DNA of 64,000 bases from Caecitellus pseudoparvulus. Taxonomy: Eukaryota; Protista; Bigyra: Bicosoecida. Under the pieces are notes generated by a model that saw nothing but the letters and a program-made list of their open reading frames with translations, searched no databases and was not told where the DNA came from. The stretch's first letter is position 1, and each line of letters opens with the position of its first letter. Positions 1 to 64,000 of this stretch are shown here, in pieces. Both the position numbers and the translations under genes were made by a program. The stretch covers positions 372,001-436,000 of the forward strand of contig CBFFRQ010000080.1 of the NCBI GenBank assembly GCA_965644315.1, in the 5' to 3' direction.

Positions 1-146
1 CGAAGCTGAAGGCCAAGTACGGGCAGGATGAAGTTGCAGATGTTGCGGTATTCGCAAGTGTTCTGCGAAGCGTGGCATCGTTTGATGCGGGCAGCCGGCA
101 GTGGAGCCTGCGGCGCAAGTTTCGCCCCGCAGGGAGCACAAGTTAG
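1..146 (+). CDS. 3' end of a gene entering from the left; resembles the C-terminal winged-helix of CSB/ERCC6/Rad26
   Basis: Frame from nt 3 reads KLKAKYGQDEVADVAVFASVLRSVASFDAGSRQWSLRRKFRPAGSTS* (TAG 144-146). The F..vLr.va.F....W.L...F pattern recalls the CSB C-terminus. Only 47 aa are visible. Confidence 0.4.
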   Translation, partial: KLKAKYGQDEVADVAVFASVLRSVASFDAGSRQWSLRRKFRPAGSTS

Positions 147-184
147 GCACACCTCAACAAGGCAAATGCATTCCCTCCCTGGCC

Positions 185-1406
185 CTAGTCCGCACGAGAC
201 CGCTTCCGGGCCCGAGGAGGTAGAGGTGTGACCCCTTGCAGTCCCTCCAAGCCGAACCAAGCGTGCAGAAGTGTGTCCCCTGCCTCGGCCATGAGCGTGT
301 CGGCTTCACTGCGGAAGCCAGTCTCCAGCTCCTTCAGCAGACCTGCGACGCCTGCAATCCCCAGGTGTGTGCGAGACAAGGGGCCGAATCGGAAATGAGG
401 CCTCTTCACGCCTTCACCAGTTGCTGTGCTGGCGCTCTCCAATGACCTGGTCAGGTACCCTGCCGCCACGAACTTGCTGAGCAGGTCTTGCCAGTTCCCG
501 AGGTGAGCATGTGTTTGGGGCTTGCCGTTGTCGCTGAGAGATGGGTCCAGCTGCAGCAATTGAGACTCCAGGTCTTCCTTCGACAAGCACTGCCCAGGGG
601 CCATGGCCAACAGGCTGAGCACGCCGCCCAGAAAGCCGCGCCTGGCCAGCTCAGTTGTGCATGCTGCTTTATGCACAGGCTTGCCCAGCCCGAGCTCGGA
701 GAAAGTGGTTGTGCTGACCACAGTGAACAGCACCTTCTTGTTTCCTTCCAGGGCTTCGCGCACGCTGCCAAACCGGCTCGCCTCAGCTGCAGAGAAAGCG
801 CACAAACCAGTTTGACCGAGGCCAGTGGAGGCGTCGCGCCCACAGCGACTCACCGGCGGACTTGTACGTGGGCAGCGTTCGCGCTACACAAAGTCCATAG
901 CTGGTGCGAAGCTCTGCGGCGCTTTCTGCGAGGGAAATCCTGCAAAGAGGCACGGGAATAGATACTTGAGAAGGAGGCGTTTCACCAGCGTTTTGCCTTC
1001 CAGCAACCTCACAATGCATCGGCTTTTCCCAGCACTTTCACCCTCGTGATTGCTTGCTTGAAGTCCGCGAGTGTGAATCCTCGATTGCCGCCGGTCATGG
1101 ACAACAGAAGGAAGCGGACTCCATCACAGACGGCCTGGCTGCGCTCCTGCAAAAGTTCAAACCCAGCGGTGCACCGGCGCAGACAAGCAACAGCTTCGGC
1201 GCACCACCACACGGTACCTTTCCCACTAGCTTCGTCTTCCGACGCGTCATTGCAGAGAAGTCAGGCAGAGAGGTGTCTGCAGCCTTGATCTGCTCGTGCA
1301 CGTAGCGCGTGGCGGCTGCGTTCGGGTGAAAGTCACGGGCGGCTTGGCGCTGCGAGCGCCCACGCTTCCTGCCTCGGCCTCCTCGGCCGGAGGCTGAGCC
1401 TGACAT
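185..1406 (-). CDS. NSE3: MAGE-domain protein, NSE3-like subunit of SMC5/6 (multi-exon)
   Basis: Exons read MSGSASGRGGRGRKRGR..., ...VRFLLLS..., ...AAELRTSYGLCV..., GFLGGVLSLLAM...LSKEDLESQLLQL...HAHLGNWQDLLSKFVAAGYL...FRFGPLS, which fits the MAGE winged-helix A/B motifs. Frame changes coincide with GT..AG introns. Confidence 0.7.
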
Positions 1407-1872
1407 GACCACTGCTGAGCATGGAGTATTCAAAGCGGCGTGAGCACTTTGGCGGTCATGTAGGCAAATCGCCAGATGCCGTTTTGCAGCATTTTGTGAA
1501 GTGTGTGAGCCAGCACATCAAAAAGCCTCGCCGCGCTTTACAGGTACGACAAGCATGGCGTAGCCTACGTCTACCCACCCGCGCTGTCCAAGCAAGACCC
1601 ATTTGCTGCGGGCTCATTAATTCCGTGCACTCGGAGCACACTCCACCACACACCCAGGTCCCGTTTGCTCTGCATGGAGCGCGCGGCAGTGCCCAGGCTC
1701 TGCTTGCATCGTTGCTTCGTCCAGGGCAACGTGTGCAGCACCTGCTTTGCCTGGCGCAGTCGTTTTCCTGCTCCGAACCTTGAGTGGTGGCTTGCTGAGC
1801 TGTCTTGAGGAGCCCGCAACGGTCTTGGGCAGCAAGCCGTGCTCTTTGACCTCTGCCCTCCTTGTGGTGGCT

Positions 1873-4800
1873 ATGGGCTCCGGAAGCAGCAAGGAGGAGA
1901 GCGCAGCCGCAAGTCGCTTTGGACCAATCGAGGGGCATGGGAACCGGGAGCTCGCGCGCAAGACTCTGAGCAAGTGCCCCTTCTTTAAGCACCTCAGTAC
2001 AGTTGCAAGGGACATGCTCGTCCACGCCTTTCGCATGCGCACGTTCAACGAGGTATGCAGGCGCCGCAGGAAGCTGGCCTTTTTCGTAGCACGCGGCAGC
2101 CACGTGCAGTGCACCTGTGTTTGCCCCCGCTTCCCCCCTGCACAGGGTGAAATTGTGCTCGAAGAAGGCGAGACAAGCAAGGACTTGTATATTGTGGCTT
2201 CTGGGAGTGTCCAGGTCGTCACCATTCGGGACTCTGTGGGCCCAAGCGCTGCAGAGCGCCCGGCTGCTGGATCCGGCAGCAAATCCAGTGGCGCAGCACT
2301 GCCTCCCGCAACGGTGCGGCGGCACCGTGCTATCACAGTTGAAGATGGCAGCGCTACAGCCAGGGCAGTCAGTCTGGTACAGCGCAGGACGTCGAAAGGT
2401 GTCCTTACTTCCATGCCCTTGGCTCAAGGCGCCTTGGCTGAGGAAGGCTCGCGGCAACAAGGCACGGTGAACCTGTTCAAGGAGCGGGTCCTGGCCACTG
2501 AGTGCGCTGGGAGCTACTTTGGAGAAGTTGCCTTCACTGACGGCCAGGGCTCGGTCAGAACAGCTCGTGTGCGCGCTGCTTCCCCCCGCGTGGCAATTCT
2601 GCAGCTGCCGTACGAGACGTACAAGACCTACACAGCACCCCAGCACTTCTTGCGCATGGAGAAGATGCTGGCGGACATCACCCACCGCACACTGAGTGAG
2701 AAGCTCCGTCTAGGCACGTTGTAGCTCCTCCAGCGCCCTTGCCGACACCCTGCCCACGAACTCCCTCGCGCTCCTCACAGTGCCGTACTTTGCCAGCCTA
2801 CCTGAGCAGCGCCTGAAGCTGCTGCTGGAAATCCTCAAAGTCGAGCCTGTGCCAAGTGGCACTGTCCTGTGCCGGGAAGGTGAGCCGGGGGATTGCATGT
2901 ACATCATCGTCTCGGGATCAGTGCAAGTTTTTGGTCCACCCAAGTTCTTGAGAGGTTCCACGTCCATCGCCGCATCCTTGCCGGCTGAGGAGCCTGCACA
3001 GGCGGCGGCCCTCCCCCCTGCACGCGCATCCAGCGCCTCAGTGCACCGCAAGACCACTACAGGGCACCTCGGCCATGCTGCCATTGGCAGGCTCCAGCGC
3101 GTCATCGCGAAGGGATTCCTCGTCAAGCGTGGGGGGCGCATCAAGACATGGCGAAGGCGGTATTGTGTGCTTCGTGGGAACGTCTTGTCATACTACGACT
3201 CGAAGAGCGAACGAGCCATGTTTTTAGTTCCCACACACGACGTCCAGGCAGACGCTCGCGGCTCTGTTTCTCCTCAAGCTTCCTTGCGCTTACTGTCCCT
3301 GACTGATGGTGACGCTGCTGGGGCTTCTTGCAGCAGCGGGCCAGACGCGCAAGCAGGCGAGGGTAACTTGCCAGCCTTGCGCCCAAGTCGAAGCGTGCGC
3401 TTGTACTCGTCAACAGCCTCCGCTAGCGGACAAACGGCGCCGGTGCAGCCTCGAGGCAGCAAGTTGCTGAGCCAGGTTTCCCCGCCACGCTCCATGAACA
3501 TGCTTCTGTCCAAGGAAAAGCGACGAACCATGGCGGTGAGCCTCATAGGCCAGCATCGGGCCAAAGGTCCGCGAAAGTTGAAGGGCAGGTTCGCCCTCCG
3601 CGGCGCCAGTGTGTGGCAGGGGCGGCCTGGGGGCTTCATCCTGCACACGTGCAGCGGCCGGGATGTGTACTGCGAGGCCTCCACACCTGACGAACGCAGT
3701 GATTGGCTTAGGTCCATCAACATAGGCATTTTGCGAGCCCAGTCCGAGGCGTTGGTCAAGCATGCCCTGCTGGACTGGGACAGTGACGATGAGAGCTCGG
3801 GGCTGGACGCTCCCCCTGCACGCGCCGGCGAAGCTGCCCGGCCCGGGCCCCAAGCAGAGGGCTCAGCACGAAAACGACCGGGAACTTTAGGGAAAGCGCC
3901 ACTGAGTGCTCTGCCTGAGACAGTGCGCCTGCCCCAACAGCAACGCCGGAAGCGAGCGCTGGGCTCCCAGCCAGCAGCACCTGTGGAGGTCGAGGTTGCT
4001 GGGCTGCAGGATGGAGTCGGCGAGGTGGTGGAGGAGGGTGATTCGGAGGACGAGGGCAACGCACAAGTGCTAGTGACTGAGTTATACGCAGGGGCCTTTT
4101 TCGGAGAGGCCTCCTTGATCACTCGAAGTCCCAGGAACGCGACAGTGGTTGCTGGAGGCCGTAGCGTGCTCCTGCGCCTGTCTCGGAGTCACTTTCGGAA
4201 CTTCCTGCGCATCATGCCAGACGTGCAGCTTGCGATTGATCAAGCGGTGAAACGCAGGTATGCCATGCGTCTTGCCAGTCTGAAGTTGCCGTTCCTCGCT
4301 GGGTTCGACGAGGAGCGCCTCATGGCGCTCGCGGACAAAGGCAGGCTGGTGACATTTCGGCATGGCGACATTGTCTTCAGCCAGGGCCAGCTTGGCAGCT
4401 CATTCTACATCATCTTGAACGGCTCTGCAGCTGTCGTGCTGCAAGCGTCCAAAGAGGCACCCCGAAGGGTGGTTGCCTTGTTGCGGGCCGGGGAGTACTT
4501 TGGGGAGCTGGCCTTGCTGCAGAGTGCACCGCGAGCGGCGAGCATCGTCGTGCGAGAGGCCACAACTCTGCTGGAGCTAGACAGGGACTCCTTCGTGGGT
4601 CTCTTCATGGAGGCCTCCAGTTCTGGGCGCTCCGTGGCAGTGCCGGTGGTCAGCAGCCCTGCAGCACGCCGCAACACTGTTGACCAAGGCTCTGGTGTCC
4701 TGCCACCCCGCAGCTCCCAACAGCTGTCGACAGACCATTGCCTCGCTGATGCGATCATTGTTTCCGCAACAGGCGGTGCGCAGGGGCTACAGCTGCAGGC

Positions 4801-5704
4801 AGGGCAGTCGGGGCACTACGACGCCTCTCAACTGTCAGGCACAGTGCTGCTGGGTGGCTCAGGAGGGCAGGACGGTCAAGGCTTTGCGGACTTCGAGCTG
4901 CGCCTGTTCAAGGATAAAGCTGAGTTGAGGCACGTGCTTCACCACGCACTTGGTCTGCAGCACTTCAGAGACGCCCTGAAGGCTGAATTCTCTGCGGAGA
5001 ATGTTCAGTTCTGGTCCCAAGTGCAGCTCTTCCGCTCTCGCTGGCTCCCCGTCGCAGAGTCCCTGCCCATGTGCGTACAGCGGGCACTACTCGCTGAGCA
5101 CGCCGCTGCCAGGCAGTCCAAGGGCCCATCCAAGCCTGCTTCGCGCCGCCAAGCCTCCTCTGCTGCTCTTACGACGCAGCTGCCGGCGGATGCAGGGTCA
5201 CCCGAGTTTGACGTGCCAAGTAGCACGGCAGCTGTAGAAGGCGTGGTTGATGACGCTGATGTCAGCACTTTCACTTCAGCTGTGTGGCGGGTTGTGCAAG
5301 ATGCTGAAGAGTTGCATGGCATGTTCATCGTCGACACTGCGGCTGCCCAGATCAACATCCCGTCGTCCGTCCGCAGTTTGATCGACCGGCACATGGCCAG
5401 CTTGGTGGCGTGGGCAACGGCAGTCGGCGACCACATTCACGGGCTGTCCCGCCAGGAGGCACCTAGCGTGGTGCAAGCCATCACTTCCCGCGGCTCGGCA
5501 GCCCCCGCTGCGCTAGTGGCGGCGACTGAGTACCTGCGCCTGGCCCGACGGTTCGTGGAGGCCCTGACTGTGTTTGACGAAGCCCAGGCGGAGATTTATG
5601 AGTTGATGAACAAGGACAACTTTTCGAGGTTCAAGGCTGGCCCGCACTTCAAAGCCTTGCTGGATGCGGTGAGTCCCTACGTTACCCAGGCGGACTCTCC
5701 TTGA
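1873..5704 (+). CDS. N-myristoylated signalling protein: 3 cyclic-nucleotide-binding (CNB) domains, PH domain, C-terminal RGS domain
   Basis: MGSGSS start. CNB motifs GSYFGEVAF..RTARV, GAFFGEASL..RNATV and GEYFGELAL..RAASI. PH motifs KGFLVKRGGRIKTWRRRYCVL...ERSDWLRSI. RGS motifs FRDALKAEFSAENVQFW...QINIP...FDEAQAEIYELMNKDNFSRF. Introns 2053-2145 and about 2714-2780. Confidence 0.85.
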
Positions 5705-6097
5705 CTCTCGGGTTGGGCTGCTGGGGTGATGGGCAGTGAGAGTCAGGGGTTTGCGCTCGTGTGTGCGTGTTTTGCGTGCGTGTATTGTTGTTGCACACTG
5801 GTGAGTGTGTATGTTGTGTGTGCAGTGCTTGTGGCCACGTGCTTTCAAGGTCTGCCTGCATGCTGCTCGACCGCCAGAAGGTCTGACTTCACGAGGCTTG
5901 GCCGTCTCGGGTGTCTGTAACTGGCGTGTTGTATGGAGCATGTGGGCACGACACGACAATTTATAATTGTAACAGGCACACCACACCAGCCTGTGCAAGC
6001 GACACGCCCATGTCCCCGCGCACCTTGGCCGAGAGCGGCACAACTTGCGGACGTGGCCGTTCAGCCCACGCCACCGCTCCGAGGTGTGCCGCTGGCG

Positions 6098-8761
6098 ATG
6101 GCAGGCGTCTTTCAAGGTTTTTTTTCGAGCTCTTCGGCAGAGAGGGGTGGTGAGGCATCGGAGACCGAACAACACAGTACACACGACCAAGAGCCGCGAG
6201 CGAGACAGGCGTTTGAGGATGTCTTCGTGCAGGAGCGCTGGATCAAGGGCACGAGGGGGAGGTGAGGCCAATTTCCGCACCGCAGCCGCTTCCCGTCGGC
6301 ACCAGGCCGCGCCGCTGACGGCCCAGGTACAAAGTGGGCAAGACAATTGGAGAGGGAGCATATGGAAAAGTGATCAAGTGTCATCGGGCGTCTGATGCGA
6401 GGCCAGTTGCGATGAAGGTTGTCCGAAGGTGCGTGGGGGTGTGCCGAAGCCACCGCTCTTCGCTATGGGCCCGAACTGGACGCTGGGCCGTGCATTTTGC
6501 GCAGTGATCCGGCTTACTTTGCTGCTGGCACAGTGGAGGCGCAAGTTCTCCGGCAGTTGGCCGCCCCCGGGTCCGGGGAAGGGAATGGCATCCCCTCTAG
6601 CATCGTGCAGCTGCTGGACGTTTTTACGCTTCATGGTCACTTGTGCTTGGTCTTCGAGCTGCTGCAGGAGAGCTTGTTCGACATGCTGAAGCAGCGGCAG
6701 TTCCAAGGCATGCCACTAGACTACATCCGCAGCGTTGCTTCTGCGCTCATGACTTCTCTCGCGCACGTGCACGCTTGCTCGCTCGTGCACTGTGACGTGA
6801 AGCCAGAGAACATCATGCAAGGCAAGGGGGAAATCAAGCTCATCGACTTTGGGTCTGCAGCGACTCACGGACAGGTCACATCGGCTTATATCCAGTCTCG
6901 ATTCTATCGAGCTCCAGAGGTACTCATGGGCTGCGCCTACGGCGCTGCTGTGGACATGTGGAGTGCCGGGTGTGTCCTGGCCGAGTTGTGGCTGGGGCTG
7001 CCCCTCTTTGCAGGAGGCAATAACTGGGACCAAGTGCACCGCATTACGCAGCTTTTGGGGGTTCCGCCGTTTTGGATGGCGCAGAGCGGGGCGCAGAGTC
7101 ACGCCCTGTTTGAGGTGACCAAGGGCAGCAGGCGGCGCACGCTGCGCATGCCTGCTGACCACAGGGGCCACTGGCCGAGTTTTGCCGTTCGTCTGCGCTC
7201 CGAAAAGACGTGGAAAGCTGTGGCACAGGGGCCCGATCGTGACACGAGCCTCTGGCAGCAGAGCTTCCTGTCGAGCACAACTCTGTCCCGCCTCATCGCG
7301 CTGCACGCTGCTTGCGCGCCAGCCACGGAGCCAGAGGACAAGCACCGACTGATCCCGACAGGAAAGGTGCTGGAAGGCTTGCACAGAGACGACCCAGACA
7401 CGCCTGCACGCCTCTTTTTCACGGACTTCCTTGCCCGGCTGCTGTCGTTGGACCCTTGCAACCGACCGTCAGCCGAGCAGTGCTTGCAGCACCCATTTCT
7501 CACCATGGACACAGCCATGCTCCCCAGTGCTCTGGAGTCTGCAGGAAGCATGGGAATCGTTCTTCCACTGCCAGCCGCTGCACACCAAGAGCCTGCCGGG
7601 TCACAGGAGGCTTCCAATGCGGGGTCACCCGAAGCCTTGCCTGTGCTGCGTGACCTGTCCGGCAGCAGTTTGCCTGCGCGCATCCCCTCTGCTGGCTTGA
7701 GCAGAGACACAACGCTGCCACCTCAAACCCTGTTGCCTTGGACCCCGCCTGTAGACGAGTCATGGGATGTGCACAATGCCCAGTGCAAGGCTCAGTCCCT
7801 CACTGCAGCCCGCACTCGCAACCAGCAACGGGACATCACCCACACCCACGCAAACAGCACCGTGCGGGCCAGCGCCATGCCTCGCAGGGACAGCTTTGGC
7901 GCGGAGTCCACTGCTTCCCAGCTGAGTGCGCCCGGGTCACCAGTGGAGGTGCGCGGGCACAACTCACCCGTTCGGGGCCCGCTGCTGCTTCGCCCGCCAC
8001 CCCAGGCATCTCGCCCTGCGAAACTGGCCGCGCTGCAAACCATGGGGCATTCAGAGGGAAGCATTGTGCATCGGCGGCATAGCTCCGCTGGGTCTGTGGG
8101 GGACCTGCCTGATGTGCCGCAGGCTGCTGCCAGGTACGGCTTCCTACCCCTGGGCAGGCCGCGACCAGCACCTACCCCAGTTCAGCGAAGTCTGTCATGG
8201 AAAGATGCGGGCACTGCTGCAATGGCCACGGCTGGGGCGGGAAGCGGAGCAGGAGTGTCACCCGGGGCATCTCCATACTTCCACCACAGTCCTTCCTACG
8301 GCCCCATCCCGCCACCCATGGCGCCTTCCCTGCCTGCCCGCGCTCTGTCCATGTCCTGGGGTCCTGGCGTGCCCTCTCCTCCGAGGGCACGTAGGCGGAG
8401 TCACGGTGACATGCTGGCGGCTTTTTCTGCGCAGAGCATGCTGCAGTCGGCTCTGCACCTGTCCACGGGGCTGACTTCGCCGGCATCCACAGACGACGAT
8501 GCTTCCTCGTACGGCTTCCCATCGGGGGCAGCCACCCCAACAGTTCTGCACCCATCAGAGAGCCTGCAGGTTTCCCACCTGGGTGTTGACTTCCACAGGG
8601 TTCGCCCACCGGGTGAGGGCTGGGCTGCCCCAGCCAGCCCGTCTGAACACGGAGCCGCCCTACCGCGCAGGCTGGCGGCGCCGCCGACAGAGCTGCAACG
8701 CCGCCAGCGGCGGCGTAGCGCGCCCTTTGTGATGTTTGCACGACAAGGCAGCGCGAAGTAA
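6098..8761 (+). CDS. DYRK-family (YAK1-like) dual-specificity protein kinase with long disordered C-terminus
   Basis: YKVGKTIGEGAYGKV, VAMKVVRSDPAYF (introns 6262-6326 and 6429-6504), HLCLVFELL, HCDVKPENI, IDFGSA, YIQSRFYRAPE, DMWSAGC. Confidence 0.88.
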
Positions 8762-8767
8762 TGCATT
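8760..8767. terminator. Palindromic AATGCATT between convergent stop codons; putative 3'-end processing signal
   Basis: The same palindrome lies in the convergent gaps at 165-172 and 33257-33264. Variants at 23846, 27696, 41742, 44084 (minus), 56146 and 56236. Confidence 0.45.
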
Positions 8768-8768
8768 G

Positions 8769-11105
8769 TCACCAGTCATCCCAGCCGTCATCGGCACTCT
8801 GCGTCATGGGGATGCGCTGAGCCTTGACACTCAACCTTGCTCCTGGCGCGGCAGGCGGTGCAGTCGGCACCCCCGCCTGTGCGGTGGGGGCTTTCAAGCC
8901 CCCCGACGCTGGCAGTGGTTTGGGCACTGTGCCTTCTGCAGCTGCGATGGAAGCAGTCAATGCGGCCAGGCCAACGGGCTGTGGTGCGCCTGCGGGCTTG
9001 CTGTGCGCAGGAGCTGCAGCTGGCAGCGGGTCCAGCGCTTCCCACCCATCGTCATCCCACCCATCTGCGTCCGCTCTGCCAGCCGCAGATGCAAGTGTGG
9101 GAGCAGCCAGCGGAGTAGAGCGACTCGGTTTCGAGTGGAGCGATGCAGGTGGCGGCTGCTTCGTTGGCGGAGGCTCCACAGGTTCTGCTGTCAAGCCACT
9201 CCAGAAGTCGTCCTCTCCATCGCCAGCACCAACCCCGGCCTGCACACTTTGCTGTTGTTCAGCCTGTGCAAAGTGCCCTGAAGGAACAGCAGCCGCTGCC
9301 TTGAGAGGCGGAGCGGGGGCCTCTGGCAGAGGCGGAGTGGTTTGGCCAGCCACCTCTTGGGCTGCAGCTCCTGGGGGAGGGGCCGTGGATGCCACGTGGG
9401 CCTCCAGTGCACTCGTTGCAGCTTGAACCATACCCAGGGCTGCTTCACGAACGGATGGACTTGCTGCAAAGCACTGCTTCGCCGCAGCAGGCAAGAACTG
9501 CCCCGCAGCCACCTGCAAGGGCACCTGGTCGGTCCTCACTGCATGCCGCATGCCCAGCAAGGCTTTGCAGCGAACTGCAGGCTTGGAGTCGCCCAGCGCC
9601 TTGGCGAAAAAAGAGCAGAGGGTCGACACACGCTTCTCTTCCTGCAGGTGGGGTGCCATGGCGCACACAGCAACGATGGTGTTGACTCTGTTGCGTGCCA
9701 CTTGGTCGCCGAGGCACCTTCCCAAGTGGGAGAGGGTGGTGGATAAGTTTGCTGCAGACAGGTGGGGGGCCATGGTGGCAGCAGCTTTGATGGTGGCCTC
9801 GCGCAGCAGCGGGTTTTCGTCCCCAAAACCAGACAAGGCGTGTCTGAACACGTCGCCGTTCAGCACCTTCGTGGACATGGCGCCAACGTACTGGTCCATG
9901 TAGTGGAGCAGCTGGATGCGCGTGGCGCGGTCGGGAGACGCAAACAGCCTGACAACACAAGGCACGATTACGCTGGAGTACCGAGCCTCAGACAGCTCCT
10001 TGCCGATGGCCAGGATGGGCGCCAGAACGACCGTGCCACCGCCCCCCGCAGCTCCGAACTCCAACGCCGTCATGAGGGCTGGCAGCACCTTGTGTTCTCG
10101 CATGCCTGCAGGCATGCGTGGGAGGAGCTTCGGGAGTGCTTTGAAGAATTTCTGCTTTGCAAGGGGCTCCTTCAGCGCCAAACTGTCCAAGAACAGCAAC
10201 GCGCCGACAACGGGGTGCTTGAAGGCAGGGCAAGCCAGCAGTGCTTTGATGGTCACCCGAGGAGGTTGCCGCCCACACGACAAAGCGCCGGCCACAAGAC
10301 TGCGTAGCTGGGATGGTAAGGAGGTCAGAGGCACCTTTGCCAAGGCAGCTGCATCAGAGCCAGCCAAGTGGCCCGTCGACTGCGGGTTGAACGCCAGCGC
10401 GGCAATGGCGGCCACACTCCAAACATCCAACGCTTGCACTGCAGCTGCGCTGCTCGATGCAGCCGCGGCAAACGGGCTGCGGAAGATGCAGCTCACAGCG
10501 TTTCTGTGCCGCTGCATCCACGAGCCGCTACTGGCAGCCTCTTCAGCCTTGCCACAGCAGTGTAGTCCTGCCAGCTTCCAGTCTCCTCCAGGCGTCACCA
10601 TGACGGTGTCCACGGAGATGGCCCCGTGCACCATGCCACGGGAGTGCAAAAAGCTGACACCTTGCAGCAAAGAATACAGCCCCCAGATGATGGCCGTCTC
10701 GCATGCGTCTTCGCCCACCCTTCTGCGTTTCAGCCACAGCCCCAACGGAATCGCAGCCTCAGTGACCAGGAAGCAGCCAGCTTCAGAGTCTTGGGCGTCC
10801 TGTCCAGCAGGAGAAAGGTGCAGTCAGGGGGCGAAGGGGGCCATAAAGCAGGGCGTTGTACGTACAATGAATGCAAGAACGTTCGGATGCTTCCACATCT
10901 TCAAGTTTTTCACTTCACGGCTGGCATCCTCAGCATGCCGAGCGCCAGTTGTCTTGTCGAGGCTAAAGATGGTGACAGACTTGGCGTCAGCCCCGTTGGA
11001 TACGCCTTCCTGTACTTTTGTCCAGTGAAGGTTCTGCGAGTACGTGAACTCCGCAGTGACTTCCGCTCCTGCCGTGAATGGCAAGCTTGACGCGCCATTC
11101 CCCAT
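8769..11105 (-). CDS. SCYL1: SCY1-like pseudokinase with HEAT repeats (SCYL1/CEX1 family)
   Basis: MGNGAS start (myristoylation-like), EVKNLKMWKHPNVL, WGLYSLLQGVSFLH, GDWKLAG, HEAT region LFASPDRATRIQLL / GFGDENPLLREATIK, acidic Trp-rich tail DDGWDDW. At least one intron near 10790-10860. Confidence 0.85.
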
Positions 11106-11437
11106 GGCGGCAAAACGCCGTCGAAACGCAGGGGGAGAGGCGAGGTCCTGCCACTGCGAGGGTGCAGGACAAACCCACTGCCAAGGGTTCAACGAGTCTG
11201 GTTACAGTGGTCTGGCAGGGGAATTGGCAGTGCATGGGAACTGCAGGAAAACAGATGCACGGTTTGGGGTCTCCGCGTGCAGGCCGCGAGCTGCATGCTT
11301 GAGTAACAGCCGTTTAAATTACATACCTGCAAGCTGTTCTCACGAAATCTTTGTGGTGTTTCCTGCCTCACAACGATTTCCAGCTGCACTGTCGTGGAGT
11401 CTGAGGCCGCCCAACACGAGCGGAAATTGACACAGAC

Positions 11438-11774
11438 ATGGCCAGCTCAGTGCAGACAAAGAACCGCATCATGATCGCGACAGCCGTGCTCGGCACAATC
11501 ACAGCAGCAGGCTACGTCACAGTTGTCCTCCCGTTCCAGTCGTGAGTGCACACTGCTGCAGGGGCGAGCCCCGCCGCTGCGAAGCAAAGTGGCCCTTGTC
11601 ATGCGCAGGAGCACAGCATCTGAGCGTGCTCACGCTGAGCGTGTGAAAGCAGCATACCGCGAGCGGGTACATGGAACAAACCAGGAAGTCACAAAGAAGG
11701 GAGGGGGAAGCATGTGGAAGGCTGTCAACGCAAAGGCCGCAGCAGAGAAACCCTCCAGCACCTCAGACAGGTAG
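11438..11774 (+). CDS. Small (89 aa) single-pass membrane protein, two exons, function unknown
   Basis: MASSVQTKNRIMIATAVLGTITAAGYVTVVLPFQS, intron 11542-11608 (GTGAGT..GCAG), then STASERAHAERV...GGGSMWKAVN. The splice keeps the frame. Confidence 0.55.
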
Positions 11775-11776
11775 GC

Positions 11777-12844
11777 TCACACTACGTCAGGCACCGTCCA
11801 AGCAGCTGTCCAGAGAAGTGGCCCAGATGTGTCCACGAGCACCTCCTCTTTCTCCATGGCATTGGACGTGGAAACGAGGCCACCAAAGCCACACGTCGCG
11901 TCCTGCATGTCCCACTTCAGGCCGGCAGTCGTCAGGTGCTGCACTTTGCCGGCGATGGGTATGAGGCCACATGTGTCTCCTTGCCAAGAGCAGCGGCGAA
12001 TCCTGTACCGAGCCGCTTCTTGTTCGGAGTCTTCTGCCGGGCCGGGAAGGAGGACGGCGAAGCATTCTTGTCCTGCAAGGACCAGGCTGCCAAACGTTTG
12101 GCCCCAGTGGAAGAGAGCGTTGACGGACTGCATCTCCTGGTCCATGCGCCCGCCAAATGCACCGTAGACAACCACCTTGGCTTCCTGCAGGGAGCGAAGA
12201 GCAAGGAGCAGGTTTCAGTCCACACCAGCCACCATTTCCTCCGCAGTGGACACGTACCGAGGCGGCTGCCCCCAGATGCTCTTGCGCGTAGTGCAGGCAC
12301 TTGAACAGGTCGTTGCTGTCTTGCTCTGGGACATGCTCAATGTGAACGCCAGCCTCCCGTAGCCCTGCCAGAGTGTGCTCCGTGGCCGAGTCCAAGTCCC
12401 CCACAACCGCGAGCGGCTGTGAAGGGCAGATGAGCCCGGATCCTGCGGTCGGAGTCCAGAGCATGAGAATCGTCCTCCGGCAGCCTGGCGGAATGCCTGC
12501 ACGCACCAGACACGATGGAGTTGGCAGCACCATCAGCCAGGATATGAACGTCACATGCCTTCCACACCGATATTGCAGCTGACTGAAGGTCTCCGCAGCT
12601 TCCCTCTGCATTTAGCAAGACCAGCACATTGTGCTGCTGTTCGCTCGTGCTGGACAACCAAGAGACATCAACCAGCGTACGCGCTGCTGGCCCTGCCAAC
12701 AAGGCACCGGCACTCGTCCTATCTTTTGCCTCGCTTGCCCTGAGCTCTCGAAGCCAGCAGGTGTGGCGTGTAGCGAGCGTGATCAGGCGCACACGAAACT
12801 CACATGAAACTCCCCGCAAACTCTGAACCTGCACTGCATGCCAT
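11777..12844 (-). CDS. TPK1: Thiamine pyrophosphokinase (multi-exon)
   Basis: ADGAAN, VVGDLDS, EQDSNDLFKCL, GAFGGRMDQ, CGLIP, TTAGLKW, FGGLVSTSN. Start codon is tentative. Confidence 0.9.
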
Positions 12845-12905
12845 AGGGGTAGTAGAGACCCAACACACGGAGAGAGAAAGAAAACAACAGCTACTTTGTG
12901 TGTAT

Positions 12906-14271
12906 TCATGCTTGTCCAAGCCGCGCCTTTGTGGGCAAGGGCTCCTGCTGCATGGATGCTGCTGGCACTGGGGCAAGCACCGTACGAGCAGCAGACACAC
13001 GTGCTGCGAGGGACGCCTCCCGTGCCGCGACGTCACTCTCCCGTTTTGCAACAGCAGCCTCCCGTGCCTTTAGAGCCCGCATCTTGCTGCTGTAGCTCGC
13101 TGAGAGGTTGTACTCGCGCACAGCCAAGCTCGCCTCTCGAATGTGCAGACGCATGCCGGGCAAACGCTCAAGCTCCTCCACAGTTGGCCGAGCACTGCTC
13201 TCCAATTGCAAGCACCAGCGCACAGCCCTGTACAACTCATCTGAGTACTTCTCTGGCAAGCGTGGGAACTTCCCTGTGTTGATCTTCACTGCCAGCGCCA
13301 GCTGGTTTGCTGCATCAAAAGGCGGCGCGAGGGCTGCCATTTCGTAGATCAGGCAGCCCACAGCCCAAATGTCAGACTTCTCATTGTATCTGGTCTCGTT
13401 GATCATTTCCTGTGACCGGCAGGGGAAACGCCATTGCGTCAGTGCCCCGCCACGCTGATGAGCAGCACACTCACAGGAGACATGTAGAACGGTGTCCCAA
13501 CGTGTGTGTAGGCGTACTTGCTCTGGGAAGCAAGTTGCTTTGCGAGGCCGAAGTCCCCCACTTTCACTCTGCCCTTGCTGTCCAGCATGATGTTGCCGGG
13601 CTTGATGTCCCGGTGCAGCACCGGACACGTGACACCCTTGTCCTTCCTCCTGTGGCACTCCTTCAGGGCCAAAACCACCTGGGCAAAGCAACTCCAGATG
13701 AACTCTTCGTCCAGTTGAGTTCTGTGCCGCACGAAAAGCGTCAAGCAGTGCTCCACAAGCGACCACCCAGCACCACACCAAGGCACCTCACGAACCCTTC
13801 GCGTTGACACTTGCGGATGATGCGGCCGATGTCTCCACCCTCACAGAACTCCATGATGATGTTGATCGTTGTGCTGGCTTTGTCAACGATTCGGTCATAG
13901 TACCTTACAATGTATGGGTGCCGCATCTCGCGCAAGATGTTCACCTGTGCGGCACACCCGCCACACGTGCCTCGAGCACATCACAGCGTAAGCAGTTCGC
14001 CGAGCTCACCTCCGAGACAACTAACTGCTTCTCACGCTCACCCATGCTTCCATAGTTCATGGCCTTGCACACGAGAGTCTGCAGCCTCCGCAAGCGATGC
14101 ACTTCATGCACCCCTGGCACAGCCGTTACCACACGAAACGCCAGCGAAACTCACACGGCCGTCACTCTTGCGCTTCACCTTGGAAACAGTGCCAAAAGAA
14201 CCCTGCCCGATGACTCCAAGCACTTCATACTGCCCAAGGGCACTGCTTCCGATCCCGCTCTCTGCCGCCAT
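12906..14271 (-). CDS. NIMA-related kinase (NEK2-like) with C-terminal coiled coil, about 5 introns
   Basis: YEVLGVIGQGSFGTV, EKQLVVSE|VNILREMRHPYIVRYYDRI, MEFCEGGD, LHRDIKPGN, GDFGLAK, THVGTPFYMSP|E, YNEKSDIWAVGC. Confidence 0.92.
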
Positions 14272-14399
14272 GGCTGCAGCGGCAACCAGCAAGCTGAAGA
14301 GCGGCCCACCTGCAGCTCACAAACCCAAGCTCTGCGCAAACCAGGCCCAGGATGAAGCTGACAGTCTGCGCAGATCCAAGCTCAAATCACAAGGAAGCC

Positions 14400-17300
14400 T
14401 ACTGGTAGATTTACTTGCCTGAAGCCGAGAGCAGGACTGAGATTTGATGGGACTCAAGCAAGTGCGAAGCCAGCCACTATGGGCATCGGCGGCAACCATG
14501 TCAAGCGCACAACGCGGGGCACCGACACACTGCAACTGCTCACAGCAACAAAACGTGAGCATGCCCTTTTGAATACTAGTGCCGTTTCTTCAGTTGTCAG
14601 AATTCACGGCGAGAAGGGAGTCACACAGCGTGCATCTGACCGCACAAAGATACAATCGCAGAGATCAGCACCACGTACTCTAGTTCGCTGCATAAGTCAA
14701 CAACGCCGACCACAGAGCAAAGAACAACAAGAAATTCGAACTAAGCAAATAGGCGAGAAGTTCTTGACGAAGATCAAGACGATAGACCGATCACGAGTCA
14801 CACATTATCGAGTGCTCATCTTTCTCCCGCAAACAAGCTTTCTAGCACGTTGCCAAATGTGACAAGATCCTTCATCCTTGCAAGCGCTCTGATCCAGGCA
14901 CACCACACAGTATGCCTGACCAAGCACAGCTGCTCTCCTCATGAACAACTGCGCACATCGGAAAGATAGAGTGCTCTCTTCTGCTGGGGTGGGCAACACC
15001 TACCTGTCAAGCAGGACCACAGAACACCAACAGCTCAGCCAAACCCAAGCGAAAAGTGGGAACTGCAGATGCTGGGGGCACACAGCACATTCAATGCCCG
15101 CAGAGATCGCTGACCTGGACAAAGGCCGCAAATTGCACGAGCAGACAGATAATGCAGTGCGGCTGGTACTCGCTATGCATGTGACCGCGAAAACTCTTTA
15201 AATCTCTCAAGTCCTTGAAAGCTCAAGGTATGAGTATGCGCACATGAAGGTTTCAACAGTGATCTGTGAAGGGAAACCCACGAACTTTAGAAAGTTTGGG
15301 TTCGGCTGCCAAGTTCCACATGTTTCCCGAAGAAATCACCAAGGCAGGCATTCTCGGAATTGAGTCCCATTTTGGAGCTCTCTTGCGCAGAAGAACTCGT
15401 AAGTTTTGAGTTCTGTGATTGATCGCGTCTTGGGCATGTAACTTGAATCTCACACGGATTTCGTTTGTGGCTCTGAAGAGATTAGATACTTTCAAACAAA
15501 TGCATTGTGGTCATTGAAGCATGACATTTGTCCACGAGGCTCAAGGAATCCTCTCCTTTGAAACTCTCGTTATCCACACATAGAGTATGTCTACTGAAGA
15601 ACATCGCATGGGAACTATGGACAGAAATCTTTGTACACGAGCACTTGCACGTTACATGAGCTCGCGAGAAATATTCCTGTTCCGCCACCCTTAGAGGGTT
15701 GACTAGAATGAGACATTGGAGGTGCAAACGAATGGCGCAATGCTGCGCACTCATCGTATGGTGTTTCGTCCAAAGTTTGCTACAAAGATGATCTTTGTGC
15801 CAGTGTCCCAGACCAAAGCCATTCTATCGAATGAGGTTCGCAATTTGTCCCATGTGAATTACCAAAGCGATGAATATTCTTATGCTTGTTGCATTGGACC
15901 AAACAACTTGCGCTGTGTAGTCGAACAGGTTCGGTTTTGCTCCGAACGTTCAGTGTTCTGCAAGATCCTAGCTGTTTCCAATGTTCATGTTCGGATTTTT
16001 TCCATGAGAATGCACGAGAGGCTTACTTTGTGCATCTGCCCGAAGTATCGACAGAATTTTGATAAGTTTGTATTGTTGGGATAATGCTGCGACTCTTAGG
16101 GATTCAAGGATTCTGCGGGGATCAATGCATTGAGCTTTCATGTTCTGATCAAGTTGCTTGGATGCGTTGTACTATGAACTTGCCAATTACACCGATCAAG
16201 TGCCAAAGGTGAGTGTGTCGCAAGTGGAGTTTGCCTTGACAGTGTATGCAGATGCCTCGGAACAAGGCCATGTACTTTTTCGCAAAGGTCTGTGTGTGCA
16301 AAGCATCTGACATGTTGGTTACAATGCTGATCTGTAGGCAGAAGCTGAGTTTCTTGGATGAACACTTGATACCAGCAGGTACGAAGATAATGTCCGCATC
16401 CATGCAAGGTGCCAGTGCCGTCAATGTTGGTCAGCAGTGTTCCCTGACCTCTCGCTGATTGAGTAGTGTGACAGCAGCACGAGGTATTGAGTGTTGTGTT
16501 GCTGTTGTGTGGAAAATCAATGCTTGCTCTGCTTCTGGGTGGCGCTTCTGTGTCTTTTCGGTGGACAGGAGCATGCTCGTGCATGTCATTGGTTCCTAGT
16601 ATACTGCGTGTGTTGACATTTCTTTGGTTGTTTCTGCACAGCATGTCCTTCTTTCCACATTGGGATTGTGTCAGCGTTGAGTGCTAAGATGATTAAAGGC
16701 TGTGCATTCAGACTGGCGACCAAGAACTGAGTTTGGACGATGGTGAACCTACCAAACCAACACACTGGAAGTCTTTTCGCTATTGTCAAAGCGTTGTGAA
16801 ACGTTCTTTGTTCTATCACGTCTGGAGGATGTGGAGTTTGGTTTGCAGAGGTTTTCCAGCTCTGGCATGTGTTTTGCGATTGACTTCGCTTTCTCAGCTT
16901 GAAGAAGGATGGGAAATTGATATTGTTCATCGGTGAGCGGTTGTGATCTTCGAAGTCAAGTGGTGTTTGAGGCTTTCGTTTTGACTTCTGGTTCAACATC
17001 TCTGTCGTATTCTGTGTTCCTGACAGCTTAGTCCTCCGTCGTGCGCATGGGCATGGAGTGGCCCTGCTGGCATCGAAGGGAATCAATCTTGACGCCATTT
17101 GCGCTGTTTGAGCCCCGTCCAATAGGATTGCATCTTCTGTTGTGCTGGCAAGGCTGGCTTGTGACTTCGTGCGCAAGCGCAGGTCAGTCAATTCCCCAAA
17201 TCGTCTGCACATGCAACGTTGGGCAGCTGGCACACTCGGTGAGTGCGATCAAAGACCCATGTCATTGTGCCAGCTGTGCTCCGGCAGCGATCTGAGTGTG
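14400..17300. other. About 3-kb gene-free low-GC region between divergent genes (candidate centromere or replication origin)
   Basis: Sampled 60-nt lines at 15481, 15841, 16021 and 15901 are 38, 38, 40 and 48% GC, against about 60-75% elsewhere. No ORF has recognisable protein character. By far the largest intergenic gap in the window. Boundaries are gradual. Confidence 0.7.
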
Positions 17301-17376
17301 GTTCTTAGAGAGGCACGCTGTGAAGTTCGGCGCTCTCCAGTGACGTCGACGCAGTGCAGTGCGTGCTGCAGGAGGG

Positions 17377-20300
17377 ATGAGCATGAGTGGTGCCTGTGAG
17401 GAAGGCTTCTCAAGCACGCAGCGCAGGTTGGCACTGCTGCAGTGCATCTGTTGGTGTGAGGAGTGGAGAGATGCCGTGAGCTGCTTCTTGGCGGCAGCAA
17501 GGCCAGTGCAGGCTGGGAAGGCAATCGCCGGGTTGGCCGCCCGTGCTCAAGCCCAGCTTGCTTTGTGGGAGAGACTTGTGGTGTACAACTGGAGTTCAGG
17601 CGATGGTGATTTTCTCCAGCATTTGGTGGTGCAGCTGCTGGCAAGAGCGTCGTCGAGCGGGCTGCAGCAGGTTGCGGAGATTGGGTATGAGTTTGCTGGG
17701 AGTGGTGGTGCAGCGGGCCACTCTGACGCCTCGGAAGGGATGTTGATGGCGCTGCGGGCTGTAGATGCAGCTGAGCAGAATGGCCTTGCTTTGACTGCAC
17801 ACTCTTGCTTTGGCTCTGCCCTGTCCCATCGTGCAGCGGTTCTGGAAGCTCTTGGCGTGGCAGAAAGGTAAGTTCACGCTGTCGCAGCGACTGTGGCCTT
17901 TGCCAATCACAGCCACGCTGTTCGCAGGCTGCACGGGGCATGGTCAGAGAAGGTGTCCAGAGAAGTCCCTACTTCGATGGCAGTGCGAGTGGGAGCGATT
18001 CACAGGTCTGTCATGAAGTTCTCGGGGGAATTAAGCTCGGGCGGCGGTGTCGGAGGCAATGCTGCAGCCGTTGGCGAAGCTGTTGCAGCTGTCGTTGGGC
18101 AAGGAACGTCAGCTTTCCAGCTGATGGACTGGATTGGTGCCATACTGCACACCCTTGACGATGCCGGGGCGCTTGGTGCGCCAGTGGCGCGAGTTCCCGG
18201 GCCTGCCATCGTGCGTAGTCTGGACACCGCCCTGCGTGAGGTGGACGTGGTGCTGTGGGAGCGGCTGCACAGCTACAAGGCTGGGCCCGAGGCATGGATT
18301 GGGGCTGCTGCGTCGACGTTGTGTCTCTCTGGGCCAGGGACATCAAGGCGGAGCGTGGCGTGGGTCTTAAGCTCAGTGCTTGCATTGGGTTGGGTGGGGC
18401 TCTTGGCGGTCATGCTTGGCAGGTGTCTCTGCCTGCGGGAGGAGCTGCTCAAGGCAACATCGACAAGAGCGTGCATGCGACTTGCAGGTGGGCTGGAGGG
18501 CCCGGGGCTGGACAGCGATGCAGCGACGGCAGCGTTGGCCAGAGCAGGCGTCTCTGTCGCCTGGCTCGGCAGTGTGATCGTGACTGCGATCGGCGACGGC
18601 GAGTCCGAGCAGCGCCAGGCGCGGGTAGATGCTGCCTTGATGGGTCGTGCGAGGGCTACTCAGCTAGTTGAGGCATATGGAAGCGAGGTTCGGGGTGCTG
18701 CTTCTGCTGATGTGGATCGCCCAGACTCGGACAAGCTTGTGGAGTGGCAGAGTTCTGACAGTGATGATGGCGCTTCAAGCTTGCCACCACCACAAGAAGA
18801 GCCACCTAGTGATGCTCATGATGCTGATGTGCGGGCTATCGCACCGTCTACGGCAGAGGTGCGAGGGGGCGACGGGGTGAACCGGACAAACCCTGCAGCA
18901 GCAGCTGCTGGTTCCATGAATCACCTGGCGCAGCAAACCTCCCCGGCTCCGTCGGGTGGGCAGCCGTCAGTCCTGCACATTCAATCTCAGCAAGGGCACG
19001 TGGAAGAAGGCTCAGCGGCATTTTTGTTCCATGCAGGGGACGGTTCTCATGAACGAGTGCTGCCAGATGCGGTGCTGCATGCCTTGCGTGTTGCTGAGCA
19101 CGAGCAGTCACGCTCATTATTCCAGGAGGAAGCAGTCGACGAGTCTCCAGAAGGAGAGGAGTCTGATGATGACGATGACAGCACTGCCACACTGAGCTCG
19201 GCGTCGTCAGGAGAACCTGTCGCATCTCGCTTTGCTCCGCAGACTCCGCCGCTGTCGCCCTCTCGCTCCCCCTCACCCCATGAGGATGCGCGTTTGACGT
19301 ACATGGAGCCTCTGCCGCGCAGTCGTGCGGACAGTGTTCTCCCCCTGCCTCTCATGCGGCGGAACAACCTCTCTCCCCTGCCTGTACCTGCGGAGGAAGG
19401 CCAGTCAGCTGTCGAGAGCGGCGAGAGACAAGTCGAGGCCGCAAAGCAGCGCTTGCCCTCGTCGGGCGAGGACACAAGTCAGGCCGAATCACGTGCTCTT
19501 TCCTCACAGGTCTCCGAGACCTTGGCTTTCCTTATGGGGGGTGGGGGGTTGCTGTCTGCGGCGGAAGGTGGCCACAGTGCATGGGAGGACGATGCGTTGG
19601 ATGCCATTGCATCGCGGCTGCGCCCCACTCCGAAGCCTGAAGCAGCCCCTAGCCCACCGCCACCTCCGGCCTCTCCATCGTCCGATTCCAGTGCAGGTGC
19701 CGACGAGGACCATGAGCTGGAACAGCAAGGGCACGAGGGTGGAGCATCTGACGCGGACAGCGACGGTTGCAGCCCGCCACAGTGGTCGCCTGCCTCTGGG
19801 TCACCCCACCGCGCTTTCGTGGGCCACACTGAGTCATCGGCACGCGACGCAGAGGAACGTGTGTTCCACGAAGGCGACTTTGCTGCGTTGCACGCGCGCA
19901 GCCAGCGCAGAGCGGCTGTTCGGGATGGCCGTATTGGGGCAGGTGACGCTCCAGATGAAGCTTCCTTCTTCGTTCAAGCTGAAGGGGACTCACCCCACTC
20001 CACCGGCCCCACAGCTCTGCTGCCAGCTGACGTGGAGCACCTGGACTCTGACGTAGGTGCGGCTGCCCCGGAGGCTTCCCTGCGGGAATCGCTGCTGGGC
20101 TTGCTTGCGCAGCTGCAGCAAGGCGGACGGCCTGGAGTGACTGCCAGCCCCCCGAGGGTGAGAGGGACGCTGTTTGGGGCAAGCCAGCCCACCGCAGGCC
20201 TTTCCGCATCAGAGCACGCTGGGGCGCCTGTGAGCTCGCCGGGGGAGGCGCAAGACTCCGTTGCCATCAGGGCCCTGCCACAACGCGCCCCTGCGCCTTC

Positions 20301-23300
20301 GTTCCCTGACAGTGACTCCGACAGTTCGGCAGGCTCCGACCTTGAACGAGAACCTTCGCAACCACCACCGCCGAGCAGCCCGCCTCCTGAGGATGTCGGA
20401 GAGTGTGTGCGAACAAAACTGCCATCAGAAGGGAGCACTGTACTCGGCGCTCAGGGAGCTGCCTCGTTCAAAACGCCTAGTAGGCCAGCGAGACTGGCGC
20501 CTTCACCAGCCTCTCCTAGCGATCAGTTCTGGCGTGATTCTGTTCGTTCACAAGAACATCGTGAGGCCCAAGCCGCAGCACGGACAGCACACGGAGCGCT
20601 GGTGTTGGTGGCAGCCCAGCTGGCAGCCATCAAGGCTGAGGCAGAAGGCCCGGCATCTGACCCCTCTGTGCACATGACAGAGGCGTACGCATCCATCGTG
20701 ACATCTGCAGCGGCGTTTGAGGCTGGCCAAGAGCGGAACCTGCGGATCTTGGCACACGAGCTGGGCATGCCTGTGGAGCAGCTGCACGAAGTCGTTAAGG
20801 CAGCTGGAGAAGCACCCCTTCCTGAGTCGGAGCCTCCTGCACCGCCTCAGCAGGCTGTAGGGTACTCACCCGTCGACCAGCCAACTGAGCCCCCGCCAGT
20901 GAGGCACCCAGTGCGCCGCGGTGCCCCGGCCCAACTTGCACAGCGGCCGGGCCACACCCCAACTCACAGTCGTCAAGGTCGGGCAGGGGCAGTACCGCGG
21001 CCAGCTCTCGCTCAAGATGGCCCCTCGAGGCAGCGTCGCCCCCCAGCTTTAGATGCGGCACCGTTCCAATCGGAGGAGGACAGTGAAACCCCACGAAGCA
21101 ATTTGCCCAGGCCTGTGAGGTCCTCTCCTCGCCAATCACAGCCTGCAAAGCACGGGGCTGGTGCCTTCTCCGCCCTCGGCTTGTCGGCGCGTTTTCCTCG
21201 CAAGGATTCCTCTCGTTTGACCACGCCAAAACAAGCTGCGGCTTCTGGGCTCGCAGGAGAGGGAGAGCCACAGTCTCTGCGGCAGCGACGCATGGCGGCA
21301 GCGCGCGCCAAGTCTGCGCCCAAGGCCCGGTCCTCCAGGCGACCGCCCCAACGACGCCCCCGGCCCACTCCAGAGCTCGCTGCCGCAACGCCACAACGCG
21401 CAGCGTTCAGCCGCCTCGCCTCCTCGCAGACTCTGTCGAGTCTGGCCAGACAGCAAGCCATGGCGCAAGAGGCCGGGGCTCGCGTGCAAGCGCATGAGGC
21501 GAAGGGTGGGCCAGTGCGGCGCGCAGCGTCAGTCTCGCGAGCCTCCCTGGAGCGCCTGCACCAAGGCAAGCCCCGAACACGCACAGCGTCGAGAACTGCT
21601 CCCCCGGCACCGGCGCATTCGCCACCTGCGCCATCTCCCAGCACCACCCCAGTGCGGCAGCCCCCCACTGAGAACTCGGAGCAGCAGGAAGGCCCGAGCG
21701 GGTGGGTGTCTGAGGCTGGGACCACCCCTGCTGTCTCCCTGCGTCCCGATGGCACGGTGGAGACAGGGGCTGGTCATGATTCAAGTGACTACGACGACGA
21801 TGGCTTGCAGTCAGCTGTGGATGCAAGTGTCGAAATGGCCCGCGCGCCCCGCATGCCAAGCCCCGAGTCGACTTCTCGCCCCAGCACGCCTGCATCCACT
21901 GGTGGGCAGGACGGCAGCATGGAGCCGGCTGCGGCGCAGGCTGCCATGCACCGCCGGGCCTACTTGGCCGCTTCCGGCGGCAGCCTTGGTCCGGCTTCAA
22001 CACAGCCTGCAGAGACCAGGTCAACGACGCCCCCCCTGCGCCCAGCTCAACATGCAGGGGCTGAGGGTGCACGTGCAGCACCGCCACCCCCTGCTCTCTC
22101 CGATTCCCCGTGGCATGGCCCATCCCGCAGACAGGCTGCCACGGAGACGGAAGCTTCTCTGGTTGCTTCTTCCTACCGCACCGACTCCAGGGGCTCCCTG
22201 CTGCCGCGTGTGTCTGCAGAGCTGCAGCACTTGCGGGCGGAGCATGCCATGGAGTGCGGCTCTGATCCCCCTCCCCCGCCTTCAGCTTCAATTCGAGAGC
22301 TGGCGGAACGGATGCGGAGGACACTAGGGATCGAGCCCGTCACAGTCAAGCCAAACCAGGGTGCCCCGTCAGAGCAGCGGCAGCATACAGACCACTTGGC
22401 CGCGGTGGCTCAGGCAATCTCCAAGGCTGCCGGGAAGCAAGGGGCTGCTGCCATGGAAGCTGCCGTTTCCGAGAAGATTGCAGCTGTGAGGTTCCAGCCT
22501 GCTGCTTCATCAGAGACACACACACGAGACAGCAGTGACGTGCCCCATACAACTGAGGTTGAAGCTGGTGCAGGAGAGCCCGCACAAGCTGAGCAGCAGC
22601 CAGGCGAACACTCACCAGCACCACCAGCAGCAGCAGCAGCACCTGCCCCTGCGCCTGGGCTGAGCATGACAAGTATCACCGCCATGCTGGCAGACATTCG
22701 TCGCCATGCTGCAGAAGAGCATGAGTCGTTTCGCACCAGCGTGCGTGACTTGCACTCTCGAGCTGACGAGTTCGAGCACGACTCCAGGGCCCAGGCTGCT
22801 CCAGCTCCTGAGACAGCCCAAGACGAGGCAGCCGTTTCATCCGAAGCAAGCCCCCCCTTCCAAGATTCAGCAGAGTCCGAAGTGGAGCAGGACGCCCCAG
22901 AGAAAGACCCGCGAGGTCCATTCTCAGCCCCTGGCCTCGTGTGGCCACCTTCGTTCGCAAGCACACCCCACGCATACTCCCAGCGAGTCGGAAGTCGCAC
23001 GGCACACCTGCTGTATCATCGCTCAACGGGCTTCTTGTACAACACGAAGCAGGGCCTGTACATTTCCCCGGACGGTTTTGCCGGCCAGCCCAGGACACGC
23101 TTTCAGGTCAGCCCCAGCACCGGGCAGTTTGTCCCTGCCCCCCCTCGCCAGGCTGCTGCGGCGCCGTCGAAGGCAAACCCCACGAACCCAGCACTGCCCG
23201 CCCAGCCAGCAGAGTCTAATGCCGTGGAAACCCCGGTCTCTGCGGAAGCCACTGGTAGAGGCATGTCGCGAGCTGAGGGTGAGGCGTTCTTGCGCAGTCT

Positions 23301-23847
23301 GTGTGGCGGCCAGCGAAAGGCCTCGTCACCACCCCACACGGTGAATCAAGTGAAAGCTGACGACAGCGATGCCAGCATTGACATTGGGCTTGCTTGGCTT
23401 GCGGCTCGGAAGCGCCAGCGGCAAAAGCAGCGTGCCACTGGCCCCGGCTCCGCCCAAGCGCACGCCTCCTCCACAGTCTCCACCGCGGCCAGTCCATGGT
23501 CGGTGTCAGACCGAATTGTGGAGCAAGCCGATGCAGTGATGCGGGGTCAGTCTAGCGCACTTCCTGAGCGAAGTCCAGCTGCAGTGGCTGGCCTCAGTGC
23601 CCAGGAATCACACGAGGCAGGCGCACCTGTGCAATCCTTGCATGCGGCAAACAGGGCAGCACCCAAACCACCGCAGCGCTTGCAAGAGGATGTGCCGCCA
23701 CCCCCTCCAGCTTCCCCCCCCCCACCACTCCATGAGGTGGAGGAGGGGCAGTCTTCGAGCTCCACGCCGGCCAACACTGCTGCTGCGGCCCTCCTGGCAC
23801 ACGTTAGCCCGGCCCCCCTTCCTGGACGCCGCCGCGTTCGGCGGTAA
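17377..23847 (+). CDS. Very large (about 2100 aa), mostly low-complexity protein; helical N-terminus, OCRE-like aromatic segment near the C-terminus
   Basis: ORF 17359-17871 joins ORF 17893-23847 through a GTAAGT..CGCAG intron (about 17868-17927). P/S/A/E-rich. Contains LLYHRSTGFLYNTKQGLYISPDG. The 5' end is uncertain. Confidence 0.65.
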
Positions 23848-23928
23848 TGCACGCACTTAAGCAAAATCCCCCAGCAAGCATCATTACATCGGTTTGTATG
23901 GTCACCTTCAGCTTTCCTCGCAAGCACC

Positions 23929-26218
23929 ATGAAGGTGGTGGGCTTGTTGTCGGGCGGGAAGGACAGCGTGTATGCCTTGGTCCAGGCAGCGGCGCTGGGG
24001 CATGAGGTGGTTGCTGTGGCCAACTTGCGCCCTGTTGAAGACAGCGTGCAGGAGCTGGACAGCCACATGATCCAGACTGTTGGACATAATGCCGTCGTTG
24101 GCATCGCGCAGTGCCTCAACTTGCCCTTGTTCGTGCGGCGGACTGCAGGCAAAGCTGTCTCCGGGTCCTTGCACTACACCGCGTCGGCAGGTGATGAGAC
24201 GGAGGATCTTGCCATGTTGCTGGAAGCAGTTAAACTGAAGTTTTCCGACCTGGGTGGTGTCGTGTCGGGCGCCATTCGCAGCAACTACCAGCGCCTCCGA
24301 GTGGAGGCAGTTTGCCAGCGCCTGGGGCTTCAGTCTCACGCGTGGTTGTGGGAGAGGCGAGAAGAGCGGCTGCTTCATGATATGTGCCGTGACGGCATCA
24401 GGGCTATTTTGCTTAAGATTTCTACAATTGGCCTGAAGCGACAGCATGTCGGCTGCTTTCTGCATGACACGGTAGCCCACTTGCAAGACCTGGTGCGGAT
24501 TTCGGCTCATTTTCCGCAAACACTGCTCTGCTGCTTCACCTGCGATGGCTCCCTTGCAGAACGAAAAATACGAAGTAAATGTGTGCGGGGAAGGCGGAGA
24601 GTTTGAAACGCTGACTCTGGATGCGCCGCTTTTTTCATCTTCTCTACGGGTCACAAAAGAGGTGCTCCACTGCCAGCAGGATGACCCCATCTCCCCTGTG
24701 TACAACTTGGAGGTGGTCGCGTGGGAGGCAGCTCCCAAGGAGTTGACGGCTTGGGAGAGGGGCCTTCAGCAGCATCTGCCTGGCCCAGGCTTCGAGCTCG
24801 TTGAAGCAACTGGTGAGTCTGGAACTCCAGATCAGGCAGGAACCCTGGCTGCTGCGCATGGCCAAGGTTCGGGTGGTGACACGACCGCCCATGCGAACGT
24901 GCACATCGTCAAGGAGGGGACGATGACGTTTGTACGAGCGATTCCGGAAGCGTCGGCTCAGCCACAGTCAGGTGTCCACCAGCTGCGAAGCTGCTTGCAG
25001 GCTTTGGAAGCCGCCCTGCAAGGGGACGGCAGCAGCTTGGCTGATGCCTGCTTTGTGCACATTTTCCTCGCAGACATGGGGAGCTTCGGGGAGATGAACC
25101 GCGAGTACTGCCTTCACTTTCCGGACCAACACCCCCCTTCCAGGTCGTGCGTGGAAGTGGAGCTTCCCTCCCACATGCAGGTGTGCCTCGCAGCGCATGT
25201 GGTGCCTGGCAGTCACTCTGCTGCACTTGCTGGAGACACCGTTTGTAGGACTACCCTGCATGTACGCAGTCTGTCCCAGTGGGCCCCCGTGTGCATTGGC
25301 CCGTACTGTCAAGCCAACGTCACCGGCGGGTACATTCAAGTCGCTGGCCAAATCGCGCTGGTTCCCTCCAACATGGAGCTGTTGGCCGGAGGTCTTGAGG
25401 CGCAAACCCGCTTGGCAGCCTGCAATGCTCGGCGTGTCTTGGTCACGTTGCGGTCCGACTGGCCCATGTGCACCAGCATCTTGGTGTTCGTCAGCTCTGC
25501 CGCCGTGGAGCAGGCAGGGCAGGGCCGCCAAGAAGTCATGTCTGCTGCTCGGGGGTACTTGCTGGATGCGATGCAGAAGGCCATCACTGGCCAGGTCACC
25601 ACTGCCTTGGAGGGCGAAACGGACGCTTGTTCCGGTGCGCCAGTTTCAATGGCGGCAGCTTCAGACGCGGCTGTCAGTGAGGATGCCAGCGCATGGCGCG
25701 AGCTTGCAGAGGAGCCCGTCTTCGACAGCGACTGTTCCGCTTGGACTTTGAGCCGCGGGGCAATTTCTGCCAAGGACGCAGTTTCTGCCGTTTCATCTGT
25801 GCCACTATCGATTGTGCTTGTGCCAAGCCTGCCGCGCGGGGCGTTGATTGAGCTGGAGGTGTGTGCAGCTTCTGCGAGCGCCGCAGCGGAGGAGCCAGCC
25901 TCAGACTGTGCTGGCCAGCGACGCCCCAGCTCTGCCCTCAGTGGGATTGTTGACCATTCTGATGAATGTGGCCGAACTTGCTTCGTGTCTTCATGCGGCA
26001 GGCGTGAGCGACATGTGTGGGTCACTCGCGCAGATGAAGCCGCCGCCGGCTCCGCTGCCGTGTGCAGTGGCCTCGTACGCCGCTTCGTCACGGACGGCGA
26101 TGGTGACAAGGAATCACTTAGTACAGATGCTAGCAGTGTTCTATGCATTCCTGTGTTGGCTGCCCAAGCCCCAGATGGGACCCCTGCTAGTTGCCTGATG
26201 GTGGCTTCCTCATGTTGA
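23929..26218 (+). CDS. DPH6: Diphthine--ammonia ligase with C-terminal RidA/YjgF domains
   Basis: MKVVGLLSGGKDS, ELDSHMIQTVG, DETEDL, GAIRSNYQRLRVE, CGEGGEFETLTLD, PPSRSCV, LHVRSLSQWAPVCIGPYCQA, LPRGALIE. Intron 24493-24559. Confidence 0.93.
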
Positions 26219-26235
26219 GGCCTGAATCGCGCGCA

Positions 26236-26993
26236 TCAGCCCCTGGAGCGCTTCTTTGCATCTTCAAGAAAGAGGCAGTGTTGAATGACCTCCTCCAGCT
26301 CGCACCGCGCAGGGCGTCTCTCTGTGATAGGGGCCGGGGGTGCCGGTGGGGGTTGCGGGGCCACTCCTGCCTGGAGCTGAACCTTACTTTGTGCCATAGG
26401 AGTCCAGTGGCGTTTTCTCACATTGGTAAAGTAGTTCCTCACTTGCGTCTCCGTCAGACCTGTGCAGGAACGTGCGGATGATGCTCCTTGCCCAGCAGAC
26501 TGCTTGCCAGTCAGCGCGCGTGGCCTACCTGCTGCTTCTGCCAGCGCCCGCTTCTCGGCTTGGCTCGGGTATGGGTTGGGGATGTGGTCAAGGAACCAAT
26601 GCAACAGGATGTCAGTCGATTCGGAGGGCAGGTTGCCTGAACGCATGTGCACCGCGCCTGCATGAAGCAGCGCCTTGAAGTCTGCAACGGTCGCCGAGGT
26701 CGAGCTTCCCGCGACTGCTGCCCCTGAGGTGAGGCCCCCCACAGCAACCTGGCTGAGAGCGGGGAAGCTCGAAGGGGGAGCTCCGTGCAAGGAGTCCTGA
26801 TGTGGCACACATGTCCATCTGAGCTCAGCCCGAGCCTGCCGCACCGCCTCCCTGGCAGGTGCGAGCAAGCGGGCGATGGATACGTCTATCCCGGTGCCTG
26901 TGCCTGTATTCAGTCGTCGTCTAGGGCATGGAGCCATGGCGTGCCTTTGGGCAAGCACTGGGTAAGCTCCTCACCTGCCTCGCGGCGGCTCAT
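26236..26993 (-). CDS. TALE-class homeodomain transcription factor (about 205 aa, 3 exons)
   Basis: HD reads RSGNLPSESTDILLHWFLDHIPNPYPSQAEKRALAEAAG|LTETQVRNYFTNVRKRHW after removing the 69-nt intron 26460-26528. First exon MSRREAG and intron 26904-26974 are inferred. Confidence 0.85.
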
Positions 26994-27007
26994 TGTCGAG
27001 AGTCACA

Positions 27008-27017
27008 CAATTTCCGC
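27008..27017 (+). promoter_or_regulatory. CAATTTCCGC motif in the bidirectional spacer of the homeobox pair (recurrent 5'-proximal motif)
   Basis: The exact 10-mer also occurs at 6269-6278, 11420-11429 (minus), 31497-31506, 33653-33662 and 38284-38293. Confidence 0.45.
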
Positions 27018-27130
27018 AACCTTGCACGTGCACGATGAACCTCGCCGCCCGAGCAACAGCGTCGCTTTGCCGCATCTCTGCATCTATTCTTTGATTTCTT
27101 TGTTTTTGCTTGGCTTCCACTTCTCGTGGC

Positions 27131-27694
27131 ATGGCCGGCAGCTCCGCTGGGCACCTGCCACACACCTGCGCTGCCTTGAATGCCCTGAGCTGTTTCGGGA
27201 GGGAGCACCACAAGCCAGAGGGTGCTCCGATGGGCAGCTCAGACTTTTTTGCAGCGAGCGCCTGTGTCATTCAGCGGGCAGCACCTGGTCACGATGCACA
27301 GGCTGCCAGCTTGCTGGTTGAAGCTGCCCGAGCGTGGGCGCTTGCGAGTTGGAAGGCTGAGCTGGCCTCAACCCAGGCGCCTCTGGCCCAGGCAGCAGCA
27401 GCCCCGAAGCCGCTGCCAGGCACACAAAGTTCACTGAGGATCGCGACCAAGCGGCGCAGTGCCCTCACATCAGAGTCCAAGACAGTGCTCGAAGAGTGGC
27501 TTGCCCAGCACGTACGCCTGCCGTACCCGACAGAGGAGGAGAAGGCGGTGCTTGCAGCGGAGGCAGGCATTCGCAAGGAACAGGTGACGAATTGGTTCAT
27601 TAACGCAAGGGGCAGGAACACTTGGAAGGATTTGGTGAAGAAGCAAGGCTTGGAGACGTTCCGAGATGAGAGGGGTCGCTGGCACGCTGTGTGA
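27131..27694 (+). CDS. TALE-class homeodomain transcription factor (about 187 aa)
   Basis: HD KRRSALTSESKTVLEEWLAQHVRLPYPTEEEKAVLAAEAGIRKEQVTNWFINARGR has the PYP loop and WFIN helix 3. An alternative in-frame ATG lies near 27230. Confidence 0.9.
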   Translation: MAGSSAGHLPHTCAALNALSCFGREHHKPEGAPMGSSDFFAASACVIQRAAPGHDAQAASLLVEAARAWALASWKAELASTQAPLAQAAAAPKPLPGTQSSLRIATKRRSALTSESKTVLEEWLAQHVRLPYPTEEEKAVLAAEAGIRKEQVTNWFINARGRNTWKDLVKKQGLETFRDERGRWHAV

Positions 27695-27710
27695 CAATGC
27701 ACGGTGGTGC

Positions 27711-30700
27711 CTACATGCAATGCATCACCTGCACAGTGGCTGCCCCCCCCTCTGGCTCCAAAACCAACGGGGAGATCCGGACACAGGAGAACTGCCCCGG
27801 GAACAAGACCCCATCCACTGTGATGTCTAGCAAGCCAGCTGCTCGCGTGGTGCTGCCTGCGATGCTGTTGGGGCAGAGGGTGACGTGGTTCACCACGGTG
27901 CAGTCGGCATGTCTGTCGTGTAGGTCCTGCAACTCCTCTCCGAATCGGGGTGGTGCTGAAGAGTCGCGTGATGCTGAGCGCACTCGCTGTGTCAGCCAGC
28001 TGGAGACAGGGCTGGCATCAGGGAGGCTGGACATGCTCAGCCACGGAGCTGACGGGTCTTGGCACGAGCCGTCCTCTGCAGCCCACACCGCGCCCCCCGC
28101 TACCTCCCGCAACTCATCACCGCCATGGCCCAGCGCCGACTCACAGTGTGCGGTGGGGCCCTGCTCCCGTTCATCACCCGTGGCAATCCCACCCACCTCT
28201 GCCTGGACCGTCGCGGCCCGGGCTGCTCGGGCGGCTAGGTGCCGGACTCGGGGACAGTTGTCCAGGCGGAGGCTGGCGTAGCGCTGGGCTGGCATCTGCA
28301 AGACGGCTGCCTGCCCCCCACCACTGGAAGCCTCCGTGCTGCGCACGCACGCTTGCACACACAGATCAGGCGTCGTCAACGACTGGCCAGTCTGGACAAG
28401 CTGCTTCAATGCTCCCCAGTGGCTGCCCCCTGTGCGCGACTGAGCTTTGGACACAGCGGTCGCCATGCCCAGCTCAACGTAGCAGGTCATGGGAACGATC
28501 ATGTTTGCCGGGCGCCGTGGAGGTGCCAGTGGATCAGACCTGTACCACTTGCCGCTTTGCACGACGCCCTGCGGGGGCTCGTGGAGGCCTGAACCTCTCT
28601 CCTTCTCCGCCACGACACGCCCTCCATCCGGCAGCCCCACCTCGGTGTCAGCGAGCCAGCACTCCACCTGCCACAGGACGACAGGCACACGTGCGCTAGC
28701 ACTGCGAATGTAGGCTTGGAGCAGCTCAGCATGCAGGTGCAGTGGTCCCGTGCTATGCGCAGGGCTGTGCTGGAGGGGAGCGACAGCTGCCAAGCCTGGC
28801 GGTACGCAAGGCATGACACCACAGTCACCCCTGAAAGGCCCATACACGAACCTGCGATACCATGGGTCATTGAAGGCGATGTACTCGGCCAAGGTGCACA
28901 CGGCCTGGGGCTGAGCAGAGGGCATGATGTACACTCGCGTGTCCAGAACCGCGAAGGTGGCAGGCGCCTTGGCCATTGCAGATGCAAGTGCAGCAAAGAC
29001 AACTTGCACCGCCGCATCATCGCCAGCCGCCGCCAAGTGCAAAGTGGGCCTGCAAGCAACGCTAGCCAACTCAGCAGGCTGCAGACCCGTCGCGCTATCG
29101 ACTGTGGCGAAGTGCGAAGGCACAGCAGCAGCTTGGCGTGCCGCAGCAAGAATGCGCTCTTCTTCAGCATGCAGACAAACCAAGTGGCTGGAGCCAAGCA
29201 AGTACGGCCATGGGCTTTCAGGGGGGGAGGCATGCAGGGGGTCGAAAGCAGCAGCGGCAGCCTGCAGTTGCTTCTGCGTTGCATCCTCAGGGTTACTGCC
29301 CTGTGCCTTGGCCCCAGGCGGCGCCCAGAGCTGGGAATGAGCCAGCCCATCCCTGGCCTTGTCAATGCTCGTGAATAGCAGCAACATGTCGGGGATGCCC
29401 ATCCATGAAGGAATACGAAGCTGCCCGGCTCCGCATGCGTCAGGGCGCGGCCCTGACTCGGTTCCAGCGGCTGGCGGTTCACCCCCCGAAGGCTGCAGTC
29501 GAAACCACTCGCTTGAGCACAGGGTAGGTGGGTCTTCGTCCCCACTCGTGCCCATAATGTCGGCGAAGAGGCTGTTCATGAGCACCAGGCGCGCTGTGTG
29601 CTCGTCCAACGCCAGCTGCAACGGGACGGAGGAGGTTCCCAGTGGAAGGGAAGCCGCCGAATTAGCGTACGCCCCACGGCCGAGAGTGGCAAGGTGCTCC
29701 TCATCACTGCACATGCTGTCCGTGTCACTGGCGTCACTGCCCGTGCTTGACTGCGCGGGGTGCACCCCCGCCAGAGTGCCGCCGTGAACAACGCCCAAGG
29801 CTCGCACAGCGTCAAAGCTGCCTGGCGACATGCTGAGGCAAGCTGCAAGCGAAACTGCACACCACTTGGCAAGATTTCCAGGGGATGCAGACTCCAGGGT
29901 CAGCGAGAGGACCCCCGCTGGTGCGTCTGTGTGCAGGGAGAAGGCTGTGAGGATGACGGCCCTTCGCAGGGCAAGGTCCCAGGACAGGCAGGAAGGCACG
30001 CCCTTCGCCCCAGCGCTCATGACTTGCTGCAATTGGAGCCATCCATGGTCTGAGTTGTCAAAGAACAAGAGAGTGCTGCGCTGGCTGTCACTCCACGCTG
30101 CAGTGGCCTCTTCCTCCTCAGCTGGCACTGAGAGGGCCAAGCTTGGGAACTCCCGCAGTAACGCCCGCAAGGCAGCACTGCCCGGTGACAGCTGCTCAGT
30201 AGCCAGAGCAGCGACAAGTGATTGGGCCATGTGGCAGAGGGGCGGAGGTGTGCCAGCCACCAAGGCTACAAGAGGGGGTGTGCACTCGCTGAGGAATGCA
30301 GCATCGGGCACAGGGTGAGCCTCCAGCACCTGCTGCCAAGCATGCAGCCCAAATGCCAACGAAGAGCTACTGAATGCAGGGTGGGGGTCTCTGTAGGCTG
30401 GAGCGTGCAGCACAATGCCGCAGAGGGCGTCGTACAGCGTCTCCAGGTGATGCCCAGCCGCTGCGCTGGACAGGGTGTACGGGAGGGCGAAGGGCACACT
30501 GCCAGAGGACCGCACCGTCTCTTGAAGGTGGTGATCCAGACTAGGTGCTGCGACCACCAGCTGGTTGTCGCAGGCAGAGAGCAGGGTGTACAGCAAGCAC
30601 AGCTGCACGACATCTTCCTCTTGCAACGACACCCTGCGATGCAGCAGCGCAGCCGCCATGGACTCATTTGCGACCCGGCCGAAGCCCCCCTCGGCATCCA

Positions 30701-31088
30701 GGCGTTGCAGCCATCTCTTGATGGTGTGCTGCAAGCTAGTCGTCGCTTTAAGTGGCACTGTCAGCGCAATGTAGATGATGGTACGAACGAGAGCAGCAGC
30801 TTGCTCGGGGGTGCGGATTTCGCTGGCCCACCAATCCAGACACGCCTCGATGAAAACACTGGCGTGCTCTGGGACGACCAGCTGCTTGTGCCACCTGGGG
30901 GGCGATGTGAAGTTTCCTTTCTTGTGCATGGCAATTGCGGGTGTCGTCGCTGCAAGCACTCACAGGCTTGCATGTTGCTGCATGGAGATGCCACTTGGCG
31001 AAGCGGCGTCTGACAGCAGTTGCTTGAACTTCTCCGCGCGCTGCTGAGTCTCATGGATGCCAAGGGTCTTGGCTGCCTTGTCCGACAT
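27711..31088 (-). CDS. Large protein with PI3K class IB regulatory subunit (p101/PIK3R5-like) C-terminal motifs
   Basis: LAAAGDD..V, VYIMP, LAEYIAFNDPWYRRFV, ELLQAYIRSASARVPVVLWQVE and CYVELG are collinear with p101 motifs as recalled (VVFGSDR, FFYVP, YLGMLDPWYERNV, YCRFAARPVLLQVYQTE, SLELG). First exon MSDKAAKTLG..., intron 30895-30963. Confidence 0.55.
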
Positions 31089-31518
31089 GCTGCGTACTTG
31101 GCTGCGGCCCTCCACACCAGTTTGCTTGGCTGCACCCAGCGTCCAGCTTGCAGGGAAGGCTGTCGCGGCGACACACCCGAGCGACTGCGAGCAACCTGCT
31201 CAGAGACTGAAACAGAGAGACAAAAAGGGTGCCCAAGCTTCCCAGTGCGGTGCGGCAATGTCCCTCGCATGGGGCCCGAATTGTTGCAAACTTCATGGTT
31301 CGTCCAGCACGGCGCAACGCCTCTCGCCACGACAGTGGGGGGGGTAGGTGGGGCTGCTGCGCCGAGCACCTCGCATCCCAGAGCCACAAAAAACTCACTG
31401 TCAACGCATTGGAGCGTGCACCGCACTTCACCCTTCAGGTGCGATCTGGGCAGCACGCTAGTGAGGACGAGGTGCGCTGTGCACTGGTTGGGAATCCAAT
31501 TTCCGCACTGCGTTCAGC

Positions 31519-33249
31519 ATGGCTTCTCCCGTCAAGGACACGACTTGCGCGAGCGCAGACGACGGGGACTTGGAGGACTTCGCCATTGCAGCTGATGCCA
31601 CTCCCCAAGACAGTTCTAGGGGCGCCTTGTGTGGTGTTGTGCAGCTGAAGCCACGTGCAGCCAGCAAGCGTGGCGAAGCAAGCCAGGACGAGCTGGCGGA
31701 TGCAGCAGCAGAGGGAGTGCCCGGTGTCGGCAAAGTGTTCGTGCGAACATGGGGCTGCAGTCACAATGTGTCTGACTCCGAGTACATGGCAGGTGCGCTG
31801 GAGGCGTACGGTTACGTCGTCACCGACAACGAGGAAGACATGCTGTCTTCTGACTGCGCCGTGCTGAACAGCTGCACTGTGAAGGGGCCCTCGCAGCAGG
31901 CGTTCATGAACCTGGTGAAGAAGTGCCAGGCAGGCGGAGTGCCGTTGGTCGTGGCAGGGTGTGTGCCCCAGGGCCAGCGCGACATGCCTGAGCTGTCCAA
32001 CGTGTCCATCATCGGCACGCAGCAAATCGACCGCGTGACGGAAGCTGTGGAGCAGACTCTGGCTGGGAACACCGTGCGACTGCTGAGCAAGGCCACACTC
32101 CCGCGTCTGGACATGCCCAAGGTGAGGCGAAACCCGTTGGTGGAGATCATCCCCCTGTCCACGGGCTGCCTGGGCAGCTGCACGTACTGCAAGACGCGGC
32201 ATGCGCGGGGGGTGCTGGGCAGCTATGACCCCGACGCCATCGTGGCGCGCGCCGCAGCAGCGGTGAAGGATGGCGTGCAAGAAATCTGGTTGAGTTCGGA
32301 GGACACGGGGGCATACGGGCGGGACATCGGGACGTCTTTGGTGGCCCTCCTGCGGCGCATTTTGGAGGTGCTGCCACAGGACGCCTCCACCATGCTGCGC
32401 GTGGGCATGACGAACCCGCCCTTCATCCTGCAGCAGCTGTACGCACTTGCCAGCATCCTGAACGACCACCGAGTGTTCAAGTTCCTGCACATGCCCGTGC
32501 AGTCCGGCTCCAACGCTGTCCTGCACGCCATGCGCCGGGAGTACACGGTGCAGGAGTTTGAGCGGGTGGTCACCTTCCTCAAGCGCAAGGTGCCGGGCAT
32601 CTACATCGCCACAGACATCATCTGCGGCTTCCCCGGCGAAACAGAGGCTGACTTCGAGGAGACCCTGGCCCTGGTGGCCCGCCACCAGTTCGTGTCCCTG
32701 AACATCTCCCAGTTCTACGCGCGCCCCGGCACGCCAGCTGCCCGCATGAAGCAGCTGGGCAGCCATATCAAGAAGGACCGGTCCAGGCGCCTGACGGCAC
32801 TCATTCGTGGCTTCAACCGCCACGAGCATTTGAGGGGGAGCGTGCAGCATGTGTGGGTGGGGCAGGAAGTATCCCCTGACGGCCGGGCTGTCGGACACAC
32901 GGCTTGCTACGTGAAGGTGCTGTTGCCCTCAGACCCAAGCCAGGTCGGCAAGCGGGTGGTGGCTCGCATCACAGGTGTGTCCACATGGCATGTGGACGCA
33001 GTGCCTCTGGCAGCCTCCGAGGTGGCAGCGCTGGGAGACGCAGCAGTGACCGTTGCCCCCAACGCCCCCCTCAAAGCAAGTCGGCCTAGCAAGGGCACGC
33101 CGGCCACCCCCACGCTCAGCAGCACCAACACCCCGGCAGCCCCAAAGTGGTCCCTGACGGCCTTCAACGCGCTGCTCTTGGCTTGCGTCTTTCTGGCTGT
33201 CGCACGGCTGGTGCTGCAGCAACTGGCAGCACCTGCCGCCACAGCCTGA
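31519..33249 (+). CDS. CDKAL1: Threonylcarbamoyladenosine tRNA methylthiotransferase (radical SAM)
   Basis: TWGCSHNVSDSEYMAG, LNSCTVK, VAGCVPQ, GCLGSCTYCKTRHARG (CxxxCxxC), SEDTGAYGRDIG, TDIICGFPGET, TRAM region and C-terminal TM helix. Intronless. Confidence 0.95.
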   Translation: MASPVKDTTCASADDGDLEDFAIAADATPQDSSRGALCGVVQLKPRAASKRGEASQDELADAAAEGVPGVGKVFVRTWGCSHNVSDSEYMAGALEAYGYVVTDNEEDMLSSDCAVLNSCTVKGPSQQAFMNLVKKCQAGGVPLVVAGCVPQGQRDMPELSNVSIIGTQQIDRVTEAVEQTLAGNTVRLLSKATLPRLDMPKVRRNPLVEIIPLSTGCLGSCTYCKTRHARGVLGSYDPDAIVARAAAAVKDGVQEIWLSSEDTGAYGRDIGTSLVALLRRILEVLPQDASTMLRVGMTNPPFILQQLYALASILNDHRVFKFLHMPVQSGSNAVLHAMRREYTVQEFERVVTFLKRKVPGIYIATDIICGFPGETEADFEETLALVARHQFVSLNISQFYARPGTPAARMKQLGSHIKKDRSRRLTALIRGFNRHEHLRGSVQHVWVGQEVSPDGRAVGHTACYVKVLLPSDPSQVGKRVVARITGVSTWHVDAVPLAASEVAALGDAAVTVAPNAPLKASRPSKGTPATPTLSSTNTPAAPKWSLTAFNALLLACVFLAVARLVLQQLAAPAATA

Positions 33250-33266
33250 GGCAGGGAATGCATTTG

Positions 33267-35555
33267 CTACTGTATCCGGCATGTTGATGCATCCTCCGTG
33301 AGCTCTTCATCTGATTCATCACCACTGGAGTCTGCAGCACTTGAGGACGAAGGCTGCACCTCTGCCTCCTCTCCACTGGTCGGGGAGGACAGTTGCGTGT
33401 CAGCCTGCTCCTCGGCATTGGGGGGGGCTGAAGGCGCCGGTGTGCGTGCTGAGCCAACGCTCAGCCCGGCTGTCTCGGGGGTGACCTGTTCTCGAGCAGC
33501 AGTGGGGCGGTGGAGGGGTGTGAATGGGACGGGCAGCAGTGGCGGGTGGTGGGAGGAAGAGCTGCCCCCGTGCTGGCCTCGCAGCGCAGCCACAGCCGAT
33601 TCCAAGCACTCTGACACGCTATCCGGAAGGCCTTGGCTGTCTCCAGTTGACGCAATTTCCGCCTGGGCTGCTTGAATGGCGCAGGTGAGTCCTTCTGCGA
33701 CCCCTGTCGGCACGGCAGCCGCAAGCGCAGCTGCCAGCTTCAGCAAATCCTGGCACGCAGAGCGCAGTTTGCCCTGCTCAGCCTTTACTGCCTTGGTCAT
33801 GTTACCTTGCGCCTCAAGCAAAGAAGCTTGGAGCCCAGTAGATGGAGACGCAGCTCCACAGCCCTCGTCGGTAGCGCCGCCGTGGTCGTCGTCGTCAAAG
33901 ACAGCTTGCACTCCGGCCAGCTGCTGCGTGAGGGTGGCCAGATGCTGCTGCATGCGCTGCACCCGTGCCGCATGGGACTGCCCATACTGCGCCAAAGCTG
34001 CACATAGGGCTTTCAGGTGCACCTGCACGCCCTCCAGCAGTGCTTCCATGCAGGAGGCAAGGGTGCGGCGCAGAACGTCACGGTGGCAAGTGCAGCCATG
34101 AGCCAGGGCATCCAGCAGCTGCACCCGCCGCTCCAAGGCCTCGCGGCGAGCCTTGAGTGCCTCTGCCTGGGCTTGCAGCTCAACGAGCTTGACGAGGGAG
34201 TCCTTCCGCTGAGAGAGGAGGGAGCGTAGTTCGTGGCTCTGGCCCTGCCCCCCTTCCACGTCACCCCCGCCCTTGCTCATGATCAAGTCCAGCACGGCGG
34301 AGGTGAGGTCAGCAGGGGACAGCTCCGCGTCGGCAGAGCCCCTAGAAGATGCCGCCAGAGAGTGAATGCTGCTGTCCAGCTCAGCCCTACGGCGAAGAAG
34401 GGCAGCCTTTGCCTGGTCAGCGTCCGCTGTCGCGGCGCAGTTCTCGCTCCAAGATGCCTCCGTTTCGTCACGCGCGGAGCTGAGGAAGGCAATGGCAGAC
34501 GAGAAAGCTCCCTGTACACTGTACCAGCAGTTCTGCACTGCAGTCAGGGTCCCGGTCAGGTGCTTCGCTTCTTGCAGCACCTGCTGTAGCGTATGAGCTG
34601 ACGCCTTGAGATGGCTGGGGCTGCCAGCGGTCTCACGGTCGGACGCTTGCCCTCCTGCCTGGCTTGATGAGGGGGCCGAAGATGACATGTCTTCACGGGC
34701 AGACTTTGCTGCAGGCTGGTGTGCTGGGAACGGCGAATCTCCCCGTCCTCGCTTGCGCCCGCCGACTGGCGATTCCCTTGCACTGGGCGAGGTGGGTGTC
34801 CGGCTGGGAGAGGTGGGGGTCTCTGCCGCCACCAAGGCTGGTACTGGAGGTTCCAGGCATGCCCGCAGAAGGTGGCGCACCTGCTCATGCACTGGCGCGA
34901 ATGCTGTCGCGGCAGCCAGCACAGACAGGACTTCTTGCTGTGGCGCGCCAGAAGCCCACGCATAGCCAATCAGGTGCATAGCGCCTTCCGACTCGAGGGC
35001 CTCCACAGCTGTTGCATGGAGAAAGCGAGACAGCCATGCTGTCACATACCGCAGGATATCTTCGCTACTTTGCAGCTCCTTGAGTTCACTCATCATCCGA
35101 GCTTCCTGGGCTGGGGCAAGGCGCGGCGCCGCAGCTGCGGAAGTTGAGCCATACACCCCAGTGTTGCCGTCGGTGCCTGGAGCAGTCAAGGCACGCTCGA
35201 CAAGGAACTCCCCCGCCTCCTGCACACTGGAACAAGTGAGATCTGCGATGTAAATGTCCGCCTCACTGGCAACATGCCCCGCCTCCTGAAGCCAGGTTGC
35301 CAGCGCATGTCTGCTGCCGCTGCTGGTTTGCTGCAGCATGGCACCAACCACAAGCGGCAGCTGCGCCAACTCGCTGGCAAGCCACGCGGGGCATGGAGCC
35401 TGCCCCTTCTCACAAGGAGCAGTATGGATTTCAGTGGAGTCGTGTGCCCAGCCCAGCATGGCGTGAGGGGGCTGCCACGCGAGAATTGACGAGGTGGTAA
35501 TTACTGCTCGGAAGGCTCGAGCGGGCAGGTCGATGCTCCTGACGGCGGCGGGCAA
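33267..35555 (-). CDS. Uncharacterised coiled-coil protein ending in a CaaX box (CRIQ)
   Basis: 762-codon ORF with heptad-rich segments, an NLS-like GGRKRGRGDSP next to S/TP sites, and terminal CRIQ*. Start is unresolved (about 35460-35600). Confidence 0.6.
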   Translation of the reverse strand: MPAAVRSIDLPARAFRAVITTSSILAWQPPHAMLGWAHDSTEIHTAPCEKGQAPCPAWLASELAQLPLVVGAMLQQTSSGSRHALATWLQEAGHVASEADIYIADLTCSSVQEAGEFLVERALTAPGTDGNTGVYGSTSAAAAPRLAPAQEARMMSELKELQSSEDILRYVTAWLSRFLHATAVEALESEGAMHLIGYAWASGAPQQEVLSVLAAATAFAPVHEQVRHLLRACLEPPVPALVAAETPTSPSRTPTSPSARESPVGGRKRGRGDSPFPAHQPAAKSAREDMSSSAPSSSQAGGQASDRETAGSPSHLKASAHTLQQVLQEAKHLTGTLTAVQNCWYSVQGAFSSAIAFLSSARDETEASWSENCAATADADQAKAALLRRRAELDSSIHSLAASSRGSADAELSPADLTSAVLDLIMSKGGGDVEGGQGQSHELRSLLSQRKDSLVKLVELQAQAEALKARREALERRVQLLDALAHGCTCHRDVLRRTLASCMEALLEGVQVHLKALCAALAQYGQSHAARVQRMQQHLATLTQQLAGVQAVFDDDDHGGATDEGCGAASPSTGLQASLLEAQGNMTKAVKAEQGKLRSACQDLLKLAAALAAAVPTGVAEGLTCAIQAAQAEIASTGDSQGLPDSVSECLESAVAALRGQHGGSSSSHHPPLLPVPFTPLHRPTAAREQVTPETAGLSVGSARTPAPSAPPNAEEQADTQLSSPTSGEEAEVQPSSSSAADSSGDESDEELTEDASTCRIQ

Positions 35556-35754
35556 GGCTGCCCGTTGTCGAAGGCACGGTGTGCTGCCATGTGCATGTTA
35601 ACCCGTGGCCCAGGACACGTTGCAAGCAGCCAAGCCGCGGAAGGCAGAGTTCGGAGACGGCGGCACACCTGCTCAAGATCCCACTGCCGCGGAGCCGTTG
35701 CCCAGCACATTGAGCAGCAAGCGAGTGGACCTTACTCTGCATCCGAGCGGGCTG

Positions 35755-38298
35755 TCACAGCTTCACGAATACCTTTGCCTGGTACAGAGCATATGCAATC
35801 AGCATCCACGTCCCGACGCCAATCATGTTGGAGACCAGCGCCATCGTGTGAGTGCGGAAGATCGGGCCACCGTACCCGCCAACAGGCGGGTAGGGGGTGA
35901 TGGTGAAGGGAAAGTAGTACTGCAGGACCTCTGAGCCGACGTAGACCAGGATGGAGTTTGAGCCGACGTACACAAAGGGGCTGCCGCTCCACAAGTGCCA
36001 TGTGTCCATGGTAATGTACAGCACAGTCACGGACAAAAACGCCATGCCCGCCAGCGTCACGACAAAAGACGGGCTCCACAAGTTCTTGGACAGTGGCAGC
36101 ACTCCTTCGTTTTGCGATGCGCCCGAGAGACCAGCGCCGATGGCGCACAGCACCACCCCCCATGCGGCCCATCGCTGCAGCAGGGGCAAATGGTACGCGA
36201 TGCTCTCCCCTGCATCCCCACTGGCTGCTCCCCGCCTACGGCGTGCTGCAATGATGCGCTTTGTGTTCACCATCATGCGGCCCGCGAGCAAGCCGAGGAA
36301 TGCCATGAAGCTGGCTGTGAGCGCCCCTAGAGTGCCCTCTGGGTCGTACACGTCACACTTGTAGATGTTGGCACAGGTAGCTCCAGAAATGGGCCGGTTT
36401 TCGGCATCAGTGGCGTGGAACATGTGCCTCAACCCCCAAAGCTGCAGGTCTATGTATCGGTGTGCACCGCCCGTGCAATGTGGGTGGCGGGCGAAGTCAC
36501 CAATGCCACCAGGGCCAGTGTAGCCAGTGGGGCAGCCTGGCACGGGCAAGAAGAACTGCAGAACGAGGTACAGTGCAAGGAGGCCACCAAAGAATAAAAA
36601 CTGCAGCGCGTGAGGCAGAATGTCCCCGCAGCAGCCCTGAAGGCAAGTGGGCTCTGCAGACTCCGCCGGGGCGGCAGCAGCCAGCAGTGGCTCACCTGCG
36701 GTTCCAGCACTTGCTCCAGCGGATGGCAATGGCCCTGCGAAGCCCGGAACGTGGCGTGCGGTGTTCAGGCTGGACTTTTCACCCGACTGCACGGTGGAGG
36801 GTTGGGCGGCGCTGGGCGAGCACAAGTTGCACTCAGCACGAGGCAGCCACACCTCAGACAGTCCCACCAGCACTGTGGCTACAGCAAAGTACTGCAGGAC
36901 ACCGGGGATGCGGGCGTTGGAGAGATCTGACGCGTTGTCAATGATGGCAATGCCAAGGACAGCCAGCTTTGCAGCACGGGCCAGCAGGCGGCGGGTCATG
37001 GTCCACTTGCTGACTCCGCGCCGACGCTGTCCCGCCAAGGAGAGAGCCATGCCCACCCCCATGGTCCACAGAAACCAGGGAAAAACCAGGTCTGCCACAG
37101 TCAGCCCAAACCAAGCTGAGTGGTCGAAGAACCAATAGTTCCCACCCCCACTGCCCCCCATGTCATCCACGCCTGATGTGCCTCCGTAGTTCACAAACAC
37201 CATGATGCACAGGGCAGCACCACGGAAGGCGTCGATGCTCTTCACGCGTGAGTTGCTGTCCGGCCTGCCGGAGGCCGCCTCCCCTCCCGACACGTGCACC
37301 GAGTCGACTGTCAGGAAGTCATCCTTTTCTTGAGTCAGCGCGAGGCGTGCATAGACCGCCTTTCCCAGGTGGTATGCGACGCCCAAACACACTGCGACGA
37401 CAGCAGCTACCCACAGCGGCGTGTTTACGTCGTTGCCTCCTGCGTTCACGACGAGGCGCACCCGCGGCGGGGCTGTGTTGGTGATGATGGCATCATACAC
37501 GCCGTGCTCCTTGAAGTGGAAACGCGAGACAACAAACGCAGCCTTCGCAGCTGTGGCGTCCACCCACAGAGTAGTGCAGGGCACGCTGGCGGGGGAAGTG
37601 CACCCTGCTGAGGGCGTGGCCGGGTCGGACTCTGACGCAAGTGTCCAGACCTCTGCCCGATCGCCAGCTTCTTGCTTGGTAAAGTTTACATCGCCACGCT
37701 CCACCTCGATGACGTACTCGTGCTGGGTGGCGATGGCGGCATAGTCACCCATGCCGCTGCCTGCAGGCAGCTTTGCCAGCTCAGGAAGCAGGCAGTGGTA
37801 GCACTCAGACGTCCAAGCCCGGACTAGGACAGAAGCCATGCCAGTGAAGCCGTTCAGCACCCTCATCCGGCCAGTGTCAATGTAGTCGTCTGGCAGCACC
37901 GCTACGCGGTCTTGGAGCAGGTCCAGCAACAAGGGCGCGTCCCCTGGACCGCCTCCCACAGCCAGCACAGACCACGGGCGTCCAGTGCTGCAGTCCAAGG
38001 ACCCCACAGAAGCAACTTCACCGCTAGATAGAGTCATATGCAGTGTCTCGTTGCACGGGGCGCTCGCGTAGGGACTGGTCGTTTGTGCCGTTGTGTTGGC
38101 CAGGGTCGCATTTCCGTGCATCAGAGCAGCCCAGGCGGCTGAGCTGACTTCATTGTGCAATCTCACGCTGACGTGGACAGCAGCACCACTATCATAGGCT
38201 GCACCATGCGCCAAGCCTGCCAGGCCCAGGGCAATGGCTAGCACTAGAGTTGCCCTGCGTGTTGGGGTGTGCTTTGCCAGCAACAATTTCCGCACCAT
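35755..38298 (-). CDS. HGSNAT: Heparan-alpha-glucosaminide N-acetyltransferase
   Basis: Signal peptide, RVKSIDAFRG, MVFVNYGG, HSAWFGLTVADLVFPWF, RIPGVLQ, PVPGCPTGYTGPGG, YDPEG, SKNLWSPSF, GSNSILVYVGSE. Confidence 0.92.
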   Translation of the reverse strand: MVRKLLLAKHTPTRRATLVLAIALGLAGLAHGAAYDSGAAVHVSVRLHNEVSSAAWAALMHGNATLANTTAQTTSPYASAPCNETLHMTLSSGEVASVGSLDCSTGRPWSVLAVGGGPGDAPLLLDLLQDRVAVLPDDYIDTGRMRVLNGFTGMASVLVRAWTSECYHCLLPELAKLPAGSGMGDYAAIATQHEYVIEVERGDVNFTKQEAGDRAEVWTLASESDPATPSAGCTSPASVPCTTLWVDATAAKAAFVVSRFHFKEHGVYDAIITNTAPPRVRLVVNAGGNDVNTPLWVAAVVAVCLGVAYHLGKAVYARLALTQEKDDFLTVDSVHVSGGEAASGRPDSNSRVKSIDAFRGAALCIMVFVNYGGTSGVDDMGGSGGGNYWFFDHSAWFGLTVADLVFPWFLWTMGVGMALSLAGQRRRGVSKWTMTRRLLARAAKLAVLGIAIIDNASDLSNARIPGVLQYFAVATVLVGLSEVWLPRAECNLCSPSAAQPSTVQSGEKSSLNTARHVPGFAGPLPSAGASAGTAGEPLLAAAAPAESAEPTCLQGCCGDILPHALQFLFFGGLLALYLVLQFFLPVPGCPTGYTGPGGIGDFARHPHCTGGAHRYIDLQLWGLRHMFHATDAENRPISGATCANIYKCDVYDPEGTLGALTASFMAFLGLLAGRMMVNTKRIIAARRRRGAASGDAGESIAYHLPLLQRWAAWGVVLCAIGAGLSGASQNEGVLPLSKNLWSPSFVVTLAGMAFLSVTVLYITMDTWHLWSGSPFVYVGSNSILVYVGSEVLQYYFPFTITPYPPVGGYGGPIFRTHTMALVSNMIGVGTWMLIAYALYQAKVFVKL

Positions 38299-38625
38299 GG
38301 TTCCAGCTGCTCTCGCACACCGCGGCGACATGGGCATATAAAACGATAAGCATGTACTCTTGCTCAATACTTACGACCCTCTGTGGGTCGGGGGTTGTGG
38401 GTAGGGTGCTCAGAGTCCGTGGGGGGGTCAGGTGCCCATTGTGACGCATCATTGTATCATTCGAGCATCTTGTTTTCCACCACCACCCTCTGCCATGAGC
38501 GTTGACGCCTCCACAGGCACTTTCCCACACGAACACGAGCCGCCTCCACATCTTTTGAGGTCAATGCAGGTGCAACGCAAGTTTGCGCTGCTGTTGTCGT
38601 CGCCTCCTAGCCACAACAGATCAGA

Positions 38626-39511
38626 ATGTAAGTGCAGTTGCGCAGGCCGAACCAACTGGGGCCAGGGTGCTGGAACCAGCGGTCGGGCTGGCAAGAGCGA
38701 GGGAGCGGTGCTGTGTATGTTTAGAGGCCCTGGTTTGCCAGCATGTGGGCCCCTAGCTGCTGTCTGCTCGGTGCTGGAGCTGCTTTGGCCAGGGGGTGCG
38801 GAAGTTGACCTCCACTCCAGCTCAGTCTGAGCTGGCCCCTGGTCAGGCGTGCTGGCCCAGCTGCTGTGTGCAACAGCCACAGTGCTCAGCTGTGTCCCAT
38901 CTCTTGCCCAGTATCGTGGTGTACATCGCGGGGTTGAGCCGCGAGAGTTGTCCTGCGTCGCAACGAGCCACTGGCTCGGTGCTCACTCTTGGTTCCCTTT
39001 GCTCCCCTTGCTCAGGCCTCACAGCTTCGGGTACCGCGCCCGCACGCGCGACATGTTCGCCCGCCCCTTCCGCAAGTCCGGCACCATCGCCCTGGGCGTG
39101 TACACAAAGCCCCTGAAGGTCGGCGACATCGTTGACATCGTGGTGAACGGCGCCTGCCACAAGGGTATGCCCCACCGCTTCTACCACGGCCGCACTGGCG
39201 TGATCTTCAACGTGTCCCGCCGTGGTGTGGGTGTTGAGGTGAACAAGCTCGTCCGCGGGCGCATCCTGAAGAAGGCCATTAACGTGCGCGTGGAGCACGT
39301 GCGCCCCTCCAACAGCCGCAAGGGCTTCCTGGACCGCGTTGAGAAGAACGAGACTCTCAAGCGCGAGGCCAAGGCCAAGGGCGAGGTCGTGAACAAGGCC
39401 CTGCTGAAGCGCATCCCCGAGCAGCCCCGTGCTGGCTACGTCGTCAAGGCGCAGCAGGGTGACAGCCTCCCCGTGGTCATCACCCCCAAGCCTTTCGACG
39501 AGATGTTGTAA
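38626..39511 (+). CDS. RPL21: 60S ribosomal protein L21 (eL21); start codon split by a 388-nt intron
   Basis: AT|GTAAGT (38628)...CTCAG|G (39015) gives M-PHSFGYRARTRDMF...KVGDIVDI...HKGMPHRFYHGRTG...VRVEHVRPS. Strong codon bias. Confidence 0.95.
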
Positions 39512-39881
39512 ACGGAGCAGTGTGTCGCCGGCTCACCTGGGTGCTGCTTGCGTCCAATGGAGGTTCAGTTCACATGTACATCACGCACTCCACGCTTGCT
39601 CCTCGCCAGTTTGTTTATGTCCTGCGCTGTGCCCCTTGTGGCTTCCTTGCTTGCCCCCTCTAACTCCTGCACGTGAAAAGCCCAAGGCAGCAAATTCGCA
39701 ACACCGTTCCAACCAATCTCGCTGCAGTAGTTGCCACCACGGTGGTCATCGCACCACTCGCTCTCCAAGTGGCGTTGCCGGCAGCTTGTGCGGGCCTTGC
39801 CGCGTGAAGCCAGCCAGCCCGATTTGGACACGTCGCTCTGCGCGTGGGAGGAGGCTCCACGAACAGCACGACACATTCAGC

Positions 39882-41110
39882 ATGGAGCCCATCGTCATCT
39901 TTTTCATCATCTACATCTCCATTCCGCTTCTGGTGGGTACCTGATGCACGGCGCCAGGTGCAAATTGGCCCAGGACATTTCCGCGCTGTGTCCTGACGCT
40001 CTGCGCAGTTGCTGCTGGTGTACACCGTCCGCCGGCTGCAGGTGGTGGAGCAGGGGACAGCGATGATTATTGAGAGGTGCGTCGCTTGCCTGGCACAGAG
40101 TGGCGTGAATGCTGGGGTGGAGCGGCGCCTGTCACGTGCGTGTGCTGGCTTGCGCTCAGGTACGGCAAGTTCTACAAGCGGGCAAACGCAGGCCTCCATG
40201 TCCTCGTTCCCATCCTTGACGAAATCCGGTACATCACTTGGTACGTGCATGCACCTGTGCGCATCATTGCCGCTGTGAGTGAACTCCTGGTGCCGGCGCC
40301 TGGTGTCACAGGCGCGAGACCGATGTGTCCATTTCCACGTCATTTGCTGGCTCCTCTGAGCAAGTCAAGGTCACCCAGACGTCGCTGTCCAGGGTGGACC
40401 TTCGTGAGAACGTCATGGACTTCGTCACGCAGAGCATCATCACGAGGGACAACGTGCAGCTGGACGTGCACCCCATGCTGGTGTACCGCCTGATTGACCC
40501 GGTGCGCGTTGCGTACGAGACGTTTGACCTGTCCCACGCCGTGGAGAAGCTGGTGCAGACGACCCTGCGGTCAGTCATCGGCGACATGGGCTTGGATGAC
40601 ACGCTGGCATCTCGAGAGGAAATCGAGCGAGGCATGAGCACGCGCATTCGCCACATCTGCCGCGACTGGGGCTTGGAGATCAAGTCTGTGGAGCTGCTGG
40701 AGATCACCCCCAACCGTACAGTCCAAGAGGCCATGCACAAGCAGATTGGCGCCGAGCGTGTGCGCCGAGCCAACATCGTCACCGCCGACGGCGTGCGCGA
40801 GAAGCTCAAGCTGGAGGCAGAGGGGCACATGCAGGCTGCCATTGCCGTGGCCACCGGGCACCAGCGTGTTGCCATCACGCAGGCAACTGGCAGCGCTGAT
40901 GCCCGCTTGGCCATCGCCAAAGCTGAGGCTGAGGCAGTGCGGCTCATCGCCGAGTCCCTGCGTGAGTTCGACGTGAACCCCGTGCAGTACATGATCGGCC
41001 TCAAGTACATCCAAACCATGAGGTCCATTGCTGGCGCTGCATCCAAGCGCTCCGTGTACTTCCCGTATGAAGCGGATGTCGTGGGGTCTTTGGCAGAGCT
41101 GTCCAGGTAG
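39882..41110 (+). CDS. SPFH/band-7 (stomatin-like) membrane protein, about 3 introns
   Basis: N-terminal TM MEPIVIFFIIYISIPLL|LLVY, IIER|YGKF...GLHVLVP, DLRE...QSIITRDNVQLDV, TTLRSVIGDMGLDDTLASREEI, WGLEIKSVELLEITP, AMHKQIGAERVRRA. Confidence 0.9.
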
Positions 41111-41319
41111 AGGCAGCGCACCCCCCCCTCCCTCCCCCTGTGATGTGAACCGTGCAGAGCTCGTACGGCACCAAAGCAATGTACACTGTGCACACGAGAT
41201 GCCGAGCACCATTGTACAGGCTGGAACAGGCACTCCCAACTCACGTTTGTGGCGAATCCTTGGCCGGACGAGGCTGCCCTCTGCACTCCACAACCGCCCA
41301 TTGGGCTTCGAAGAGCAGC

Positions 41320-41726
41320 ATGGCCAGCGAGTTGAAGGCACCCAAACCCCCCGTCATCAATTTCCCGCAGGTGTGTGCCTGAGCCGCGCTTCGCTTCCGG
41401 CAACTGCGGGTGCATTCGATTTCCGCACTCGCCCCTGGGCGCAGGAGACCACCCTGAACGTCTGGTGGGAGCCTGTGGAAGGCGCGACGCAGTACAAGAT
41501 CATTTACAGGGCATTCTCGGATCCCTGGGACTCCGCTCAGTCGTTGACTGTGGACGGGAACGTGACCAAGACAGTCGTTGCAGACCTGGAGCAGCAAACC
41601 ACATACCAGTTCAAGCTCATTGCCGTGATTGGGGGTGAGGAAACCCCGCCCAGTGTGGAGACCAGCGCGAACACCCTGCAGAGTGACTGCACCCCAAAGG
41701 GCCAGAGGACATGCCTGATCCAGTGA
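41320..41726 (+). CDS. Small stand-alone fibronectin type III protein with CaaX box
   Basis: MASELKAPKPPVINFPQ|ETTLNVWWEPVEGATQYKIIY...DLEQQTTYQFKLIAV...DCTPKGQRTCLIQ*. One GT..AG intron at about 41371-41444. Confidence 0.8.
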
Positions 41727-41749
41727 GGCAGCAGGCAGGGAAATGCATG

Positions 41750-44059
41750 TCACTTGCGTGCCACGGGGGAGAGCAGGATGTCCGCTGAACGCTCAGCACG
41801 GGGAGCAGGCTTCCGAGCTGGCGAGAAGAGACGGTTCAGACCGCGCAAGGGGGTCCGCGTGCTCTGTTGCGCTTGCTCTGCTGCGCTTCGCCTCGCTGCC
41901 GGGCTGCCGTCCACATGCTGCAGCACGCTTGCCACCGTGCTCGGGCGTGCAGGCGTGCCTGCCACCGGCTCCTGGCGAGGTGGGTTCGCAGGGCGGCGCA
42001 ATGGCGACCAAAGGTCCGCAAGACTGCGCCTCACTGGAGCCTTGTGTGTGGACTGGCGTGTGGGGGGCGTTGCCGGCGCTGGTGCGATGGGGGAGTCGGT
42101 GGGGGGCGGGTACGCCACAAACAAGTCCAGGACACACTCCCCTTCCCCCACAACCGCCGTGGGACACAGGGCACCAAAGCCAAATGGCCCGCCCAAAGCC
42201 AGTGCCTGGCTCTGTGACAGGCCGCCCACTCTCTGCAGCAGGAGGGCTGCTGCCTTCATCCCGGCTTCAGGCGAGGCCAAGGGGTGGACGTGACGGGGCG
42301 TCTTGCTCTGCGGCAGGGGGGTGGCGGGTACGTCCACAGGTGACTGTTGAGAGGATGTGCACGCAGTGTGGGGCATGCCCTGGCCCAAAGGAGTGCCGCG
42401 GGCCCTGCCTGCGGGCTGTGCCAAGCCGTACAGTACCCGGCTCGGTGACCAGGGCGAGCCTGCTGAAGCGTCAGAGGCCACTGACGGGGCTGGCAGCTGC
42501 ACGGGGGGCGTGACACCAGGACTGCTCAGTGGCATGGCAGGACTTGGTGATGCCAGGTGGCGCTTGAGCATGGCTTGCGCCAAGGGAGACGCCATGCCGC
42601 GCAAGCCGGTGCCACGCCGCACAGCAGAGGGCGTGCCCGTGCGAGGCGAGACCAGGCCAGTCCCTGCAGGGGCAGGCGTGCGTGGGCTGGGGGACGCAAG
42701 CGCCTCCTTGGCGGGCTGGGGCATGGGTGGCGTCGCGGGACTGGCTGCGTTCAGAGTGGCATGCACTTTGCCCGGGTGCAGCCAGGCTGAGCAGGACCGT
42801 CCCCCGGCACCCGCATCTTCCTCCTGCACAGCCGCCCTCGCCGCCTCCCACAAGCTCTTGGCAAGGTGGCTGGGCAAGCCACAGTCTGAGAATAAGGCGT
42901 GCCCCAGGATGAGGGCTCCGCTCGCGACGTTGGCGCCAAGGCTTTGCAGGCAACCAACCACGCTGGCAGCGGCATCCGGGTGCTGCGCCAGGGCACTGCG
43001 GACAGACTGCCCTGCAGGCAGGCAGGCCAGCAGGTCTTCTTGGCCACAGCGCAGCGTGCCCAAGGCCAATGCAGTCAGGAGGCGGGGCCCCACCGCACAG
43101 GGCCCTGTGGACAAGGGTACGTTTGCCACTGGCACCCCCCTCCAGGTGCCGGTTTCACTGCAACAGCAGGCAGCACCAGCGTGCACAGTGAAGAGGAAGT
43201 CCCAAAGGTGTGCCACGACGGGGGACGGGCACGCATTCAGCCACATGCACAGCATCCACCGCGGCGCCAGAGCATCAGCTGTGAAGCCGGCACTGTCCAT
43301 GACGGCATGCACCCCCGGCAGGACTTCGGGGAGGCGGGAAGTGAGCATCTTTGTCATGACTCGCACTGTCGGCATGCCCTCTGCGTACATGCCAGGCAGC
43401 ACTCGCGTGATGATGGCTAGCGTGAGCCAGAAGGCGCGCTGCTCCAGGTCGGCCGGCACAGCGTCAGGCAACCCGCCCGCCTCCCCGCCCAGCACCAGCA
43501 AGGCAAATCCACCGACAAAGTTCATACCTTGTGTGTATCCCACTGGCTTGCAAGCCAGGGCGACAGCTCGAAGGATGCGCCTGAGGGAGTGAAGGACATT
43601 GGTGCCAGAGCGGGTCTGGCGAACTTCGGCTTCGCAGTTCACGTTGACCGCCTCAGCTGCAAACTGCAGGGCAGCAGCCCTGAAGGCAGATTGGGTACAG
43701 AATGTACGTGGAAGGTCCAGTTCAATTTGGCGCAGGCATTTCGCAGTGAGCTCCTCTGCGGCACAGCTGCTCAGTCGCGCGAAGGTAGTTTCGCCTGCGT
43801 TACGCGCCAACGGCAGGGCACCTGTTAGGCCCTCCCAGAGGCGTGCCCTGCACGACACCGGGAAGCCGTGGTGCATGGCAAAGGGAATGACATCATCTAC
43901 CGTCACATCGCTTGCTTCCTTTCCCTTCCAAGCTTCGTCAGCGTCCTGTGCAGCCTGCTGGAGCTGGTGCAGGACAGGGCCTGGCGCAGAGGTCAGGTCA
44001 AAGCCATACACATCCACGCAGGGGGAGGCGTGCGCCCCATGTTCAGTTGAAGCTGCCAT
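41750..44059 (-). CDS. TBC-domain Rab GTPase-activating protein
   Basis: VDVYGF, GFPVSCRARLW, QIELDLPRT (Arg finger), GYTQGMNFVGG (Gln finger), AFWL, RWMLC, HLWDFLF. The start is chosen among several ATGs. Confidence 0.85.
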   Translation of the reverse strand: MAASTEHGAHASPCVDVYGFDLTSAPGPVLHQLQQAAQDADEAWKGKEASDVTVDDVIPFAMHHGFPVSCRARLWEGLTGALPLARNAGETTFARLSSCAAEELTAKCLRQIELDLPRTFCTQSAFRAAALQFAAEAVNVNCEAEVRQTRSGTNVLHSLRRILRAVALACKPVGYTQGMNFVGGFALLVLGGEAGGLPDAVPADLEQRAFWLTLAIITRVLPGMYAEGMPTVRVMTKMLTSRLPEVLPGVHAVMDSAGFTADALAPRWMLCMWLNACPSPVVAHLWDFLFTVHAGAACCCSETGTWRGVPVANVPLSTGPCAVGPRLLTALALGTLRCGQEDLLACLPAGQSVRSALAQHPDAAASVVGCLQSLGANVASGALILGHALFSDCGLPSHLAKSLWEAARAAVQEEDAGAGGRSCSAWLHPGKVHATLNAASPATPPMPQPAKEALASPSPRTPAPAGTGLVSPRTGTPSAVRRGTGLRGMASPLAQAMLKRHLASPSPAMPLSSPGVTPPVQLPAPSVASDASAGSPWSPSRVLYGLAQPAGRARGTPLGQGMPHTACTSSQQSPVDVPATPLPQSKTPRHVHPLASPEAGMKAAALLLQRVGGLSQSQALALGGPFGFGALCPTAVVGEGECVLDLFVAYPPPTDSPIAPAPATPPTRQSTHKAPVRRSLADLWSPLRRPANPPRQEPVAGTPARPSTVASVLQHVDGSPAARRSAAEQAQQSTRTPLRGLNRLFSPARKPAPRAERSADILLSPVARK

Positions 44060-44130
44060 GCCGGCGATGAATGGTATGATTCCATGCATTGCACGCACTG
44101 AAAGTGCTGGGGGCGGGAGGTTTGTGCTCA

Positions 44131-46661
44131 TTACTCGTTCTGCTTCCCGCGCGTGCGCAGCCAAAGTGCGCTGAAGGCAATGAAGCGGTATATGAACACC
44201 ATGCTGCACAGCACGACGAGATCCACGGTGGTGTCACGCTCAGGGAAGTAGATGTTGAGGACCTGGTCTCCAGAGACAAAGGGGCATTGCTCGGAACCTG
44301 GGATCGCGCTACCAGGGCAGTCAATGGTGCGGTCGCTCCAGATGACGGTGGCCAGCAAGTTGTACGCGTAGCGGAACCAAGACAGGTACTCTAGCCATGC
44401 CAGCCAGTCGGGGATGGAGGAGAGGTTGATGAAAAGGCCGCCAAAAAGGAGGAAGGGCAGGACGATGGCGGGGCCAACGGCCAGTGCGACGTCGACGGAG
44501 GGGACAGCGGTGGAGACGAGGTAGCCCAGGGAGATGGCGGTGTTGGAGGCGAGGAGGATGATGCCTGTGAAGGCCAGCCACTCCACTGCGCTGTCATTGT
44601 CAGAGAGCCCCACCATCCAGAAGACAAGGGTGCAGAAGATGGCGGGGAAGATGAGCTGGAAGGCGAAGTCCGCGCAGGTCTTGGCCAGGTAGTAGGCCGA
44701 CACGGTGTAGCAGCCAGACTCGTGCTCCCGCATAAAGATGGGGCGCTCCATTGGGAAGGTCTGCATGACGCCGAAGATACCGGAGAAAGACTGGTTGATG
44801 AGCACAAAGAACATGGCGCCGTTGATGTTCTGCACGATCTGCTGGTTGTTCTCCAAGCGTAGGTAGATGAGACCAGCAAGCAGTCCCAAGAAGAGAGTCT
44901 GTCCCAGGCGAGCCTTAGTGAGAATGGGGTCTCGCAAGGTATTCGTGAGGGCACGGGAGAAAAGCACGGTGAACTGGCGGCACCAGTTCACGCGGAAGTG
45001 CTCCACGTCTTGCGCAGTCAGCTCCGAGAAGCGCCCCGCGTCTGCGCCGTGCACCTCCACCCCCGTGCCCTTGCCGTCCTCCGCATCAGCAGCAGGGGCA
45101 ACTTGCCCTGCTGAGGGTGCCTTCGCGCTACCCATGGTCGGGGCAGGGCGCGCAGCGTGTGCCTTGGCCGATTCGGAGTCCTCCCATCCCTTCGCAATGG
45201 CCAGCACCTCCTCGTACCGTTCGTCACCGGGCTGCACCGCCAACATCTTGATGAAGAAGTCAGCAGGGTTCGTGAACTCGGGGCAGGTGTACTTGGGGCC
45301 GAACTGCGCGAAGTACTCCACGGCGCCGTCTCGAGAGCCGTAGTACACAGTGCGCCCGTGCCACATGAGCAGCAGCTTGTCAAACAGGGAGTACGTCTCG
45401 GAGGAGGGCTGGTGGATGGTGGAGATGACCGTGCGCCCGCTAGCAGCCAGCGCCTTCATCATCTTCACCACTTGGTACGCCATGTCGGAGTCCAGCCCCG
45501 AAGTCGGCTCGTCCGCGAACAGGACAGACGGGTTGGTGATGATTTCGCTGGCAAAGGACAGGCGCTTGCGCTCACCGCCAGAGATGCCCCGGCTCAAGCC
45601 CGAGCTGAGGGAGCCAATGACGTTGTTCTGGCACTTTTGCAGGCGCAACGCTGCGATGAGCTTATCCACAAACTCAAACTTCTCCTCATCGGGGATGGTC
45701 TGGTCCATGCGCAGCTGGGCCTGGTACCGCAGGTGTTCCCGCACAGTCAAGGAGCCGAGGAACAAGTCTTCTTGCTGGACGAAGGCCGTGATGCGGTTGA
45801 ACACGCTGGTGTCCACAGCCTTGCCATTGACCGTCACGGAGCCGTCGTTCTTCTCGTTTCGGCGGGACACGACGTTCAGCAGGGATGTCTTGCCTGCGCC
45901 AGAGGCGCCCATGATGGCGACCATCTCGCCAGGGTACACCACACCATTGTTGTCAAAGAGGATCTTCACGGTGGGTGTGATGTCGGGGTTCTTTGCGGAG
46001 CTGCGTGGAGGGGCGGTGCTCAGTGCTGCAGGCGTGAAACTCGCGTCTGAGTCGGGGACTCGCGCACACGTCACACTGCAACCACGCGGACACAGGCGCC
46101 CTTGCGACTCACCAGAGACCCTGTCCTTGGGCTGCTTTGTTGTCAACAGTCAAGCTGATGTCTGCGCAGCACAGGGAGTGTTGTTGTGAAGTGGGCCGGA
46201 AAGGTCAGAAACAGTGTGTGTCAGGTGTGACGGCAGAATGCAAGCGTGCCCGATGGCAGCGCGGGGGGAGCTTGAACTGGAAAGACGAACACACTACATA
46301 CCCTTCCAGCTCAAAGCAATGGGGATGACGCCGCCGACTTGCCTGTGAAGCGCCCGCGAAAGGCGAAATGAGTGAACGGCAGCTGCACGGGATTCCATGC
46401 GGAAAATGAGCCATCCGCTCGTGGTCCGAGCGCGCATTTCTCCACGCACCCGATGTCGGAGTAGTCCTCGCCGTCATCGAAGATTGTTTCTGTGATGTCG
46501 ATACTGGCCTGATGCAGCTTGGGTGCTGCCGTCGCATCAGAGGGCTGGGGCGCAGCAGCTGGCGCCGGTGACACGGCCTGCTCCTCTGACGTAGCAGGCA
46601 CAACAGCATCCACACTGGCTGCAGCGTCCAGCTGAGGAGACTGGCCCCCGGAATCTGACAT
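44131..46661 (-). CDS. ABCG (White-like) half transporter
   Basis: Walker A GASGAGKTS, signature ISGGERKR, Walker B LFADEPTSGLDS, TIHQPS, NPADF, C-terminal ABC2 TM domain (ERPIFMRE, YYLAK). Upstream exons MSDSGG..., IALSWK|DISL. Confidence 0.93.
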
Positions 46662-47119
46662 AGTGGTGACAGGTAGGGGGTCTTGGCCGAGAAAACCCTG
46701 CTGTCAGGCAGAGCAGGTGGCAGTTTGCGAAGCGCAGCGCAAGCAAGCTGGGAATGGACAGCTGCGTGGCGGGCGCAGTTGCAGAGCCACTTGGGCGTGG
46801 GCAAAAGAGTGGGAAGTGGGAGTGTGTGGTGAAGTGCTGATGATCGGCAGCTGCTGCCGTCAAGCTGTGCGTAACACTGAGGGGGGGGGATGGCAAACTC
46901 GACCCTCTCCACTGCCGCAGGCAAGCTTGCCACCAGCTTCACGTGCAGCCCACGGGGCAGTGCGACAAAACCAAACGTTCAGAGCAGAAAACAGACCCAA
47001 TCGGACCGCAAGGATACATTCTATTGGCCCCTTTCAGCACGAAGGGCTCCCTCCTGCGGAGCACTTGCCCGCGGCGTTTCAACAGCGTTGCACTGGGTGT
47101 TCGACTCGCTTCACGCACC

Positions 47120-47380
47120 ATGCAACAGGCACTCCCAAGCCCCCAGCAACAAATGGCAGCAATGAAAGCCAAACAGGCAGCACTTGCTGCCGCACAGAAG
47201 GAGGAAGCCAAGGTAAAAGTCCGGGTCGTGCTGCAGGAGGCGCAGGCAAAGTTTCAGCAGTACCTGTCCACCGCTGCGTACTACGGGCTGGTGCCTCTGG
47301 CCCTCACGGTTGGCACTTGGACCAACAACCTGGAGCTGCGGGACCTCCTCTCTGGTGTCAGGCTCCCCTTGCTTGACTGA
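47120..47380 (+). CDS. Small single-TM protein, possibly Tom7-like
   Basis: 86 aa. AYYGLVPLALTVG resembles the Tom7 H(Y/W)G(F/W)IPxxxxxG TM motif after a basic helix. Confidence 0.4.
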   Translation: MQQALPSPQQQMAAMKAKQAALAAAQKEEAKVKVRVVLQEAQAKFQQYLSTAAYYGLVPLALTVGTWTNNLELRDLLSGVRLPLLD

Positions 47381-47715
47381 TGACCCAGAGCTGGACTGAC
47401 GTCTCCCACACATTCTATGGCCAAAGTTGCATCTGCAGTTGAGCGGTTGGAAGCTTCCGAAGGGTGTGCATTACGTGGTGCTCATGAGCAGGGCGACGGC
47501 TCTGACGCAGACATTGCCGAATTTCCGATGCTTATCGAGCTCATGGATGCAGCAGGACAGGAGTTTGCGTCTGCAAGCCTCGCCAAGCGCGAGCAGCCTG
47601 CAGATGGTGGCAGGCACTCGAAGCAAGCTGAGGGTTGAGAGTTGGCCAGCACCAATGCACAACTGCGCCACAGCATCGAAGCGCGCTTGGGGGCTGGAGC
47701 TCCACACTGCAGCTA

Positions 47716-50700
47716 CTACCAGTCGCTGCCAGAGTGCCTGGGGCGGTGCTGGCGCAGGCCGTGTGAGGAGGACAGCCCCGCCAGCTGCCCCTTGAAATCA
47801 CGCAGCCACTCGGCATGTGAAGCCATACGGTTCGACGCCTCTTCGCGCCGGCTCCGAAGGCGCCGCAGGTGGTCCACAGTGCTGCCTGCGGCCATGTCAG
47901 GGTCCAGTGGCATGGCCTTGGCCCGCCGAGCAGGGGACTGCCTGTGCCCTGTGTGGCGAGGCGTTGACTGGGAAGAGGCCGCCTCCTCCTCCCACGCCTG
48001 CTCCCCGTGACCCCGCCCAGCCAACAGCGCCCGCAGCACTGGGACCAGCACCACGGCATCGCCTGCAACGTGCTGTGCCGGGCCGGATGGTGGAGGCCGG
48101 CGCAGCGCCCGCTTGGCCCGGCTGGCGAGGGTGTCCAGGTGGGAGTCCAGCGCATCCACTGCCGCGTGGGCCGCACCCACCACAGACGCGACATGCTGCG
48201 CCTCCAGAGCGCCTGCTGTCTCTGACAGGTCCATGAACAGGGTGTCGTCGGTGGGCTGTGGCGCCTGCAAGGCCTCAGGCGGCACATGCCGCACCGCCTT
48301 GACATCCGCAATGGCACACTGCAAAGCAGCGATGCGGGACTCGCGCCCCTGCAGCCAGGACAGCGTGCACTTGACAGCGGATGCCTCCGCATTCAGAGCG
48401 TGGGTCTGCTTGTCCAGCGTGCGCTTGACGCTACGCAGCATTCGCTTGGTGGTGGCCACTTCGTCTGCTGTGGTGTTGCCGGCAGCGGAAGGCGACAGCG
48501 CCCCCGCCCCGTCGGCATCCCGCTTCCACAGGCGCCTGTCGCGAGCCAGCGCAGAGTGCCGTTTGCGCAAGTCTGCCTTGTGAGCCTTCACCTCCCCTTG
48601 CGCTACCTGCAGGCTGCGCTGCTCAAGGTGCAGGCGGGCCTCCAGCATGCTCACCCGCTGCGCAAACTCAGCAGGCCAGCACTTGGCGTCCGGCGACTGC
48701 ACCGCCACGGAACCGACCACTGGCGTGCTGGGAGCCTGTGGTGGCGGGGTCGGTGCTGGACTGTGGGCGGAGCCTGCACCTGCACTACCACCAGCAGGGC
48801 CAGGGGTGGGCAGAGGGGGGGCAGGGGCGGCAGCTGGCGTGCTCGGCACAGGCGGCGGCGGCGCAGCGGTGGTTGCGGCAGGGGGCGCCGCGCGTGCGCT
48901 CGTGAGCTGCGCCGACAAGTCGACCATGCGCCCAGACAGCGCGACGTTGCCTGCAATGAGCCGCTCGTTCTGCTCCCGCAGCCCCGCGATCTCAGCAGTG
49001 AGCCCCGCCAGCTGGGCTTCTGCCTCGGCCTTGCCAGCCAGGGCCCCGGCAAGGCGAGCTTGCAGCGAGGCCGCTGTCTCGTCGGCAGCGACCAGGCGCC
49101 GCCTGAGGCTGGCAGCGTACGCCTCTGCGTCAGACAGCGCCGCGGAGGTGGCTGCGCCTCCAGGAGTGGCTATGGCGGCGCCTCGTGGCGTGTGGGGCGA
49201 GGGGGGCACAGCGAAGCTAGCCTCCCGGGCAGCCGCCTTGGCTTGCGACAGGGCCGAGTGCGTCGCCGCCAGCTCCGCGTCCAGCGCGGACACCTTGCGC
49301 TCCAGTGCGTCTCGCTGGCTGCGAGCCTCCGTCACCTCCCGCCGTAGGCTGGCCACCCGCTCAGCATTCGCCCCGGCAGAGGAGGAGGCGGCGCGGGCAG
49401 CTGATGCCTGGGACTCCGCCTCCACCGCCCGTTCCTCGGCAGCCTGCCTTGCCTGCGTTGCCGAGTTGCACCGACTCTCTGCAGTCGCCGCGCTTGCCTC
49501 AGCTGTCGCCGCGCGCTCCTCCGCTGCCCGGGCCAGGGCCCTGGCCTCCGCCAGAGTGGCCCGTGTCTTGCCGTGGGCCGTGCGCTCCTCTTCCACGGCG
49601 GCTCCAAGGCTCTGCACTTGGTCCTGCAGCGCCGCCACCTTCCCCTTCAGCTCCGCCAGCTGCACGCCCTCCGCAGCCACCGCAGCGGAGGACGACGACA
49701 GTGCCGCCAGACGACTCTCCAGCTCAGCAGACATGGTCTCAGCTTGCCGCTGCTTGGACTGGGCTGCCTCCTCCGCTGCCCTGGCTGCCTTCAGCGAAGC
49801 GGCCGCCTCTGCCGCTGCCTCCTCGGCTTCCGCCTGCAGACGGCGGGCCTCTGCCTCGGCCTCAGAAGCAGAGGAGGCAGCGGAGCGCTTCGCTGCAGCT
49901 GCAGCTTCACGGGCTGCCTGAGCCTCTTCCTGGGCTGCGGCAAGGCGCCGCTGAGCCTCAGCCTTGGCGGCTGCCAGCTCAGCGGCCGCTGCAGCCTTGG
50001 CAGCAGCCAGCTCCTCCTCAGCTGCCTTGGCCGCTGCCTGGCGCTCTTGGGCATGCTGCGCCGCCAGGCCTTCCGCATCCCCCCGGGCGCTGTCCAAGAG
50101 GCGCCTGCGCTCAGCTGCAGCCTCCTGCTCAGCCTGCTGCATGGCAACCTTGTGGGCCTCGGCTGCAGCTGCTGCTTCCTCCTCCAGCTCCCGCTTCTGG
50201 GCCGCCAAGCGGGCTTTCAGGGCTGCAAGCTCCTCTGCCCCCGCCGCTTCGGCGGCAGTGGCGGCATCCCTGGCCGCCGCCTCGGCCTGTCGCTTCGCAG
50301 TGGCGGCTTGCTCCTGCACTGAGTCCAGCTCCGCCTGCAAGCTGCGCTTCTCTGCAGCCAGGGCTCGTTTGGAGGCGGTCACGTCGCTCTTGGCAGTGTG
50401 CAGCTCATCTTCATGCTGCCTGCGCAGGGCTGCCAGCTCGCGCTGGTGCTGGCTCTTTGCCTGGTGCAGCTCCGCGTCCGCTCGCTCCTGCTCCTCTGCC
50501 AGGGCCTCCCGAGCCGCCGCCTTTGCCCGGAGCACAGCAGAGTGGGCCTCCTCCTCTGCTGCCGCCACGTCGTCCCTGGCGGCTTCCTTCGCCTGCAGCA
50601 CGGCACGGCGACCCTCCTCACGCGCACTCTGGACACTGGCCTCCCACTTTTCGCGTTCGTCCTGCAGGCGCTGGCGCCCTTCAGCGCGCACTTGGAGAAG

Positions 50701-52052
50701 CGCCTCATGCCCAGCTTCAGCCGACGCGTCCAGAGCTTGCAGCTGGCTGAGGCGCGAGGCAGAGGAGGCGTCAGTGGGGGTCACGCCGCCACCCCTGCTC
50801 CCACCAGCCACACCTGACGAGCGAGCCGCACTGGCCACCAGACTGGCCACAGCCGCATCCGCCGCGTCATCTTCACCATCACACACCTTTCCATCTGACT
50901 GCTCGTCCTCGTCGTCGGATGTGAAGGACGGCATGCCCACTGGGGTCAAGGGGGCGCTGCTGCCCTTGGAGTGCAGCGAGCCCAGCGGCGGCTTGGACAG
51001 CCCTGTGCCGGAAGCAGCACTCGCAGGCCGCGCAGAGCCAAGGTTGCTACTCAGGGGCACCCGCTCCTTGCCCGCGCTGGCTGAGCGCTGGTGCGCTGGC
51101 GTGGACAGGGACGCGAGGGGCGTGGATCCGCGACGGCCGGAGGAGGGCGTGATGGGGCCCAGTGAGAAAGACGAGCGGGTGTTCTGGCCCGAGTGCAGCT
51201 TGCCGGCTGAAGGCAGGGGGCTCGGGCCACCGCCCACTGAGCGCGGTGTGTGCCCGCCCCCGCCACTGGCACGCACAGGCGCCAGGCCTGGCGTGCTGGA
51301 GCCAGCCTTTTGCGCTCGGATGAGCTCCGCCACCTCCTCCTGCTCTGCGCGCTTCTTGTGGCTGCTAGCCTGGTCCTGTGCCTTGCGGATCTTCTCTTGC
51401 TTGGCTTTTTTGTACTGTGGGTGTCGTTCGGACGGGGCGTGCAGCGCAAGCATCGGGAGCTGTAGCAGGGCCGTGAACGTACAGCATCGCTGTAGTAGCG
51501 GTCACAAGGGTGCTGCCACACGGACTCCCCTGTCTTGAAGTTGAAGTAGTACACCTGCACAAGGTGGCGCGTCAGGAGGCTTCTCGTGCAAGCGCCGCGC
51601 TCCCGGGGCCCGGAGCTATGCGGAGCAGCGCCGTCGACCAGCGCAACGTTAACGTGCATGCAACCGCTCCACCCCTCACCTCCTCTGAGTTCTTCAGCTT
51701 GCACGGCTTCCAGTCGGGGGGAATGGGGGCCTTCAAACCTGCATGGTGCAATGTGGATCACGTGTGTTGGCCGTCGTGCCGCACGGCTTGCGCGCCAGGC
51801 TGCTCGGCGCTCGATCGGCGTTTCGACTGCGTTTCGCGCACCTTCACGGGCAATGTACAGCAAGTCCTCATCCTCTGGCAACTGCATGCCCAGCCACTTC
51901 GCGTACTCCTCTACTTCAGCCTCTGATGGTTCATAGTTGGGGTCCAGCTCCTGCACCCAAACGAAGCTCAAGGTAGGGGGTGCCCAGCACAGCTGCCTGA
52001 CACGGCGCAGGCTCACCTCCTCCAAGATGATGGTGTCCTCGGCATCCGCCAT
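47716..52052 (-). CDS. CEP164: CEP164-like centriole distal-appendage protein (N-terminal WW module plus long coiled coil)
   Basis: MADAEDTIILEE|ELDPNYEPSEAEVEEYAKWLGM...DLLYIAREG|LKAPIPPDWKPC...|VYYFNFKTGESVWQHPCDRYYSDA|YKKAK, then a final exon of about 1230 codons, A/E/Q-rich coiled coil. Confidence 0.8.
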
Positions 52053-52503
52053 CGTGACAGCACAAAGAGACCAGCGATCAGCACTTGCTTGGAACCCTTT
52101 TCAGTGTTTGCGTGGGCTGGATCACAGGAACTGGTGCCAAAGGTGCGTGCACGGACCACACAACCGAGCTTGGTGAACGAGCCACTGGACAACCTGAGTC
52201 CTGAGTAGCACGAGGCAGGCACACACCAAACGGTAGAGGTGTGATGTGCAAGCGCATACTTTGGTGCTGGTTTTGGTTTTAGTCCGGCAGGCAAAATGCA
52301 GCTGTCTCCGCCAAGCCATCAACTGGCTGGCTGCCTTGCGTGCATTGTACACTGCCTCTGCGAATGCCTGGCACACGGGGGAGGGGACTGGCCACAAAGC
52401 ACCTAGAGCGCCCTGGCTTTGCCAGTCCTTCTGAGTGTCAGCCGGCTCGAGTCCCACGCCGTGCCATGGTCGCCAAGAGTGACCAGGCTGCAGACAAGCC
52501 TTA

Positions 52504-54044
52504 TCACTGCGGCGCCTTTGGGCCGGCTGGAGCCTGCGCTACAGGACTCGTCACAACACTTGCAGGTGCACGAACGGAGACCTGGCGCACATGTCCGTCG
52601 TTCAGTACGCGATACTCAGCGCCACATGCCCTGGCCGGCCTGCGCGCAGTCTCACCACTGGCAGGTGCGGCTGGAGCAGGAAGTCCGCGCGTTTGCCGTT
52701 CAGAAGCAATCTGCGCAGAAGGACAGGCACCCAGGGTGGTTAATTCCGAGATGGCCGATCGCGTTTTTCACTGTTTCGTACCTTGGCTTTCGCGACTCTA
52801 TCCAGAGGGTGCTCCCACGTTGACTCCCCGGTTTCTGAGTTGAAGTAAAACACCTGCGCCGCGGGCCAAGCGAGCACCCGATGCACGGCAGCTCTGCACA
52901 TGCAGACTGCAAGGTATCCTCACATCAGTTGTGCCCCGGGTTTTGTAGGGCTTCCACGGCTCGGGCAAGGGATTCTCCATCGCTGTGGGTGTGAGGGGCG
53001 GGGACGGGGTGCGGACGTGTCACCTGTTCACGAGAGCCAACTCACCCTCTAACGCAATCCACAGCAAGTCCGCTTCCGCTGGCAAGTTCAGCCCCAGGTG
53101 TTTCGCCATCTCCTCCACTTCCGCTGTCGAGGGGGGTTCGTCCCACGCAACCTCCTGCAATCCAACAGAGTGGAGGATGTGCCCGCCGCTCCCAAGCACA
53201 CAGCGCATTTCCACACACCTCACACATGTCCACTGGAGCTGAGGATGTGTCAGTGGGTTGCGAACTCCCACTTGACGCCGCGGCGGTTGAAGCCGCTTCG
53301 CCAGCTGGCTCGGCTTCCGCTGCGGCACCTTGAGCTTGAGCGGGCGCACCTGTTCCAGAGTCGGTACTCCCAGCTGTTTCTTTCTTGCTGGTCTCAGTAC
53401 CCTCCGGCTCCATTGACTTGAGGCGCTCGTCCAAGTCATGGCTGACCCCAGCCTTGTCCAACACCACGATCATCTGCGCAACGCTTGGGGAGCGACCCTT
53501 GCTCAGGAAGCGCCCGAAACCCGCGCCTCATGCCGCACTTTTTTCAAAGTAACCAGATCTTGAGGGTGTGACCACGTCGTCTGCCCTGTGTCAAAGTTGA
53601 AGTAGTACACCTGTGCCAGCGATGTGACGGTGGGTAGAGTGAGGGGCTCGTGCCGACGGGCAAGCCAAGCGACACGCACCTCCCCTGTTGCCTTGACTTT
53701 GCAGGGCTTCCACGGAGCAGCGAGTGGCTCTTTCAAGCCTGCAGGTGCCAGGTCGTTTCAAATATCCGTCTGCCAAAGGGCGATGCCTCGCCACCCACAC
53801 TCACCTTCGATGAGAACGTGCTCCACCAGCGGCAAAGCCTCCATGTCAAGCTGGAAAAAGTCCAGGAACTCCACTATTTCATCTCGGCTTGGCTCGTATG
53901 CGGGGTCCACCTCTTCCTGCAAGGTGCACTTCCCGTCGAGCCATGAGGCCTTGCACCAGTCGATGCAGACGGCCCCGGGATAGAGCGCCAGGCTTCGCCT
54001 GCGCACACATGACCCACCTCCAACACGATGCTTTCGTCCGCCAT
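52504..54044 (-). CDS. CEP164-N-like paralog with two tandem WW modules and no long coiled coil
   Basis: MADESIVLE|EEVDPAYEPSRDEIVEF...LIEG|LKEPLAAPWKPC...|VYYFNFDTGQTTWSHPQD; second module DEPPSTAEVEEMAKHLG...LLWIALEG|MENPLPEPWKPY...|VFYFNSETGESTWEHPLD. The 3' end is uncertain. Confidence 0.7.
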
Positions 54045-54576
54045 ATTATAAACTCAGACGCTCTTCTGGGGGGGGGGGGGGGCAGGCAAGCCCTCCAGTG
54101 CCTTGCAAGGGAGCCCTCGATGGCCTGAAGTGGTTGGTTTCGGACAGAGCGAAACTCCAGCCAGCAACCAAGCCAGTGCTTGACGCTGTCGCTTGCCGGC
54201 TTCGGCGGGAGAGAGTTCCGCGAGAAAGGATAAGAGTGGCAACTTTCAAGGCAGGCTGTGGGGCGGGGTGACTGTGTTTTGTTTTGTTTGGGGGCCCATC
54301 GTTGCGAATGAAGTGTCGGCGAGGAGGAAAAATGGGGAAGAAGTTGCGAGGTGGAAGCCACGGCACCGGAGGGAGCCACGGAGAGCGCGGCAAAGAACTG
54401 CTGGACAATAAACAAAACCCCCACTATAAGCAACCTGGGAGGCCTTTCCACCTCTCGCCGGAACCCGTGCCTCAGTCCGAATCGCAGCCAAGCTTGCGCT
54501 CCAGCTTGCGCGTGATCTGCACACCACGCAGTGGCAGTCAAGGTTGCCAGCCTGAAAGCCAGAGTTTGCTGACAGC

Positions 54577-56041
54577 ATGGCAGCCGGAATCCGTGGTCTG
54601 GTGTCGAAGAAGAAGGTCCGCTACCAGCAGGATGGCTTCGACTTGGACTTGACATACATGTGGGTGGCGCTGAGGCAGTGCACCACCACTGGCGCAGGCC
54701 CGGGCGGTGAACTGCGCCGCGTTCAGCCCCGCGTCGACGCCTGGCCTGAAATCAAAGCGCATGAAATGTTTCTCTTCTTCTCAGTGATCCCCCCGGGCGC
54801 CCGGACTACCACCGTGCGTCATGCTGCAGGCCGCGCCGGGTGTGGTTGCTCGCGACACCTGCCACGGCCACACGCCGGAGAAGCTCCCCGCGGCTGCGAA
54901 CACCTGTGCGGCGCGCTTTGTTCACAGAACGCATCATCAGCATGGGTTTCCCTTCTGAGGGCACAGAGGCGACGTACCGCAACCCGCTGTCCGAGGTGCA
55001 GCGCTTCTTCAAGGAGAAGCACCCTGGGCAGAAGGTCCGCATCTACAACCTGTGCTCTGAACGTGGGTATCCTCCCAGCAAGTTCGACGGCATCGCGAGC
55101 TGCACTGCGTACACCTTTGACGACCACAACCCTGTGAGTGGTCCCCTCGCCGCCGTGCCTGTGAAACTGCGCTGAAACGCTGACTCCCTCGGCACGCGTT
55201 GTCGCAGGCTCCCCTGTCCGTCATCCGGGCGTGCGTGGAGGACATGCACGACTTCCTGAGCAAAGACCCCCAGAACGCTGTGGCAGTGCACTGCAAGGCT
55301 GGCAAGGGGCGGACGGGCACCATCATCTCCGCCTTCATGGTGCGGGAGGGTCTGGCACGAGATGCGATGGAGGCGTTGAAGATATTCGGCGAGATCCGGA
55401 CGTCCAACGGCAAGGGTGTGACCATCCCCTCCCAGATGCGGTATGTGCACTACTACGAGCAGTGCCTGCGCCACGGCTTCGAGAGCTTCCCCGTGAAGAC
55501 GTACCGCATTCGCCACATCCGCCTGATCACGGTGCCCAACTTTGACGTGGGTGGGGGCTGTGACCCCTTCTTCGACGTGCGCCTGGCCGTGTGGGACGAC
55601 AAGAAGAAGACCCACGTGATGAAGAAGATCTTCGACTACTACAAGACCGTGAAGAAGGTGCGCAACTACCGCCCCAGAGACAAGTACGCCGACATCGACG
55701 TTGAGGAGTACGATGTGCGAGTGCGGGGGGACGTCAAGATCGTCCTGTATGACTACGACACCGTCGGTGGCAACGACAAGATGGCGCACTTCTGGTTCAA
55801 CACCGGCTTCGTCACGAACAACTACCTGCTCCTGCACAAGGAGGTGGTGGACCGCGCCTGCAAGGACAAGCACAACAAGGAGTTCGACGCCGACTTTAAG
55901 GTGGAGGTGTTCCTGGACGAGTTGACGGGGGAGGAGGCCAACATTATCATCGAGGGTGAGGAGGTGCTGGACGACCGTGAGGACGGCGCTGAGGATGCCG
56001 AGGCGGACGCAGCTGCTGCTGGGGGCGGTGCAGCCGAGTAA
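54577..56041 (+). CDS. PTEN: PTEN-family phosphoinositide 3-phosphatase with C2 domain
   Basis: LVSKKKVRYQQDGFDLDLTY, IISMGFPS, YRNP, IYNLCSER, FDDHNP, HCKAGKGRTG, GVTIPSQMRYV, RGDVKI, HFWFNTGF. Confidence 0.95.
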
Positions 56042-56291
56042 CGGCGGCACGCCTTGCACCCACCCTCCCAGAAGCCTGTGATTTCTCATTGCTCCCTGTG
56101 TGTTTCCGTCGGCTGTGGTCGCCAGGTACCTGATCGGCGCGTACAAATGCACCACACGCCGAACTCCACGATAGTGGGCCTTTCAAAACACAACTGTCCT
56201 GGAATCAGGCCCTGATTCACCACCGTGACCCGGTGAATGCATTCCTTCGCCACACGTTTGGGAGTGCACAGCGGCCACGTTTGCCAGCGAC

Positions 56292-59200
56292 ATGCAGGGT
56301 GGCCAGGAAGCGACTGCAGCCGGCAGCCAAGCTGGGGCCTCCAGCGCTGAGACAGGGAGCACATCCCAAGCCCCACACGAGGCAAGCGCATTATCAGAGA
56401 GTGATGTTGCCCCGCCGGTGTTCAGGAGCCATGCTGCGAGGCAGAAAGCTGAGATGGAGGCGCGGCAGGTGTGTGCAGCGTTTCTGCGCCGCATGCGACC
56501 CAGCGCGCCTGGCCAGCTTTTCCCGCTCACCTGCTGGCTTGCTTCACATGTGCAGGTGTCTGAGATGATCATGGAGAGGAAAGAGAGCTGGAGGCTGCCG
56601 AGTGACCACCCTGAGGCCGATGTGATGTCTGCCATCGAAGCCGGGCACGAGCTGGACGATGTAGGCGGCATTGTGGAGGCAGCAGGCGCTGGCGGAGACG
56701 ACGCGGCGCCAGTGGAGTCCCTCCTTGCCCCTCGCAGCGAGCGGCAGGGTGGGCCAGGTGTAGAGGGTGGCAGTGCAGGCGCTTCGTCGGGTGACGGGGC
56801 ACAAGCCGAGGCGCCGCCGCCGCGCCCCCCAGCCATCCAGGCGCCTCACCCTCCCGGCTCTGTGTCAGGCAGTGATGGTGAGGAGGAGCAGGACGCAGAG
56901 GCGGCAGCTGCAGCGACAAAGGCTAAGGAAGAGGCCCGCATCCTGCGCATCCTGGAGACACCCCCTCGGGCACGGGGCTCGCACGAGGTGGACTTCCTGG
57001 CGAAGTACCTGCGAGCCAAGGCGCCGAAGCTGTTCGCAGACATGCCAGGGGAGGCAGTGCGCACCGTCGCGCGCAGAGCGACGCTGCATGTGTCGCGGCC
57101 ACAGGAAGTGCTCTTCACCCAGGGCGAGAAGGGGGACAAGTACTTCTTGATCCTGCGGGGGCAAGTGGACATCCACGTCGCGACGGGGAACCAGGCCATC
57201 TCCGCCCTCACCCGCGCGACGAGGGAGTACGCCGACCACGTCGTGGAGTACACAAGCCGTGTGGAGCGCGTGAGCGCCCGGCGCGCAGCTGCCCGGGTGC
57301 GCGCGCAGCGCCAGGCACTGCTGGGGCGCAAGGAAGCCTCTAGCGAAGAGGCGGAGGCAGCAGCTGCGGAGGAGGAGGCGGCTGCCCAGCGCAGCCGCCG
57401 CGCAGACGCCCTGTCCTCTGGCATGAGTGATAAGGATGCCGCCTTGCGGGAGGAGGCGCACCGGTACCCACCCCTGCTGTTCACCATGGCTGACGCCCGG
57501 ACATACCCCCCTGGAGTGGCACGTGAGGGTATTGTCGTTCGGTCTGAAGCTGCCAAGCGGCACGATGAGAACGCTGCCAAGGCACAAGACTCCCTGTATG
57601 AGCAAATCGCCGCGCAGCAGGCTGCACAGATGATGAAGCGGGCGGCCGGCGGGGGGGGCGGCGATGCTGAGCGGGAGCTGGAGCTGACGACACAGGCGGC
57701 GCTGGCACTGGCTTCTCAACTGAACCGTAAGCGCCTGGTGGGCAAGATCACCACAGCGGTGACCAAGGGCTCCCAGACACCTGCCGCCTACCGTGGCGTG
57801 GACTTCTTCCAGCTCCTCGGCAGCAAGCTCGGGTACAACAACGTGCACGACAAGGAGTGCCCCCTGCGGGTGCCCATGACCGTGCAGGCCAAGGATCTGG
57901 GCAATGTCGTGGTGACGCTGCCACCTGGCGCAGGCTTTGGCGAAATCGCCCTGCTGGGTGCAGCCCAGGGCATGAAGCCCCCGCCTGGGCAGGACGACTT
58001 CACGCCTGCGCAGAAAGCTGAGATCGAGAAGCTGTCCAAGCGCAATGCCTCAGCAGTGTGTGTGGGGAGCAAGGGCTTCGACGCGGAGCTGGGGCGAGTG
58101 GTGGGGGATGACGTGCAGGAAGCGGAAGATGTGGCGGAGGCACGAGCGTCCCCCACGGGGCGGGGCCCCGGCAGCCCCGTCCGCAACGCAGCCGGTGCAG
58201 CTCCCGGTGACTTCTCCAAGGACGCCATGTTCGGTGCCCACCCCGATGACGACCGGGACAAGAAGAGCATCTTGCGGGGCCTGACGTACCTCCTGGTGAT
58301 TGACAAGGAGACGTACCTGGAGTCCCTCACGGAGAAGGCGCGCCAGGAGCTGGACGTGAAGATGCAGTTCCTGCGCCACGGCATGGGGCTGCCCCTCTTC
58401 ACAGACTGGCCCACCCGCCGCCTGACCACCATCGCGTACGCGCTGAAGGAGAAGGCCTTTCCCCTGCGAGCACCCATCTTCACACGGGGCAGCCCTGTGA
58501 AGGGTGTGTACTTCATCGTCACTGGTTTCGTGCGCGTGACGGCGTACGCCAAGCGCAAGGCGCCCCCGCAGGGCCTCGCCAAGACGCTGGGCACCAGCAC
58601 CAAGGGCATGGGCAGTGCGCGCTCTCGAGTGCACCAGTTCGCCCTCACCAACCAGCGCCTCCCCGTGTCCGTGGTCACCCTGGGGCCCGGCAGCGTCGTG
58701 GGGGACCTCGGCCCCAAGGGCGTCCTGCCCGACGCCCGCCACACCACCAGCGCCGTGGCTGAGAGCTCCACCGTGACCACCTTCTTCCTGCCCCAGCACG
58801 ACTTCCTGAACCTGGTCATGCGGCAGACAGACACGTGGGTGGCGGCGCGTCTGGCGGCGGAGGGTCAGCGCCGCATGCAGGGGCAGCGCTCCGCCATGGC
58901 CTCCCTGGGCTTGTCAGCGGACATCCTGGCGTCCCTGACGCCCTCCCAGCGCAGTGCCCTGGGCGGGCCGGCAGAGGGTGTGGCCGCCCCCGAGCCGTAT
59001 GCTTTTGGGTACGGTGACGGCAACGAGTACTGGGAGACGTTGCAGGGTGTCGGCTCCAACCGCAACGTCAAGTTCCAGGCGGATCCGAAGCCGGCGGAGG
59101 ACGGCTTGCCGCCTGGCATCCTGCGGGACAGCGCAGCAAGCGCACCCCGCAAGGCCCCCCGTAAGCCCCGCAAAGCAAAGGACGCCTTGACGCAGTCCAT

Positions 59201-62200
59201 CCTGGATGCCAAGCGTGCGAAGCGGCAGGCAGCTGAAGCTGCTGCTCAGGCCGCCCAACGTGCAGAATCCTTCGCAGCTGTGTCCTCCTTGCAGGTGGAA
59301 GGCAAGGCGGGCACATCGCACGGCGACGCGCTCGTGGGGGAGTGGCACAGTCGCACGGCTGCACGCCGAGAGCGTGCCATCGCCCGACAGCGCGCAGCCA
59401 AGGTGCAGGCGGACCGAGCCGCTGTGCGCAAGGTGGCCCGGCAGCGGGGGCAAGAGCTGCAGGAGAGCGCCAGTGCGGGGGAGCTGCGTGCGGCACAGGA
59501 GGCCTCCATGAAGCTGCTGGCCAAAATGGAGGCGGACGTGGGCGACGATGACCACGAGGCGGACGCGTGGCTGCGGGCGACGGCGGGGCGGCAGCTGGCC
59601 GGCTCCTCCACCCGCTTCGCAGTGCCAGTGCTGGCTGAAGGGCTGGCGTCGGCGGCGTACGCGACGCTGCAGGCCAGTGACAAGGGCCGCCAACGGCAGG
59701 ACTTCACCGTCACGCCGTGCATGGCGCTGTCTTCAGCGGGGCAGGCCGCCAAGCCGGTCACCATGGTGGGTGGCGCCCTGCGGGTGTCCCTGCCGCCCTC
59801 CCGCCTGCGCTCCGCCGCTAGCCTGCCGCACCTCATCATGGGCTCGGCCACCGCCCTGCCGCTGCCGCTGCCGCCGCCACCCCCCAAAGGCATGCCGCCG
59901 CCCACAGTGCTGGAGCGGGCAGACATGCCCCTCCTGCGCATCTCTGACGCCTTGGACAGTGCCCGCACCAGCCACGTGTCTGCCCTGCGACGCCTGGCTC
60001 AGACGACGGGTGCGGATGGGGGGCCTCTGGGCGTGCCGCTCTCTGCACGCACGGCACGTGGGATGCGCCTTGGGGCAGGGGGGGGCTACCGGCGCGCCAT
60101 GACGCCCCCTGGGCGCTGGCCTGGCCGCCGCGGCAGCTCGGGGGCCATGGCTGGAGGCATGGTGGGCTCCTTCGCCCTCTCTGCTGCTCTGCGCCAGATT
60201 GGCTCCCCCTCCTCCTCGCCTGCTAGCGCCGCCTCCCCTGACGGCGCCAGTCCACGGTCCATGCCGGACCCAGAGGTCTTTGCCGCTGCGCGGGCAGAGG
60301 TGCTGGCACGAGCGGCTGCCGCGACATCGGGAGGAGACGTCGTGTTCTCCACCCCGGTGCCGGTGGCCGCGGAGAAGGCTGGCCCTCGGGCGCTGTCCCC
60401 GGGCGCCCTGGCGCAGCACGACGCAGGGCAAGGTGCCATGGCCGCCACATTTGCGGCGGGCTCAGTGCCCTTCTCAGCCTCTAGCGTGCCCCTTGTACCA
60501 CGGGGCGAAGAGGGTGCCAGGGCCTCCTCTGCGCCATCCACGACACGAGAGGCACAGGCCCTGCCGCCCAGCACCTCCCACAAAGCCTTCTTGCCGCGGG
60601 AAGTGCGGGACACGCTGACGTCAGTGGAGCGGGGCCATGGCCCTCTGGGTGCTGCCGTCACCATCAACACCGCTGCCGTGTCGCCGCTGGCACACACGGG
60701 CCACTCCCCCGTCCACCAACGTGCCGGGGGACAGGGTTCGCCCCACGCCTCCACGCCAGCCAGCCGCTCACGGCCCCGTCTGCCGCCTGCCAGCGCCCGG
60801 GAGGTGGGCGAAAGCAAGGCATCTGTGACCAGCCTGCCCATGCCGCTGCAGGGGCGCCTGCTGACCGATGGAACCACGACGACTGTGGAGCGCGTCAAGT
60901 ACTACCACGAGACGGGGGCTGCCCACGGCGCCCTGCCGCCGTCCCTGGAGGGCATTGCACACCGCCAAGCCCTGGCCCATCGCCCAGCTGCACCCTCCGC
61001 CCGGGACATTTCTGTGGCCTCCACCGCGTCCTTGCGCCTGGGCTCGCCCCCTGTCAGCGGGCGTGTCAGCGCTGCCAGCAGCGCGGGGGCCGTGCACAAC
61101 CACGTGGACACCAAGCCCATCATCGGCTCCACCAGGCGGGGGGGCAAAGTTGGCGGAGCAGGGGCTTTCGGCAGGCTGGGCAGTAGCTCGGGGCGCGGCG
61201 GCGGGCGGGTGGGCGGCGGTGGCGGACTGATCGACCGCCTTCTCTCTCACAAGGACGTCGCCAACATGGACCCCGCTGAAATCGCAGAGGCCCTGCGGTA
61301 CGACGCGCCACAGCACGTCATCGCACGGTACGCCGAGGTGGGGCGGCGGCGCAAGCAGGCAGTGGAGGGCGGCGCCGCCTCCAGCCACCCCAGCGCCACG
61401 CGGCCGTCATCCACCTTTGTCTCTGCAGGGTCGCGCGTGCTGAGCAAGGAGGCGCTGGGCACCGGCTTCGCAGGCGGCGGAGGTGTCGGCCCAGGCACAG
61501 GGAAGGGCGTCACGGCAGGTGGGCGTGCCGCCGTGCTGGACACCCTGCGCAGCGAGTACGAAGACGTCAGCTGGCGCCAAGCTGCCGGGCGCGAGCCCAT
61601 CACGCCTCGTGTGGGGGCTGCTGGCAAGCACGGCAAGCCGCCCTCCACCGCTGAGGCGGGCAGCCGCATGCCTGCTGCGCCGTCTCTCGTGGATGCCGCT
61701 GCGGCGCACAGCGGGTCGGGGGTGGGGTCCAAGGCTGGTCAGCGTGGCAAGCGACACGCAGGCCCCATCCCGCCGTGGATGCAGCTCATGGCGGCGTCGG
61801 GGCACAAGCAGCGCGCCCTGCGAGACGTGACTGTGGCTGAGGCCGCCGGTGTCGAGATCGGCAGCGGCAAGGACCCCCTCATCACGCAGAGCGGCGTGGC
61901 CAGCCGCGCCTTGGCCATCCAGCAGGAGAAAGACGCCATTCGCCGCCTGGCTGCAGTGCGGGCGGGGGAGCTCCCAGACCGCGTGGGTGTGGAGGGGCCC
62001 ATCGTTCCATCTGAAGCAGGCGGCATCATCGCCGCAGGGGCCCAGCGCCGCCCTGACTGGGAGGACGAGTCGCGCCCCTGGCGCCAGGGCGCCGTCATTG
62101 AAGCTCGTGTGCGGGCGGCACTGGCAGGGCAGGAAGGGCCCAACGCCACCCAGGGGGCTCCGTTGGTACGCCCCCCCAGCTCCGCCCGGCCAGCCACGCG

Positions 62201-64000
62201 CTCATCCTCAGGCTTGTCGGGGCGCACGCAGCATGTGTATAATTCTGCTCGGGGCGTCACAGCCAAGCATGCGGGGCCCGCTGCTCCGTCAGCACCCACA
62301 CGGCGCAAGGGGGTGTTGGGCAAGCAGCAGCGAGCAGCGGTGCTGCGCGGCAAGGGCCGGCGTTTGAAGCCGGCTGCCTTCGCAACACAGGAGCGCAAAG
62401 CATCCACCCCAGACGAACTTGAGCGGGCGGAGTCCCACCAAGCCAGCGTCAGCGGTGGAGTGGAGGCGCCCGCCCGATTTGAAGTGCGGGATGCGCACGC
62501 TGCCGGCCCTGGGGAGGGGGAGGACCTGCACTTTGCCAACGAGTACGCAGCAGCCATCGCCGCCTCGTCCATGAAACCACGCTGGTCGGTGTCCAGCCTG
62601 GGTGCCCTGGGCCAGCTGGCGCAGCGTGCCTCGGAGGAGCGGTGGTCCAAGCAGACCCAAGCCGCCGAGGCTGAGCGGTTGTCCGAGGCGGTGCTGGGCT
62701 CGGCGGACACCGCGCCCGGCGCGGCACATGGAGCCGCTGGTGGCTTGCAGGTGACACATCGAGGCCTGCAGCGCGCCGGCACGTCAGCTGTGACCTTCGC
62801 CTCTGCCCGAGGCCTGGGCAGCACTGGCACGCTGGGGGGCTCCTTTGCCACGATGCCGAATTCCGGAGCCTCCTCTGCCCGCCTGGGCAGTGGTGGAGCT
62901 TCCTCCAGCAGGTTCATGCAGAGCATGCCCAAGCACGTCTTTGCAGACTGGGCGGGAGCTGGCGTCGGGCGCAGCTCAGTGCCCAGCCTTGCCCTGCCTA
63001 GCGAACAGTCCTCCAAGTCACAGGCAGAGGAGTCGCCTCAGCTGCAGGGTGAGGCGCTGTTGGACAGGGGCTTTGGGGCGGAGGCGGCCGCGGAGCCTGT
63101 GCCGCCTCCTCGCACAGCCACGGATACCCCCACCGCCTCCACCCAGCAGACCAGCGAAGGCGACGGGCCTGCAGACGAAGATGGCGACGCAGTGGCAGAG
63201 CTGCCCCAGAGCCCGATCGGGGGTGTGGAGGGGGGCGTACACCCTCCCCCCTCCGTGACGCCAACTGCTGCCGCGCCGTCCGTCATGGTGCACGCCCCCT
63301 GGCAGGGAGCAGCCGTGCAGGATGCCCCGAAGCGCACGGCTGGCAAGGTCACAGGGGCTCCCCTGCTCCCCCCGCCGCCCACTGGCATGCAGCGCCCAGC
63401 GGTCAGCGCATCCAGCATCGCCCAGTTCACCTCAGCGGCAGCGAGCACCAGCGACGTGGTGGAGACTGAGGCGCGCCACACTGCCGGCAGTGCTGGCGCC
63501 CACGTACCTGATGCTACGGGCTTTGGTGTGGCCGCGCCCGCCGTGTCTGTCGGCGTCTCCCCCATGCGCAGTCGAAGCGGTACGGCCTCCAGCCTGGACA
63601 GCGGCGAGGGGTCCACTGGCAGCCCCACAGCGCGCTCCCGCCGCCGCCACCTTTCCAGACACGCGCAGAAGTCGCACCAGTACACGACAGCTGAGCAGAA
63701 GATGGAGCGGGCAGCCCTGCCGCTGATGCTGCCTTCGGCAGTGAACGGCAAGCTGGTAGCTGCTCCAGCCGCAGCCGCCGTGCCTGACGCGCCTGAGGCC
63801 GCCCCGTCCACCCCCACGCCTGCGCCCCCCACACTGGTGACGACAGAGCCAGCACGGACGACGACGGTTGAAAGTGCGGATGGACTGGGGGATGGCGAGC
63901 TGGCTGGGCCGCTGCCGCCGGTGCACTCCCCCATGGGCCGCGCAGGCAGGCAGTCCACCACCGGCAGCGACGTCTTCTCCGAGCTGAGTGACGAGGAGGC
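56292..64000 (+). CDS. Giant (>2500 aa, truncated by window edge) protein with two CNB domains and long low-complexity tail
   Basis: Exon 1 56292-56468, intron 56469-56555, then the frame appears open to the window end (no terminated ORF of this frame is listed in the track). Motifs RILETPPRARGSHEV, LFTQGEKGDKYFLILRGQV, GAGFGEIAL, RNASAV, LPLFTDW, IFTRGSPVKGVYFIVTG, LGPGSVVGD. Confidence 0.75.
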   Translation, partial: MQGGQEATAAGSQAGASSAETGSTSQAPHEASALSESDVAPPVFRSHAARQKAEMEARQVCAAFLRRMRPSAPGQLFPLTCWLASHVQVSEMIMERKESWRLPSDHPEADVMSAIEAGHELDDVGGIVEAAGAGGDDAAPVESLLAPRSERQGGPGVEGGSAGASSGDGAQAEAPPPRPPAIQAPHPPGSVSGSDGEEEQDAEAAAAATKAKEEARILRILETPPRARGSHEVDFLAKYLRAKAPKLFADMPGEAVRTVARRATLHVSRPQEVLFTQGEKGDKYFLILRGQVDIHVATGNQAISALTRATREYADHVVEYTSRVERVSARRAAARVRAQRQALLGRKEASSEEAEAAAAEEEAAAQRSRRADALSSGMSDKDAALREEAHRYPPLLFTMADARTYPPGVAREGIVVRSEAAKRHDENAAKAQDSLYEQIAAQQAAQMMKRAAGGGGGDAERELELTTQAALALASQLNRKRLVGKITTAVTKGSQTPAAYRGVDFFQLLGSKLGYNNVHDKECPLRVPMTVQAKDLGNVVVTLPPGAGFGEIALLGAAQGMKPPPGQDDFTPAQKAEIEKLSKRNASAVCVGSKGFDAELGRVVGDDVQEAEDVAEARASPTGRGPGSPVRNAAGAAPGDFSKDAMFGAHPDDDRDKKSILRGLTYLLVIDKETYLESLTEKARQELDVKMQFLRHGMGLPLFTDWPTRRLTTIAYALKEKAFPLRAPIFTRGSPVKGVYFIVTGFVRVTAYAKRKAPPQGLAKTLGTSTKGMGSARSRVHQFALTNQRLPVSVVTLGPGSVVGDLGPKGVLPDARHTTSAVAESSTVTTFFLPQHDFLNLVMRQTDTWVAARLAAEGQRRMQGQRSAMASLGLSADILASLTPSQRSALGGPAEGVAAPEPYAFGYGDGNEYWETLQGVGSNRNVKFQADPKPAEDGLPPGILRDSAASAPRKAPRKPRKAKDALTQSILDAKRAKRQAAEAAAQAAQRAESFAAVSSLQVEGKAGTSHGDALVGEWHSRTAARRERAIARQRAAKVQADRAAVRKVARQRGQELQESASAGELRAAQEASMKLLAKMEADVGDDDHEADAWLRATAGRQLAGSSTRFAVPVLAEGLASAAYATLQASDKGRQRQDFTVTPCMALSSAGQAAKPVTMVGGALRVSLPPSRLRSAASLPHLIMGSATALPLPLPPPPPKGMPPPTVLERADMPLLRISDALDSARTSHVSALRRLAQTTGADGGPLGVPLSARTARGMRLGAGGGYRRAMTPPGRWPGRRGSSGAMAGGMVGSFALSAALRQIGSPSSSPASAASPDGASPRSMPDPEVFAAARAEVLARAAAATSGGDVVFSTPVPVAAEKAGPRALSPGALAQHDAGQGAMAATFAAGSVPFSASSVPLVPRGEEGARASSAPSTTREAQALPPSTSHKAFLPREVRDTLTSVERGHGPLGAAVTINTAAVSPLAHTGHSPVHQRAGGQGSPHASTPASRSRPRLPPASAREVGESKASVTSLPMPLQGRLLTDGTTTTVERVKYYHETGAAHGALPPSLEGIAHRQALAHRPAAPSARDISVASTASLRLGSPPVSGRVSAASSAGAVHNHVDTKPIIGSTRRGGKVGGAGAFGRLGSSSGRGGGRVGGGGGLIDRLLSHKDVANMDPAEIAEALRYDAPQHVIARYAEVGRRRKQAVEGGAASSHPSATRPSSTFVSAGSRVLSKEALGTGFAGGGGVGPGTGKGVTAGGRAAVLDTLRSEYEDVSWRQAAGREPITPRVGAAGKHGKPPSTAEAGSRMPAAPSLVDAAAAHSGSGVGSKAGQRGKRHAGPIPPWMQLMAASGHKQRALRDVTVAEAAGVEIGSGKDPLITQSGVASRALAIQQEKDAIRRLAAVRAGELPDRVGVEGPIVPSEAGGIIAAGAQRRPDWEDESRPWRQGAVIEARVRAALAGQEGPNATQGAPLVRPPSSARPATRSSSGLSGRTQHVYNSARGVTAKHAGPAAPSAPTRRKGVLGKQQRAAVLRGKGRRLKPAAFATQERKASTPDELERAESHQASVSGGVEAPARFEVRDAHAAGPGEGEDLHFANEYAAAIAASSMKPRWSVSSLGALGQLAQRASEERWSKQTQAAEAERLSEAVLGSADTAPGAAHGAAGGLQVTHRGLQRAGTSAVTFASARGLGSTGTLGGSFATMPNSGASSARLGSGGASSSRFMQSMPKHVFADWAGAGVGRSSVPSLALPSEQSSKSQAEESPQLQGEALLDRGFGAEAAAEPVPPPRTATDTPTASTQQTSEGDGPADEDGDAVAELPQSPIGGVEGGVHPPPSVTPTAAAPSVMVHAPWQGAAVQDAPKRTAGKVTGAPLLPPPPTGMQRPAVSASSIAQFTSAAASTSDVVETEARHTAGSAGAHVPDATGFGVAAPAVSVGVSPMRSRSGTASSLDSGEGSTGSPTARSRRRHLSRHAQKSHQYTTAEQKMERAALPLMLPSAVNGKLVAAPAAAAVPDAPEAAPSTPTPAPPTLVTTEPARTTTVESADGLGDGELAGPLPPVHSPMGRAGRQSTTGSDVFSELSDEE

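What the first reader, a model, noticed from the sequence alone, without database searches (positions are those of the whole stretch)
26236..27694. Head-to-head pair of dissimilar TALE homeobox genes: candidate mating-type or life-cycle switch locus in a protist
Seen: two small (about 190-205 aa) homeodomain genes transcribed divergently, with start codons only 137 bp apart. Both have the TALE PYP loop but different recognition helices (WFINARGR with I50, versus YFTNVRKRHW with T50 and the usual W48 replaced by Y). They show no visible similarity outside the HD and differ in intron content, so this is not a recent duplication. Each has an N-terminal amphipathic helix (IDVSIARLLAPAREAVRQARAEL; AASLLVEAARAWALASWKAEL). 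Known: basidiomycete mating-type loci are divergent HD1/HD2 pairs, and TALE heterodimers control the haploid-diploid transition in Chlamydomonas (GSP1/GSM1) and Ectocarpus (ORO/SAM). Inference: a co-regulated heterodimer pair, possibly a sex-compatibility or zygote-programme locus in a lineage with cryptic sex. Unlike the fungal case, both partners are TALE class.
Basis: partly seen in the sequence, partly recalled or inferred. Interest (0 to 1): 0.85.

Follow-up and report, generated by a model that had tools for sequence, protein, structure and literature searches.

The report
Conserved head-to-head TALE homeobox pair
A marine heterotrophic stramenopile carries two different TALE homeobox genes back to back on a short shared promoter, an arrangement kept in at least eight lineages, which points to a partnered transcription-factor switch rather than a variable mating-type locus.

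Summary
Gene A (27131-27694, +, 187 aa, no intron) and gene B (26937-26236, -, three exons, about 188 aa) are both TALE homeobox genes. Their start codons are 193 bp apart, not 137.

They belong to two old, distinct TALE lineages. A has I50 and WFINARGR. B has T50 and the RKRHW motif, plus a conserved fourth helix. B-class proteins also occur in Pythium, Hondaea and MAST-4.

The same head-to-head A/B pair turned up in all eight lineages where the contig reached far enough, in at least three different flanking contexts. No contrary case was found. This supports a selected, co-regulated pair that probably forms a heterodimer.

The basidiomycete-style mating-type reading is not supported:
- Six within-species haplotypes of B differ at only 2-6 residues, none in the homeodomain.
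- SNP density matches the flanks.
- Both genes are under purifying selection.
- The variants look recombined.

Expression, dimerisation and a life-cycle role remain untested. An intact HAP2 gene shows that sex is plausible in this organism. No paper describing such a pair was found.

The parts
27131..27694 (+). Gene A: intronless TALE homeobox gene, 187 aa plus stop. Class A: I50, WFINARGR.
   Evidence: ORF. Pfam Homeobox_KN E 3e-17. Full-length orthologues.
27293..27388 (+). Gene A long N-terminal helix (residues 55-86) with a conserved K/S-W-x-A/Q-E/Q-L motif. Candidate partner-binding region.
   Evidence: AlphaFold2 model helix H55-86, pLDDT 65-71. The motif is conserved in L014, L016, L018, L103 and L108.
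27449..27616 (+). Gene A homeodomain (residues 107-162) with the PYP three-residue loop.
   Evidence: Pfam PF00046 residues 107-162 and PF05920 residues 123-162. pLDDT 89-94. Foldseek matches TGIF1, Exd and MEIS1.
27617..27691 (+). Gene A conserved C-terminal tail after the homeodomain (WKD..QGL..RD....W.A). Predicted as a short helix plus hairpin.
   Evidence: Conserved in L014, L016, L018, L103 and L108. pLDDT 83-87.
26938..27130 (.). 193-bp spacer between the two start codons. Presumed shared bidirectional promoter.
   Evidence: Sequence. Spacers in orthologous pairs are about 200-330 bp. No motif shared across clades was found.
26529..26937 (-). Gene B exon 1: N-terminal region plus homeodomain helices 1-2 (LLHWFLDH..NPYP).
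   Evidence: Pfam Homeobox_KN on the exon alone, E 2e-6. Alignment with orthologues.
26460..26528 (-). Gene B intron 1: 69 nt, GT-AG, in frame and free of stops. Sits at homeodomain position 39, phase 1.
   Evidence: Exactly a 23-residue gap against intronless L012 B. Splice sites read. Orthologues have an intron at or near this place.
26388..26459 (-). Gene B exon 2: recognition helix NYFTNVRKRHWTP (Y48, T50).
   Evidence: Class-B signature shared by 35 representative proteins.
26322..26387 (-). Gene B intron 2: 66 nt, GT-AG. Holds a polymorphic stop (26367 C>A makes TGA in haplotypes L009 and L010).
   Evidence: L014 and L016 lack this stretch and run straight into the conserved motif.
26236..26321 (-). 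Gene B exon 3: conserved post-homeodomain motif (RRPARCELEEVI) and the stop codon. Equivalent to the class-wide fourth helix GR.PRS.LD..L.
   Evidence: Conserved with L014 and L016 and with P0148 and others. Modelled as helix H238-249 at pLDDT 95-98 in orthologue P0190.

Best explanation
This is an ancient two-gene cassette. Two different TALE-class homeodomain transcription factors are transcribed in opposite directions from a spacer of about 200 bp.

Gene B belongs to a stramenopile-wide TALE class. It has T/A50, an RKRHW recognition helix and a conserved fourth helix. Among solved structures its homeodomain is closest to MEIS/PKNOX, and in the tree it is closest to a KNOX-like row.

Gene A belongs to a second class. 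It has I/S50 and the NAR(G/A)R helix, with its own conserved N-terminal helix and C-terminal tail.

Shown here:
- Both genes are real, intact and under purifying selection.
- Each has orthologues.
- The head-to-head linkage is kept in eight lineages while the neighbouring genes change.

Inferred:
- The shared spacer is a bidirectional promoter that switches both genes on together.
- The two proteins form a heterodimer, as other TALE pairs do (MEIS-PBX, KNOX-BELL, ORO-SAM). The contact would run through the homeodomains with their conserved flanking helices or tails.
- The dimer drives a developmental or life-cycle programme, such as a zygote, cyst or zoospore stage, in an organism that keeps the gamete fusogen HAP2.

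Because alleles are nearly uniform, the pair would work as a self-compatible unit controlled by when it is expressed. It would not act as a self versus non-self compatibility lock.
For: Pfam: TALE homeobox in both genes.

Orthologous A/B pairs, head to head:
- L012/L013
- L014/L015/L017
- L016
- L099/L100
- L103
- L106
- L108
- the window species and its haplotypes

The four other class-B contigs end less than 400 bp upstream of B and cannot be judged, so there is no contrary case.

Flanks: DPH6 and the p101-like gene in the window clade, other genes in L012/L099, and none of these in L103.

Homeodomain tree: all 10 B rows form one clade (96/89, starred). The A rows group at 94/97, but that group also holds P0267 and a window-genome paralogue (L002).

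Purifying selection: pN/pS is 0.065 for A and 0.23-0.43 for B.

Conserved regions beside both homeodomains, modelled with high confidence.

By profile search against solved structures, B scores best on PKNOX1/MEIS. A scores about equally on PKNOX1, TGIF1 and PBX/Exd, and above MEIS.

ORO and SAM dimerise through their homeodomains (PMC6368402). TALE dyads are ancient (PMC6219170).

HAP2 is intact in this genome.

Two of 8 TALE genes adjacent by chance: about 0.002.
Against: - No interaction was tested; the structure tool folds single chains only.
- No transcript evidence exists. Contigs from the four runs filed or guessed as RNA (only X20 is on record as RNA) cover both flanking genes but nothing between 26252 and 27614. 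That is compatible with silence, and contigs cannot prove absence.
- No sequence motif is shared by the spacers across clades.
- No MEINOX, PBC or POX dimerisation domain is detectable in either protein.
- In a compact genome, a 200-bp head-to-head spacer is a small target that is costly to break. Part of the conserved linkage may therefore be structural rather than functional.
- The organisms behind L012, L099, L103 and L106 were not identified.
Confidence: 0.58

Rival explanations
1. A basidiomycete-like mating-type locus. Many alleles with variable N-termini exist, and only A and B proteins from different alleles can dimerise, so the dimer reports that two compatible cells have fused.
For: The divergent homeodomain pair has the same layout as fungal HD1/HD2 loci. 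All amino-acid polymorphism in B lies in the N-terminal half. HAP2 is present.
Against: Six B haplotypes and three A haplotypes from separate samples differ at 1-6 residues only. SNP density is 15 and 9 per kb in the pair against 3-19 per kb in the flanks. pN/pS is below 0.5. Variant combinations pass the four-gamete test, so recombination is not suppressed. The assembly has a single copy. The nearest divergent B sequence (P0137) sits beside an equally divergent A and has no DNA match to the window, so it comes from another species and is not an allele.
Confidence: 0.06
2. A two-allele or sex-linked system in which only one mating type has been sampled. Alternatively, the pair is not itself the mating-type locus, but its two genes are expressed in opposite gamete types, as GSP1 and GSM1 are in Chlamydomonas.
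For: TALE partners kept apart in gametes are the known logic in green algae (PMC6368402). The pair has no coverage in the four runs filed or guessed as RNA, while the flanks are covered. HAP2 is present.
Against: A shared 193-bp spacer makes separate gamete-specific control harder, though not impossible. Six haplotypes all of one type would occur with probability about 1/32 under equal frequencies. No second locus version is in the assembly.
Confidence: 0.14
3. Two independent transcription factors that do not bind each other. They stay adjacent only because a short bidirectional promoter in a compact genome is hard to split.
For: The genome is very compact, with 16-17 bp between convergent stop codons on both sides of the pair. 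No known dimerisation domain was found. No shared spacer motif was found.
Against: Linkage survives in every informative lineage while both neighbours change, and through a local four-gene inversion. Both partners keep class-specific conserved segments next to the homeodomain, which is where TALE partners touch in solved complexes. One database protein (P0267) appears to carry an A-like homeodomain followed by the start of a B-like one in a single reading frame.
Confidence: 0.2

Closest known systems
Basidiomycete HD mating-type loci (HD1/HD2, e.g. Ustilago bE/bW, Coprinopsis A locus)
   Same: Two dissimilar homeodomain genes are transcribed divergently from a short shared spacer. One partner is of TALE type. 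N-terminal regions vary more than the homeodomains.
   Different: Here both partners are TALE class. Alleles are nearly uniform and recombining. The organism is a stramenopile. No Mating_N, Mating_C or Ustilago_mating domain passes any threshold; these appear only as weak Atlas feature leads.
OUROBOROS/SAMSARA of Ectocarpus (PMC6368402)
   Same: Both are stramenopile TALE pairs. ORO and SAM dimerise through their homeodomains and lack MEINOX and PBC domains, as here.
   Different: ORO and SAM are reported as two separate loci, and that paper does not mention adjacency. Its authors found no orthologues beyond brown algae and one raphidophyte.
KNOX/BELL and GSM1/GSP1 of the green lineage; MEIS/PBX of animals (PMC6219170)
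   Same: These are dyads of two TALE classes. The B recognition helix RKRHW(K/T)P resembles KNOX WFINQRKRHWKP. The B profile scores best on PKNOX1 and MEIS. B has a fourth helix after the homeodomain, as PBX/Exd do.
   Different: B has T50 where KNOX and MEIS have I50. No KNOX1/2, ELK, Meis_PKNOX_N, PBC or POX domain was found. The genes are physically linked head to head.
Class-B TALE proteins of other stramenopiles (Pythium oligandrum TMW60181.1, Hondaea fermentalgiana GBG30955.1 annotated 'CUP9', a MAST-4 protein)
   Same: They share the homeodomain signature (T/A50, RKRHW) and the post-homeodomain PR(S/C).L(D/E)..(I/L) helix.

Membership tests
TALE superclass homeobox | Homeodomain with a three-residue insertion (P-Y-P) between helices 1 and 2 | tested here: met
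   PF05920 is above its cut-off in A (62.6 bits) and B (49.1 bits). The PYP loop was read in both. Folds match MEIS, Exd and TGIF.
KNOX/MEIS (MEINOX) class, for gene B | MEINOX (KNOX1/KNOX2 or Meis_PKNOX_N) domain N-terminal to the homeodomain | tested here: not met
   The only trace is KNOX1 at E 0.5 (10.6 bits, cut-off 26) in the L012 orthologue. Nothing was found in the window protein or seven other class-B proteins at E up to 10.
KNOX/MEIS (MEINOX) class, for gene B | Homeodomain groups with KNOX/MEIS homeodomains | tested here: inconclusive
   The B clade is next to a KNOX-like protein with 83/78 support, on 66 columns only. PKNOX1 and MEIS are the best solved matches, 7-8 bits above PBX. 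Residue 50 is T, not I.
PBC or BELL class, for gene A | PBC (PF03792) or POX (PF07526) domain N-terminal to the homeodomain | tested here: not met
   No hit at E up to 10 in A of the window, L012, L014, L016, L103 or L108. The profile scores PBX/Exd about 5 bits above MEIS, which is weak.
Basidiomycete-type HD mating-type locus | Divergently transcribed pair of dissimilar homeodomain genes | tested here: met
Basidiomycete-type HD mating-type locus | One TALE-type (HD1) and one typical 60-residue (HD2) homeodomain | tested here: not met
   Both are TALE.
Basidiomycete-type HD mating-type locus | Many alleles with hypervariable N-termini; diversity far above the flanks | tested here: not met
   Six B and three A haplotypes differ at no more than 6 residues. 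SNP density equals the flanks. pN/pS is 0.065 for A and 0.23-0.43 for B. The sample is small and comes from metagenomes.
Basidiomycete-type HD mating-type locus | Dimer forms only between products of different alleles | not testable with these tools
   This needs a binding assay or a multimer prediction.
ORO/SAM life-cycle regulators | ORO- or SAM-specific conserved domains outside the homeodomain; shared intron positions | not tested
PMC6368402 reports none outside brown algae and one raphidophyte.
GSP1/GSM1-type gamete-split dyad | The two partners are expressed in opposite gametes and meet in the zygote | not testable with these tools
   Only assembled contigs of RNA runs were available, and none covers the pair.

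The most novel reading that the evidence does not exclude
The head-to-head A/B cassette is the ancestral stramenopile TALE dyad. If so, it is also present next to the class-B genes of oomycetes, labyrinthulomycetes and MAST groups, and it is the master switch of their sexual or resting-stage programme. Its layout, an inverted tandem pair on one promoter, could preserve how the first heterodimerising TALE pair arose from a single proto-TALE. It would also be a non-fungal counterpart of the fungal HD locus that works without allelic self-recognition.
Probability: 0.2. Interest if true: 0.85.

Novelty: new variant of a known kind. Interest (0 to 1): 0.68.

Why it matters
TALE dimers control the haploid-diploid switch in green algae, land plants and brown algae. 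Homeodomain pairs define mating type in mushrooms and smuts. Sex and life-cycle control are almost unknown in heterotrophic stramenopiles (MAST groups, labyrinthulomycetes, relatives of oomycetes).

A small, conserved, physically linked TALE pair gives a concrete candidate that can be tested in tractable relatives such as Hondaea or Aurantiochytrium, and in oomycetes. It defines a stramenopile-wide TALE class with its own signature. It also bears on how TALE dyads originated. And it shows that a divergent homeodomain gene pair need not be a polymorphic compatibility locus.

Tried and rejected
- RNA evidence: four runs filed or guessed as RNA (only X20 on record as RNA) were laid on 24500-29500. 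Contigs cover the flanks only, with no joints, so they confirm neither introns nor expression.
- Spacer motifs: an exact k-mer search across five spacers found only two trivial 6-mers. TGACAG occurs in L014 and L016 but not in the others, so it was dropped.
- The JGI metagenome scan with the A profile returned mostly animal PBX transcripts. Only L017 and L018 were relevant.
- The word-based search with L012 B was swamped by low-complexity words and returned two proteins.
- The Atlas feature search gave generic TALE clusters only.
- Foldseek found nothing for the N-terminal helices of either model.
- Searches for the accession numbers in papers found nothing.
- P0137 was considered as a deeply divergent allele and rejected: its A neighbour is equally divergent and there is no DNA match to the window.
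- The upstream ATG at 26993 was rejected as the start of B because it is out of frame.
- Spliced model of B: no joined B protein was given to any search or fold tool. Exon pieces, stop-free read-through by reference, and intronless orthologues (L012 B, P0190) were used instead. One script walked the three exons in order only to check the frame and count synonymous and non-synonymous differences, and printed the last 45 residues.

Full report
**What is there**

The window is part of a 30.6-Mb, roughly 61% GC eukaryotic assembly. Two ORFs carry the TALE homeobox domain.
- Gene A (27131-27694, +): PF05920 E 3e-17.
- Gene B (- strand, ending at 26236): PF05920 E 5e-13, with the match split in two.
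- BLASTP between them aligns only the homeodomain, at 28% identity.
- The genome has 8 TALE hits, and no other two are close together. The pair is single copy. Two of eight within about 1.1 kb of 30.6 Mb has a chance probability near 0.002.

**Gene models**

- A needs no intron. Its first 33 residues align with orthologues, so ATG 27131 is preferred over the internal ATG used by metagenome gene callers.
- B starts at ATG 26937 and has two short GT-AG introns.
- Intron 1 (26528-26460, 69 nt) lies in the homeodomain. It corresponds exactly to a 23-residue gap against an intronless orthologue.
- Intron 2 (26387-26322, 66 nt), when removed, brings the motif RRPARCELEEVI into frame. L014 and L016 have that motif directly after the homeodomain. 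Two other haplotypes carry a TGA inside this intron.
- B is therefore about 188 aa.
- The start codons are 193 bp apart.
- Both introns happen to be in frame and free of stops in this haplotype.
- I gave no joined B protein to any search or fold tool. Exon pieces, stop-free read-through by reference, and intronless orthologues stood in for it. One script walked the exons only to check the frame and count substitutions.

**Organism**

- The best named relatives of the neighbouring CDKAL1 gene are Hondaea fermentalgiana (58%) and Pythium species (56-57%). Unnamed relatives reach 81-83%.
- No light-harvesting protein or RuBisCO was found.
- The DNA occurs in marine metagenomes.
- HAP2 is intact at 367 bits with no stops, so sex is plausible.

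**The pair is conserved**

The same arrangement was found in eight lineages: a class-A gene and a class-B gene head to head, with start codons roughly 200-330 bp apart.
- The window species and its haplotypes L009-L011.
- L014/L015/L017.
- L016, in GCA_024449685.1.
- L108.
- L012/L013.
- L099/L100.
- L103.
- L106.

Four further class-B contigs end less than 400 bp upstream of B and say nothing either way. There is no contrary case.

Flanks differ between groups:
- The window, L014 and L016 share DPH6, the p101-like gene and CDKAL1. The four-gene block DPH6-B-A-p101 is inverted between the window species and the other two.
- L012 and L099 have quite different neighbours.
- L103 has neither set.

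**Two old classes**

- In a homeodomain tree, all ten B rows form one starred clade (96/89). The A rows group at 94/97, but that group also holds P0267 and the window-genome paralogue L002. The pair therefore predates the split of these lineages.
- Class B has T or A at position 50, the helix N.RKRHW.P, and a following motif (G)R.PR(S/C).L(D/E)..(I/L). In P0190 this motif is modelled as a fourth helix at pLDDT 95-98.
- Thirty-five of 149 representative hits carry the class-B signature. They include proteins of Pythium oligandrum, Hondaea fermentalgiana and MAST-4.
- Class A has WF(I/S)NAR(G/A)R, an N-terminal helix with a K-W-x-A-E-L motif, and a tail G(L/Y)..(x)RD....(W/M).A modelled at pLDDT 83-87.
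- Neither class has a detectable MEINOX, PBC or POX domain.
- Against solved structures, B scores best on PKNOX1 and MEIS. A scores about equally on PKNOX1, TGIF1 and PBX/Exd, and above MEIS. Folds match TALE homeodomains only.

**Is it a mating-type locus?**

- L009, L010 and L011 are 98.3-99.2% identical to the window.
- SNPs per kb are 15 and 9 across the pair, against 3-19 in the flanks.
- pN/pS values: A 0.065, B 0.23-0.43, p101-like 0.12, CDKAL1 0.064.
- Window plus five database variants give six B haplotypes. They differ at 2-6 coding residues, all in the N-terminal half, plus up to two differences in intron-coded positions. Three A haplotypes differ at 1-2 residues.
- Positions 26 and 87 show all four combinations, a sign of recombination. 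Metagenome assemblies can create chimeras, so this is tentative.
- Between species, A and B diverge about as much as the DPH6 and p101-like neighbours.
- Together this argues against a multiallelic self-recognition locus. It does not exclude an unsampled second allele class.

**Expression**

Contigs from four runs filed or guessed as RNA (only X20 is on record as RNA) cover both flanking genes. None covers 26252-27614, apart from one contig that reaches the last 80 bases of A. Contigs cannot show absence, so expression is unknown.

**Mechanism proposed**

A bidirectional promoter turns on both genes. The products form a heterodimer through their homeodomains and the conserved adjacent segments. 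This is how ORO and SAM bind (PMC6368402) and how the MAT alpha2 tail binds a1. The dimer then drives a stage-specific programme. All of these steps are inferred.

**Literature**

Seven searches of the held library found no report of a head-to-head TALE pair in stramenopiles. Joo et al. 2018 did not sample stramenopiles.

**Verdict**

- The co-regulated heterodimer pair reading is supported by conserved linkage.
- The mating-type reading is not supported.
- The life-cycle role remains open.

Noticed in passing
window 24545-30959 versus L014:2930-9566 and L016:2851-9537: The four-gene block DPH6 / B / A / p101-like is inverted, relative to the large orphan gene and CDKAL1, between the window species and two related species. 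Haplotype L009 of the window species is collinear with the window.
   Followed up: partly
window 26460-26528; L014 about 7150-7225; L016; L108: The homeodomain intron of gene B sits at position 39 phase 1 in the window and L108, but at position 42 phase 1 in L014 and L016. That is a 9-nt shift in the same phase. L012, L099 and L103 have no intron there.
   Followed up: partly
window 26322-26387 and 26460-26528: Both B introns are multiples of three and free of stops in this haplotype, so a naive ORF reads straight through (240 aa). Haplotypes L009 and L010 have a TGA at 26367.
   Followed up: partly
protein P0267: One reading frame carries an A-like homeodomain (WFINARVREWKP; it groups with class A in the tree), followed about 70 residues later by the start of a B-like homeodomain (LLTAWFLEH..NPYP), and is cut off at its end. 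It may be an A-B fusion. Many other protist hits carry two or more TALE homeodomains.
   Followed up: no
proteins P0209, P0175, P0290: Class-B TALE proteins occur in Pythium oligandrum (TMW60181.1), Hondaea fermentalgiana (GBG30955.1, annotated CUP9) and MAST-4. An A50 sub-class (WFANMRKRHWKP ... KKPRCLLDMLL) includes the Pythium protein.
   Followed up: partly
window 24545-26218: The C-terminal ORF of the DPH6-like gene (two L-PSP matches) has pN/pS about 0.6 between haplotypes. This is far more relaxed than its neighbours. Part of it may not be coding as read.
   Followed up: no
window 14001-18000: GC falls to 0.50-0.52, against 0.58-0.66 in the 2-kb bins on either side, about 9 kb from the pair.
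   Followed up: no
G000:C81:462535-506238: A tandem rDNA array of at least five full small-subunit copies, spaced about 8.45 kb apart. The small-subunit gene is short, about 1697 nt. A second, weaker small-subunit match on C213 is probably organellar.
   Followed up: no
G000 loci L002-L007: The other six TALE genes of the genome are long (about 500-875 aa open frames). They have T50 (WFTNARKR) or R50 (WFRNERKR) recognition helices. None is paired.
   Followed up: partly
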